From assembly GCF_964204865.1 (NCBI RefSeq), contig NC_135257.1:15190001-15254000 (forward strand): 64,000 nt of DNA. Reading direction: 5' to 3'. Below are positions 1 through 64,000 of the stretch, one piece after another (the stretch's first letter is position 1; every line of letters starts with the position of its first letter). Origin of the DNA: Styela clava. Lineage: Eukaryota. A program made the position numbers and the translations under genes. The notes beneath the pieces were generated by a model. That model was given only the letters and a program-made list of their open reading frames with translations, was not told where the DNA came from and did not search any database.

Positions 1-526
1 TAAAATGAATTATTTGGAACATAAAAAACAGAAATATATAAGCTGGAAACCAGTAGAAACCAGTGTCGAGGAAACTTGAGTCAATGACTAGAATAGTGTC
101 TGACTTGAGTCACCTTTTTCAGAAACTAAGAGTTATTTCAGAGAAAAAACTTGTTTAACCACCATACAGACCCAAATCGGGAATCAACAGAAATTGGCGA
201 GTCTATACAGTGGCAAAATTTTTTTTATCTATCTCATGGTTCGGAATACTCAACACTTGTAGAAACATGCTTTTCATATGTGCTGTGCTATGAGGGGATG
301 AAATGGACTTGCCATTACCAGGGAGCTTTCCCCAATAACCACACCCATGCATCGGAATAAACTAAAATTGTTCGTCAAATGAATAAACATTTTTGTCATA
401 TAAATATCTCGATTCTGATCAGAAAAATTACAATTTGTCTGGTTTTCAAATCAAAATTTGAAGATTTGAAATAGTATATACTGTACTCAAATTTATCTCT
501 TCATTTGGAAAAAGAAAAAGACCCAC

Positions 527-3500
527 CTTAAGTGAGATTGTCATGTCACTCAACTTTTGGGCAACATCAACAGAAGCTGAAATAAGAAAATTTTAAATTT
601 TTATAAAAAAAAATCACAATCTAATACCAGTTATAAAGTATGGTAATTTAATAAAACAAGAGAGAAATTTTAAAATATAATATTGCCTGAATCATTCCAA
701 TTTTATTAGAAAGGCACATATAACTTATATATGTGGACAGAAAAGCCAAATAGAAGTATTAGGACCTTCTAAGTACAGTAGTTGAAAATGAAAAGCGATT
801 TTTTCATAACAAGAAAAAGAATCCCAACAACAACATAATACCAAAACAATCTATAGGTCCACTTCATGTCCAACTAGATGGAGATCATTTCAAACCACTA
901 AAATTAACTAACTATGCTTTTGCATATTCTATCTTCATGTTTGAACAGAAGACCCTTTCTCTCAATATGTATTATAATGATCTAAAATTGTCCAATGATT
1001 TATGAGAGGCCATCCATAGAACAGACATCAATTTCCAAAATGGGGAACAAATTACACGAAATAATAATGAAATGAGTTTTATATCATAGTGCCATATAAA
1101 TTGGGAAAAAAAAGTTTATATATATGCTGAAATGTCACAAATATCATGGAAATGAAGGAAAATTAGACGTTGTATAAAAGTTGAGAGGCTCAGTAATATG
1201 TCTCTAGTTGTCATATTTCTAAACTATGTGGTGAATGACTATAGCTAATGAGTATAGAGATGGATAGTGATTCCAGATGCTTGGAAAACTATTCAATGAG
1301 TTCATGAGGCTTTCAGCTGAATTTGGTGTTAAAACTAATCAATTATTCATTATCAATAAAGTTTTCTCCTAGAAAATCAGATGAAAACTATCATTTATTT
1401 TGCAAATATTGTTAGATTAGATACATTTAAAATATTAAAATTATGGAAAATATCATATATTGCTTCATAATGTTTAGGTTGGAAGATATCAAAAATAAAT
1501 TATCAAGGAAACCTAATTTCATCAACACAGGCTGATCACTTTATATTATAAGTTAAATCCTGACAAAAAATGGCTCAAATAAGATTATCACCAATTAGAT
1601 CAAATTATGTAAAAACAAAAACGACAAACCCTGAATTAATTTACATTCTTGAAATAAACTAATTTAAACAATGTTTTTCCCCATGAACAAAATTGACTAT
1701 AAAAGGTATCGTACATTGTAAGTGGTGTGGGCGAACTGCCTTTTCAATATAAATAACTTTAAAATGTTGAATCATGCAAGCATGCAGATTACAGTCTCAT
1801 TATGAACACAATCGAAAGTAGTCATGCAATTATTATATGATAATGATACATAAAGGAAGAAGAATAAATTACCAGTATCGAAACTTGGTACCACTGAATA
1901 GCAGTGGTACTACTTAGCATATTCGGTGTTGAAAGTGAGAATGGCCAAAGTAAGATAATTTAAAATTTTGAATACATACAAATAAAATTTTTAAATATGG
2001 AACATGAATATAGTCTAAATTAGAGGTTCCCACCCAGGGGTAAATTTGGTTTGCCATGCAGAAAATTTGGCATTAACACCTGTTTTAACTTCTGTGAAAT
2101 AAAACAATTTTAGACATCAACATCCAAAATCCCATACTGAAATTTCTCCTTTCGAAGCCTTTTTAATCCCAGGAGTCATTTGTATATGAATTGGTGGGGG
2201 AAACAAATGGGGATAATTTATGAAATTTGTAAAACGGTTAATGAGAGAATAAGATATTCTCAGAACTTCTGTTTAAGTGATGTATAACAAAGAAAATTTC
2301 AGAAATCATTGCATTTGAATATTAATAAAATTGATATAGGCAATCGGACTGTGAGAATTCAATTATTTTTACATTTTAACATTTATTGAACCTTCTGTGA
2401 GCATTATTTTATATATACATGACCTTTGCCGAAGAATATGATTTATTTGGATAGGAAAAGTGGCAAATGTCAATGTATGTATTAAAATGTTACGATTATG
2501 TTTTTGTGCTATTCAAGAATTGAATGTCAAAATTTGAAATCCATTTTCAAAATGAAGGTTATTTATAAAAATTTAGAAGATTCTATATGTTTTTTATGTG
2601 TCTATATAAGATTTGAGGATATAATATTATAAAGAAACTGTAAGGAGATTTTTACAATTTTTTTTTTACAAAAATCAGTTTTCATTATATAGTAGTCAAA
2701 AATCTTATTAAATTTTATAAATGTCTATTTAGGAAAAAAAAAATTATAACATGCTAAAAAAGACTCTTTACAGAAAGCTAGTTGGGACGAAATTAGTTTT
2801 TTAATAAAAATCCTAAATTGACAAGATTTAAGAATTTTGTGGGCATTTTAACACATATAAGTCTATTTGTATTATGCGTTTGAGTGAATAAATAAAATGT
2901 AGTTGTAGAAAAATTATTTTAGAATATTTCTTTAATTCAATATGAAATCCTTACACATAAAAAATAAAAACGAACTGGCAGTCCGTGACATTTATAATGA
3001 GCCAATCAGGCAGAATGGTCAATAAAGTCAATAGTTTTACATGATAATGCATGATCGTACATAATTTTGTGTTGGTGTTGTTGTTTTCCATATTGATAGT
3101 AATGATAGACAAGATGTTTTAATCAATACAAATTTAGTGAAATCAATAGATTGACCTATAATCCCTTTTTAAATCTATGTACTATAATAATGATGTTTGA
3201 TGACTGTGACGTCCTATTTATAATGTTAAGTGGACATTTGATGAATACAAAAAAAATATGATATAATTTTAGGTTGTGTCAACTTGTGTGCAAAAAATAC
3301 TAATGAGATTGACGAGAATGGAAAAAGGGGACCAAAAATAGAATTACGTAGGCTATTTAGGTTATGCAATTATTCAAAAAAATGGTTTAAATTTAGCATA
3401 ATTTTAAAATATTTAAACAAAACTGATATAATTAATCAATGATATGATGCTAAGACAAGCACCTCGTGGTAAGTCAAGTATAATTAGGGATTTGAATAAA

Positions 3501-6500
3501 TTAAACGATGTTCAATAATTTGACATTTTGATTTTAGGAATAGTTTTGAATAGTTTCCTTTGTAAAATCATTGAGCAATTAACGCCTAACAGAATAACTA
3601 AAAACACCTTCATTCAATTATCAAAAAACTGTAAAAATCGGAAAAACAATTATTTATCTCAGCTGTTCAAATAATGTGTTCTTTATGTTGGCCCAGAATA
3701 AGCCTACAATCCAGTTTAGAATATATTGGAAAATATTGTTTTCGACTGTGTTCAGGTTGCAAATAATTAGATTTTGGCCATACCAGATTATATACTTAAA
3801 ATATAGTATTTCGAAGAACTCGTTTAGATCTAGAAGCTCGAAAATCTCACTCAGAGCATAAGTGCGTAGTGATACCTTATGTCATACATCGATAATATTT
3901 AGACTGTTAAAAATTGATGGCATGCAGCATGCATAGTGGTGAAGAAAAATGACAAATGATAATCTATTAAAAGTAAATAAGTAGTCATACTTCCTTCCAA
4001 ATGATTCATTCAGGAACCATATTGAAAGTTTGGCTTTCATTTTTTGAGATATATATAAGAAGAGCATATATAGTTGGAGATTGAATACGGGTACTTCTTT
4101 AGGGTTTACTTCTTTAGATTGAATTTGGGTTTTAAAAAATGAGATGGAATTGATTTTTACTGAACCTTGGTGGGCTAATGGTTGAAACGCTAGACTAACT
4201 ACGTACGATGGATAGCATTCCAGGTTGAAATCTCAGCAAAAAATCCCATGTTCACAAAACCCCCCACTTCCGCAGGGTGAAATAAATTGGGTAAGCAATG
4301 TTAATTCGAAAAATTTTGAATCCTGTACAGAGACTTGTTTATAGCAAAAGACATATGATTACGTCATTTTTTCTGGCAAATTACGCCCAGCTAATAAATC
4401 TAAAACCAATTTTCAGTTATGATATTTGTGAAAATATACAACAGATTTAAATGATACTGTGGATACTATTTGCTACATGGTATACTACGATTAAGCAAGC
4501 TTATTATAATTAAAATCAAATTTACCGATAGCAAGAGAATCAAGATCCGGCTCAAACTCTCGGCCGTACAAACGAGAACTGACTTGCTGAAGATTTGACA
4601 ACACTGTGAAGAACAAAGAATAGAGACATGTGCAGTTCAATCACAAAAAAGTTAAATTTATCTTTGAACCATACTAGATCAAGCATGTGTTATTGGTTTA
4701 TCAAACTTTACCATAGATGGTAAAAGGATATTACAATAACACATGCTTACTTAAGAATGATCATATGATAAATTAAACTTGCAAAGTGCGACATCACAAT
4801 ATTGCACACAAAAAATGACACACTGATCCATTGAAACTCACATAACTTTAAAATTATAAATACCCTGCTATATTTCAAGTATAATATAAATAAATATTGA
4901 TCACCATAAACACTAAGCATGCAGTTTTTTAACAAATAACTGAAAATACTAGAAACTAAATAAACGAAATAGTAAACAAAAACATCTGAATTATGCAAAT
5001 TTCAATTCCTTCAAATGCAGTAGATTCCATTGCTAATACAAATTTTCATTTATAATAATGTTTCAATATTCAAAGTATCTAAAAATAAGTATAATTGTTT
5101 TGCTTAGGAATTTATAGCAGAAGCGAACTCAATTATTTTTCTATTTTATGAACAAATCTGTACTAAATACTAAATAGCATATTTATTTGAATTCAATGAC
5201 CCAGCAACAAATTGAATTAAGCAATCTAAATTCTATGAATTTTCATTTATGCAAATTCACTAACAAGGTTCCAAGACATACATGAAAACTGATAAGATCA
5301 CTGATAGTGATGTCACACACGATCAGAAAATTCAAATTCCGCACTCACAAAATACATCTGCTTAGTTTAATATAAAATAAAGCAGAAGCAAGTTACAAAT
5401 TCACAACACAACACCGACGAAACAAAGATTGCATATAAATATATCATCAATTATGGCAATTGCCACTATAAATGTATAAGTTAGGAGTATATCAATATGT
5501 TGTTTCAATACAAATGAAAAATGAAATTATATAATTATACATTAAAACTATATAATTTGTTTTGAAAGTACTGCTGTATATTCAGCCAAATAAGATTTGA
5601 ATTTTCTTTATATCTGTACAAGAATTTTGACAAATATTATGATTGTTTTAGCTACGAAAGTTCAGTAAAGTATAGAATTCCAGTTTATATAAATTGAAAA
5701 TTTAGCAAATATATGAATATTTGAATATGTTAGCAACAAAATTTAACTCACGGCAAGGACATCGCTAAAATAGTATTCAATTTTGGCAATTGTATTTGAT
5801 GATATATTTATATGCATAACATATTAATTAAACCCACGAAACTGCAATCCATGCCATGCAGATGACTGTTATTTATGTGAAGGTTAATTTGAGGCTTGAG
5901 AGACAATTATCCTAGTAAACCAGAGAGTATTTTACAAGGTATGGGCCACTGATGAACTATGACTTATTATCTAATAAAAAAAAGTGGCCCATTCATGGGA
6001 TACGTGAATATTTTGAAGCTAAGTGATGTCTTTTTTTTGGAAAAATGCAGAACCACTAGTTTCGTATTGAAATCTGAGTGGCATAAAATATACAAAAGTT
6101 TGAAAGTAAAATACACCAAATCACCAGAACCCCGTACATTGATCTGTTGAACCTGCCAAATTAAAATGTTAATTCTGTAAAAGTACGGCTTTTGAAACCT
6201 CGAATGTTTCCACTATTTCATTCGATGAAATTTCAGTAATACAAGAAAATGCTGACAGAATTTTCTATTCGGGTGAATTCATATAAAAATGTTATTTATT
6301 CTTTGGCATTTTCCCTGTGTAGCAAAGGTGCTAGTTCAGTAACCCACTAACGAACAGCCCGGCAATTAAGATAAAAAATAACCATATATAGAAATTTAAA
6401 ATTTTTTATGTTAACAGCATCAATTTCCTGGAAATATGTAAAACAACAAGTATGTTCAAAAGTGCAATTTATAAAATAATACACCAGAGAAATGTACCGA

Positions 6501-9500
6501 AATTATGATAAAGGACATACCGACTCGCTACACATAATTGGCGGGTTGTTTATTCCAATTTAAATCCACAGTAGCAGATTGTCTCATAATTAAGATATTT
6601 AAATCATATAGAAAAACAAACCGTAGCCTTCCCGATGTCTCCTGGGTATTGAACGCAACAGTGAAAGGTAGTAATTTTGCATGTGAGCGTAGACTGTCAA
6701 TAAGATTTTAACCAGCTTGGCATGCACAGAGATTGCATTCGACACTTTTATATCGAAGTTAAATGCCTGAAGTGTAAAAAATAAATGTAAAATAATGCAA
6801 GAAATGATTATTTATCAATGAAAAATATTATATCAAGGCTACAGTATTCCCCCCTCATTATGAATTCAATCTATTGCATTATTTACAAGATAAGCAAAAC
6901 TGAAAACCAGTGGGACCATGTTACATATAAATACGGTAATCTTAGCTTGTGATTAACTTGAAATTTGTCGATTTGTTTTTGAAAATATAACATACATGTG
7001 TAATGGGTAACAAATTTTTAGGGTCACGACTTTACACTTACAAAATGGCATATTTAACATAAGAACAGTAATTTCAATATGTGAATCCTATCTAAATAAA
7101 TTTAATATTCTAACCTGTCCAGCACTCATTCCAGGAAGAGCACGAAATAAGATGGATTCAAGAGTGGCTGGTTCAACTCCAGCTGGGGTTTTATTGTTTG
7201 CAACCAAGCCCGGCATACTAAAATAAAAGAAATATTTTTTTGTTAAAAACATAACCTTGACAAAAAATAGTGTTAACAGCCAATAAACTAAGTGTCACAA
7301 AACCTACTGATAAGGATGTCAAAAGTGAAATGGATATCAGACTTGATTCAAATTTTATTATATTTGATATTTTGCATTCTTGATTTTGAAAATAATGACC
7401 AGAATTAACCAAATTATTGTTAACTTCAATCTGCATTTCCAGATTTAAACACACAGAATATATATTGCCTTCCATATAAGGTCTGTTGAATATGACATAT
7501 TCGATAAAATATCTTACATAATATAGATATCTTCACTATTAATCAATAAAGCAATCAGTAGAACACAGGTCAAAATAATCAAGTCTTGTTATGCTCACTT
7601 GCTAAAATGGTCTCGTTGATTGACATACCCACCTATCTTATATCAGTAAAATTGATGGATTTGAAAATGACAATGTAAGATCAGTTAAGACCTTTTGTCT
7701 AATAATCACAGATAAATGTATACATACATAATTACGGTATAAAGAGATAAATAAACAACAAGTTAAAGTAAGCGAGTAAAAGTGCATTGATAACAATTAT
7801 ATGACATGGGTATTTCCTTATGTATAAATATTTCGATTTTCAGGAAGAAATTCAGATGTTCACCGCCTTAACAATTTTTTTTGGACCTTCCTCGTTCCCA
7901 TCAATTTAGGGGTAAGTTTGTAACAATATTCGAAGTTTGAGAACCATGCTCTTCCTGTAAACTAGGAACGTGCCATGAAAAATATGTGTACTTTGTATTT
8001 GTATTCAAATATAGAAAATGTATTGATCTAATAGAACCTACAATATGAGGTTATAAAAATAGCTTACGTCATCAAAGGCTGGTGCAAGGCAACAAGTGAT
8101 GCATGAATTGTGACCTCAACTGCTGCCATATAACCGTAATCAAATAAAACCTGCAAAACAAGATGCAAATGATGAATCACATAATATGATCATAATGTAT
8201 GAGCCATCAAGATTATTTCACCCAACTTCAATTATGAGGTCATAATGAATAGATCAGTTAAGCAGATGACAACATACAATGATCAAGAAAAACAAATTGC
8301 AGCATCTGTTCAATGGCATTGCAGTAATGACCATTCAAGTAATTTATGAATTTTTCATTACTTGGACTTCGAACATCAAAAATGCAGAAGCAGGTGACTG
8401 AATGTACGTCACATTGTGAATGATTGCATGTTATAATTTGTTAAATACAGCTTGGAGAGAAGAATACATATATTATTTAAATTAAGAATGATAATCACAA
8501 CAAGCATGAATCAGAAATTGACAAATGATATCTTAGACCAGTGGTCGGCAACCTTTTTTCAGTGACGTACCGGCAAAGCCTGACCAAAATTTTGGCGGAC
8601 CACCTTTATACAAATTACAGACGAACTGATGTAATTTAATAAATTATATGCGCTAGAAAAGTTATGTTGACAATACATTCAAAAACAAAGGTATAACGTG
8701 TTTCTTACGTTCGTCCTACTTCAATATTTCGTTTTTGTAGTTGTCAATTTTGAAAACCTGACTTTACATACTGGTAACAACGCTATTAGGGCATTGTACG
8801 TTTTTTGTGTCACCTTTCTGCGGACCGGTAGTAATCTTCCCGCGGACCGGCAATGGGCCGCGGCCCGGTGGTTGCCGACCACTGTCTTAGACGCAATGGC
8901 CTATTATTGGTTTAGGGATAGGTGTTGGACTTTAATATGTTTACACTGCAACGTAAAAATCTTGGGTTTAAATACCATACCTACCACATCACCCAGAATG
9001 TAAGCTATAGATGTCCAAAACGAATCGAATATTCGAATACATTTCAGATTCATTATATTAGATATATTAAAATTTTTGAATTTAGGAATATTTCAGATCA
9101 TTTCTATTCAACAATTAGACATTTTGAGCTGTCAGAAGCAAATAAAATATGCAAGATCTCAACTGGAAACAAACAACACAGAGAAAACAATGATATTTAT
9201 ATTTATATCGTTTAAGATAGAATCAACATGAAGATATACTGATTTATGTAATTTTACACATTTTTTCTGCCAGTGTAGAATGTATTCGGTAAACCTTAGT
9301 ATTCAAAAATATTTTAAGTACAGTTTTGGCCAAACTATAAGCATCTGAGCCAGGAAAATGTTGGTCCCTCAATATATGATAGCTCCATACCTACCGCTGA
9401 TTAGAGTGGAAGACGTATGAACGTCAAAAAAAATTCCATTACATGAATAGGTTATGCTATGTTTGGGTTGTACATATGGCACAATTTTTAAAATCTGTTT

Positions 9501-12500
9501 TTGTTATCTATTGATGAATGAGCTACCTCGAGGGACACTGATTTCACTTACCAATGTGCTAGCATACAATCCATATATCAAGTCTAATTCAAGCTTCAGT
9601 GTTCTTTTACTGACTTCTTCCATACTTTTTGTAAGGTCGTCCGGTCTAAAAAATGAGAGATAATTGGTTGGGGTGGGAAACAACATCAGGAGAAACTGGC
9701 TGGGCAAAATCTAGCAACCACGTTTGCTGTTATGTTAAAAGCCACCATCAGAGCTGTCTGGTTTGCGGTCAAAGTCGATTGTAAAATGCATCGATTAGAC
9801 ATTCCTGGTGATAATTTGTCAAATTTGAAATAAAACACCTAGATAAAATATTTGAACATAAAAGTACGGTATTTGGCAAGAGATTATTTACAGCATGAAA
9901 TATAATAAGCCCTGGAATATTAGGTCTTTGGGTGTATGGGTATTCGAATAAGAAGAAGATAACAATTCCCGTTTAATCTAAGAAAAATGACTTGAGTCAA
10001 CAAATAAAAAGCCATGATGCCAATGCAATTCTAAGGTCGGCAATAAAATTACCCAAGCCATAACACATCAAAGCTATTAATACAGGATGTAAAAAATTGA
10101 CACAATGTGAATTCACAGTTTATTTCAAACTGTTTCAAATCAATGAAAGGCATTGACCTTGTCATTATTAATGATTTTATGATCAATTCATTTTAACAGA
10201 TTGTCGACAGTGTTTCAATAAAGATGTTAGACTTCAGATTGTGTTAAATAGTGTTTTATATTGACATGAACTGTGATGACCTGAGTGGTACATATCAATA
10301 TAAGTGACATTTATCAAAAAGACTTTGTGGGATTCCATATTTACAATAAAATCAATTAAATTGATCAGAAAATTCATGTAAGGTTATGGTTGGGTTATAG
10401 TTTTATTCCGATTTTCCCTATTATAGTTCTATTACAAGTTCGGTGACTCCCTGTGTTATCCAAGTGAATATACCCCCTGCCCATAGGTTTCAGTCCCTTT
10501 ACACAACTTGATGTAAAATAGGCGAACAAAAATAGTTACCTCCATATTGGTACACACACTTCTGGAGCGCCAAAATTTTATGCATGACGATTTTATTTGA
10601 AATTTTTTTATAACTTACAAAAATGATTAGACTATCGTCTCCCATGAGAAACCATGTTTATAATGATGTTAATGGATAATTAATGATAATCTATTGATTT
10701 TTATGCATAGTAATTAGGCACTCATAAACAACACAGTCACTGCAATATTAGGATCATCTATATTGAAAATTTATTATAAATAAACATAAGAAACTGATAA
10801 AACAAATACCTAAAGCAACCAAAGAGCAAACCCTATTTATATAAATGTCATATTGAAAACAAGGACATGAGATAAGTGGGCATGCTGGCTAAGCAATTAT
10901 ATGAATGTGGGTCATGCTGATATTATATTTTATTGTAATTTATGGTTCAGATTCCAAAATACAAACATTATCAAAGCTTGACTCCCTACTGTGTTGATAA
11001 ATTTACTGAGAATAAGGAAGCAATAAACAGCTTTGTTGCAGATAATAAAACATGATAAATGAAATTTAATAGGCAAGAGATATAGAAGAGTAATGCAATA
11101 TCTAAATCAATTTCAATCAATGTTATATAATGATTTATATTAGTGAATTTTCAGATTAAATTAAACTATATTATATATAGAAAAAACAGTTATAATGCAT
11201 ACATTTTTGTGACATCCTTGTTGTAGCCCCATAAAAAACTGTAATATAGTTTATACAGAATAATTTTGAACAAGAACGCTACTGAAAAAAACTCAATGTT
11301 ACTTACAAATCATCTGCATTGGAGAAACATAATGTTGTCTCTAGTTGAAAACTTAATCTTTTCAGACATTCCAATATCTAGGAAAATAAAAAAAAACGAT
11401 TTTGAAAATTTTAGCTTATATAAAAATATACAGATTTTGGTATCTCAAATTTCAGTTACTTTTCTCATTCAATATAACTCTGAAATCGGAATACAATCAA
11501 AAGCAACTCAAAACCAACATTATATTAATTAAAAATTCATATATAAGCACCAATCAACAATGGGACAATTAGTGAAAATATCGAAGCATAATATACCGTA
11601 AATTAAAACTCATCAACATTTGGGATTACATATTAACAATGAGTCATATTAAAAATCCTATCACTCATACCAGATGAAAATAACCACTTGAGTATAATAT
11701 TCAATATGCCTGTCTGATACCTTTTGACTGTCAAGTAGACAGTGAACTCGAAATAAAAATGTATGATTCAGATGGCATTCCTCTCGTTTATACAACACTT
11801 GAAGGCACTTTGACACAGCTCCAAGTCCATCATCAAACACTCTAAAATATAAATGGCATAAATCAGTATGGTCTGATAATGCTGAGGGAAGAAATTAAAA
11901 TGGTATAATATACTAAAAAACAAGATAGCAATGCTCAAATATATGGATAAGAAACTCCAGTGATTAAATGCGGCTTATGCGACTAACACGAAAATGTAGC
12001 TAAACACAAGATGTGCAAAATCGAGTCCAAAAATAATAAAAAAAAATTTCTTGGATTAGGATCAAAAGAAAGCAAGAAAATATACATTAGACCAGAATAT
12101 AAAGACAGAAATGATACTTAAACCGTAACACTCATGCTAGTCAAGTAATAAAATACAGACCTAATATGTTTTAATAAACAAAGAAATTCACATTTGGTCA
12201 TTACATGAGAACCCCTCAATACTGCCGACATTTGAAAATTTATTGCACGCTCTACTCAATAATACTAAAATTGTCTGAACATTCACATGAAGGATAAGCA
12301 TCAAAATAATACCTTGCGGGACAAAAATGATCAGAATCATTTGTTTTCAAAACATGGACTTCTACTTTTGCCTGTGGATGAGTTGGTTCAGTCAACTTTA
12401 CAGCGACTTGATAAAACCTGAAAATTCAAATTGCTAGGTAAAACTTATAATTAAATTATTCAAAACCATTATTTAGCCCTTATCTATATGGCTTAATTAA

Positions 12501-13089
12501 CGTAGAGCATTCGACAAGATTAATGCATTGTACTTTAAAATTGGGTCATATGGAAAAGACTCAACCTGAAGAAAACAACGAATTTTAACTAATAAATTAT
12601 GCTAGGGAGACAGATCAGTTCTGCTGCTGGCAAAATCAACTTATTCAATGCTCAAACATATTATATATGGATGAATTCTCGAATATTTGTGAAATGGGAA
12701 CAAAGAACAGTGCCAAGATAAAAACAGAAAAATAAAAAAAATAAAACAGAAAAAATTTGGGTGAAATATCAGATATTATTAAAATTTTACAAAATCTAGC
12801 CTTTGCATCAATCTTTAGGTACTGAAAATTTGACATTGGCAATTTTTCCATTACCAAAATGTTGTTTCAACAACAGAAAGGCTAACAACAACATTTAGCA
12901 AACAATCCCTATTATGACCACTTTGATTCCAATAATCGAAAATGTACATTGATGACCTTCATTCGAATTCCCAGAAAAAGACCTAGAAAAACAATAAAAG
13001 TAAAGTTCATACCCTCTTTGAAATAAATCTACATTGCAAAATCTTCCTAAATCAACTGCAATTTCAACAGTGGCTTGTAGGTCATCCAT
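527..13089 (-). CDS. FAM135: FAM135 family protein, N-terminal 10 coding exons; gene continues beyond the left window edge
   Basis: Exons (minus): 13089-13013, 12417-12313, 11841-11721, 11377-11307, 9645-9552, 8150-8068, 7217-7115, 6766-6622, 4603-4526, 576-527, all GT-AG and in frame. Translation [30 protein letters not shown]...SKCLQVLYKREE...VSKRTLKL...VLFDYGYMAAVEVTIHASLVALHQP matches the FAM135A/B N-terminus as I recall it (VDLFQRG, HASLVALHQP). Confidence 0.92.
8539..8884. mobile_element. hAT (Buster/Charlie-type) MITE in a FAM135 intron
   Basis: Perfect 15-bp TIR CAGTGGTCGGCAACC / GGTTGCCGACCACTG. 8-bp TSD TCTTAGAC at 8531-8538 and 8885-8892, with the central TA typical of Buster targets. 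Confidence 0.92.
10380..10571. mobile_element. Partial MITE related to the 33483 and 48254 family
   Basis: Ends in TGGTACACACACTTCTGGAGCGCC, similar to the TGGTGCGCATACTTCTGGAGC terminus at 33570-33590. Left boundary approximate. Confidence 0.5.
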
Positions 13090-13754
13090 TACAAGTATCA
13101 GATCATTGATACTGAATGCTGCAGCAGTGCAAAAAACAGAAGGTCAACAGCAAGTACGAGGTTTCCTTTATATCCACAAGCCTTGGAGTTTATTGGTTGT
13201 TCCAATGTATTGATTTAATGGTAAACAAAATATATTTCAATTTGCAAATGTCCAGTAATCTTTGACTGGTGTAAATTGTCTAGATTGCTTTAGAAAAACA
13301 CAAAAACTTTCCTCTGATATGTTGCAGCGTCACTACGCAGTTCTAAATCCATTCTGCCTTAATAAGAAACTGCAAACATATCCATTTTCAAATTCCTGAG
13401 TTGACGAATTGGGATTTCAGGAGTTTACTTTTATTAGCCCAATGCAGATGCTATAACTGCTGAACTGTGAAATACAGATCGTATATTTACTCACAAGTGA
13501 TAAGAATATAACACAGACAACATACAGACATAAAACTGAACCAAATTAATTCCAAAGACACAATCAACTTACGATAATTCCAAGGGCAGAATGCTAGAGT
13601 CCCCAAAGTACGCGCCGACAAGTACTTCTGGCAACATGATTTTTTTTTTTTTTTTTTTAATGTTTCCACAATGTGGATTAATCAAAAATTAAAGAATAAA
13701 TAAAATAATATAGGAATATCAATAAATAACAACATGATTTTTGCATAAAATATT

Positions 13755-13840
13755 CCTAACCCCCACCTGACTACTTCGCCCAAAAATTACGGTACCGGTA
13801 CTCCGCAATGACTGAATGACGTGGTCAGGTGGGGGTTAGG
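13755..13840. repeat. 17-bp perfect inverted repeat of a dispersed element upstream of FAM135
   Basis: CCTAACCCCCACCTGAC (13755-13771) / GTCAGGTGGGGGTTAGG (13824-13840). A third copy of the arm lies at 55643-55659. Confidence 0.7.
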
Positions 13841-14764
13841 ATTGACATATGCAAAAATTGTTGAGTCAGGCCAACTACAGAACTAGAAGTGCACCGGTAC
13901 TAAACTATACCAGAAATAACATTGCTTCAGATTATGATTACAGATTAAAACTTAACGAAATCTGCTCAACCACTCGACGGTACGGTATTAGTACCGGTAC
14001 GTTCCGCGTACCGGTACCCGAAAACTGTACAGATACGGTACCGGTAACCCACCTCTCTGTCCAATTCTACTGGAAGCATTTCCAATTTCCTATGGCGTAC
14101 GGTACCGTATCTATTTACACATAAAGGTCTCCCCACTGCCCTAAGCCATTACCGTAAGCTAACACCGAAGTCGGACACTCAAGTATCCGAGCCCCTCTTA
14201 CTTTTAGGCATCGTGTCGGGCACTTTCTTTTCATCCAAAATACAGAAATATAAAAATCTGACATTGTAGAAATTTCAGTCCCTTTGTAAAAACCTATTTC
14301 TAAATGTTTCCGATGGCTTATACCCAGATTTTAGAATGAAACTTGTTATTCTAATACGGTACCTACCGGTACATGTTCAGCATTTTTTACAATAATGCAA
14401 AACCTGTGTAAAACCGAATACCTAATGCATGCATCGAATTGTACAGTAAACTATTACCAAACTACGGCCCACACGACGCATCCGCACGCGATAACAATTA
14501 TCCCGTGCGCCACACTTCGCTTTGAAATATGATAGATAGCTACCGGTAGTTTATTTTAAAAACTCCATAATACATACGAATTAAAAATGGAGAATTCTGG
14601 AGAGCAAGCAAAACCTTTAAAGAAGTTTAAAACATGAGAAATATCATGTGCCGGCCCACCAACACATACACAAAAACGCAAACTCAATTAAATGAGGCTT
14701 GGGCCAGAATTGAACAAACGAAATACGCGATAGTATTGAACTTTCGGGCTGTTGTACTTTTAAC

Positions 14765-14967
14765 GGTGACCGTACATTTGAACCCATGTACATTTGAACC
14801 CATGCGTATATCCACGGGTTCAATCTATATGCGGGTGCTAAAACCCATGGGTTAGGGTTAGTATGGGTTTAACTATCCGTGAAACAAAAAAAATTCCATA
14901 GGTGCAATAGCATACAGGTGCAGTTGTCATGGGTTCAAATGTACGTGGGTTCAAATGTAATGGAACC
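14765..14967. mobile_element. Palindromic MITE with 9-bp TSD (MULE- or Merlin-like)
   Basis: GG...CC termini; subterminal TACATTTGAACCC x2 inverted against GGGTTCAAATGTA x2; TSD ACTTTTAAC at 14756-14764 and 14968-14976; internal GGGTTAGGGTTAG. Confidence 0.85.
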
Positions 14968-15288
14968 ACTTTTAACACTTACGATGATAATGGCCTATAC
15001 AATCTCGCACAAAGATAATAGGGGGTGGAATAGAATGGATGAATCTGCTCATGAAATTAACTTTGTTTATGTATGTATTAGTATTATCTACAATACAATG
15101 TATTAGTATTATCTACGCCTTTTATCGCGTAATTATTTCTCTTTTGTCTTATTTGATGTATGGCTGACAAAAGAATCTGTCAAATGTTGCCATATACATA
15201 TTGTTGAATAGAACAAACAACAAAAGAACAGCAGCCTAACGTTAAATAAAATTCCTTTTTAGTGGTGTAGAATAATGTAGGCTACAAT

Positions 15289-15464
15289 CAGAGGTGGGAT
15301 TCAATTTTTTTGTCAGCCGGTTCCATTACAAAAGTCATATTTTTCAGCCGGTTCTGTTACAAAAACTCATGTTTTTTCAGTAATGCTAACCGGTTCGCTG
15401 ATCTCATAAAATTCCGTGAGACGGTTCTATAGGACCGGGGCAAACCGGCTGAATCCCACCACTG
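15289..15464. mobile_element. hAT-type MITE
   Basis: TIR CAGAGGTGGGATTC / GAATCCCACCACTG; 8-bp TSD GCTACAAT at 15281-15288 and 15465-15472. Confidence 0.88.
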
Positions 15465-15768
15465 GCTACAATCAACAACAGGTTATTTAATCACTAATAT
15501 CCCATAACATTTGATCTCAACATCTCACTATTTTGATATTGCTTTTATCCTCACTGCAATTCCGAAGAACACAATTTATTTCGCTGATCTCATAAAATTC
15601 CGTGAGACGGTTCTATAGGACCGGGGCAAACCGGCTGAATCCCACCACTGGCTACAATCAACAACAGGTTATTTAATCACTAATATCCCATAACATTTGA
15701 TCTCAACATCTCACTATTTTGATATTGCTTTTATCCTCACTGCAATTCCGAAGAACACAATTTATTTC
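15394..15768. repeat. 186-bp tandem duplication including the right end of the MITE
   Basis: 15394-15579 is repeated at 15580-15765 with TTC junction microhomology. Confidence 0.9.
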
Positions 15769-16388
15769 AAGTAGAATAGAAGATTGATTGACATACATTG
15801 GATCTTTTTTCATCCAGAATAACTGTGTGCGATAATTTTATTTTAATATTTGGCAGTGGATAAAATAGCATAATATGCTCAAAATTGTGTTTTTCATGTT
15901 CAATATGCAAGTTTCCTTTAGTAACTATTAACTAAGCATACCTCAAAATAGTGCTAATATAACATTCTTTTATCTATCGCAGAGCTCCTAAGACAAAATT
16001 TATCATGATTGTTTCGTTATATTTTCATGACGTGGTAATCAGCGAACTGAGCTGGGTATCAGTTTCCCATGAAGATTTCCTAAAATTTTGGTTACATCAA
16101 GGCAGATTTACGAGCAGAGATAAGTTGGTTATTCGACACAAAAGAAAAGAAAGGGTCAAATTTTTATCACCGTATTCCAATTGTAGTATCCCTCCAGACC
16201 AGTCGAAAATTTGGGTTGCGCATTCAAACCTACCATCAGCCTCGTCGCCCATATTCGCGCAATAACACATTTTTTTTGACTGGACGGACAATTCCGTTTA
16301 AGAAAAAAAAAAATACCTATGTCTCCGTGGCACAAACCAACAGATATTTGTGAGATAGGAAAACCTCCCGCAACCGATTTAAGTCAAT

Positions 16389-16886
16389 GGACCTTTCCCC
16401 GAGCTTCCACTTCCTTGTTTACTTCGTGACATTGGCCAATCAGCAAGATGTAAAACGTGACGTAACAATGCCCCCTTTTCGCATCTGCTCAGACACTTTT
16501 CTCACTCAGACAGATTTTCAAGCGTGGTTGTAAACATTACCTCGTTTTTGCGTTTTTTAACTCTATTCGTTAGTTTTCAGTTGTGTTTCGGAAACTTAAA
16601 TATAAATCAGATAATTCAATGATCACTCTTTCTTCCTAGGAGTTTTAATTTAATTGCAGTAATAAAAATTAGTGTAGAAATAGCTGTGATAGATTAGCCT
16701 GAAATTCTTTACCGGTAGTTTTAAAAAAGAGATTGTTGTATGCAATGAATCATAATGATGATTTGAAACATATACCCCATTTTACAGGCGCCAACTCGGA
16801 AAAGCACTCTTAAAATAGCCCCGAAAATTTTGCAATGGTAAAGTATAGGAAGAATTTTTCGGGGGTCAAAGGTCGGGGAAAGGTCC
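16389..16886. mobile_element. Non-autonomous DNA transposon, ISL2EU/PIF-Harbinger-like
   Basis: 14-bp TIR GGACCTTTCCCCGA / TCGGGGAAAGGTCC flanked by AT on both sides (putative 2-bp TSD). A diverged inverted copy lies at ~55420-55936. Confidence 0.8.
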
Positions 16887-17358
16887 ATAGGATGAATACA
16901 AATAGAGATGTGAATAAAACTAGCACAAGAACCAGCAGTTTTCAGCGACTTTTTCAGCCTTCAGAAAAAATTTTGTGCCGATGATCCGGCTTGCAGTCGT
17001 ATATTCTCGTCATATCCAACCCTGCAAAAAAGGGTATCGACATTGCGACTGGACGAAATCGTACTGGAATAGATTTAAAACTTGGCTTGTTCAATGCATA
17101 ATAGCTCAAAATGGCTTGTAAAACATATTGAAAATATATGACTTAACCGTCTTATCGGCCTTGCTCTTCGATGGGATGAATTTAAGAACTTGATTCCATC
17201 ATAAATACTGTATTAGTCAATTAGGGCTTGATACACGCTTGCTTCGTAAAAATAGTCAAGCATTATGACGTCACTAAAGATTACAATGTTTGCAAACAAT
17301 GACCTTTTATCAATCCGTCAAATTTATGGTAATTTATTTCATTCTGATTTCAACGCCT

Positions 17359-20300
17359 ATGGTAAGTTAATCTTTGTTATTCGATGTATTTTTAAATAGC
17401 CTTTTCAATTTAAATCATTGAATCCTCTTATTCCTTAACAGAAAATGGGACAAGGAAAAAGAATTAGAGTTTTTCGACGCCAAATCGGCTGGGAAAAATC
17501 TATCAATAAAGCCGCCAAAGCTTTGAAAAAATATGGAAAAATTTGTTCCAAACGACAGAAGGAGGAACTCGAAAAGGTTTGTTAAATATATTTAAGTCAG
17601 CTAGTATAACTCTACAAAGCTATATGTTTTTATTTGAAAACAAGGGTTGATTTTCTTTTTATTAATTGGGACGGGTAAGATAGCGGGATTCTTGCGTACA
17701 TGATCGAAGCCTTTTCTATTAATCAAATGAATTCGCTTTTTGTTTAGATTTATGACGTCATAATCCATTATAAGCATACTCTTACTAAAGAGAGCTTGTG
17801 ATGCTTATTTTTGATTACAAGCAGTTCGGTAACTTAAGCGTTTCAAACGTTTAGCGTTTTTTAGCGTAGCATTTTTTTGAGCGGCTTCAGTAAGACATCG
17901 GCAGTTTATTTTTTTTAACTTCGGAGATCGTTTTTGTTAGAGAACTTCGAAGTCGGGGAAATTTTACGCCAAATCCAAGCTCCAAGCTTTTCAAATGACG
18001 AATTCTGTTTTAACTCCAAGTTTACAAAAATTTCAATTCCGATAAAACCGAATTTTAAGAGTGAAAACTTTTAGTGCAAGCAACCATTTCCTTCCGTTGT
18101 TAATAAATAGTAGACTTCGATTTTTTATCGGAAACTTTGACGTCGATTATCACGTCGATTGAAATTTATAATTTCAACTTCGGCGCGGATTTCTCGACTC
18201 CGGAAATTTGGAAACTCCGGACTTCTCAATAGGAACATGCAAACCCCCCACTCCACAGCTCAAGCGGACACTCGATAGTCCTACGGTCGCACGTTGCATA
18301 AACCTGTGTTCTGAAAATGGATAATCTACGATGTCCGCAAAACATAATTCTTCCACATTTTCAAGATCTATCTACTATACAGCACGAACTTAAACTATGA
18401 TATCTTTCAGGATCCATCCAAAGGAGAGTTACCTCAATCAATATTAAATATCATTCTTGACTGGGCGAGAAAACAGTCTAAGAAGGTTCGTATCACTGTG
18501 ACGTATTCAGGATATAGTGTCATTGGGTTTTGTATTAAAAACTGGTGCTGTGGTTTAAAATATTCGCGGTTCCGTAGTCTTACTAAGATTATGCTGTAGT
18601 CGCAAAGTACACTACATAGCGACATAAAACTCCATCCAGCTAGAACCGAAGTAACACAATTTGTTTGGTCTCTATCTTTGTAGGATGTACTAAAGTTGAT
18701 AAAATCGGTGTATTATTTTATTTTCAGCTGTGTGTATGCATGCAAAGTCAAGAAAAAGAAACGGAGAATTTTGAGGAAGATATTCCGGTAGGCAATTATA
18801 TAAATAAAATCTTAAATGATATTAGTTTTATAATACATTCAGTTCTCCTCGTTGCGGTTAGCCTTAGCAGTACGCTCGATTTTCGGCCCCTGATCTAAGG
18901 TTTGTTTCGAATACTCGTATAATGCCGATCATACCAAACTGGGTCCTTTAAAATTAGATGACCAAGCACGTCTTGTCAAAAATATTACATCGGCAGCAAA
19001 TTTCACTAGTGTAAACGCACTTATTCAAAGGCGTAACTCTGTGACATCATTCAACTGTGTTCACGTGAAAGCAAATCAGTTTCAAAATAAGAGGTTCTTC
19101 AGCCCAAAAGCACGATTATCTTTTCCAGTCGACCCCACAGAAACCAGATGTTACAAGAAGCCGTTCCGCATATCCCCAGTCTGTCAGATTAGATCCAGAT
19201 GCGTGTTGTTCTGGACATTGTACTAAAAACAATAAAAAGGAGGAAGCATCATCTTTGTGGTATCAACTATCACCGTCGTTTTCAGAAGAAGTAAATAGTA
19301 ATTTATGAACCGTTCAAATTATATGGACTAGTACCACTAAAACGGTGACTTTTTAAAAGCAATAATCTTTTTGCTGAAAAAAATGCTAAAATTCAAGACA
19401 AAACAATTTGTTACAACAAGGTCCACGTCGTAATCCGGCTCAGCGAAGCCTAATACATTGTATGATTGCAGCAATTCAAAAACCATTTAACTGTAGTTGT
19501 AATCTACAAGAACAATAGCAAACATCGACTTCTTGAGTTGGTACAGAATTATATTTTGCTATTTAGCCGATTCAAAGGGTGTGTGAATGCATTCATGAAT
19601 ATTCCTTTCCAGGATCTTAGTCGAGAACCGACTCCTCCACATCCATTTGAAAAAATATTGAGAGAACGAAATAGTCTAAATTACACTGAAAAAGTGAGTT
19701 TGTGTTAAATATTGTTACTTGAATGTACTACTAAAAGGTTCAATAATATCTTAATCAAACTTTTTTTGTTTTTCAGATGGACATTGAATATGCAAAAATA
19801 AGATCATTGGTAAGATTAGTAGTATTAATGAATTCAAATAATCTTGATTTATATTATTAAAGAATCCTCGCGTTTTCATTTAACAGGATTCGGATGGAAG
19901 TGAATCACCTGATTACATGCAGGCTCTATTACGTCCCTCTGAAGTAAATATATTATTTATTTTTATAGTAATACCTTAATTACTTTTAAATTTTTTTGGA
20001 AGACCTCATTCTACGATTACTTTATTTTTTACCTTATTTTAGATCAAACAAAGACCCAGTTTCTTTTCAGATTGGAATAGGGTAAGTTGTTGCTGTATGA
20101 ACACGAGATCATTAGGTAAATTATCGTTAGAAATCGATTCATTAAAATATCGTTTAAAATAACCATGAACGCTCCGAGGTGTAACAGTTAATAGTGGTTA
20201 TTGTAGAAGAATTACTTCGTCTATGATTCAGTTTGAGATTCCGGGCCTCATCACCCGACAGCTAATTAAAATTTACATACCGTTTTTGCTTTGTTTCAGC

Positions 20301-23300
20301 CAAATCCGTTTTTCCGTCTACCAGGAAACACGCCACCTCCTTTCCCAGTTTAAACCGAAGTAACACAATTCGTTTGGTCTCAATCTTTGGAGGATGTAAC
20401 TAAAGTTGATAAAATCGGGGTATTATTTTATTTCAGCTGTGTGTATGCATGCAAAGTCAAGAAAAAAAAACGGAGAATTTTGAGGAAGATATTCCGGTAG
20501 GCAATTATATAAATAAAATCTTATTACATCGACAGCAAATTTCAGCTAGTGTAAACTTACTTATTCAAAGACGTAACTCTGTGACATCATTCAACTGTCC
20601 TGCGCGTAAATGCAAATCAGTTTCAAAATAAGAGGTTCTTCAGCCCAAAAGCACGATTATCTTTTCCAGTCGACCCCACAGAATCCAGATGTTACAAGAA
20701 GCCGTTCCGCATGTCCCCAGTCTGTCAGATTAGATCCAGATGCGTGTTGTTCTGGACATTGTACTAAAAACAATAAAAAGGAGGAAGCATCATCTTTGTG
20801 GTATCAACTATCACCGTCGTTTTCAGAAGAAGTAAATAGTAATTTATGAACCGTTCAAATTATATGGACTAGTACCACTAAAACGGTGACTTTTTAAAAG
20901 CAATAATCTTTTTGCTGAAAAAAATGCTAAAATTCAAGACAAAACAATTTGTTACAACAAGGTCCACGTCGTAATCCGGCTCAGCGAAACTTAATACATT
21001 GTATGATTGCAGCAATTCAAAAACCATTTAACTGTAGTTGTAATCTACAAGAACAATAGCAAACATCGACTTCTTGAGTTGGTACAGATTTATATTTTGC
21101 TATTTAGCCGATTCAAAGGGTGTGTGAATGCATTCATGAATATTCCTTTCCAGGATCTTAGTCGAGAACCGACTCCTCCACATCCATTTGAAAAAATATT
21201 GAGAGAACGAAATAGTCTAAATTACATTGAAAAAGTGAGTTTGTGTTAAATATTGTTACTTGAATGTACTGCTAAAATGTTCAATAATATTTTAATCAAA
21301 CTTTTTTTTGTTCTTCAGATGGACATTGAATATGCAAAAATAAGATCATTGGTAAGATTAGTAGTATTAATTAATTCAAATAATCTTGATTTATATTATT
21401 AAAGAATCCTCGCGTTTTCGTTTAACAGGATTCGGATGGAAGTGAATCACCTGATTACATGCAGGCTCTATTGCGTCCCTCTGAAGTAAATATATTATTT
21501 TTTATAGTAATACCTTAATTACTTTTAAATTTTTTTGGAAGATCTCATTCTACGATTACTTTATTTTTTACCTTATTTTAGATCAAACAAAGACCCAGTT
21601 TTTTTTCAGATCGGAATAGGGTAAGTTGTTGCTGTATGAACACGTAATCACTAGGTAAATTATTGTTAGAAATCGATACATTAAAATATCGTTTAACATA
21701 ACCATGAACGCTCCAAGGTGTAACAGTTAATAGTGGTTATTGTAGAAGAATTACTTCGTCTATGATTCAGTTTGAGATTCCGGGCCCCATCAACCGACGG
21801 CTAATTAAAACTTACATAACGTTTCCGCTTTGTTTCAGCCAAATCCATTTTTCCGTCTACCAGGAAACACGCCACCTCCTTTCCCATCGGACTGGAATTT
21901 AAAGGAATCGAAGGTAAGAGCTATATTTTACTAATTGATATTAAGGATTTGCTCCTCTATTCATCAAAGTGCGTAAATTTAGTTGTACATGAGATTGAAT
22001 ACAACAAATAAAGATTTTCACAAATACCATTTCGAGTCATAGATCGGTCAAAAAAGTTATCGACGATGTGCTATTTGCTATTAGGTTCACTTCAGGTTTC
22101 CAAGTAGAGATTTTTTGGTTCAGAGTGTTACTTTGTCTGGTGTATTCATTTTTCTTGCAACTTGAAAAAAGTAGAATTAGTATGTATCTAAAGTTGTTTT
22201 TTAATTGCAAACGTGATCTCACATATTTATTTTGATTAAATGTTATTCATATTTGACAGGAGGCTCCCAGCTCTCGACCAATGGCTTCTACTGTTTTGCC
22301 TGAGCCTGAATGGGAAGTGTCGAAAGATGATACAAATGCAATGACGGAGGTATGTTGAGTAGTTTGTACATATATTTTACAGTTAAGTGGATAATATCTA
22401 TCATTCTTGTCACAATAATTAGTGATATTGTTTGTGCTTCGCTCACTCCGTCTTTCGCCAGAATAGCTTCTCCAAAACCTTCATGTTCTTTTGCCTAAAA
22501 CATGCTACAATGTTTTTTTCTTGCATCCCTACCTAAAACAAGCAGAACTGAGTGATATAACTGTAGATTCAGATAGGCAGACAAAAACATCGACTACACT
22601 ATGTTTTGACCTATATATTTTATATTAACAGGTAAACACCGCCGATAGTGAGAAAGAAAAAATATCAGAGATTCACGTAAGATTCCTGCCTCACAAAACT
22701 TATTGTCGCCCCCAATGTACTTTATTTATCACAATTTGTATAAATACTGTTTTCTAGGTTGCAATGGCAGTGGCTGAAAGAATGGACTGGATGCTTGAAC
22801 AGGTTGAAAATAACCTTGGAGGAAATTCACCTAATCTTTCCAAAATCATAGTGAGTTAAAAATTTTAGGTCTTGCGTGAGAAATATTCAACATGAAATCC
22901 CAAAATGGAATAAGGTTGACAAGGAAATTTTCTTTAAGCATATTTTGGGTAAAAGGCGCCACCTATGGCCGGACTCAAAATCTTGTAGACGTATATAGAT
23001 ACATTGAGAGATTATTTCAAATTATCGGTATATCAGGTATATCAGGTATAGAAATTTATGTCAGACATTCCAGTCATTTCAAAACACTATAGTTTTAGCT
23101 ATACGATAGAAAAATAAATAAAAAATTTATGTATTATTATAATAATATTACGTGTTTCAATTTAACAGGAAGAGGCTGTAATACAGCACAGTGAAAGTTC
23201 AGAAGTCAACGAGGAATGTGATGATGGAGAAGTGAGTTGCATTATATTTTATTTATTGTGATCGTATATATTCATATTTACGCAAACCAGGGACAAACGC

Positions 23301-25954
23301 TTTAAATATATTTCAACATTTTTGCATGATTCGTACAGTTTCTTAGTTTATAAATATACTTATTTTAGAGTGACAATTTATCGGTATCGGTGGATATGAG
23401 TTCAGAAGACGAAGAAGAAATCAACATTCGAGAGGTTTGTTTACATTTTGTTCCTGATTTCCCATTTAATAATCTTAATCTCAATCAAAGTGCGTTAAAG
23501 CATTGGACCTGACTTTGACATCGCAGATTACACGTCTCTGGTTCAAATCCCACGTCCCACTCCATCCAGAGTCTACTAAATTGAGTAGGCAATGCAGAAC
23601 CGAAAAGATTCAGGTTCTTCCAAATAGCATTAGCTGCTCACATTCTTGGTATTATTGGATGCTTGTATACGACCTGTTTAGAAGCGAAATGCGCCAATAG
23701 GCATTGTATAGAATTAGAACCAAAAAATTTGTCTCAAAGACAAGATTCTTTCGTGAAATTCAAATCTTTGCAAATCTAGAGAAAAAAATGTTTGAACATC
23801 ACAGTTTATGACAGCTAAATTTTGTATTTCGAAAAAAAAACATTTGGAATTGATTTTTTTAGCTTGATTCAAGAGCAACTTACGTTGTTGATGCCGATGT
23901 TACTTCACTGGTTCCTGTGAGTAAATTTACTTTGAATATAATTAAAGTATTGTTTGATTACGATAATTTAAATCAAAACATTTATTCCAGACTGATGAAA
24001 CATGCGAACAATGGGTTGATGACATTTTGTTTGGCGAATTGGAAGTCGTTGGTAGAGAGGTGAGCATGTAACATAGTATTAAAAACATTCTGCAATTTTT
24101 TTGCTCATCTATTTATATGCTTTTTCATACAGGAGTCAGACTTAATTTGTTTGAAATGTGAATTAAAATATATTCTTAATTATTTTTTGCCGATGACTTT
24201 GTGGAACAAATTCTTACACATAAGATAATTGAGTCTATTTAATTGTTGAGGTCAGTATAGCATTCGAGATGATAATTCAGGAGTGCGCAACAGGCGGCCC
24301 GCGAAGCCATTTAGCGTGGCCCTTGCAAAAACTCAAATTTTCCCAATCAAGCATAAAATCCTAATCCGACAGTTTATGTTTAAAAAGACGCTAACATGGT
24401 TAAAAATACATAATTTTTTTTTCTTGCTTTTGTCGCTGAGTTAAATCTTTCGCCATTTTGCCCGGTGCCTTTGTTACCGTAATTTAAATTTTTCAGTTCG
24501 TTTTATCGTTCAATTTCGTTTTAAATGTTTAATTTGTTGGGTATATGGAAAAACTATATATTTTTGTGTGGCCCAACTAGATGTCTGAAGTTGGTTATTA
24601 TACGTTGCACACCCCTGCTATAAACAATCTCGTTCGGACTCTTTCTTTCCAAATTTCAAATTTATAAAACTGAACATAAATTCCAATCGGATTTCAATAT
24701 TGTTGAAATTGTTTACAGATGGTGTCGAGAGCAACATACATTATTGAACCAGATGATTCAACCTTCTTTGAGCCTGTTGTAAGTTACGATGTTACGTTTT
24801 TCCATTTAAGAGATTCAATTGAAGTTCAACTATTAAATCTTATCCATAAAATATTATTGAATGAACACCAAACAGACAAATTTACTTGTGTATAAAAATC
24901 ATATTTTTGTTGTTAAAAACTCTTTTGAGGCATTGCCTATAATCGATCGAAAATGTTCCAGTAAGCTCAAACTTTAATTTTAGAATCGCAATTTAAATGA
25001 GATTGCTTGTCTAAAGACTAGTTGGGAGTCATGGCGTAAACACCAATTGGAACTTTCTACCAACCTAATATTCATGTTCCAACATATAACATTGTTAATA
25101 CTGATATTTTATAGTTTGAAGAAAAATCAGAAACTCCAATCGAAGACATGATAAACGAAATTCTTGAAAACACACAAAATTTGATTAAAGAGGAAAAAGT
25201 GAGTAAATATTATCCCTTGGAATACACTAAATCTCAATTTATTCTGTCGATTAATTCTTTAAATAAAAAATTTTAAATTTTGTTTTATCAAAAAAGTTTT
25301 CAGTTATTGAACTACAGTATGTTAATTCAGTTATATATACTTCAAGTATATAATATAGTTTCAACAATGATACAGTATATGATAATATATTGATAACCTA
25401 TATAAATCATAAATTTTGATATTAAAACAAAGGAAAAGAACTCTAAAACAACAAACTCATGTTCAAAGGAAGATCCTGAAGACATCGATAAATTCATACA
25501 GGTTAGTTGTAATAGTCTACCTGTGTTGGTTTTACCTGGACTTAAAATCTCAACAAGCTACCAGATGTCAGTTTTGAAATATAATAAAAAATTTACTGAT
25601 TCGCCTAATATAGAATCAAGGAAAATGATTCTCACTTTCTAAGTTTACTTCATCCATTTTCTAAAGCTTTCATTTATTTTGACCAAAAATATTTTTAAAT
25701 CTCAACTTCAAAGAATCATGCTATGAATAAAGTAGGCCCACAAATATATTCACCCGAAACTGCTGCTTTGTATTAAAGGCTAATTAGAATAAAGTTTATT
25801 GATGATATACAATATTCTATCAGTTATTTCTTACTTTATCTCAGTCAAAAAATATTGTCTGAATATCATGAGAACCTGCAGATTCTTGGTTCCGTCATTG
25901 AGTTTTTTTATTTTAAATTTACAGGATTTTCTTTCTGAATCAACTCCGGTATAA
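17359..25954 (+). CDS. Uncharacterised multi-exon protein: basic N-terminus, acidic/low-complexity C-terminus, ~640 aa with the duplicated block (~480 aa without)
   Basis: Exons: 17359-17361 (ATG), 17442-17576, 18411-18485; block 1: 18728-18787, 19129-19290, 19613-19693, 19777-19809, 19887-19943, 20043-20081, 20300-20347?; block 2: 20437-20496, 20670-20831, 21154-21234, three more matching exons, 21839-21913; then 22260-22349, 22632-22676, 22758-22850, 23169-23231, 23369-23434, 23863-23916, 23991-24059, 24719-24778, 25115-25198, 25433-25501, 25925-25954 (TAA). All have AG/GT ends, are stop-free and are multiples of 3. No family recognised. Confidence 0.72.
18637..21886 (+). repeat. Intragenic tandem duplication (~1.7 kb + ~1.54 kb) of a 7-exon block
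   Basis: ~18637-20347 and ~20345-21886 are near-identical; copy 2 lacks ~170 bp of intron (~18813-18982). ORF pair 19466/21007 differs by two residues. Confidence 0.93.
24278..24617. mobile_element. Diverged hAT-type MITE in an intron
   Basis: Imperfect TIR CAGGAGTGCGCAAC / GTTGCACACCCCTG with subterminal GGCCC motifs; TSD not evident. Confidence 0.6.
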
Positions 25955-28340
25955 ACGACAGGACATAAATATGAGCATCCTGTTCTCAATACACTCGGCA
26001 ACCAAGGACAGGGTGATTTGGCAGCAAGTTATCAAGATTTTTAATTTAAATTGATCGGAAAATGATTTTACGTAGGATAAACACAACGAGACAACTGTAG
26101 CTTAACGGTGTAACCATATTGTGATATATTTAGTATTTGAGATTTATCTCGTTGTCCAACGTAATTTAGCCTTGTTTATGTATTATTAGTATTTTGTCTG
26201 CAAGATTGCTTACTGGTAATTCTCAAGTAACCACTGACTTGCTAGGAGCAACGATTTGATTCATTCAATTCTGTAAGAAATAGCTAGATAGCATTTTTGA
26301 AAAAGTACTTTTTCCTAATTTAGTATTTCGGCCAGGAATTTATTTAAACAGTGTTTCAGGGTTTTTAATTGCTGTCTTGTTTACTATGTCAGGCAGCGCT
26401 TTAAAAAAATTAAATTTCGGCAATATGTACTTATGTCAACCAAGATAACAAAGTCTGCACTATATGCTTGAGGATATTAAAGTGACCTATAGTTTCTCCC
26501 GGTAGTTATGTAAGTAGCCTTATGTAAAAACAAATCATAATTTAGTTTTATGAGTCGTTTATCACACTTACATTCTGAACGAGGCTCTGTACAAACAGCC
26601 ACTGATGCGTATTGAGTCACTATTTCTACTCAGTATATTGCCTTCATTCAGTCACTGATACGTACGGAGCTCCTGTTTGTTTGGCGAACAGGTCTGAACC
26701 TGAGATCTTTACCCTGCGCCGCATATATAGCTATATTCTGCGATGTAACTATCAGCTCGTAACTGTTCAATGTTAGCTTAAATGAAAAGTTTGACACATT
26801 ATATTGAACGAGACTAGAATAAGGCATTTAGACGTGAGAATCTGCTATGGGCTTTCGAGAGGAACGTTTCTATACTTGCTCTATTGGTCAATCTTTCCAC
26901 GTTCACGGCCTCTGGGTATAACGGCTTATCATAATTCGAACTCAAGAAATATAACTTGAGCCAACTGAGTTGGGTAATCGCACTCCACTAGCCCAGAGCG
27001 TACCCACTTCATGTTTTAATACCAGTGAATCGACGAAATGGGAGTTTAGGTTCGACTCAACTCAAATGTCTTTTTTATAGCATGAGTCGATTATGGTAAT
27101 GATGACCTGTTATTAAACTCAATCAGTCGCTTTCTTGTGGAATTTTTTTTATTTTTCACTGTGATACTTTCAAGTGTTCCATTTTCTTTTCTTTGATAAA
27201 TAAAACTTGTTTCAGTCAGATAAAATATGAATTGATTATTGTAGGATGTGAAGCCTGTTGTAACACTAAACGATAATTTAAATAGGATCATGCTGGGATC
27301 CTATTTTAGAAAACTTATTGACATAGATGTTCAAACTATGAAATGGATACAGTAGTACAAATTTGAAATTCCACTGAAATCCTCGGGCTTCTCGGTGGGT
27401 ATGGGATTTCCACGGGACGGGCATACATGGCTATAGGGGATGGGATAGAAAAAGATGTCGCATTGACAAGCCTGGAAATCGCTTATCGCTAAAATTCCAA
27501 CCATAATTGTGACTGCAGATTAAGTCAAAAAAGAGACCGTCTTTCAATTAGAACACTTCAAATTACGAAGTGTGCTTTTGAATCTAGAAAATACCTATTC
27601 GGGCATAGTAAAAATAGAAAAACATGATGTGTCGCATCATACATACATCGCATAAAAATACATCATTTAAATCCCCGCGTGGCGCAGTTACATGATTTAG
27701 GAATCGGTGAATTCGTGGCATTTTATTTCAATGAGCTATTTGCAATAGCCCTTAAGCAGGCTCTGAACTGAGTCTAGCATTCAAATTTTACGGTTAAAAG
27801 GCATTCTGAATTTGAAATGTTTGCTAAATATGCATTTTTTCTAAACTCAAATGTTATTTTATTCTATTATTGGTAATGTTATATTAGTGAGTATAACGGC
27901 ATATTGGTTGGACGTCTGCAAGACCCATGCACTGCCCAATGAAGTAAATTACAATTTTTTTAATCGTAATAAATTGAAGAAACATATAATCACAATTCAT
28001 ATCGACGCCATTAATTATTAAAGTACGACAATAATAATAATAATAATAGCGCAAATACGTGATTGTAAAACAATGAAGCATCGGAGTGCATAAATTATTC
28101 ACAATGTTAAATCAAAAATAAAGAGTAAAGAATGCCAATAACCTTCAAACAAATCCTTCACTTATTATAATAAAACTTTTAATTATACAGATTAAAAAAT
28201 GAAATTCACATCTATGATACACCAAATAATATAGGCGAGCAGCAAGATACTCGCATAAAAAAAATACAAATATTTTTGAAGTACATATTGGAGTTCAACT
28301 TGACTTTATTTCCTGAATTAGTTGATGGCTCTGAAAATAT

Positions 28341-31129
28341 TCAGTCCACCTTTTTGCGACCAATGAAGTCATCCATCGCTGCGTTAACACCGGTGTATTT
28401 TCCAACGACGAGCAACGCCTTTGTTGGTAGAAGACTTTAAAGTAAAAATAAATCATTAAAGTAGTGCATGCAACTTGCATTTGTGTATTCCTAACAATAC
28501 AGCCCTTTTTATTCTATCCATCAGAACAATAGAGTACAGTGATATCTAGAGATGGGATAAAATTTACTCACTCGAGATTTGAAAATAAAGAAAATGTCGT
28601 CATACAATGATGACGTGACCATGAAATTGCATATATATACACTTCCCACTACATGTTAAAAAGAAATTTAGAGATATGAAAAAATACACATACCTCTTCA
28701 TAACAGCAAACAAGTAGAGCATTTTTGGTAGCATTAACAAATACTGGTTACGAAGAATTGCATCTATAATTCTTGCGACTGCATCGTCCTTCTCCAAGAT
28801 CGGCATGAAGCTAAATGTGGCATAAAGCTTAACATTATATGAAATTTGATATCGAAAATCGGTCATGCTAATTTAGTATCTCCACATTAAATGTAACGAT
28901 AACATGATTGAACTGTATATATGTTGTCTTCATGTTGTTATCTACTCTGCCGAGATTTATTGCAACACGCAAGTTCTTTTTTATTGTCTCACCTGGTTTT
29001 CACTCCTTCAAACATTCCGGTGTTTATATAATAAGGACAAACACAAGTAACGTTCACACCAGTCTTCCCAGTGTGTTGGAGTTCTTGGTGGAGCGCCTCA
29101 CACATACCCACTGCTCCAAATTTACTGAAAATAATGAGATTTATGTGGTATTGAGTAGCAGATAGCAAAATTAACGGAATAGTGATATTAACACCAACAC
29201 AAGTAACTTCCAAGTGAAGAAGGCATTAATGCAGTTGTTCTCCACGGAGGGCCTGTGGCAGTTGAAAGAGGTAAAAGCCTCCGGAAGGGAGCCACGAGCC
29301 ATAAAAGGTTGGGAACCACTGCAATAATGTTTTAAATTCCCATAGTTGTTTACCCCAAAGAGGCTAAACTCGTAAGCTAAAATCAAACACAATCTCTTAG
29401 CTATGCGTATTAACAAATTCTGATAGTGAATGAAGTGAGAATTTATTGAAAATTTTAGAAGGGAAAAGTACCTTGCAGCATAATCAACTTGTCCTGGTAC
29501 ACCAAAATAGCCAGCACCACTGGAGATGGTTACAACGTGCCCCTCGTTTCTCTCCAACATTTCCGGTAAAAAGGCTTTCAGAGTCTGAAGAATTGAACGT
29601 AAGAAGTTTAACGTAAAGTTTCGTGTATTAACAGATCCATCAGGAATGACAACATTCATGACATAATAATAATTCATGTATTCAAGTCGTGCATGAGTGT
29701 GAAACAATTAAATTACTCATTCCTGACATGCCAGCGCCAATCAAATGTGGCAATGGTTGTGGTACACGTCTCATTTTATTGAGTGAACAATCTTTGAAAA
29801 TTGGCTATAAGTATAATCGAGTGTTAAATTGGTAATTGCCCATTATATTTCAAATATTCATGCATATCATTTTCTTTATTCTTAACCATCTTATCCATTT
29901 CCAGTCTAAACACTCAGGTAAGCTATGTCGATAATATTACCCAGAAATGAGCCATAGTGTTGACTTCCATTGTTTTTTGCATCATGCTATCGGAGCATTT
30001 CAGGATTGTTTTTCCAGAAACAATTCCAGCATTATTTATGAGAATATCAACCCGACCAATGTCTTGTTTCACCTGAAGAATGTGGATGAATCGTTATTTA
30101 ACTAGCTGGTGTATACAGTACTGAATGCTGCGGCTCATCATGTACCAGATGCAATGCTTTATATTTATGGGATCAGGCTGTTGGAAATCAACAAGTTTGG
30201 TCAAAATATTGCTCAAATTAATGCCGCAGAAGATTGCATACACTATTAAAGAATAAGAACACTTATTGATCTTAGTCAAACCTCAATGATTGCTATAAAC
30301 AATTTGTAAGGTTTACATTTGGGTGCATTTGGGCACAACAAATTAGCCTGCTCATTGGTTTCGTTAAAACTGATATTGAATGTTACGTTATTATTCAACA
30401 ACTTCAAGATGTTTCATATTAGTAATTGACCGGATCCTGGTTTCAGCTTAGTACTTGCCTTTTCTGCTGTTTTGTAGATAGCTTCCCTGTCGCTTAAATC
30501 ACAAGTATAAGCATAAAATTCTTTTCCAGTTTCTTCCTCCATAACCTTGCTCGTTTCATTTAAATTTTTTTGTGAAACGTCCCACCCAACAATTGTACAA
30601 CCGAGTTTTGCAAATTCAACGGATAGTCTTTGACCTGAACAAAGTAGATTACACGATGAAAAATACTACAAATATGTTCGTACAACATAACAAGAATCTT
30701 GTTATTAATTCCAGAACGCTTTGTCAATAGTTTTCTCCATATAATCACAAATACAAATGGAAAATGACGATACAATCGAATTGCGTAAAACAAATATACA
30801 TTTTTATAACCTACAAGACGGTGAAAAACGAATCCCTCGTATTTAAAGAGAAAATTATTAAATTCACTCAAAATATAGTGTAAATTCAAAATAATGAATA
30901 TTGTCGAGTACTCTCCAGTAATTTTTTTTAATATTAAAAAAGAAAATAACTTGCTATCCAAACTTTTCCTTCACTCACCTATACCACTTCCAGCTCCAGT
31001 TACCAGGACAACTTGTCCCGAAACATCCTTTCTACTTGGTTGAATGAAGAATTTAACAATTGCTTCTAACTGATAGTATATAACGAGAACAAGCATCCAA
31101 AGTAGGTTGAGCACAATTTCAAACCCCAT
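28341..31129 (-). CDS. Short-chain dehydrogenase/reductase of the SDR16C family (SDR16C5/RDH10-like retinol dehydrogenase), 304 aa, 7 exons
   Basis: Exons 31129-30979, 30634-30459, 30072-29941, 29584-29472, 29124-28993, 28810-28694, 28434-28341 (915 nt). N-terminal hydrophobic anchor, VLVTGAGSGIG, DILINNAGIV, catalytic YAASK, VCPYYINTGMF. Intron 2 has a GC donor. Confidence 0.93.
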
Positions 31130-33454
31130 GATACCTATACCACCTAATAATCGATCACCTATTAATAAGTTGTCTGCATTAGAAAATGCATGATATATAT
31201 ATATATTGAGAAATTTTTAATCCATTTCAAAATAATGAAATAATGTAAAAATAATGAAAGAGTGCAACACTGCATTAATTCATGACTCTTTCTCTCGGAT
31301 TGAAAAAATATTTCGACCTCAAGTATTTGCTACTGTGACGTCACAGTTTGCGATTATTTTTATTCGCTCACCCTCTCCCAATCGAAAACATATATATATA
31401 TATATATACTGACCACGGACCGAGTGGCGTTGAATAAAATAACAAAGACTTTCATTGTCAAATCTTGAGATCAATCACCATGTGAAAATCCTGAAAATCT
31501 ATCGCTAAAATCTATAGCTAGACTAACATAAAATAATCTCAATACTCTGATTGATATTGGCTGGCTCTCGTGCGGTTTCAACTTTGTATACTACTATGAA
31601 CTAAGAACGTTAACCCAACGTTGCTCTGTTTTTTAGTCAATAATCGTTTTTGGCCCAGTCTAGCGCCAACCCACGAGATCACGTTGTTTTATTTTATGTT
31701 AGATCAATTTATTACGTTGTTTAATTGGTAATGTTATGACATCATAACTCGATATAAATATATTTCAAACGAGAAATAAACTCATAACAGCCAAATCAAA
31801 TTTCGTAAGAGTAACTCGACTTCTCCCGATGCGTCAGGTTGTGAAATCTCACCCTGAATTTGGTTCGCAATAAGTCGTCTGCATATTATCTTGTTACATT
31901 TCGCAACATCGTTCTGCTCGAACTGTCCTATTTAAACGAACAACAATTGCTAATTGGTTTACTGAAAGATTATTTCACGCCCCGCAAAGCAGGTCAGGTA
32001 ACTGGACTTCTTATGCCTGTTTGCTCTAAGCGAATACTCCCTCGACTAAAGTACATTGATAACTGGAAGACTAAAATGACCTGCATGAAGTTAATGTCGA
32101 TATATAAAACGCCTTTTCATCATGCTGATTTCAAGATTAAGTGTATGTCTTTAACAGATAATAGTGCTATAACCTCAGTAACGCCCTTACATCGCTCAAC
32201 TGGCTTGCAATTTCGCAAAACAACAAGTTAATATTTCACTAATGATTTAGTTCATCTGAGTTTAATTATCCAATAAAATGATCGCAGTGGACCATGTGCT
32301 CGTCTGAAAAACTCTGCGGTCAGTTTTAAACGGCGATATGTATTATGCATAATAATACGCCACGATATGATTATTACGAGGACGAACATTGATCAATAAT
32401 TCATCGTGTCTGCTGGTAAGACAGTATTGATTCCTGTTTGTACACAATAAAAACTTCAAGGTTATCATATTGTAATCATATAGTGATTACAGCGTTATAT
32501 TGGCGCCATTCAATGAAAATGAACACTAAATACATGTCATCATCGCTAAAGCAAGGGTACCTATTGCAACAGTAAACTAGAAAACATGACACTGCAGTCA
32601 GCCTGGTTTCCGGGTTATCTTACGACTAATGTTCTCTCACCCAAAGCTTTTTGTGGCGAGCTATTTCCGTCTAAACATGCAAACATTTTACCTTACCCCT
32701 AACCAAACACTTCAGGAATTCGGGTGATAAGATTACAGTTCTACGTCATACCAACACAAATGCTATTTTGGTTATATCAACTCCGCCTTGATCGATGGAT
32801 CGTGGGTCAGCAACTGCCGATGCTTCCTAATCAGTCGAGAATAAATTCAGTTATTGCGATAACATTGACGTTTTACCCACACACTGTACAAATTTAACCT
32901 CGACTGCCGGTATGTCTCTCATATAATTGCCAATGCAGCTAATTTAAACAATCTCAGGTACATGTGTATAGTACTCCTCTATGACACTGGCTTGGTCGCA
33001 ATTTACATCGATCAGCGATGTGGCCACTTACACCATTTACGTCGAAAAGCCAAAGACAATAAATACAAAGCCGACAATTGAACAATGCTTGCCTTCGCAA
33101 CTTTGTAAATGCTGGCCTCTCTGAAATCAACCCGGATGATCGCACGCACTTATCGGAATACAAAACTACTTTTAACAACAATTGGTACATTTTACATGAA
33201 ATGATCAGTTTCATACAAAACAAATAGCGTACATCATGGTGCTGCAAAAGTAATACTTCCTGTGCTTATCAAGTGATGTTTCACAGACATATATATCCAT
33301 TTAAATAGCTCTTCACAAAGCGGCTATGTAAGTCGAATCGCGCTCCTCGTGCTGGGTTAGAGGTCGGGAAAAAAATCAGGTGCATAAAGTTAGGTATGGA
33401 TACATTAACGAATAAACGTTTTAGACCACCAAATCATACGATGATTCGGATCTT

Positions 33455-33804
33455 TTTTACAAAGCCCTCGTCAAAGAAAAACGGACCTCCAGAAGTATGC
33501 GCACCAAGATGGCGCACAGCCTGAACATAGTATGTGTGTACCGGTTAGGATTCAGGCTGTGCAACATCCTGGTGCGCATACTTCTGGAGCCCTGAAAAAA
33601 CATCCCCACCAACGCTGAAAAAGGAGAAATTTCGCAAATATCCAGTTAGGGTTAGAATGTAGATTGCGCTGGAAATTCAATATTTTAAATCATTCCAAAC
33701 CCTAACTGGATAATTACTAATTTATTATTTAAAAACGTGGTGTTTTTTTTTCTTTTTCAAATTCTCACATTTTGGCATTATTGGTGAGGGCTTTGTACAA
33801 AAAA
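33455..33804. mobile_element. Nested palindromic MITEs
   Basis: Inner element ~33483-33591 has a 20-bp perfect inverted repeat CTCCAGAAGTATGCGCACCA (33487-33506 / 33570-33589). Outer arms: ACAAAGCCCTC / GAGGGCTTTGT and ATCCAGTTAGGGTT / AACCCTAACTGGAT. Confidence 0.7.
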
Positions 33805-33940
33805 TTCAATGATTCCTTCTGTTTACTCCAATGATATTATCACTCACTCTACTAGTAAACATTTCGTGCGTTTTCAGGCTATAACTACGACACTCGTTTA
33901 AACGAAAATAAAATTCCGTTTTCATATCTTCATGGAAATT

Positions 33941-34048
33941 ATTTCGGCCCACGGACGTTTACGACCAGACGTTTCGGTGCACGCAGACTTGAGTGCGGAG
34001 ATACGTTTATCAAAAATGTGACCCGAGGAATAGTCCGTGGGCCGAAAT
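33941..34048. mobile_element. Short MITE-like inverted repeat element
   Basis: 16-bp inverted repeat ATTTCGGCCCACGGAC / GTCCGTGGGCCGAAAT. Confidence 0.65.
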
Positions 34049-37000
34049 ATCATATTGTTGAACACGAATTAGGTTGAAAGAACCCCACACCATATGAGCT
34101 TGAGTCCTGTTTTTATGGACTGTGATTCTCGTGAGATGCGATTTATTTAAATTAGAAAATAGTACCGTAATTTTCACCAGTAATCATCGCACTTCATTTA
34201 TAGCGTTCATTTGCCAGTTAGAAAATTTATTACAATAGCCTCCTTATGACAATAACTTTGGTGAAATCGTGTTACGATGATGTAGTTATGCTAAAATTTC
34301 ATATATAATCGATATTCACGCATTACATTTCCTTAACAAGCACCCTTATTACAAACAGAATCAGTGGCGTCCAATGCAAATTGAAATAGACAATTCATGT
34401 AAAATTAAAACGAAAAACATAACATCTGGTTTTATGTGTTAGTACACATAAAATATATTCAGTCTTTATTTGATCCATAAACGATCACAAACATTTTTTG
34501 AGGGCACGAAGAACACAAAAAATTAACAGACTCCTAATTTCAAGCCTGACTCTGTATATTCAATTAATTTTTAATCAACATATTGGCAGTCCTCTTATCT
34601 TATCCCATGATCACGAACGCCTTTGAAATTTCTTTTATTTCGAAAACTGAGCAGCTGTCCTAATTTTGTATGAAAAATTATTAATATTGCCACTTGAACA
34701 AAAATCTTGAGCGCACTTTTCGAAAGCGCGATGGGGTTTGAAGAGGTCATCAACGCAGTATGTATTCCTCGCACCTGGAGGGCTATTTCATCAACGTCTT
34801 AATGAAATCCGCCGACGCTATGTTGTTTTAGTCATCGCTAACTCGCCCAGTTCCGTCCCTGTTAACTAACTAGTATATTTGCAACTATTTGTCAATAATT
34901 AGTAGTTTTCACATGCTGTTAGAGATGGATACTTTACGGACCTGGTATTATAGATGAGCTCTATCTTAAGCCAGCTTTTGAAGGGTTATACTTGGTTATT
35001 TCGCAGTCAAGTTTTGTAATATATGCGTAAAAGTTACTGATCTTTTATAGAAGCGTAATAATCGACTTTCAAGTGGGCTTCAGCGTATATCTTAGGTATA
35101 TATTACGGAAAAGCATAGGGAATTATGTCCAGTTAAGAGATCTTTCCAGAGTAAGAACCCTTTTAAGCCTAAAATATTAAGATAAAGACATAGTAGTTCG
35201 GTCGAATTTAGCTCAAGGATGAGTGTCATCAGAACCGATAACGGTAGTTTAATAGAAAGAGTAGTTATTTAGGCACAGTAAATGATTCATAGTTAAATAA
35301 GGAAGTTCATTATCGAACCAAATACTCATCCCCATGTGGGAATGTATCTTCAATTTGAAATAATCTAGGCTTTCATGTAAAATATTCGCTTTGTGCCGGA
35401 TATTCCAACATGCTTTTTGTGATTCTAGCTTTGACTTATAATTTAGGGCTTTATCGATGTTCTATCTTCATTGCTAATGACCAATCATAGTAATTTGTTT
35501 ACGATATTAGAACCTCAACGTGGATCTACAATGTGTTGGTTAATCTAGATTTTCTCGAATATTTTTGTTTATTAACTTGGGCATTTTCTCGTTTTTTAAA
35601 AGCAAAGTTCACATTAGCTTTCATTCAAACCCTCACTCAAGCCAAGTTATCTTAGCATTCTTTAGTCAGCCAGAATAGTTATTAGTAAAGCATGAGACGG
35701 TCAGCGCGCATGTATAATAGGCTAAATAGGGTATTTTAGGTGAATTGTATCGTTCCCAGCTACGTTGCTCAGCAAATAACTGTATCGTACGCTAAACAAG
35801 ATGTCATAGAATTTCGTCAGTTCTACATAACAATGAGTAATATCGAAGCGCCAGCAGTATCCACAGATAAATCGGCAATGACAACACCAAGAAAATCGAA
35901 TTTTACAATTTCGAAATTCTTCCACCAATTCTGAGTTGTTTACCTTTCCCGTGCTTGATCTTATAAGGAACATACTCAACTGAAATGGAGATTGCTACAA
36001 TTCTCAAAATTTATTTCCACACGCCAAAAGCCAAACCAAATTTTGCCGGGTTAACCAAAATTATATGCTGCTATACTGATATTAGTTCAAATACCAAGTA
36101 TGTGGTATTAAGCCAACCGATTCACGCTACAAAAATATTGGTGACATACAGTAGCTGCAGAAAAGGCTATTAGAAATATAAACATTTCCCAGACATGCGT
36201 TTGTGACCCTGTCCAGAATAGACAACAATATAGCATATGTACGGAAAAGCTTAATACTATAGACAAAACATAACGCTTTTCTTTAGCCAAATTTCGTACA
36301 TAATCGTATGAGAATAAACAAAATCTTCAGAAAAAGGTCTTTTGTAGCAGGATATATTTTCATTGTGATTACCTAAGTATGATTGGTATAAATGAACACC
36401 AATGGAGTCGCGAGTATTTACGCGCAAACATATTGACTCGGCAACTTTTATTGTCGTCACGCTATGCTTGTTATATATATACCGAGGAAGGACAAAATGT
36501 CTAAGCTAAATTGCCAATATCTCCATTAAAGTCCATGTCGCTGTAGCCTCGAAGCTTTGACTTCAACGGTTTTATTGACATACAAATCCCATCAATCAGT
36601 TATTTATCCGCGCACGGGTTACAAAACATTTCGCCACGCCTTAAAACAAACTTGGATATTAAGCATAGCAGTAAGCGCGTTTATCAATTCGCATAGCCTA
36701 TTAGTTGGGTGGTACAGCTAAATTAAAGCAGACAACCAGATAGAACATAGCAACGACCGACTTGTTGTTTTTGACCTGGCCTCGCACTATCGCTAATAAC
36801 ATTTGGTCGAAAAATTTAAGCTGACCTTAACTATAAGCAATCCTTTAAAACGCGGAATGCTGCACTCAACTCTAATAAAGAGAGAATTGACTGCAAATAC
36901 GTAAACAGTTTAATGCTGTAAAATTTGCGTGTAAACAATATAATCACTTTACTTACAAAGCACTTTAAGCGTCCTCGTTCTACAAGATATACACGCAGTT

Positions 37001-37820
37001 GAGAAAAATATACCGCCTAGAATGTATATGTAACGCAATTGTATTTTAATCGTTTTTTACAAGATACTTCCAGTTGCTTAAATTATTTTACCCACATGAC
37101 ATCATAAATCTGGATAGATGAAGGATGTTTACACGAGCGTATATAGAAGAGGTGTTCCATACCAACAGTTTCGTGGGTAATTTAACTGGGTGATACGTGT
37201 TATGAAGACAAATGTTATTTCCTACACTACAGGATAAACATTCCTGAAAGCGATAAATATTTTTCATAACTGAAAACGAAGGTAGTTATGTGCCGTTCAG
37301 AAACTATATAACCCAGTAAATGCTATTGTTGAATAAAGTTGCCCAAGCTAAGCCTTTGGCCGTAATGGTAAAATAATAAATATAAAATGAATCGCCAGAG
37401 CTGGTTATAACAAAAATAGTTTATTTAATCACACGTTTTCAGCCAGATGTGTAAGTTCACATCACGCTTTTCCTCCGGTGTATACAATATACTAACTGTA
37501 CTCGGCTAGCTATCAGTAACGTAATATATCCATGATTGGTGAGGTAATAGTAGAACGTTTTTGTTTACCTATACACTTGCTCAATCATTACCAAATATTG
37601 TCCGCGGCTGACTGTTTATTTTCCACGATACAGTTCTATACATTTATTTTCATTCACGAACCGCTGATATTCCTTGAAATATATATATATTTACATATCA
37701 AAAACAATATCTTGATGATTCATTTGGCTAATTGTATTGCCTTCTATACTTTGTAGAATTTTTGTTTAGGTTTAGGCAATGGTAACTAGAAACACTGTCA
37801 AATATCCGCGAAGAAGCAAC

Positions 37821-40800
37821 ATGCATTTTATAGTACTTGTTAAGGCCCTGCTCATGGTTCTACAACTTCATGCCACTGGTAAGTAAGAAATACTTTATTT
37901 TTTTAAAATTTAATTGCAAAGATATCAGAAGCCAAAAAAATTATCTTATTCTGAAGAAACGGGTACGTCGAAATATATATCCCACGAGGATAAAGAAAAC
38001 AAGAGAGCAATGCTCAAATATATGAACGCGAAGGCCAAAACGAACTGGAATCAAATCTTTAAGTCTGATTACGAAATCGCTGAAATGCGGTCACGGAACC
38101 ATGACACGGTGCGCATGTTTTAATTTTGATGACGTATCGCATAGACCGCACAGAAATTTTCCAAATGAAAAAAGTTAGTCTTCTAACAAAAATACAATCT
38201 TCAACCACTGGAAATTTCAAAGCAATTGCTTCATTAGTCAATGAAAAAAACGTTTTTTCGCAACCAGGGGAAGAAAGGAATACCAACGAGATCGTGACCA
38301 ACAACAACACAATAGCAAAATGATCCATATGTACATTCCGTGTCCAATAAACATTTGATTTAGCAACAAGTTTGTAATAACAGAGCCGGCAAAACAGAGT
38401 TCCTCAAGCAATATTAAAAAGCATTAATAAACCTTTGTTATCACGGATAGAGCTTCCTTTGAATTCACGCATGTCAATAATAATCTCAAATTACCATATC
38501 TGCATTTTCTCGCCTGTACTGAAAGTGTACTTCACTGTGTAATATGATGAATGCTTACTAAGTATAAATTCCAGCGCTTCAGATTCTGAAAGTTGATTTG
38601 AAATATCACCGTGGCTCGTAAATTAACAATGCGTAAAAAGTACGTCAAAATGTACGAAAATAGACAAAGTGGGTTTGGCCTAAATACACCTTAACACACT
38701 AAAAATTGCGTAGCGACGTCGCATAACATTCCAAAAAAATAAGAAGTTCATACGTCGTTATGGTTCAACGTAGGCGTTTGGAAGATTTTAAACGTTCTAA
38801 ATCGAATATTATATGAGAAAACTTGGTAAAGTTTACTAAAGAAAATCACAGTAATTTCACACAGTAATCTATCGCCGTTCAAATAATCGACCTTATGTCC
38901 AATAGTGATGATACCTATTAAATAATTCTAAATTGAAGGCTTTGCGCGTATGACGTACACGAATTAGCAGGCATGCAACGATCAAATTTGATTCCAACAT
39001 ACTGTTATGCATAGTATCCATTCCCTGATATTCATGCAAACTTTTAATTCTAGGAATTCCTGTACAAATCTGAAAGCAGCGTATCGTATCTCAGTAACTC
39101 AATACCAAGTAACTCCCATAATTTTCTGATCGCGCCTGCGTACTTCCTCGTTTGCTAGATTTTCGTACAGATGAAATATGAAAAGGTAATAGGACCGGCC
39201 AAGCCTATCCAAACATTAACCTATTATACACAACAGGAAAAAGCAATCATATTGTACTCTGGCAGAAGTTTTTGTACAGTTATATCCCGTTTGATCATAC
39301 ATAAATCGACTTTTCATCTGTGATACATGCTTTGTCAAAGTGTTCGCATTCAACTCGTAGACTCACTCTAATTGCGTGGAAGCTCGTGTCTCATTTTAAA
39401 AATGCAAACTGGACTTCCGCGTGCAATAATATTACGTGTGCTCTGAATAAACTGAGACTCTTTGGCAAACACCACGTTAGGTCACATCACGAATTAATAT
39501 ATAATATATTATGTAAGTGCAAAGTGAGTTGTCTCTCGGCGCGATTACGACATTCCGCTGCAAACAAAGCAGTCGTCTGCTTCATGGCCCAGCAATAACT
39601 GACATGCATACATATTGTCCATTGAGCATCCAGACTGACGGCATAGGATGATAACATTATTTTTTCGTTAATAATGGGTATAAAGTGTTTTACATGTTTC
39701 AAAATTCAATCATCTTCGAAAATCCTTTATCGTTTCTATAACAGACCTCGCTAAACGAGTGCAATTTTTCATCCTCTTTTCTAACTTTTCCATGGAAACT
39801 GTTTAAGTAAGCTAATGTAAGGTTTACTGACGCCACAAAGCATACATGTGCAAATATGCAACAGTAGTAAAATTCGATATTCAGGTCGTGATATACCAAC
39901 TTAAATGTTGCGTAATGCACACCGACGTTTCTAAAATATTTTATTAAATTCGATATACTGTGAAATACCGTAGCAGTCGAAAACAGTATCAGATTCATAT
40001 AGCAATGCAGAATTTAACGATATGCGCCCTAAGACTAGTTACACTAACCTTTTTTCAATCCGAAGTACCCGAAAGTTGCGGATAATCGGCTGGGTAAACT
40101 TTACCAATTTTGGCTACAATTCGTTAACGTTATCGAATTTGGAACTGATTATTCTGAAATCTTAGGTTAAAAATCTTGAATTTACCAGATTTTACTGCCT
40201 GCCTGAATATGGCCCATCGTGGAATGAATTAGATGTAACATGGAAATATTCTACTCTGGGCAACGCTGTAGCTCCAAACGTAACAGTAGCTGCTATTGAA
40301 AAATACAGAAGAAATGATTGTTACTCCATCGTGTAATATTTATTTGTAACTAAGTTCTATAAAACGTCTATAAATTTCGTCCGTCTTTCGGACAAACAAT
40401 TTTATGATGTTCTGAAACACTGTACATCGACATAACCTTTGGGCTGACTTAAACGGCGATAACTCCGACATTCTCGCTTGATATGCCGATGTAATGACAT
40501 CTCCGATGCGACACTAAATTACCTATATCCTGTGTTTTACGTAAATGATTTCATAAGAATAATTTGTTCAAATTATTTGATTTTGTAGGCAATCTTCGGC
40601 GTTTCAGTGTTCTCATTTGTCACATAATATATCATCTGCCGTTATTGTATTTTCAAAGTCATGTCAATATATACCCTTGTCGTACGCAGGCTACAGTCAA
40701 AGTGATCCACTTTTTATGATGAAGAACAAAAAAACACCCTACAATTTTCAAAATCTAAAAATATTATTCAATAAATCTTAATAAATTTGGGTGCTGCCTC

Positions 40801-43800
40801 TTGAGAAAACGCTAAAGCTTATTAAAACAACGAATGCTTCATTAGAAATGAAAAGGTTTGAAAATAATATTATAGATACCTGTGTAACGCACGTTCTTAT
40901 TTAATTTATGCCAACCTTATCAAAATGCAGACAGTTTTAAAATGAACATAAATTAGTGAGTAAAACTTTAGACAATTTGTTTCTGTAAATATTAATATTT
41001 ATCGTTGAAATAAACGTTGTTTCAGGTGCAATTTACAAAACAGGCAACGTATTTCAAACAACTACTAAAGGAGCGATTTATCCACGTGTAAAGTGTGGTA
41101 GGACAATAACAAATACTAACGAAGGTAAAACACATATGCATATTTCCATTACCTTAGAAATATAGGACGTTTTTAAATACGTGGAAACGAGATATTTAAT
41201 TTACCATTTATGATAATAGTATCAACTTGCTTCAATTTGTGCACTGTAGTTAAAATGTGAATTCATTTACTCAGGTGTTATCGAATCACCAGGTTATCCA
41301 CTGAAATACAAATCGAACTTGCGATGCGATTGGTTAATTCAATCACCTCGTAAAAGTGATCACATCTACGTAAATTTTATCGACTTGGATGTAGAGGAAT
41401 CAAACTTGTGTTTGTAAGTGTTTTTTATTGCACCACACGAAAGCAGTGTGTCGTATTTTCATATAATAACGCAACAAAAGCACGAAAGAATTTTCGTATA
41501 TTTTCTATTTCAAAAAAATTCAGCGAAATGGGTAAGATAGTATAGTATAAGTGTCGAATTTTTTCTAATTTTAAACGATTCTTGCTTGGGAAAGTGAAAA
41601 TTGCAATTTTTTTTTTCCATCCATGAAGCAAATATTTAGTCATATTTATATATTCAAAACTAGTACCAAACCCGTACATTCCATATTTATATGTACATTA
41701 ACAAAGGACAAGTCTGAAACGCGCCAGGTTTTTGAGAGCAACAAATCGGGGAGTCATTTATACTTCCTGTTCGTGGTGCATACTTGAAAATCTTTATTCT
41801 TGCTCGTGCGGGGATTATTGGGTATTGACTAATTTCACTTAATTAACTGTGTAAAATATTACAACAGTCTATACATAACACTGTATAATATACTGTGTTT
41901 ATACACTATCTATATAACAGCTGATATTGTATTAAATTTTCATTGTTTAATGAAATATAATTTACTTTTAGGTTTGACTATGTTTCTCTAACATTTGAAG
42001 GATCTCGACCACAACGATTTTGTGGATACGAGACACCATCGAATCAACCTATTATAGTTGAAAATAGTGGATGGATTCGAATTAAGTTTTTAACAGATGG
42101 ATCAGTAGAAAAATCGGGATTCAGGATTGCTTTCAAAAGTACGTGTTGCATAAACATATGTATACCGTATTACCGTATTCGTATATTATGGATAACATTT
42201 TGAAACAATTTGTTTTTAGTCGAGAAAAGAAGTTCAGAAGAAATGCCGATACTTTTGCCTCAAACTCAGCAACACAGGTATACTCCCTTACCAGAGAGCA
42301 CTTCGGATAAATTGTCAACTAATTACGATTCCTTGAGATTCAAAGAGTTCTTTCGTTTTGCATCTTCATTAAAAAGTAAGTTGATAATATTGTGTGATAA
42401 AAACAACAGGGTAAAACCGATGCTTTTTATATTGGCGTCTACAGTACTATTAAAGTTTGCGAACACGTCAAAATACAGTTACTTCGATTTTCAACAACTT
42501 TTAAGGATTTTATTCAAATTTTGATAAATCTCACATCTTATTTACAACTCATCCGCGATATTCGTTGCTGAGCATACCATATTGTAAAAAGAATTTGAGA
42601 ATCGCGGTAACACACAAAATTTAGGTTACCAAAAATGAATGGAAATTCCTAAAAAACGAGGTGAAATCAACTCCATATATAATTAATGCAGTGATTGTAA
42701 TGCAAAATATTTCATTAATTTTTTTACAGTGCCAAACTCGACTGATGAAGGGAGCCGGACAACCGACAAAAGCAAAACAACCTTGTCGAGATGTCAGCTT
42801 CCAAATGTAGACCAAAAATTCAACGTTGGCGACATTGTGCGGATTACTTGCTCGGCAGGGGAGCATGACTCTCAAAATTCTACTAATATAACTTGTCTTC
42901 CGGGCGGCCAATGGACGGAATCACTTTCATGCAAACCATTCGGTGTGCTTGAATTCATATTTTAAGTTTAAACTAATAGTGAAATTACTTTAATTTTATA
43001 TTATGCTTTTTATTAAATAGTTTAAATTTTAGATGTTCTTTTGCGATGTTGGTGCAAAAGGTATTAAACACTTCAGATAGTCACTCCAATATCTTTCTGT
43101 TATCACGATTCACGTTATCGTTTATGATAGTAGCAGCGAAAGAGTTCGCCTTTTTAAATAACATAATATATGTACCGCTTAGATTGCTGCAATGTGTCTG
43201 TTTATTGGATTAATAACGAAAAACAAGAAGTAATTTCAAAATTATATTTAAACCAATTAATTCTTGAGTTATACAAGATTTATAGTTCACATATTCTTTA
43301 TAAATATATCAGATGGAATATATTTCAAAATAAGTTTTGTGTGAAAAGCCAATATATATTCACTTTTTACGCATATTGCATGGCTTGTATTAGAAACAGT
43401 TATTGTAAGTTTGAAAGAATACCATCGGACACCTCTGTATTTCAATTACATCGTACGTTTTATGCACTGGCATCACAAAACTGGATACTAACGTGAGTAT
43501 AAATAAATATTTTACTACAGATATCACAGGACATGCGAAAGTGGAATCTCAAATTGTGTTATCATACTGGCAGATTGCGATGCTGATCGTGACCGGGGTG
43601 GCATGTACAATATACGTCATCTTTACATCGTACCTGTTTGTAGCTCAAAGGTAAAATATTGAAAAGTCTGACTTCAGTGATGCTTACCTGATTTGCATCC
43701 AAATTGCATATATATTGCTTTTTTGCATATAAATGTTTTGCACTTCGAACACGCGATACATCCGTCATTATCGCGATATAAGATAAGGCCTTGTCAAATC

Positions 43801-45055
43801 ACATACTCGAAGAAAAACTCAACAATCGTGATATGCGAATATGGCTTTGTTTGCTAATCAAAGATAAATAATCATATGGTCCACTCTTAACCGTAAACCA
43901 TCTTGGACTGGAGCACAAAGAGCACTTTTGTCTGCTACGTTATTAAATTAATTAAGTGAATAAACAACCATGGTTACTCCTCTGTTTTACAACAAAAACG
44001 CTGATATAAATCCAATAATAAAATACTCTTAAAGTCACGCCGCTCGAGTTGCAGTTTGGATTTTTTTCTAAATACTCGTGGATGTTTAAAATATAGTTCA
44101 ATATATCTTTACTTGGAAGAAGTAAAATCATTTACACATCTCGTTGTTTATTTTTGGCGGCAAGACGATCTATGTTCGGTACATAATTACACGAAAATTG
44201 TAGAAAAATTATAAAAGTGCATACAGTAAAATGGCTAAATTAAATTTAGCACTTCATCCGTTGTTTCATATTTTTCGAGTGCACTTATCTTACAATATTT
44301 CGCGTGACCAAATTATCTAATAACATTGTAATACTGAACACGCTGTAGCCTGGTGTGACGTGGTTTGGTGAAAAATAGGACAGGGCGAAACTAAAACGTA
44401 GGAGATATAGTGGAATAGTATTGAATCGTATTGTCAAAGGACAGTATCTTCTAGGCTCTTTATAATTTGAACTAATTCGTATTTGAGTTATTTGAATTGG
44501 ACGATAAAAAGATACAAAAATGAAATACCCACAGAAGTAAAATTTTATAATTAAAAAATCAATATCGATATCTACCTATACATGGCAAGAGCTTTCATTT
44601 TCATTGAGAATCAAGTATTCGGTAAATTTGAAGGAATATTGACTGAACTTATCAACACATTAATCGTCATATTAATTCTCTGTTATCGCTTTCTGCAACG
44701 CTAAATTATTTCAATAATTTGTTACTCCCATAAATTCCCGACGCAAAATAATTTCGTCAGCAGTAAATAAAAAAGGTATTGAGATTACTGAGTCAAGAAT
44801 AGGTTATGTTTTATATATTAGCAACAAAATATAAGTTAGAAGAAAGTAAATAATTGGAGGCTGTGGCAATTTTACCAACTTTGTGTAAAGGTATAGTCTG
44901 CTACCCAGAGTCTCTCACGCTCGAAAATATTTTCTTACAGAAGACGTATTTCTCAGTACAAATGTTCCAGATGCAATCGACAGTTAAATTATGTAAGAGG
45001 AGGAAGACATCTAACTAATTCCAATTACGAATCAGAAGAGTGCACATTTGCTTGA
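37821..45055 (+). CDS. Type I membrane protein: signal peptide, CUB domain, linker, partial CCP/Sushi domain, TM helix, short tail (358 aa; in-frame upstream ATG at 37779)
   Basis: Exons 37821-37878, 41026-41124, 41275-41413, 41972-42138, 42220-42375, 42730-42942, 43521-43650, 44941-45055 (1077 nt, phases compatible). CUB: CGRTI..GVIESPGYP..Y..NLRCDWLI..FDYV..FCG..F.TDGSV..SGF. CCP-like: FNVGDIVRITC..ITCLPGGQW...C. TM: IAMLIVTGVACTIYVIFTSYLFVA, followed by QRRR. Confidence 0.85.
38120..38330 (+). mobile_element. Degraded copy of the 53.3-55.0 kb Helentron-like family
   Basis: TCTTCAACCACTGGAAATTTCAAAGCAATTG matches TCTTCAACCACTGAAAATTTCAAAGCAATTG at ~53892 and ~54306. Confidence 0.65.
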
Positions 45056-45483
45056 GGATTTTATATTCCATAGAGTTCAGGTTTGCAAAATATCAAAGTG
45101 TATAATTCCCTATTTACACAGGCTTTATTATAGGAATAGAATAGTCATAGCACTGAATTTCACATTTGGCTATCCTATTTAAGGTGACTGCAAATACATT
45201 TAAAAAAAAATTATAGTCGAATTTTACCGTGAAATAGGAATTATTGGAATTATAAATCTCATGAAGTAGGTTTATCGTTATCAGGATAATTCTAAAACAG
45301 CAAAACTCCATGAAACTCTGAAAGTAATCGTAATAATTCTGGTTGCCTGTGTAACATTATAAATGCAGTTTGTTTCAACAAGAAACTGACTATTTTTATA
45401 AAATAATTAACAACTTTATTTGATTATGCTTATAAATGTAAGTAATAATATTGTAATTTTAAAAAGGCTGAAAACGGGTAAAT

Positions 45484-46611
45484 ATGAACTCCACCACGAC
45501 CCAACCAGACGCCGAAACAGAAGATCAGATTCAATGGTGGTATCCTCTCATCGACCCGACAAAAATGTTTCCAGGCTTACCTCCTGCGATCGCCGTCATT
45601 ATGTATTGTTGCGTTATAGTTGGAGCTGTGATAGCCATGCTTCTTATTATGTGGTTATGCTCAAGTTGTCTTGCCAGAAAAGGCAAAAAGCGCAATGAAA
45701 ATGAACATCTGAAATCATTGAATGGGTCAAAAAGGAGTAATACCATATGGAGTACTTCAGGGTCTGGCAAAATGGCGGGAAAAGACAACGATGCATTTGA
45801 AATGCAAGAGAAAGGAACAGGGGGACAAAAGTATGACACGTTAAAACATTTGGAAACAATGCCGTGGTGGGATTATGTTTCGAATAGGTCTCCTGTCAAC
45901 TGGTATGATTATTATCAGAAAGCAGAAAGAAGAAACCGAACAAAAACTTGCGAAAGAAACAGTTGTCATCCATGGTTAACGCCAGATGACACAGGCCGAG
46001 AACGTAAGATGAAGCGTTCATCACGGTCACAAAAAGAGGCGTATCCTCGAACAAGCGAAATCGATGCAGGATGGGAAAATGTACGTCCAAGAAATATCGA
46101 CGCCGCACATTACTGGCACCCTTCAAAGGCGCTTGATACAAGATATTTTCCGAAATTCCGAATGATTCCCCGTGCAACGTGGACTAACGAGCACCTCTTA
46201 GGTTGCTACAGGCCAAATTGCTACAGCGAAGATTACGGAAATCACAGTCTGGCATCTCTCACATCTACGGATATGCAAATCATGCAGATGATTGCCAGAA
46301 GACGTGACGGATTCATCCGACCAACAAGAGGCGACGTGTTTTATGGTAATTGTTTGGATTCGGTAGTTCCTGTAAAAAAATGTGGACAAATATATATGAA
46401 AAGTCCAACATCGTATAATAATGGAGCCCATAGACAAGCTTTGCCCACACTTAGTTCATATTCTGCAAGGAAAGATCATTCTGTTACATCTACTCCCCTG
46501 CATTCCGATACTCGAGTAGAAAATCCGCCTCCTGAATTTGGCATGGACGATATTCCACCGCCGCCAACTCCACCGCCATATCCTCCACCACCAACGCCTT
46601 TGCGTTCTTAA
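45484..46611 (+). CDS. Intronless 375-aa single-pass type III membrane protein, adaptor-like
   Basis: Longest ORF in the window. N-terminal NST sequon, no signal peptide, TM AIAVIMYCCVIVGAVIAMLLIMWL, juxtamembrane CSSC then ARKGKKR, Tyr/Trp-rich cytoplasmic region, C-terminal polyproline containing PPPY. AATAAA at ~46694. Confidence 0.8.
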   Translation: MNSTTTQPDAETEDQIQWWYPLIDPTKMFPGLPPAIAVIMYCCVIVGAVIAMLLIMWLCSSCLARKGKKRNENEHLKSLNGSKRSNTIWSTSGSGKMAGKDNDAFEMQEKGTGGQKYDTLKHLETMPWWDYVSNRSPVNWYDYYQKAERRNRTKTCERNSCHPWLTPDDTGRERKMKRSSRSQKEAYPRTSEIDAGWENVRPRNIDAAHYWHPSKALDTRYFPKFRMIPRATWTNEHLLGCYRPNCYSEDYGNHSLASLTSTDMQIMQMIARRRDGFIRPTRGDVFYGNCLDSVVPVKKCGQIYMKSPTSYNNGAHRQALPTLSSYSARKDHSVTSTPLHSDTRVENPPPEFGMDDIPPPPTPPPYPPPPTPLRS

Positions 46612-46938
46612 CTCCAGACCGATATTGAACTTCAATAATAGTAAATCTTACAATCGACTTAATTTGCATCATTCGTGTATAAAGCATTCTGAAAATAAAA
46701 ATGTAATAACTCGATAACGTTTTAGTTTTGAAAAACAGTTTCCCATGCGATGAAATATGCTCGAATTATCGTATTTAAACTATGATAGGATAACGAAAAA
46801 ATTGTAATCGCTAGGAAGACCAAGAATTATAAGGAGACGATTCTATTTTGATAATATATATACACTGTTGTTCTGTGAATTGTATTTTGAATTAGAGTTG
46901 TGACCATTGTGAATATTGATTTATAATGTAGGCTACTT

Positions 46939-47345
46939 CAGTGTTCTTCAACTTTTTTCATCACGACCCACTTGGCACAGCCAAATTGTTTTGCAGACCC
47001 CTGACACTAAAATAAAGTAAAATGTAGTAAATATACAACATAATAAAAACCAATAATGAAATTGACAATACCTCTTATGAGACCGATGTGCTTGCATATT
47101 CTCGCACAAAAGATCGAATCTGAGCTCTATTTCGACGATAGTGGGTCTTAATACTGGTTCAAAATCTTTCCAATTTAATAGATATTTTGTTTCAACATAA
47201 GTCAGTGTCGAAAAAGATTTCAGCGTGACCACCAGTTTGAAGAAGAGTCCTGCTCCACTTGATTTGTTATGATTGGTTTGTAGTTGCTTATTATAACTGA
47301 CTCGTCCAAGCTTTGTAAAAAGCCGACCAAAGGTAATAGCATTCT
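46939..47345 (-). mobile_element. hAT Buster/Charlie transposase relic (C-terminus plus terminal repeat)
   Basis: FSTLTYVETKY...FEPVLRPTIVEIELRFDLLCENMQAHRSH resembles the C-terminus of Buster/ZBED5/SCAND3-type transposases. Element end CAGTGTTCTTCAACTTTTTT at 46939. Confidence 0.8.
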
Positions 47346-47754
47346 GACGTGTGACGATCCAGAGTGTTTTATCAAATGTCCTTTGGAAAATGGAAATCAT
47401 AAAAAGAAGCACAACAATTTTAGCTTTTATTTTTTTTTCCAAATACATTTTGAAATATAAAACGCATTCAATATTCCTCATTAAATTTTAAAGGATAGTA
47501 GAGCAGCAACGCCTTTAGGCTTATTCCCTATGAAAGTAAACAATGACAACACCCTAACCAAGAACATGGGGACACGTGTGCTATAAGGTGGGGTGGTATT
47601 TGTCATAGGATTCGATTTGTATAAGTTTCAGGCGATAATCACGTATTATTATATGTATTCCCGTGTGCGTGCATTTGGAACTATTAACTGACTGAGTACA
47701 CTGGGTATAGAGAGGAGACAGCGGTTCGCCTTATACACATTCCATCTTATTAGA

Positions 47755-47960
47755 ATTTTCATATTTATCCCGGAGGAGAGAGAGGCGGACGGGATGGCGA
47801 ATTATGGGTATCGTACCAGTCCATGTCAGATATGGGATTAGTTAACCAATTATCTAAATCAGATGCACGGACCTAATCGTGGAGGAACGAGGAGTCCAGC
47901 AATACTGTCGCAGACAATAATCGTATCTTCAACGGCATGCGAACCCTCCCAAGGTGACTT
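47755..47960 (-). mobile_element. Degraded copy of the tRNA-SINE at 59.6-59.9 kb
   Basis: CATATTTATCCCGGAGGAGAG, CCATGTCAGATATGGGATTA and GAGGAGTCCAGCAAT match 59587-59782. Confidence 0.7.
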
Positions 47961-48253
47961 GAAATGCTATGACAAGCGTGTTCCCAATGACCAGCGCGAT
48001 GCGCCAACCTAGTTTTCTTCTGCTCCGAGACAAATATGTGCATCCTACTTTATTTGTAGAATATTCTCATACTAGAAAAGATAATCCAAACAAACGTTAG
48101 ACAGTCGACAAATTGCTAGACTTATAAAATGTATTTCTAATCGTTTCAAGTCATATAGACTTTTTTCAACGATTCTATTGAAGTATTACATGCGACGGTT
48201 TTTGCCTCTGAAGCAGGGCCATTATTATTACACAAGACATAATAGCTCAGGTC

Positions 48254-48352
48254 GGTGCTCCAGAAGTATGCGCACCAAGATGTCGCACAACCTGAATCTC
48301 AACCGGTACACACACATACTATACTCAGGTTTTGCGCCATCTTAGTGCGCAT
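48254..48352. mobile_element. MITE, same family as 33483-33591
   Basis: CTCCAGAAGTATGCGCACCAAGATG start and GTGCGCAT inverted end. Confidence 0.75.
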
Positions 48353-49506
48353 TCTGTAACTTTTCCTGTGACTTCAACGTCAGTCTTTCCCAGGAACAAG
48401 AATTGTTAATCTGATGTACTTAAATATAACTGTGGGTATATGTTATGGGTATTGGAAAATTATAAATTGATATATTTTAAAGTGAATTTCCATATTAGGG
48501 TTTTGAAAACTGTTGAGAATTGAAATTTCACACTCTCAATACCTTACTTGGTCAATTAGAATAGATTCCGTTTTTTTGTGTTATTCTCAGCAAAATGATA
48601 AGCAACCATTAATATAGATAAAACTGTTGCCCGACAAATTCAAAATTGAATTTGCTCAGGTCGCAAATTCCGAACTATGATGACATGGCTTTGAACTACC
48701 TGAACCCTGCTTCTGTGATTACTAACTCAACAGCTCCAAATCGATTCTATTTATAGAACTAGTGTTTTCTGTCATACCAAATTTGCATTTTTCTCATTGT
48801 GTACTCTCAAAAATGTTACTCCGGATAATAACTTTTTAAGTTATGACCATGCATGAAATGCCTGATCATCTGCCATCAGGAGAGACACCTTTTTAACGCA
48901 AAATGAAGGCGAGAGAAATATTGGGAAACCAGTTATATCGGTGTCGATATATCGGTCAAGCTCTAATTCAGAGTAAAACAGAAACCAGTTTTCAGCAAAT
49001 CCGCAACAAAAAAATTAATTGAAGAATGAGATTTTCTATCTTCATCGCAGAAATAAAAAGTCTCAAAACGATTTGAACGTGAAACTCTTAACTACCTAAC
49101 CATCAAATACGTGCATGCATTGGCTTAGATTCTGGAGAAAGGAAAGCCGTTGAGACAGCTTAATTATATGGCGAACCACGCTTTGGATTTATTTGAGTAG
49201 ATCAAATACTTCATTAATATATCTAAATGAACTAAATCCTTCAGTTATGCGAGTTGCAGGGGAACTATCCAAAATACCATTACTGGCTTTTCTCACATAA
49301 AATCGGCCTTGCTCCATATTATTCGAATTAATTAAAATTAACAGTTAAAATTGGACATTTTTTTTCAAAAACACTGGTTGAAGCAATATCCAAATAAACA
49401 GTGGATTTTTGTATTAGTGGAATAAAACAATCAATTTTTGTTATTCAAATCGATTCATTCTACTATCTTCAACTGTTATGAAGTGAAGTCTATATAATGA
49501 AACAAG

Positions 49507-51334
49507 CTACTGATGATGGCCAGTTTCCAATAACAACTCTTCCATCATTATTGTTCTCGTCTCTTCATTAATAAAAGGTTCATGGAGCCAACATGCCACA
49601 TATGTCATCAGTATATCACGACTAGAGTCTGTGTCTCTGATTTCCCCATTTGACATCAGATCAACATGGGCAATACTTTCCACAATTGCTCTTTTAGCTT
49701 CTAATTCTTCATTGTGCATATCAGAAATTTGTTTGACAGTCTCAAAAAGATTTGAAGCTGGCCATGTCATAAAGTAAATGTCACTTGAGCTGAAATGTGT
49801 ATGAGTAAACAGATTATACTAAAGTGAAAAAAGTCAACTTCTTCTTGTGATTAGGGTTCAATCTTTTTTAAAAGTTATACTGTGGCAGGTATGTGTGTGT
49901 CAGGATGTAATTCTCCATACTCAAGGTATACTCATCAATAAACAGGGCCTCGTTAAACTACCATAATTTAGCTATTATCTATTCTTTATGATATAAATTA
50001 TAATATAACTTTGCTATGATCTGTGCTTGAACTTTGTGATACTGGATAATTGACCATGAGTCCATGACCTTATCCAGCAAAAGCTTGATACCAAAATTGT
50101 ATTCTTTACACAGGGTTAAATTGAGTTCAAATAATCGTGAATGAATACAACTACGCTAAAGGAAAGTTTGTAATGAACAAACGTGAATATCGGTCGGAGA
50201 CCGAAGACTTATCGATCGAAACTGCGGTTTCGATTCATGACTCTATAGTGACACCGCGTGTCCCATCACTAATTAATTAATAACTCGCTACGCTAATTAT
50301 ACGACATAATTCATCCGGCTTCTGGTCCGAGATATGATGAATGCATATGCAAAATTTGGAACAGATTCAACCTCGCTTCTTGAGATATCGTGTTCATATA
50401 ACAGACATACAAACAGACATACAGACAAATACCTATCAACATACTCACCAATCTTAAGATCGATGGGTAATTACAAGAGTGGTGAAAGTAAAATGTACAT
50501 TACAGTATTAAAAGCAAAATATGGAAGTGACAAACTATTATTACCTCTGAGAATTCAATTTTGCTATTTTTTGAAGTTGCACAGTTATTTTGTTCATCTT
50601 GATACATAGATTTTCCATGTTGTCATAAATAATTTTTAAATTTGAACACATGTTCTCCAAACCATTAGGATAACAAGATGCCTCATCATATGCTCTTAAA
50701 AAATATTTTAATACTTAGTGTTAAATCAGTATGTTAATATTATCAAGGTAAAAAAGACTTTTACAAGCTGCCCCTCCAATGTATCCAATAAAGTGAGTGA
50801 GTGGATGAGAGAGTTTTGAGACGGTAATTTTCCATATGATTAAACCACTCTCAAATTTGTATACAGGTGAGGGATAACTTGGGAGTAAGGTCACTGTCTA
50901 CTTTAATCGAAGTGAAATTCCACGAGACTCGTTTTTCGAGTTTATGAAAGGAGACGAGGCCTAAGTTGAGAAAGAAGCGCATGAGGAAGCGTAAGCGGCG
51001 AAAGATACGAGCAAGATCCAAGTAAACAGATCATTCATACAGCCCTCAGTGATTTCAATATACATTGTTTTGTACTTTACTATCTATTAAGTCATCAATA
51101 TCCATACAAACAAAAAATAAAAAATCATTATCAGTTATAATACCTTGATGCTATCTTCAAATTGGCAATATCAGATACTAAATTGAATCCTTTGTTTTTT
51201 AAATTCTCCCATTTTTGTATTACATTGTGTATGTCCGCTACACAATCTTTAATTCTTCTTGGAAAACCAGTCAATTGTCCATGCTTAGGTGTGGTTGACG
51301 TCCTCCTGGTCCTATTTATCTCTGGTGTTGCCAT
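49507..51334 (-). CDS. CINP: Cyclin-dependent kinase 2-interacting protein, 207 aa, 3 exons
   Basis: Exons 51334-51144, 50694-50545, 49789-49507 (624 nt). RRIKDCVADIHNVIQKWE..KGFNLVSDIANLKI, YP.GLE..C, F.TWP, EL..KR.IVE.IAH, YVACWLHEPFI, LLLETGH match CINP motifs as I recall them. Confidence 0.9.
50185..50471 (+). mobile_element. DINE-1/HINE-like non-autonomous element in CINP intron 2
   Basis: ATCGATC near the left end inverted against GATCGAT near the right end; internal (ACAG/ACAT) microsatellite; GCAAAATTTGG core. Confidence 0.5.
50954..51025 (+). pseudogene. RPL41: RPL41 (eL41) processed pseudogene, antisense in CINP intron 1
   Basis: ACG AGG CCT AAG TTG AGA AAG AAG CGC ATG AGG AAG CGT AAG CGG CGA AAG ATA CGA GCA AGA TCC AAG TAA = TRPKLRKKRMRKRKRRKIRARSK*, versus RPL41 [21 protein letters not shown](A/Q)RSK. 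Start codon ATG>ACG, W>L, 2-codon deletion, A-rich tract at ~51105-51124. Confidence 0.85.
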
Positions 51335-53125
51335 CACTTGATTCACTGTTTTTACAAATATTTTTCCTGCCTTTTCGTTTTCTTGATGCTTCTAGAAGTT
51401 CTGCTTCCGTAACTTCCCTACACAAATGACCAATTTTATCATTCTTCCCTATATAATGTACAATGATTTAAATATGTTTAACTTTAATAAATGCATAATT
51501 AAATCTTAATAAATGCATATGTTTATACAAGTATTCCAAATTGCCACATGATATACCTAATATAGAATGTACGACATACTAGAATAAAACATTTTGTCAT
51601 GTCAAGTGTACATTTTACTGATAAACAAGTATTTCAATCACCTCAGAAATACTATATTATGAATCAAGATTTCATGCACCTACGGTAATCCAAACCTACT
51701 GAATCTCTTAGATTTGAAGTCGAATATACTCAGCTATCCAAATACATACAATCCCAAAAATATAACCAATAATCACGAATGTGGGAAATACTGACACTGG
51801 ATTTAGAACCCAAACACAGAACCACTTAAAAAATGACTGTGGCTTTTACTATTAACTTGGGGTTGACAAAATTGAACTTCAACTCAGTCCCCATCTTCAG
51901 GTTGAAGAAAAAATGCTTGCTTTCTTCAATTGTCTGTTGACAATGTTATTAAACTCATTGTTTCTGCAGGGTCTGTTTGAAATTTTGACTTGATATTATC
52001 ATTAATTAAATTCTGACTCAAGCCAATTAAAAAATTTCAACTCTGGGAAGTTTGAAATCAGAGGCGACTCTGAACCCACATTTTGAAATGTAAAAAAGGC
52101 ATTTTTTGTTCATACATAGCAACATACACGCTTCTTAGACCACTAGGATTCGCACCCGCTGACTGTTACCGTCTAACTTGGCAATTAAAAATTTCAGAAC
52201 CTCCTTCGAAAATTCCTGGCTACGAAAGTGTTGGTAATGACGACAACAACCTCAACCAATAGAAACATAACAAACTCAGACTTCACAGAGCTGCTATCAA
52301 TGAACACAGCAAATAATTACCTTTATAATATCACAACTACAAATAGTTAACATCTAGGATTCAATGCAGCTTACTTGTACATGAAATTGTCGAGTTTGTA
52401 CGTGTCAGAAGTTATATTTGCTCGATATTTATTCTCTTCAACTTGTTCTAGTTGGACAACATGCTGTCTCAAAATCACGGAAGAATCTTTCGCAACTTGG
52501 ATTAGTTCTTCTATCCTGTGCAGAAAAGACAAGAGTTATTCGGTAAAAATTCAAAATTAGTACTATTGACAAAGTTATTTTCACAGTGTTGAGACTTCAA
52601 ACCAACTATGAGAAAAACAAATTTTGATTATTAAAATCTTTACTACACAAGCCTTCTTTAATTGTCTGTTGAGAATGCATGGGTAATTTGATGGTTTTTT
52701 AATTTCTATCTATAAGCCCATAAAAAACCTACCTGCCAGTATTTCTGTATTTGACAATATGCTCTTATCCGGGAATTATCATACAGAATTTGGATCATGT
52801 ATGTTAATTTCAATTTAAATTCTGTTTAAGTTAGTACACAAGTTTGCAATTACAGTATGACAGTAGTAGCTCTGTAGGTGGAACAAAGCAAGTGTATAGA
52901 TCAGTGAATAAGATGATAGGTGTGCCAACTATGCAGCGGTGATAAGGGGTAAATAAGAATTTACCATATTTACTTTTTTGGATCTTCCTCAGATTTGTGC
53001 TTTCTGAATTCCTCGTTTATTTTATGTCTGCCTGCATCAAGTGCTTTATTATCTCCTTTAAATACATCCAAGCGAGCTCTGTGTAGACTTTTAAAAGCAC
53101 TTAGTACCTGAGATCGCAAACTCAT
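51312..53125 (-). CDS. LYRM7: Complex III assembly factor LYRM7 (132 aa with exon 3; 98 aa if intron 2 is not spliced)
   Basis: Exons 53125-52974, 52515-52375 and putative 51417-51312. MSLRSQVLSAFKSLHRARLDVFKGDNKALDAGRHKINEEFRKHKSEEDPKKIEELIQVAKD...LRQHVVQ matches LYRM7/MZM1L (LHR variant of the LYR motif, KINEEF). Confidence 0.88.
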
Positions 53126-53313
53126 CACAGCAAGAAAGACAATTGACAATTAAAACAAGAAGCCTTACGGTTCTACAGCAGTGGCGGTAGGCTTGTGTGT
53201 ATGTTTATTTGCCCTAAAAATGTAAAGTCGACAGTATCTGAATAATAAATACAGAAATATACAATATAATGCTATACCAGATCCGAGACCTCAAATCCAT
53301 GCTTCCGAAAACA

Positions 53314-55020
53314 AACAAGAGAGCTGTGCTCAAATATATAGACACGTTAACCAGAGCGAAGCAGTATTTACCTTTGACGCCACCGGTACCCACAAAAAAT
53401 TCCGAGTTTCGCGTAGAAATAATTTACAGAATCAAACCGGACAACCAGTGTTCCCATGGATAAAATAATACAGCGAAATTTTAGACAAAATATCAGATTT
53501 CATGCGAAATTTAGAAATAAATAAAAGTAATAGCCTTCTGGCAAAAAAATCAATCTTTAGTCACTGAAAATTTCAAAGCAATTGGTCTTGTATTCGAAGA
53601 GAAAAGCGATTTTTTGAAAATGATGGAGACAAATAATAACAATAACAACACAAGAGAGCTACGCCCAAATATATGGACACGTCTGTTCGCAGTACAGTAC
53701 GGTTTACCGTACCGTCAGATCACAGTCTACAAATATATTCACTCCAAGCGAAGCAGTACGGTAGGACACAAAATGGCGTCCGATGACCCTGGAACGTTTA
53801 ATGGCGTCATAGCAAACAAAAACAAATCTCACAGAGCTAACATAAATATTTAAATTGAATAAAAGTAATAGCCTTCTGGGGAAAAATTTTATCTTCAACC
53901 ACTGAAAATTTCAAAGCAATTGGTCCAGTATTCGAAGAGAAAAGCGGTTTTTAATATTTCCACTAGGTGTGTTATTCTGTGTAAAACAACAAGAACAACA
54001 TAATAATGTTAACGATCGTTATGTCCACTACGTGTCCAACAAGAGAGCTACGCCCAAATATATGGACACGTCTGTTCGCAGTACAATACGGTTTACCGTA
54101 CCGTCAGATCACAGTCTACAAATATATTCACACCAAGCCGGTGTGTTAGTCGTTGCACCAAGCGAAGCAGTACAGTAGGGCACAAAATGGCGTTCGGTGA
54201 CCGCAGAACGTTTAATGACGTCATAGCAAACAAAAACAGATCTTACAGAGCTAACAGAAATATTTAAAATAAATAAAAGTAATAGCCTTCCGGGGAAAAA
54301 TTTTATCTTCAACCACTGAAAATTTCAAAGCAATTGGTCCAGTTTTCGGAGAGAGAGGCGGTTTTTCAATATTTCCGCTAGGTGTGTTATTCTGTGTTAA
54401 ACAACAAGAACAACATAACATTGAAACGATCGTTATGTCCACTACGTGTCCAACAAGAGAGCTATGCTTACAAGAACAACAACATAATATTGAAACGATC
54501 GTTATGTCCACTTCGTGTCCAATTATGTACAATTATAAATTATTGCTTTATTGGACACGTTTAGTGGCCATAACGATCGTTTCAATATTATGTTGTTGTT
54601 GTTGTTCTTGTTCTTTGACACGTTTTTAAAAAATCGCTTTTCTCTTCGAATACTGGACCAATTGCTTTGAAATTTTCAGTGGTTAAAGATTAATTTCTTC
54701 GCTAGAAGGCTATTACTTTTATTTATTTCAAAATTTTGCGTGAATTCTATGAAATTTGATATTTCGTCTAAAATTTTGCTGTATTATTTTTTGAACACGT
54801 AGTGGACATAACGATCGTTTCAATATTATGTTGTTGTTGTTCTTGTTCTTTGACACGATTTTAGTCAGTGTCATGACTGGCTGTACGTTTTGATTCTGCA
54901 AAATTCTTGCTACTGGAAATTCAGAACTTTTTTGAGGGTACCGGTAGCGTCAAAGGTACCGGTAAAGACTGATTCGCTCTGGTCTAACGTGTCCATATAT
55001 TTGTGCATAGCTCTCTTGTA
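53314..55020. mobile_element. Cluster of Helentron-associated (HINE/DINE-like) elements: head-to-tail units plus inverted units
   Basis: Units start (A)ACAAGAGAGCT at ~53314, 53650, 54038 and 54452. Subterminal inverted repeat GGACACGT (53675-53682) / ACGTGTCC (54030-54037); AACGATCGTT palindrome. Inverted copies at 54550-55020 end in AGCTCTCTTGT. Confidence 0.65.
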
Positions 55021-55419
55021 TATTATTATATATTATACTTGGCGTTGCATAGAAGCTTACATTCTGATTTACCTTCATCCATGTGCTCATATAACAATAA
55101 TTCATTTCTTTCCCTTGGTTTTAATAAATTTAGGATTCCTATTAATTTCCACTTGAAAATTGAACGCATACTACTTTTCATTTGTCTATGGCTATGCTAT
55201 ATCATCATATTTTTCTGAACTTCGATGTTCCCAAATTTTTGATTTTCAGCATATTATTGTGATTAATTTGGATTCACATTCCGAATCATTTGTTATAATA
55301 GTATTTTGAATATTTTCTATGCAGCACCATTGCCAAAAATCGGGTCTTACTACTTACTGAATACAGCGCGAAACACCGCAAAGGGCGCGAAACAGGAGGC
55401 GCAGTTCTTACCACTTCAT

Positions 55420-55936
55420 TGCACCATTGCAAAATTTTCGGGGCTATTTTAAGAGTGCTTTTGCGAGTTAGCGCCTGCAAAATGGGGTATGTGTTCCAAA
55501 CCATCATTATAATCCATCGCATACAACGATCTGTTTTTTAAAAGTACCGGTAAAGAATTTTAGCCTAGTCTATGGGTCTCATGTAGTTTCGTACCTAACG
55601 TACTTCAGTAGGCGTAGCATAACAATTTTTTCACGTGTCAATCCTAACCCCCACCTGACCACACCATCCAAAATTTACGTCACTACAAACAGAAGACAGA
55701 GTGACCATTGAATTATATGATTTATATTTAAGTTTCCGAAACACAACAGAAAACTAACGAATTAAGTTCAAAAACGCGAAAACGAGGTAATGTTTACGTA
55801 CACGCTAGAAAATCTGTCTGAGTGAGAAAAGTGTCTGAGCGGAAGCGAAAGAGAACATTTTTACATCACTTTTTGCATCTTGCTGATTGCCAATGTCACG
55901 AAGTAAACAAGGAAGTCGATGCTCGGGGAAAGATCC
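55420..55936. mobile_element. Second, inverted copy of the 16389-16886 transposon, interrupted by another repeat (~55573-55690)
   Basis: Reverse-complement similarity to 16389-16840; ends TCGGGGAAAGATCC-AT. Confidence 0.8.
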
Positions 55937-57332
55937 ATTGTGCCAGTATTATAGCATCGGTAGTGGTTAAAAGCTATATATTTGAACGAATCTTGATTGA
56001 ACATAGATAATGATTCCTAAAAACAAAAGCCATGACATATTCGTTTGTTATCTGATTATGGGGCGTAGTTAAATGGCCAAACCAAAAAATTTGAACCCCG
56101 CGTGTTTATAGGGGTTCCGCCGGAAACATCAAGACTAATTTTTCACTGTTGGATATCATTAAAATTACAAACAAATTTCATCGACAATAACGTGGAAGAC
56201 TTGATGGCATCGCTAGATCACCTGGTAAATATTTTACATTTTCCGATTCAAATGAATCGAAATAACCTGCGGATAAGTTGATAAGAGCTGTAAAGTTGCG
56301 GCGACTGCCGACTGGTCTTTAAATTTTGCACGCTATAACGTACAACTTGTACGCTTTTGTGAAATTCAGAAGGCCACACAATGTGCTAGCCATGAGACCG
56401 TTTACATTCTATAATTTTTTAAGCCACTGTTGGAGCAGCTCGTTGAATCAAGCAAATTTTTCCCGAGAAAATTCGAGCATTTCATCAGCTCCTGGAATGA
56501 TTAAAGTGAAACGTAGGATTTAAACGTTCGGCATAGTGTGAACAGACATCATAATACCAGTTCAAATAATTCTCTCTTTAAACGTATGACCTCAGGTTAA
56601 TGACGTTACACACTTGAGAAGGAATACGATATGTGGATTTCATAAGGAACGCAGAGCCGCTATGTGGCAACGTAATTGCGTAAAGTCGCTGCGTCGTTGT
56701 CCACGTCAAGTTGGCGCAGCGGACATGTGACCAATTGGAGAACATTGAATTAAATTGCTCATTCAATTTTACTGGTGGATCATAAATTCAATCTAAAGGT
56801 ACCATTCGAAAGCTATCTTTAACCTCTACAAATGTATCGATATCGTTTAAGGTTGAAACAAGAACAAATTAAAGTTTTTGTTTTTTAATTTAAAAGCTTT
56901 TCAAATTTTTTCACGCTTTTCAATTTTGCCGATTTATGTAGGATCATCGCGATATTTTGTCTTCATTTCAGAATTACAATTTGTTTCCTAGATAGATTGT
57001 CTTTCAAACAATATAAAACCTGTCTAAATATAAGGTTCGCGAGATATGAGGTTTCAAAGTTGCATACCTCATACGGGATGCCGAAGCCGGAAAACCGGCT
57101 TTCAGCGTCAGAAGTTGTTCTAGGAAAAGCCGAAATAACGAATTTTGGGGTTCAAAGAGTTACTTTGTTTTTCCATATTTGAGATATATATTTTTAAAAT
57201 ATTTAGTTGGATAAGATGCATTTTGACATATTATCTGCCTTACAAGTTAGTTTTTATCGGAAAATGTATTTTGATGGACTGTATGCACTTGGCAAAAACT
57301 TTACTAGAAGAATGTATCATATAGATAGAGTC

Positions 57333-57993
57333 CAGTGGTCGGGAAACTGCGGTCCGCAAACGTCCCGCGAACTTTGAATGCATAATACAAAAATTGATTA
57401 TATATAAATTTGTCGTTGTCTCCACGAAAAATATTTTCTTTCTTGCGCATTTCAATGCAGATTTGCTTGATATGCCAATTCAGTATCACAGGCAGTAAAG
57501 GGTTCAATGTTAAACGTCATCGCAGAACGTACCATTGCAAATACGAAATTCGACCCCGAGTTGCGCCACTGCTCTGTGCGACAGTGCAATCGTGTAATGT
57601 ACAAGTCACATATATATTGTAGAATCTGTAGATATTGTTGTAAGCAGCTTTATATGAAATGTATTACACTCACAATAAATTTCGTACTCGCTTGTCAAAT
57701 TGTCATTTGGACTACGTACAGCGGAGCAACAAAGTTGTCATTTGATTTCAACGCTTTCGCCGTGGCACACAAATAAAACATCAAGTAAATAAAAACAATG
57801 TACGGTTTGATAATATACATGTTAAGAAGGGCAACATCAACGTCTCCTTGTAGCACAGCAATAGAGGGTGCGGGTGCGCCATCATTTTAGGTTTAATGTG
57901 GCGATTGTTCACAAGCACAAATTAATGCGGACGGCACGCTACCGGAAATGTGTATATGCATGGTCCGCGAGTACAGTAAGTTTGCCAACCACT
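57333..57993. mobile_element. Diverged hAT-type non-autonomous element
   Basis: Imperfect TIR CAGTGGTCGGGAAACT / AGTTTGCCAACCACTA with subterminal GGTCCGC at both ends. Confidence 0.6.
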
Positions 57994-58543
57994 AGTATAG
58001 ACTAAAGGGCAATTTTTTAAAGTTGTGGAAATTGGTGTATTACTATTTATGACAGATATTTTTCAATAAAATAATTGAATGAAGAAAATTATCCGATTGT
58101 CGGAGTCGGTAATTATGAACTTGATGTACTTTCAACGACGACGACTTTGCATAGATATGAGTATATCGTCGATTGAATCAGACGTTCGTTTGACATGTCA
58201 CCATTCTCGTATATGTTCGTGTCCCATTTGCATCGCCTGTACCACATTCGGCATGTACATAGGCAAAATATCGTAACGATTGACAGTAAGTACAAAAACA
58301 CTTGGTGAATATGATATATGTGGATAAATTCACCTGTGAACGAGACATAGGTGGAAAAAGGAAATGTTGAATGAAATGTAGGTGGTACAAAAACACCTTA
58401 TGTATAAGATATACGTGCATAAATACACTTGTGAATGAGACATTGGTGGGAAATGCTCATGTTGAATGAAATGTAGGTCTATGTGGTAAAACAAGTGATA
58501 AAATCACCAAATATACTTACCTATAACTAAAATTTTATAGATG

Positions 58544-59287
58544 GCCGCGACTCCATGTGCCTGTGCGTAAAAAGGGCTGCAGAATCTACCAAAATTTGTT
58601 TGATAAAAGCGTTGAGGCGCAACTTTGCATACGGACGATGTTGCACAGCAATTTACGGTGCAATTGATCAAGTATTTCAAACTGCTAGCATCGATTTTAA
58701 TAACACGTCATTTATGCATTTCAATCACAAATATCAATTTCTTTTGTTCTGGAATACCTATTTGTCAAGGTGAAATTATGATCACTGTAAATATAACTCG
58801 CAGACAACTATTTCATTCTGTTTGTATCTTACAATCCAGATGATAATATCAGTATCGGATTACCGGCAATATCGGCTATTTGAAATATCGACGTGTCGAT
58901 ATCTGATCGCTACCGGCATTGGCGATAAAATTGGTATTAGTATATCTCTGATGCATGTATCGCCATTCAAAATCTTGAATTAAGAAATATAAATAGTAAT
59001 TACAGTACTTTAATCGCCATTCATAATTTTGAATTAAGTAATATAAATAGTAATTACAGTACTTTAATTAGGTATATTTCACCTATACGCCAATTCTCAC
59101 AAACCTGAGACAAGTGGGACAAGTTGGGTAAGTAGGACACATGGGGCACGTAGAACGAGTGAGACATGTTGGCAGGTGGGACACGTAGAACGAGTGTGAC
59201 ACGAGGGATAAGTGGGTCACGCGGGATAAGGGGTGCACGTAGAATGAGTGGGATAGGTGGGACAAATGGAACGCGTGGGACACAACA
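58544..59287 (+). repeat. Near-identical direct repeat, copy 1
   Basis: Matches 63310-64000. Contains a GGGACA-type minisatellite (~59110-59285) and an extra ~54-bp local duplication (~58960-59067). Confidence 0.92.
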
Positions 59288-59434
59288 TTTTCGAGACACC
59301 GATAGACAAGTATAGAGCATGAAACACAAAGTTTTTCTCACAAGATTTCATATCCATTCCACGGAGGAAAAAACGTTACGGTCTATGGCTTTATGATAAT
59401 AATTAAAATTACAAAGCCATATATATATATATAT

Positions 59435-60269
59435 GGGCTTACCATACGTCCCGCTTTAGGCGGGACAGTCCCGCTTTTCAGCGTCTTGTCCCGCCGTCCC
59501 GACAAGTCAGCCAGAAGTCCCGCTTTTGTGTTCAGCCATCCAGCATAATACACAAACATGATCTCGTTAGGATAGTATAGGATTTACATATTTATCCCGG
59601 GGGAGAGGAAAGCCGATAAAACGGTTTGACCATTTGGCGAACCACGGTCTCTCGTCCGGTTACCATTCCATGTCGGGTATGGGATTATTTATGTTTTCGA
59701 GAGCATGGACTTGATGGTGGAGGAAGCCGTAACCGACCAGCGGTTACGTGAACCACCCTACGGCGGCGAGGAGTCCAGCAATCCACTCGCACATAACCAT
59801 CCCTGCTGCATGGGATTCGAACTTGCGAACCCACACAGAGTAATCAGAGGTGCGGTTGCGAGCGTATTCTTAACGCTTAGCACGATGAGCCACACCGCCG
59901 CGCCGTTACTGTTGTTTCTGTGTAGCACAGCGCTAGCCTAATGCGTTATTGCGTTTGTTTCGTTGTTTCCCGCTAGCATTGATAGCAGACATATCGCATG
60001 TTAAACCAATACTAATTAATCCAAATTCGAAATATTTGTACCGGTATCGTTAACGTCAATTCCTTTCTATTTTTCGAACTGAACCCGATATTTGGACAGA
60101 GAATATGTGCATGAAATTTCGAAGACAATATGGTCAATGAAGACAGCCGGGATAGCTTTAAAAGTAGGCCTATGTAGTAAAATTGGAAAATGTAAAGTTA
60201 CAAAATCACAGCTAATGGGTCGTTGTCTTGGAAGCGTCCCGCTTTGAAGTCACAAAAATATGGTAACCC
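59435..60269. mobile_element. DNA transposon/MITE inserted in a (TA)n tract, carrying a nested SINE
   Basis: Termini GGGCTTACCATA / TATGGTAACCC flanked by TA microsatellite on both sides; repeated GTCCCGC subterminal motifs. Confidence 0.75.
59570..59899 (-). mobile_element. tRNA-derived SINE
   Basis: Minus-strand head GGCGGTGTGGCTCATCGTGCTAAGCG (A box) and AGTTCGAATCCC (B box); GC-rich body; related degraded copies at ~47755 and ~49130. Confidence 0.8.
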
Positions 60270-60596
60270 TATATATATATATAATATCTAAACTTCACTA
60301 TGTCTTTTTTTTTTAAATAATACTGGAATACCACACTGCACAAGCATAAGCGTGCAATGGACATTGGAAACAATGCGAAAATCAATACGTATTTTCTCTT
60401 TGCTACTATAAAACTCTTGCAGATCTACTACTCTAATTTTAACGAGATAGTTTCCAAACTTTAATAAGTGTTTTATTGTTTAATGTTAAATATCAACAAA
60501 CTTTGAGTAATTGGAAAATTTGCAATGTGAACCGTCTAATTGAAAAGCAGAACTACCGTATTATACTTTGTGTACTAATTATTTATTGGTATAAAG

Positions 60597-60992
60597 CAGG
60601 GTGGTCTACATTACTTTGAAAAGAAAGCTGACCAATTCAAACAGATTTTTGATTGGGTATGGGAGGGAAAATACAACAGTGCTTGCTTACTATGTCCGCA
60701 AGTTGTTTCGATGACAATCTGAAACCTCATTTTCTCCTCATGGCACTTTCTCTGTTATGAAGAGTCTGAAATCTTACACTTGTAGATATAATAATATGTT
60801 TGCACATTTTAGTTTTGTTTTTTTTTGTGGTTTTTGCATGTTTTAGCTTACAAATAATGATCAATGTGTTTAGACAATAAAAGTTTTTTTTTTCGTATTC
60901 CACTGTTTACTAATTCTTAGCACTACTGTGGCCCACGAACTATACAAAAATAATTGTGTGGCCCGCGAGACCGACAACCTTGGACCACCCTG
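60597..60992. mobile_element. hAT MITE
   Basis: TIR CAGGGTGGTC / GACCACCCTG; 8-bp TSD GTATAAAG at 60589-60596 and 60993-61000. Confidence 0.88.
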
Positions 60993-61739
60993 GTATAAAG
61001 GCTGACGTAGACCCTGTAAAAATGGATAACGTCATTACGAGGGGAAAAAAGTTCGGAAAAATATTTTAAAAAAGTAGGATTTAATAATCATAGTTTGAAG
61101 CAATATCCATCATAGTATTTTCATTAAAAGCTACACGAGATTCAAAACTCAAAATTGTACACCTTCGTCATTTTCCTAAAATAACCTTTACAAGATTCCA
61201 CTTTTGGATCAAAGCACTGGATTTTTAAAATTATTTCAAGCTTTTTATCTGGAGCAGTAGACTATGTCATTAACTTTTGATAAAATAAACAAGTTTGAGG
61301 TAAAGCTAATTTTAGATAGTTATTGCGGTTACAACTAAATTCGACGGTGAAGCGCATAATACCCCCTTCTCTTATACAGAAACAATATGCAAATTAATTC
61401 GCACAAATGCCATTAACTTTTGGTAAGAAATAAAAATTTGGTGTGATGCTAATTTTAGATTTTTAATGCCGTTACAATTAAGTTCGAGGGTGAAAACAGA
61501 TAGAAACTCCTTCTCGTACACATAAACAATATGAAAATTGATTCGAACAAATTTCTCTCGGCATTTAATTAAAAATGATGTCGCCAATGGGCGTGAACTA
61601 TTTTACATATTGCTTCGTAATGAGAAGGCTTACCACCCACCAATCGAATGACTAGCACGTACTTCAACTTATAAATATATATAAGCAGTGGGAGCATAGC
61701 ACTATTATTCTGTTTGAGAACACGGGGAGCATTGTCAAT

Positions 61740-62296
61740 ATGAGCCAAAACAACATGTTTCAATATAAGACGATTTGGAACGAAATTATCAGAAGTTTTG
61801 GGTCTAGAATTCGCGTGAAAAAACACTATCGGTTTCTTAACACGTATCACAATACTTTCACCGGATCAGCAGCGACCATCGCCATGTTGCAAGTTTTAAG
61901 ATCTATCTCACGTTTCCAAAAGGCAACTATGGAACAGTCCAAGTTGATTCTCAACAAGTTATTACAAAACAACATTATAGAAAACGTGGAAAATTCTGAC
62001 CAACCTAAGGAATTTTCCAAGTCGAGAACATTGTATAGGTAAGCAGCATATTTTTCAAAGTTACCTCTTTAAAGATTCTTTTGTACTGTGTTTGCAATAT
62101 GTACAGTGTACATCATATTAAAACGTTTAATTTACTTTTCCATTTTTTTCTCAGATTCTGCGATCCAAGCTTTGTTATTCAACACGAACTTTCGTATTCA
62201 CTGGAAAAGATTGCCAACTTCTGTTGGGTGTTACATTTTGAACTGGAAAAGCCCGATAAAACCAAACATTCACGAATTGGAGAATCTAGTCAGTGA
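61740..62296 (+). CDS. Stand-alone DEP-domain protein (DEPDC1/DEPDC4/DEPDC7-type DEP), 146 aa, 2 exons; possibly a pseudogene
   Basis: Exons 61740-62038 and 62155-62296. TIWNEIIRSF..RIRVKKHYRFLNTYHNTFTGSAA...LNKLLQNNIIENV resembles the DEPDC1-type DEP domain, and splicing AG|GTAAGC to TCTCAG|A restores the terminal LYRF. Confidence 0.75.
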
Positions 62297-63309
62297 GAAA
62301 ACAAAGAATTTACGAAACATTGGTCCACTCTTCAACCGCACAGCTTTTTAAAACATTCAATATTTTCACTTTTTTTGTAAATATAGTATAAATTTGAGGT
62401 AGTATTATTCTTTCTGTGTGCTGATATATTTTCAGTGTTTTAGTTTTGCAATGACTGAGAAGATATTCAATTAGAGTCGATCATCTGGTAATTCGATTTA
62501 CAGTGATGCATATCATATCTACTAAAATCTGCACACCTGTAGTCACCGCCAGAAGCCCATACATCTCAGTTTATTTTCGAGTAATATATATGCATCAGTT
62601 ACAAACATCTTTCATCAATAACTATATTATAAATTCGCTCGAAATACTGTGCCAAACTATTTATAATCCAGTTTTACTAAACCGTTCAAATGTACTCTCT
62701 CTATCCGTTTAAAAAAATGGGCCACAAACCGTAAGTCCGTTAATTCATCTGTTGCTCTGTATTTCCAAAGTTAGAGGATGGTACAGATTTTACATTTAAA
62801 ATGTGTTCTAATTTGGAATCAAGAGTTATGTATTTAAAAAATGTTAGTTAAGTGTATCAATTTTTTTGACCTAGCAAATAACGTTATTATTGGTATCTTC
62901 AAACAATAAAAAATCAATGCTCAAATATATGAACACGCGTGCCAAAACAAAGTAGTACGGGAATGCAATCTGTCACAGTAGAATACCGCTTGCTTGGCCA
63001 CAAGATAGCAAACGCAGAAGCCCCACAAGGTGCACAATTTTTAATCACGTCACCGCATACAACAAACGAATCCCACATACCCCAAAGAAATTTTTGAAAT
63101 GAATTAAAGTGAAAATAGATTCTAACGACAAATATAGTTTTAATCACTGAATATTTTAAAGCGCCACAAGGTGCGCAATTTTTGATTACGTCATCGCATA
63201 GCATCATAACTGATGATGGCATTTATCTGTCCCGGAGTCCGTAAAACAAGATTTATGGTGTCTTTCTCGTTTTATTTTTAGAGTGAATGATATTGTTTCA
63301 ATTTTGAAT

Positions 63310-64000
63310 GCCGCGACTCCATGTGCCTGTGCGTAAAAAAGGGCTGCAGAATCTACCAAAATTTGTTTGATAAAAGCGTTGAGGCGCAACTTTGCATACG
63401 GACGATGTTGCACAGCAATTTACGGTGCAATTGATCAAGTATTTTAAACTGCTAGCATCGATTTTAATAACACGTCATTTATGCATTTCAATCACAAATA
63501 TCAATTTCTTTTGTTCTGGAATACCTATTTGTCAAGGTGAAATTATGATCACTGTAAATATAGTTCGCAGACAACTATTTCATTCTGTTTGTATCTTACA
63601 ATCCAGATGATAATATCAGTATCGGATTACCGGCAATATCGGCTATTTGAAATATCGACGTGTCGATATCTGATCGCTACCGGCATTGGCGATAAAATCG
63701 GTATTGGTATATCTCTGATGCATGTATCGCCATTCATAATTTTGAATTAAGAAATATAAATAGTAATTACAGTACTTTAATTAGGTATATTTCACCTATA
63801 CGCCAATTCTCACAAACCTGAGACAAGTGGGACAAGTTGAGTAAGTAGGACACATGGGGCTCGTAGAACGAGTGAGACATGTTGGAAGGTGGGACACGTA
63901 GAACGAGTGTGACACGAGGGATAAGTGGGTCACGCGGGATAAGGGGTGCACGTAGAATGAGTGGGATAGGTGGGACAAATGGAACGCGTGGGACACAACA
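63310..64000 (+). repeat. Near-identical direct repeat, copy 2 (runs off the right edge)
   Basis: Matches 58544-59287; paired ORFs 58625/63392 and 59083/63796 differ by 1-2 residues. Confidence 0.92.

What the first reader, a model, noticed from the sequence alone, without database searches (positions are those of the whole stretch)
17359..25954. Orphan ~28-exon gene in which every intron is phase 0
Seen in sequence: every exon I could define from AG/GT signals is 30-162 nt (plus a 3-nt ATG exon), a multiple of 3 and stop-free in phase 0. The neighbouring FAM135, SDR, CUB and CINP genes have mixed phases. With 20 non-duplicated introns, chance at p~0.5 each is ~1e-6. Inference: any exon can be skipped or duplicated without frameshift, an architecture suited to combinatorial isoform diversity (loosely like schistosome micro-exon genes). 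The product looks disordered and acidic with no recognisable domain. Caveat: manual exon picking can favour in-frame exons.
Basis: partly seen in the sequence, partly recalled or inferred. Interest (0 to 1): 0.72.

Follow-up and report, generated by a model that had tools for sequence, protein, structure and literature searches.

The report
Sea-squirt modular all-phase-0 gene family
This sea-squirt gene belongs to a small family with no known relatives elsewhere, whose roughly 20 short exons all start and end between codons, so copies and alleles gain, lose and duplicate whole exons without breaking the protein, which likely works as a floppy signalling scaffold under the cell membrane.

Summary
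Observation confirmed.
- The window holds 27 stop-free phase-0 exons plus one chimeric exon with a stop (20300-, TAA 20351-53), made by a ~1.7-kb tandem duplication.
- Database models mapped exactly give phase 0 at 22 of 22 window introns and 69 of 70 paralogue introns. RNA-like contigs match 10 of 20 distinct intron lengths.
- It is not a lone orphan: source names give a Styela clava family with at least five full-size copies, annotated 'uncharacterized', under purifying selection (dN/dS 0.25-0.30). No Pfam, PDB or fold match.
- The architecture is visibly used in the genome: copies and alleles differ by whole exons. Combinatorial splicing is not shown (one skipped-exon model pair; rates not measured).
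- The protein has a basic amphipathic, Cys-bearing N-terminus, a strongly conserved tyrosine core with an ITIM-like motif in its own 33-nt exon, and an acidic tail. A membrane-tethered scaffold, working like Botryllus BHF or LAT, is my best reading (inferred).
- Same-phase exon runs in disordered proteins are a known pattern (PMC3632108), and this scan noted similar genes on other DNA.

The parts
17359..17361 (+). Exon 1 coding part: ATG alone at the end of a mostly untranslated exon
   Evidence: ATG|gtaagt also in the C6, C14a and C14c copies, lost in C8 and out of frame in C3; P0009 and P0017 begin M-K-M-G
17442..17576 (+). Exon 2 (135 nt): basic amphipathic helix, second ATG at 17445
   Evidence: RNA contig X9 record 23
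18411..18485 (+). Exon 3 (75 nt): second basic amphipathic helix
18728..18787 (+). Exon 4 (60 nt): Cys-x-Cys after basic residues
   Evidence: (C73 invariant)
19129..19290 (+). Exon 5 (162 nt): variable linker; absent from model isoform P0001
19613..19693 (+). Exon 6 (81 nt): start of the conserved tyrosine core
19777..19809 (+). Exon 7 (33 nt): ITIM-like I-x-Y-A-x-I motif; no amino-acid change among three copies
19887..19943 (+). Exon 8 (57 nt)
   Evidence: absent from model P0015
20043..20081 (+). Exon 9 (39 nt)
   Evidence: absent from the C14c model and from model P0003
20300..20359 (+). Exon 10: chimera of the first ~48 nt of exon 17 and intron sequence; TAA at 20351-53
   Evidence: P0006 ends here; CCAG shared at the junction
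20345..21887 (+). Second copy of a tandem duplication of about 18636-20348, with a 170-nt intron deletion
20437..20496 (+). Exon 11 (copy of exon 4)
20670..20831 (+). Exon 12 (copy of exon 5)
21154..21234 (+). Exon 13 (copy of exon 6)
21319..21351 (+). Exon 14 (copy of exon 7, second ITIM-like motif)
21429..21485 (+). Exon 15 (copy of exon 8)
21582..21620 (+). Exon 16 (copy of exon 9); model P0005 reads on into the intron to a stop at 21645-47
   Evidence: X1 contig over 21616-21741
21839..21913 (+). Exon 17 (75 nt): NPF and proline-rich motif
22260..22349 (+). Exon 18 (90 nt): fast-changing linker
   Evidence: (X1 records 5, 6)
22632..22676 (+). Exon 19 (45 nt)
22758..22850 (+). Exon 20 (93 nt): amphipathic helix; a second copy of the exon 19-20 module occurs in the C14c and C6 genes
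23030..23050 (+). Site where a 60-nt phase-0 exon is missing; present in P0008 (same gene label as P0020) and in the C8, C14a, C14b copies
23169..23231 (+). Exon 21 (63 nt); not in the C8 model
23369..23434 (+). Exon 22 (66 nt)
23863..23916 (+). Exon 23 (54 nt): first SRATY motif
23991..24059 (+). Exon 24 (69 nt): acidic amphipathic helix
24719..24778 (+). Exon 25 (60 nt): second SRATY motif, similar to exon 23
25115..25198 (+). Exon 26 (84 nt): best-predicted helix, kept in the distant relative P0012
25433..25501 (+). Exon 27 (69 nt)
25925..25954 (+). Exon 28 coding part with the stop codon
25955..26300 (+). 3' untranslated region (at least this far), covered by an RNA-like contig with 1 difference over 25920-26300
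   Evidence: X1 record 8

Best explanation
This is one copy of a small, purifying-selected sea-squirt gene family built entirely from phase-0 exons, whose copies and alleles differ by whole exons, and whose mostly disordered protein likely acts as a membrane-tethered signalling scaffold. Shown: exon structure, family, splicing of family transcripts, selection, exon turnover, no signal peptide or membrane-spanning stretch. Inferred: the two basic amphipathic helices and nearby cysteines would hold the N-terminus at the inner face of a membrane (charge plus palmitoylation); the conserved tyrosine core would be phosphorylated and recruit an SH2-domain partner such as an SHP-type phosphatase; the short acidic helices of the tail would dock further partners. 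Uniform phase lets single motif-exons be added, dropped or doubled by unequal crossover and deletion, and probably sometimes by splicing. The window haplotype has the core duplicated, and would make a 230-aa stub if the chimeric exon is included or a 624-aa protein with two cores if it is skipped.
For: Phases. Family: DNA and protein searches of G000 find full-size copies on C9, C8, C14 (three, one with stops) and C6. Exon turnover: window lacks a 60-nt exon present in P0008 under the same gene label; the C8 model lacks exon 21; the C14c model lacks exon 9; C14c and C6 carry the exon 19-20 module twice; C6 has three exons where others have exon 5. Selection: dN/dS 0.30, 0.25, 0.29 for the 3 pairs of the 3 close copies; 0.08-0.21 in exons 6-9 and 17; exon 7 pN 0.00 against pS 0.39. 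Protein: net charge +13 to +19 in residues 1-75 and -22 to -55 in the rest of the long members, 3-5 Cys in residues 1-80, hydrophobic moments 0.60-0.75, highest 19-residue hydropathy 1.51, ITIM-pattern match in 5 of 5 proteins that contain exon 7. AlphaFold2: mean pLDDT 43.7, isolated helices. Analogy: Botryllus BHF is disordered with helices between, sits under the plasma membrane through three N-terminal cysteines and carries YxxI/L motifs (PMC12065747, section 7 and passages).
Against: No functional or localisation data. An ITIM-pattern match occurs in 23-38% of shuffles of these proteins, so the motif counts only through its conservation. The N-terminal Gly fails the recalled myristoylation pattern in all members tested. 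No ITAM or ITSM match. No sequence link to BHF, LAT or any named protein in 1.84 billion representatives (8 hits) or in three word-indexed searches. Atlas feature hits are all 0.80 or lower. Several copies in this assembly carry lesions (C9 stop exon, C8 last donor, C14c early stop, C14b stops, C3 frameshift), which fits a redundant family in turnover as well as an adaptive one.
Confidence: 0.42

Rival explanations
1. Combinatorial splicing device: phase uniformity is kept so that exon skipping makes many isoforms, as in schistosome micro-exon genes or Botryllus fester.
For: Every internal exon can be skipped in frame. Model pair P0001/P0002 (isoforms X2/X1 of one gene label) differs by exon 5; P0004/P0007 differ by an in-frame 57-nt acceptor shift. 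Models P0003, P0015, P0018 lack whole exons.
Against: Those models do not map to this assembly or were not mapped, so exon absence may be genomic or a modelling error. The apparent two-exon skip (21900 to 22759) has unknown letters between and lies on a paralogue contig whose exons 18-19 are too diverged to lay, so it is not evidence. The highly covered X1 joints join consecutive exons.
Confidence: 0.17
2. Nuclear protein: the basic two-helix N-terminus binds DNA or chromatin (or is an import signal) and the acidic amphipathic helices are activation or chaperone motifs.
For: Basic head and acidic tail with hydrophobic-rich short helices; invariant Trp, Arg and Lys in the head.
Against: No DNA-binding family in Pfam for 15 of 15 members at a curated cut-off-level match (best rows are single-member weak hits); no fold match; the invariant Cys and the conserved tyrosine core are not explained.
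Confidence: 0.18
3. Membrane-traffic adaptor: NPF, YxxPhi and Asp-Trp motifs in a disordered acidic chain bind EH-domain proteins and clathrin adaptors.
For: NPF in 4 of 5 core-bearing proteins and YxxPhi in 5 of 5; exon 17 is well conserved (pN 0.04).
Against: NPF is single, not repeated, and is lost in P0016; motif patterns are recalled and common by chance.
Confidence: 0.1
4. The window copy itself is decaying: the duplication makes most transcripts stop at the chimeric exon, and function rests on other copies; phase uniformity is only inherited history.
For: Database models split the locus at the stop (P0006, P0005, P0020). One exon is deleted. In one DNA contig 6 of 6 exonic differences change an amino acid.
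Against: Its last junction and 3' UTR are on an RNA-like contig with 1 difference, and exon 18 on two contigs with 4-5 differences. dN/dS to its paralogues is as low as between them. P0002 mixes features of both duplicate copies, which suggests unduplicated alleles exist. Not exclusive of the best explanation.
Confidence: 0.25

Closest known systems
Disordered proteins built from successive same-phase symmetric exons (calpastatin and MAP2, class 1,1; MBD1, class 0,0), Schad et al. 2013, PMC3632108 (passages and section 19 read)
   Same: Long run of symmetric exons, disordered product, exons matching short modules, growth by internal exon duplication (exons 23/25, module 19-20).
   Different: Here the whole coding region is phase 0 in every copy, the family is lineage-restricted and multi-copy, and exon content differs even between alleles.
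SCPP / SIBLING biomineral proteins (PMC3632108 section 19; PMC9122587 passages)
   Same: Family of acidic disordered proteins diversified by adding and duplicating class 0,0 exons.
   Different: No signal peptide, no sequence similarity found, 15-21 coding exons, basic N-terminus; predicted intracellular.
Schistosome micro-exon genes (bioRxiv 10.1101/2023.06.21.545858, passages)
   Same: Lineage-specific family, many short exons in multiples of three.
   Different: MEG exons are 3-81 nt (mostly 15) and the proteins are short and secreted; here exons are 30-162 nt, proteins 400-520 aa without signal peptide, and heavy skipping is not shown.
Botryllus histocompatibility factor, BHF (PMC12065747, section 7 and passages); LAT-type adaptors (as described there and recalled)
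   Same: Ascidian disordered protein with helices between disordered parts, N-terminal cysteines, tyrosine YxxI/L motifs, polymorphism; a functional analogue only.
   Different: No sequence similarity surfaced in any search; no BHF sequence was available for direct alignment; here a dispersed multi-copy family with about 20 exons; no link to allorecognition was tested.
Automatic database models LOC120346658, LOC144425912, LOC120346422 (this locus), LOC120328639, LOC120347021, LOC120347918, LOC120331679 (source names)
   Same: Same exons; 8 proteins map letter for letter.
   Different: All named 'uncharacterized'; the window gene is split in three; the family, its phase pattern and exon turnover are not stated in those names, and six of the labels occur in no searched paper.

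Membership tests
Disordered protein assembled from successive symmetric exons (Schad 2013 class) | Three or more successive exons of one symmetric phase | tested here: met
   All internal exons 0,0 in window and paralogues except one shifted donor
Disordered protein assembled from successive symmetric exons (Schad 2013 class) | Mostly disordered product | tested here: met
   368 of 513 residues pLDDT under 50, pTM 0.18, shallow alignment of 8; Atlas model pLDDT 0.39; no dedicated disorder predictor was run
Disordered protein assembled from successive symmetric exons (Schad 2013 class) | Signs of internal exon duplication | tested here: met
   Exons 23/25 z 6.1, best of 190 pairs; doubled exon 19-20 module in two paralogues; tandem duplication of exons 4-10
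SCPP / SIBLING | Phase-0 introns | tested here: met
SCPP / SIBLING | N-terminal signal peptide, secreted | tested here: not met
   Basic N-terminus, highest 19-residue hydropathy 0.39-1.51 and none at the start; hydropathy scan, not a signal-peptide predictor
SCPP / SIBLING | Descent from SPARC/SPARCL1 and cluster synteny | tested here: not met
   No such hit; synteny not examined beyond the window
Schistosome micro-exon genes | Mostly very short exons (3-81 nt, commonly 15) | tested here: not met
   30-162 nt apart from the ATG exon
Schistosome micro-exon genes | Signal peptide | tested here: not met
Schistosome micro-exon genes | Many isoforms by exon skipping | tested here: inconclusive
   One model pair; only assembled contigs, no raw or long reads
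BHF | Sequence homology to BHF | tested here: inconclusive
BHF | Cysteine-dependent location under the plasma membrane | not testable with these tools
   3-5 Cys in residues 1-80 and basic amphipathic helices are only suggestive
BHF | Encoded in the fuhc locus, needed for fusion/rejection | not tested
   Copies are dispersed over C6, C8, C9, C14; neighbours of the paralogues were not examined
ITIM-bearing adaptor | (I/L/V/S)xYxx(I/L/V) motif, conserved (pattern recalled) | tested here: met
   5 of 5 proteins with exon 7; pN 0.00; 23-38% of shuffles also match somewhere
ITIM-bearing adaptor | Tyrosine phosphorylation and SHP/SHIP recruitment | not testable with these tools
   needs experiment

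The most novel reading that the evidence does not exclude
A lineage-specific, lipid-anchored inhibitory (ITIM) signalling adaptor family of solitary ascidians in which every binding motif sits on its own phase-0 exon, so that individuals differ in motif content by exon presence/absence alleles and by splicing: a germline-encoded, polymorphic tuning device for immune or self-recognition signalling, parallel to Botryllus BHF.
Probability: 0.13. Interest if true: 0.75.

Novelty: new member of a known kind. Interest (0 to 1): 0.42.

Why it matters
It is an unusually clean natural test of exon modularity: about 20 introns, all phase 0, with whole-exon loss, gain and duplication visible both between gene copies and between alleles of one species, in a protein that is under purifying selection. 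If the tyrosine core is a working ITIM on a membrane-tethered scaffold, it would add an unrecognised, polymorphic signalling adaptor to the closest invertebrate relatives of vertebrates. As architecture alone it is a strong example of a published pattern, not a new mechanism.

Tried and rejected
Pfam on 3 proteins and on 15 alignment members: nothing shared; best rows are single-member weak hits. PDB sequence search with profile A2: best E 0.06. Foldseek of the 167-aa model (pTM 0.27): no match at E 0.001 or better; the 513-aa model was too poor to search. Atlas: feature hits 0.80 or lower (an AMER cluster at 0.76 is below the tool's bar), structure hits TM 0.26 or lower. Run search: no RNA holder on record listed; X1, X6, X9 are guessed RNA, though their contigs skip introns. 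Only one laying of reads was obtained, so copy-specific junctions at high stringency and skipping rates stay open. The joints 21900-22759 and 22829-23203 were rejected as evidence of skipping (letters between not known; paralogue contig). Depth of DNA run X2 could not decide whether the tandem duplication is shared or real; an assembly artefact is not excluded, but the two copies differ by 3.4% plus a 170-nt deletion and share CCAG at the junction. N-myristoylation, ITAM, ITSM, AKAP-type and CaaX patterns (recalled) gave no match. Allelic positive selection: in one X2 contig 6 of 8 differences are exonic (p 0.014) and 6 of 6 change an amino acid, but the contig was picked after looking and n is small; differences at 19143 and 19172 are copy-2 letters laid on copy 1 and were set aside. 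Paper searches found nothing on this family; the library lacks most subscription journals, and no supplementary files (for example expression tables of Styela studies) were read. No complex prediction was run, as no candidate partner was at hand.


Full report
The observation. Reading 16000-27500 and scoring acceptors and donors gives 28 candidate exons from the ATG at 17359-61 to the stop at 25952-54; all lengths are multiples of three. 27 of the 28 are clean. The exon starting at 20300 is the first ~48 nt of exon 17 fused to intron sequence at the breakpoint of a tandem duplication (about 18636-20348 copied to 20345-21887; 1490 of 1542 aligned bases identical, a 170-nt deletion in the second copy) and holds TAA at 20351-53. 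Without it the chain encodes 624 aa.

Is it picking bias? No. A protein search with exon 2 returned database models named as Styela clava uncharacterized loci. I mapped 12 such proteins onto the DNA letter for letter with intron phase left free; 8 mapped, 4 did not (P0001, P0002, P0008, P0011; inferred to come from another assembly). Window models give phase 0 at 8 of 8, 4 of 4 and 10 of 10 introns; paralogue models at 18 of 19 (C8), 20 of 20 (C14a), 14 of 14 (C14c) and 17 of 17 (C6). The one exception is the last C8 intron, whose donor G is mutated in this assembly, while model P0021 keeps the usual frame. That such models are guided by RNA reads is my recollection, not tested. Contigs of three runs guessed to be RNA skip introns: 13 of 13 joints tested fit the model's intron lengths, 10 of 20 distinct introns. 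Most of these contigs come from the C8 and C14a copies, as the letters between show. Window-type evidence is the last junction with the 3' UTR (1 difference in 381) and exon 18 (two contigs, 4-5 differences); the bin depth implies that these two contigs continue on exon 17 (28.51 computed, 28.5 seen, an inference). Chance is 1.8e-7 for 20 introns at the human phase-0 share of 46% (PMC3632108, passages), 1.9e-5 if only 14 are independent. Paralogues inherit their phases and are not extra trials.

What it is. G000 holds full-size copies on C9 (window), C8, C14 (C14a, C14c, and C14b with stops and lost splice sites) and C6, plus exon-2 fragments on C3 and C16; counts are lower bounds. Among 1.84 billion representatives 8 proteins hit: 6 named S. 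clava and 2 unnamed (P0012, 37%; P0013, 57%) that have no close match in G000 and so probably come from related species. Pfam, PDB, Foldseek and Atlas give nothing usable. The three close copies show purifying selection, dN/dS 0.25-0.30 over 419-474 codons, 0.08-0.21 in exons 6-9 and 17, and no amino-acid change in exon 7 with pS 0.39. So this is a real protein family restricted, as far as these searches see, to Styela and unnamed close kin.

The architecture is used. The window lacks a 60-nt exon, deleted near 23030-23050, that P0008 carries under the same gene label as the window's P0020 (6 differences in 193 aligned residues otherwise): an exon presence/absence difference between alleles, by inference from the shared label. 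The C8 model lacks exon 21, the C14c model lacks exon 9, C14c and C6 have the exon 19-20 module twice, C6 has three exons in place of exon 5, and exons 23 and 25 are old duplicates. For splicing the evidence is thin: P0001 and P0002 differ by exon 5, P0004 and P0007 by an in-frame acceptor. Several copies in this assembly are damaged (C9, C8 end, C14c early stop against P0011, C14b, C3), the usual picture of gene birth and death.

How it likely works. AlphaFold2 gives isolated helices in a low-confidence chain (mean pLDDT 43.7; 64.8 for the 167-aa isoform). Residues 1-75 carry +13 to +19 charge in two amphipathic helices followed by an invariant cysteine; the rest is acidic; there is no signal peptide or membrane-spanning stretch by hydropathy. 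The most conserved block holds two tyrosines, the second in an I-x-Y-A-x-I motif that fits the recalled ITIM pattern and fills its own 33-nt exon; then NPF and a proline-rich motif, and several short acidic helices and two SRATY repeats. I read this as a scaffold held at the inner membrane face by charge and palmitoylation, recruiting an SH2 partner through the tyrosine core. Every functional step is inferred; the ITIM pattern alone arises in 23-38% of shuffles.

Against what is known. Runs of same-phase exons in disordered proteins, including class 0,0 families such as the SCPP/SIBLING proteins and MBD1, are a published pattern (PMC3632108, passages and section 19; PMC9122587, passages). It is a member of that architectural class, but not an SCPP or a micro-exon gene: no signal peptide and longer exons (bioRxiv 10.1101/2023.06.21.545858, passages). 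It resembles Botryllus BHF in described features only (PMC12065747, passages and section 7). Searches for the gene labels and for the pattern in tunicates found no paper on the family (listings only). Earlier notes of this scan describe similar all-symmetric genes in other genomes, including another sea squirt, and none on this family.

Verdict. Interest 0.42.

Noticed in passing
window 24330-24600: High-copy repeat in intron 24 (very high contig depth in all four runs, many loose ends), probably a short non-autonomous transposon; a smaller repeat lies near 23480-23600.
   Followed up: no
window 21616-21741: An RNA-like contig runs into the intron after exon 16, and models P0001, P0002, P0005 end in a read-through tail with three cysteines; a short N-half isoform may exist.
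   Followed up: partly
L023 (G000:C16:1699100-1707400) and L019 (C16:1668600-1669600): A ~2.4-kb tandem repeat (90-94% identical units) full of frameshifted copies of exon 2; two copies have ATG or GTG directly before the exon-2 start, as a spliced exon 1-2 junction would give.
   Followed up: partly
L011 (G000:C3:5306560-5306900): Lone promoter-exon 1-exon 2 fragment with a frameshift; no other exon found in the next 17 kb.
   Followed up: partly
window 17263-17280: The palindromic element TGACGTCA followed by CTAAAG lies just upstream of exon 1 and is kept in the C8, C14a and (one change) C3 copies while flanks diverge; it looks like a cAMP-response element (recalled).
   Followed up: no
window 22269-22970: One DNA contig of run X2 differs at 8 places, 6 in exons and all 6 changing an amino acid; two match P0008.
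   Followed up: partly
window 45472-46611: 379-aa single open frame with one hydrophobic stretch and a long cytoplasmic-looking tail with many tyrosines and a proline-rich end, downstream of CUB- and sushi-like exons (41972-42942); possibly the last exon of a receptor.
   Followed up: no
L020-L021 (G000:C16:1671300-1673065, 1685334-1688294): Long open frames that look like DNA-transposon transposases (hAT-like and piggyBac-like, by recalled motifs).
   Followed up: no
window 15394-15768 and 16387-16888: A perfect two-copy 186-nt tandem repeat, and a 20-nt inverted repeat pair 462 nt apart upstream of the gene.
   Followed up: no
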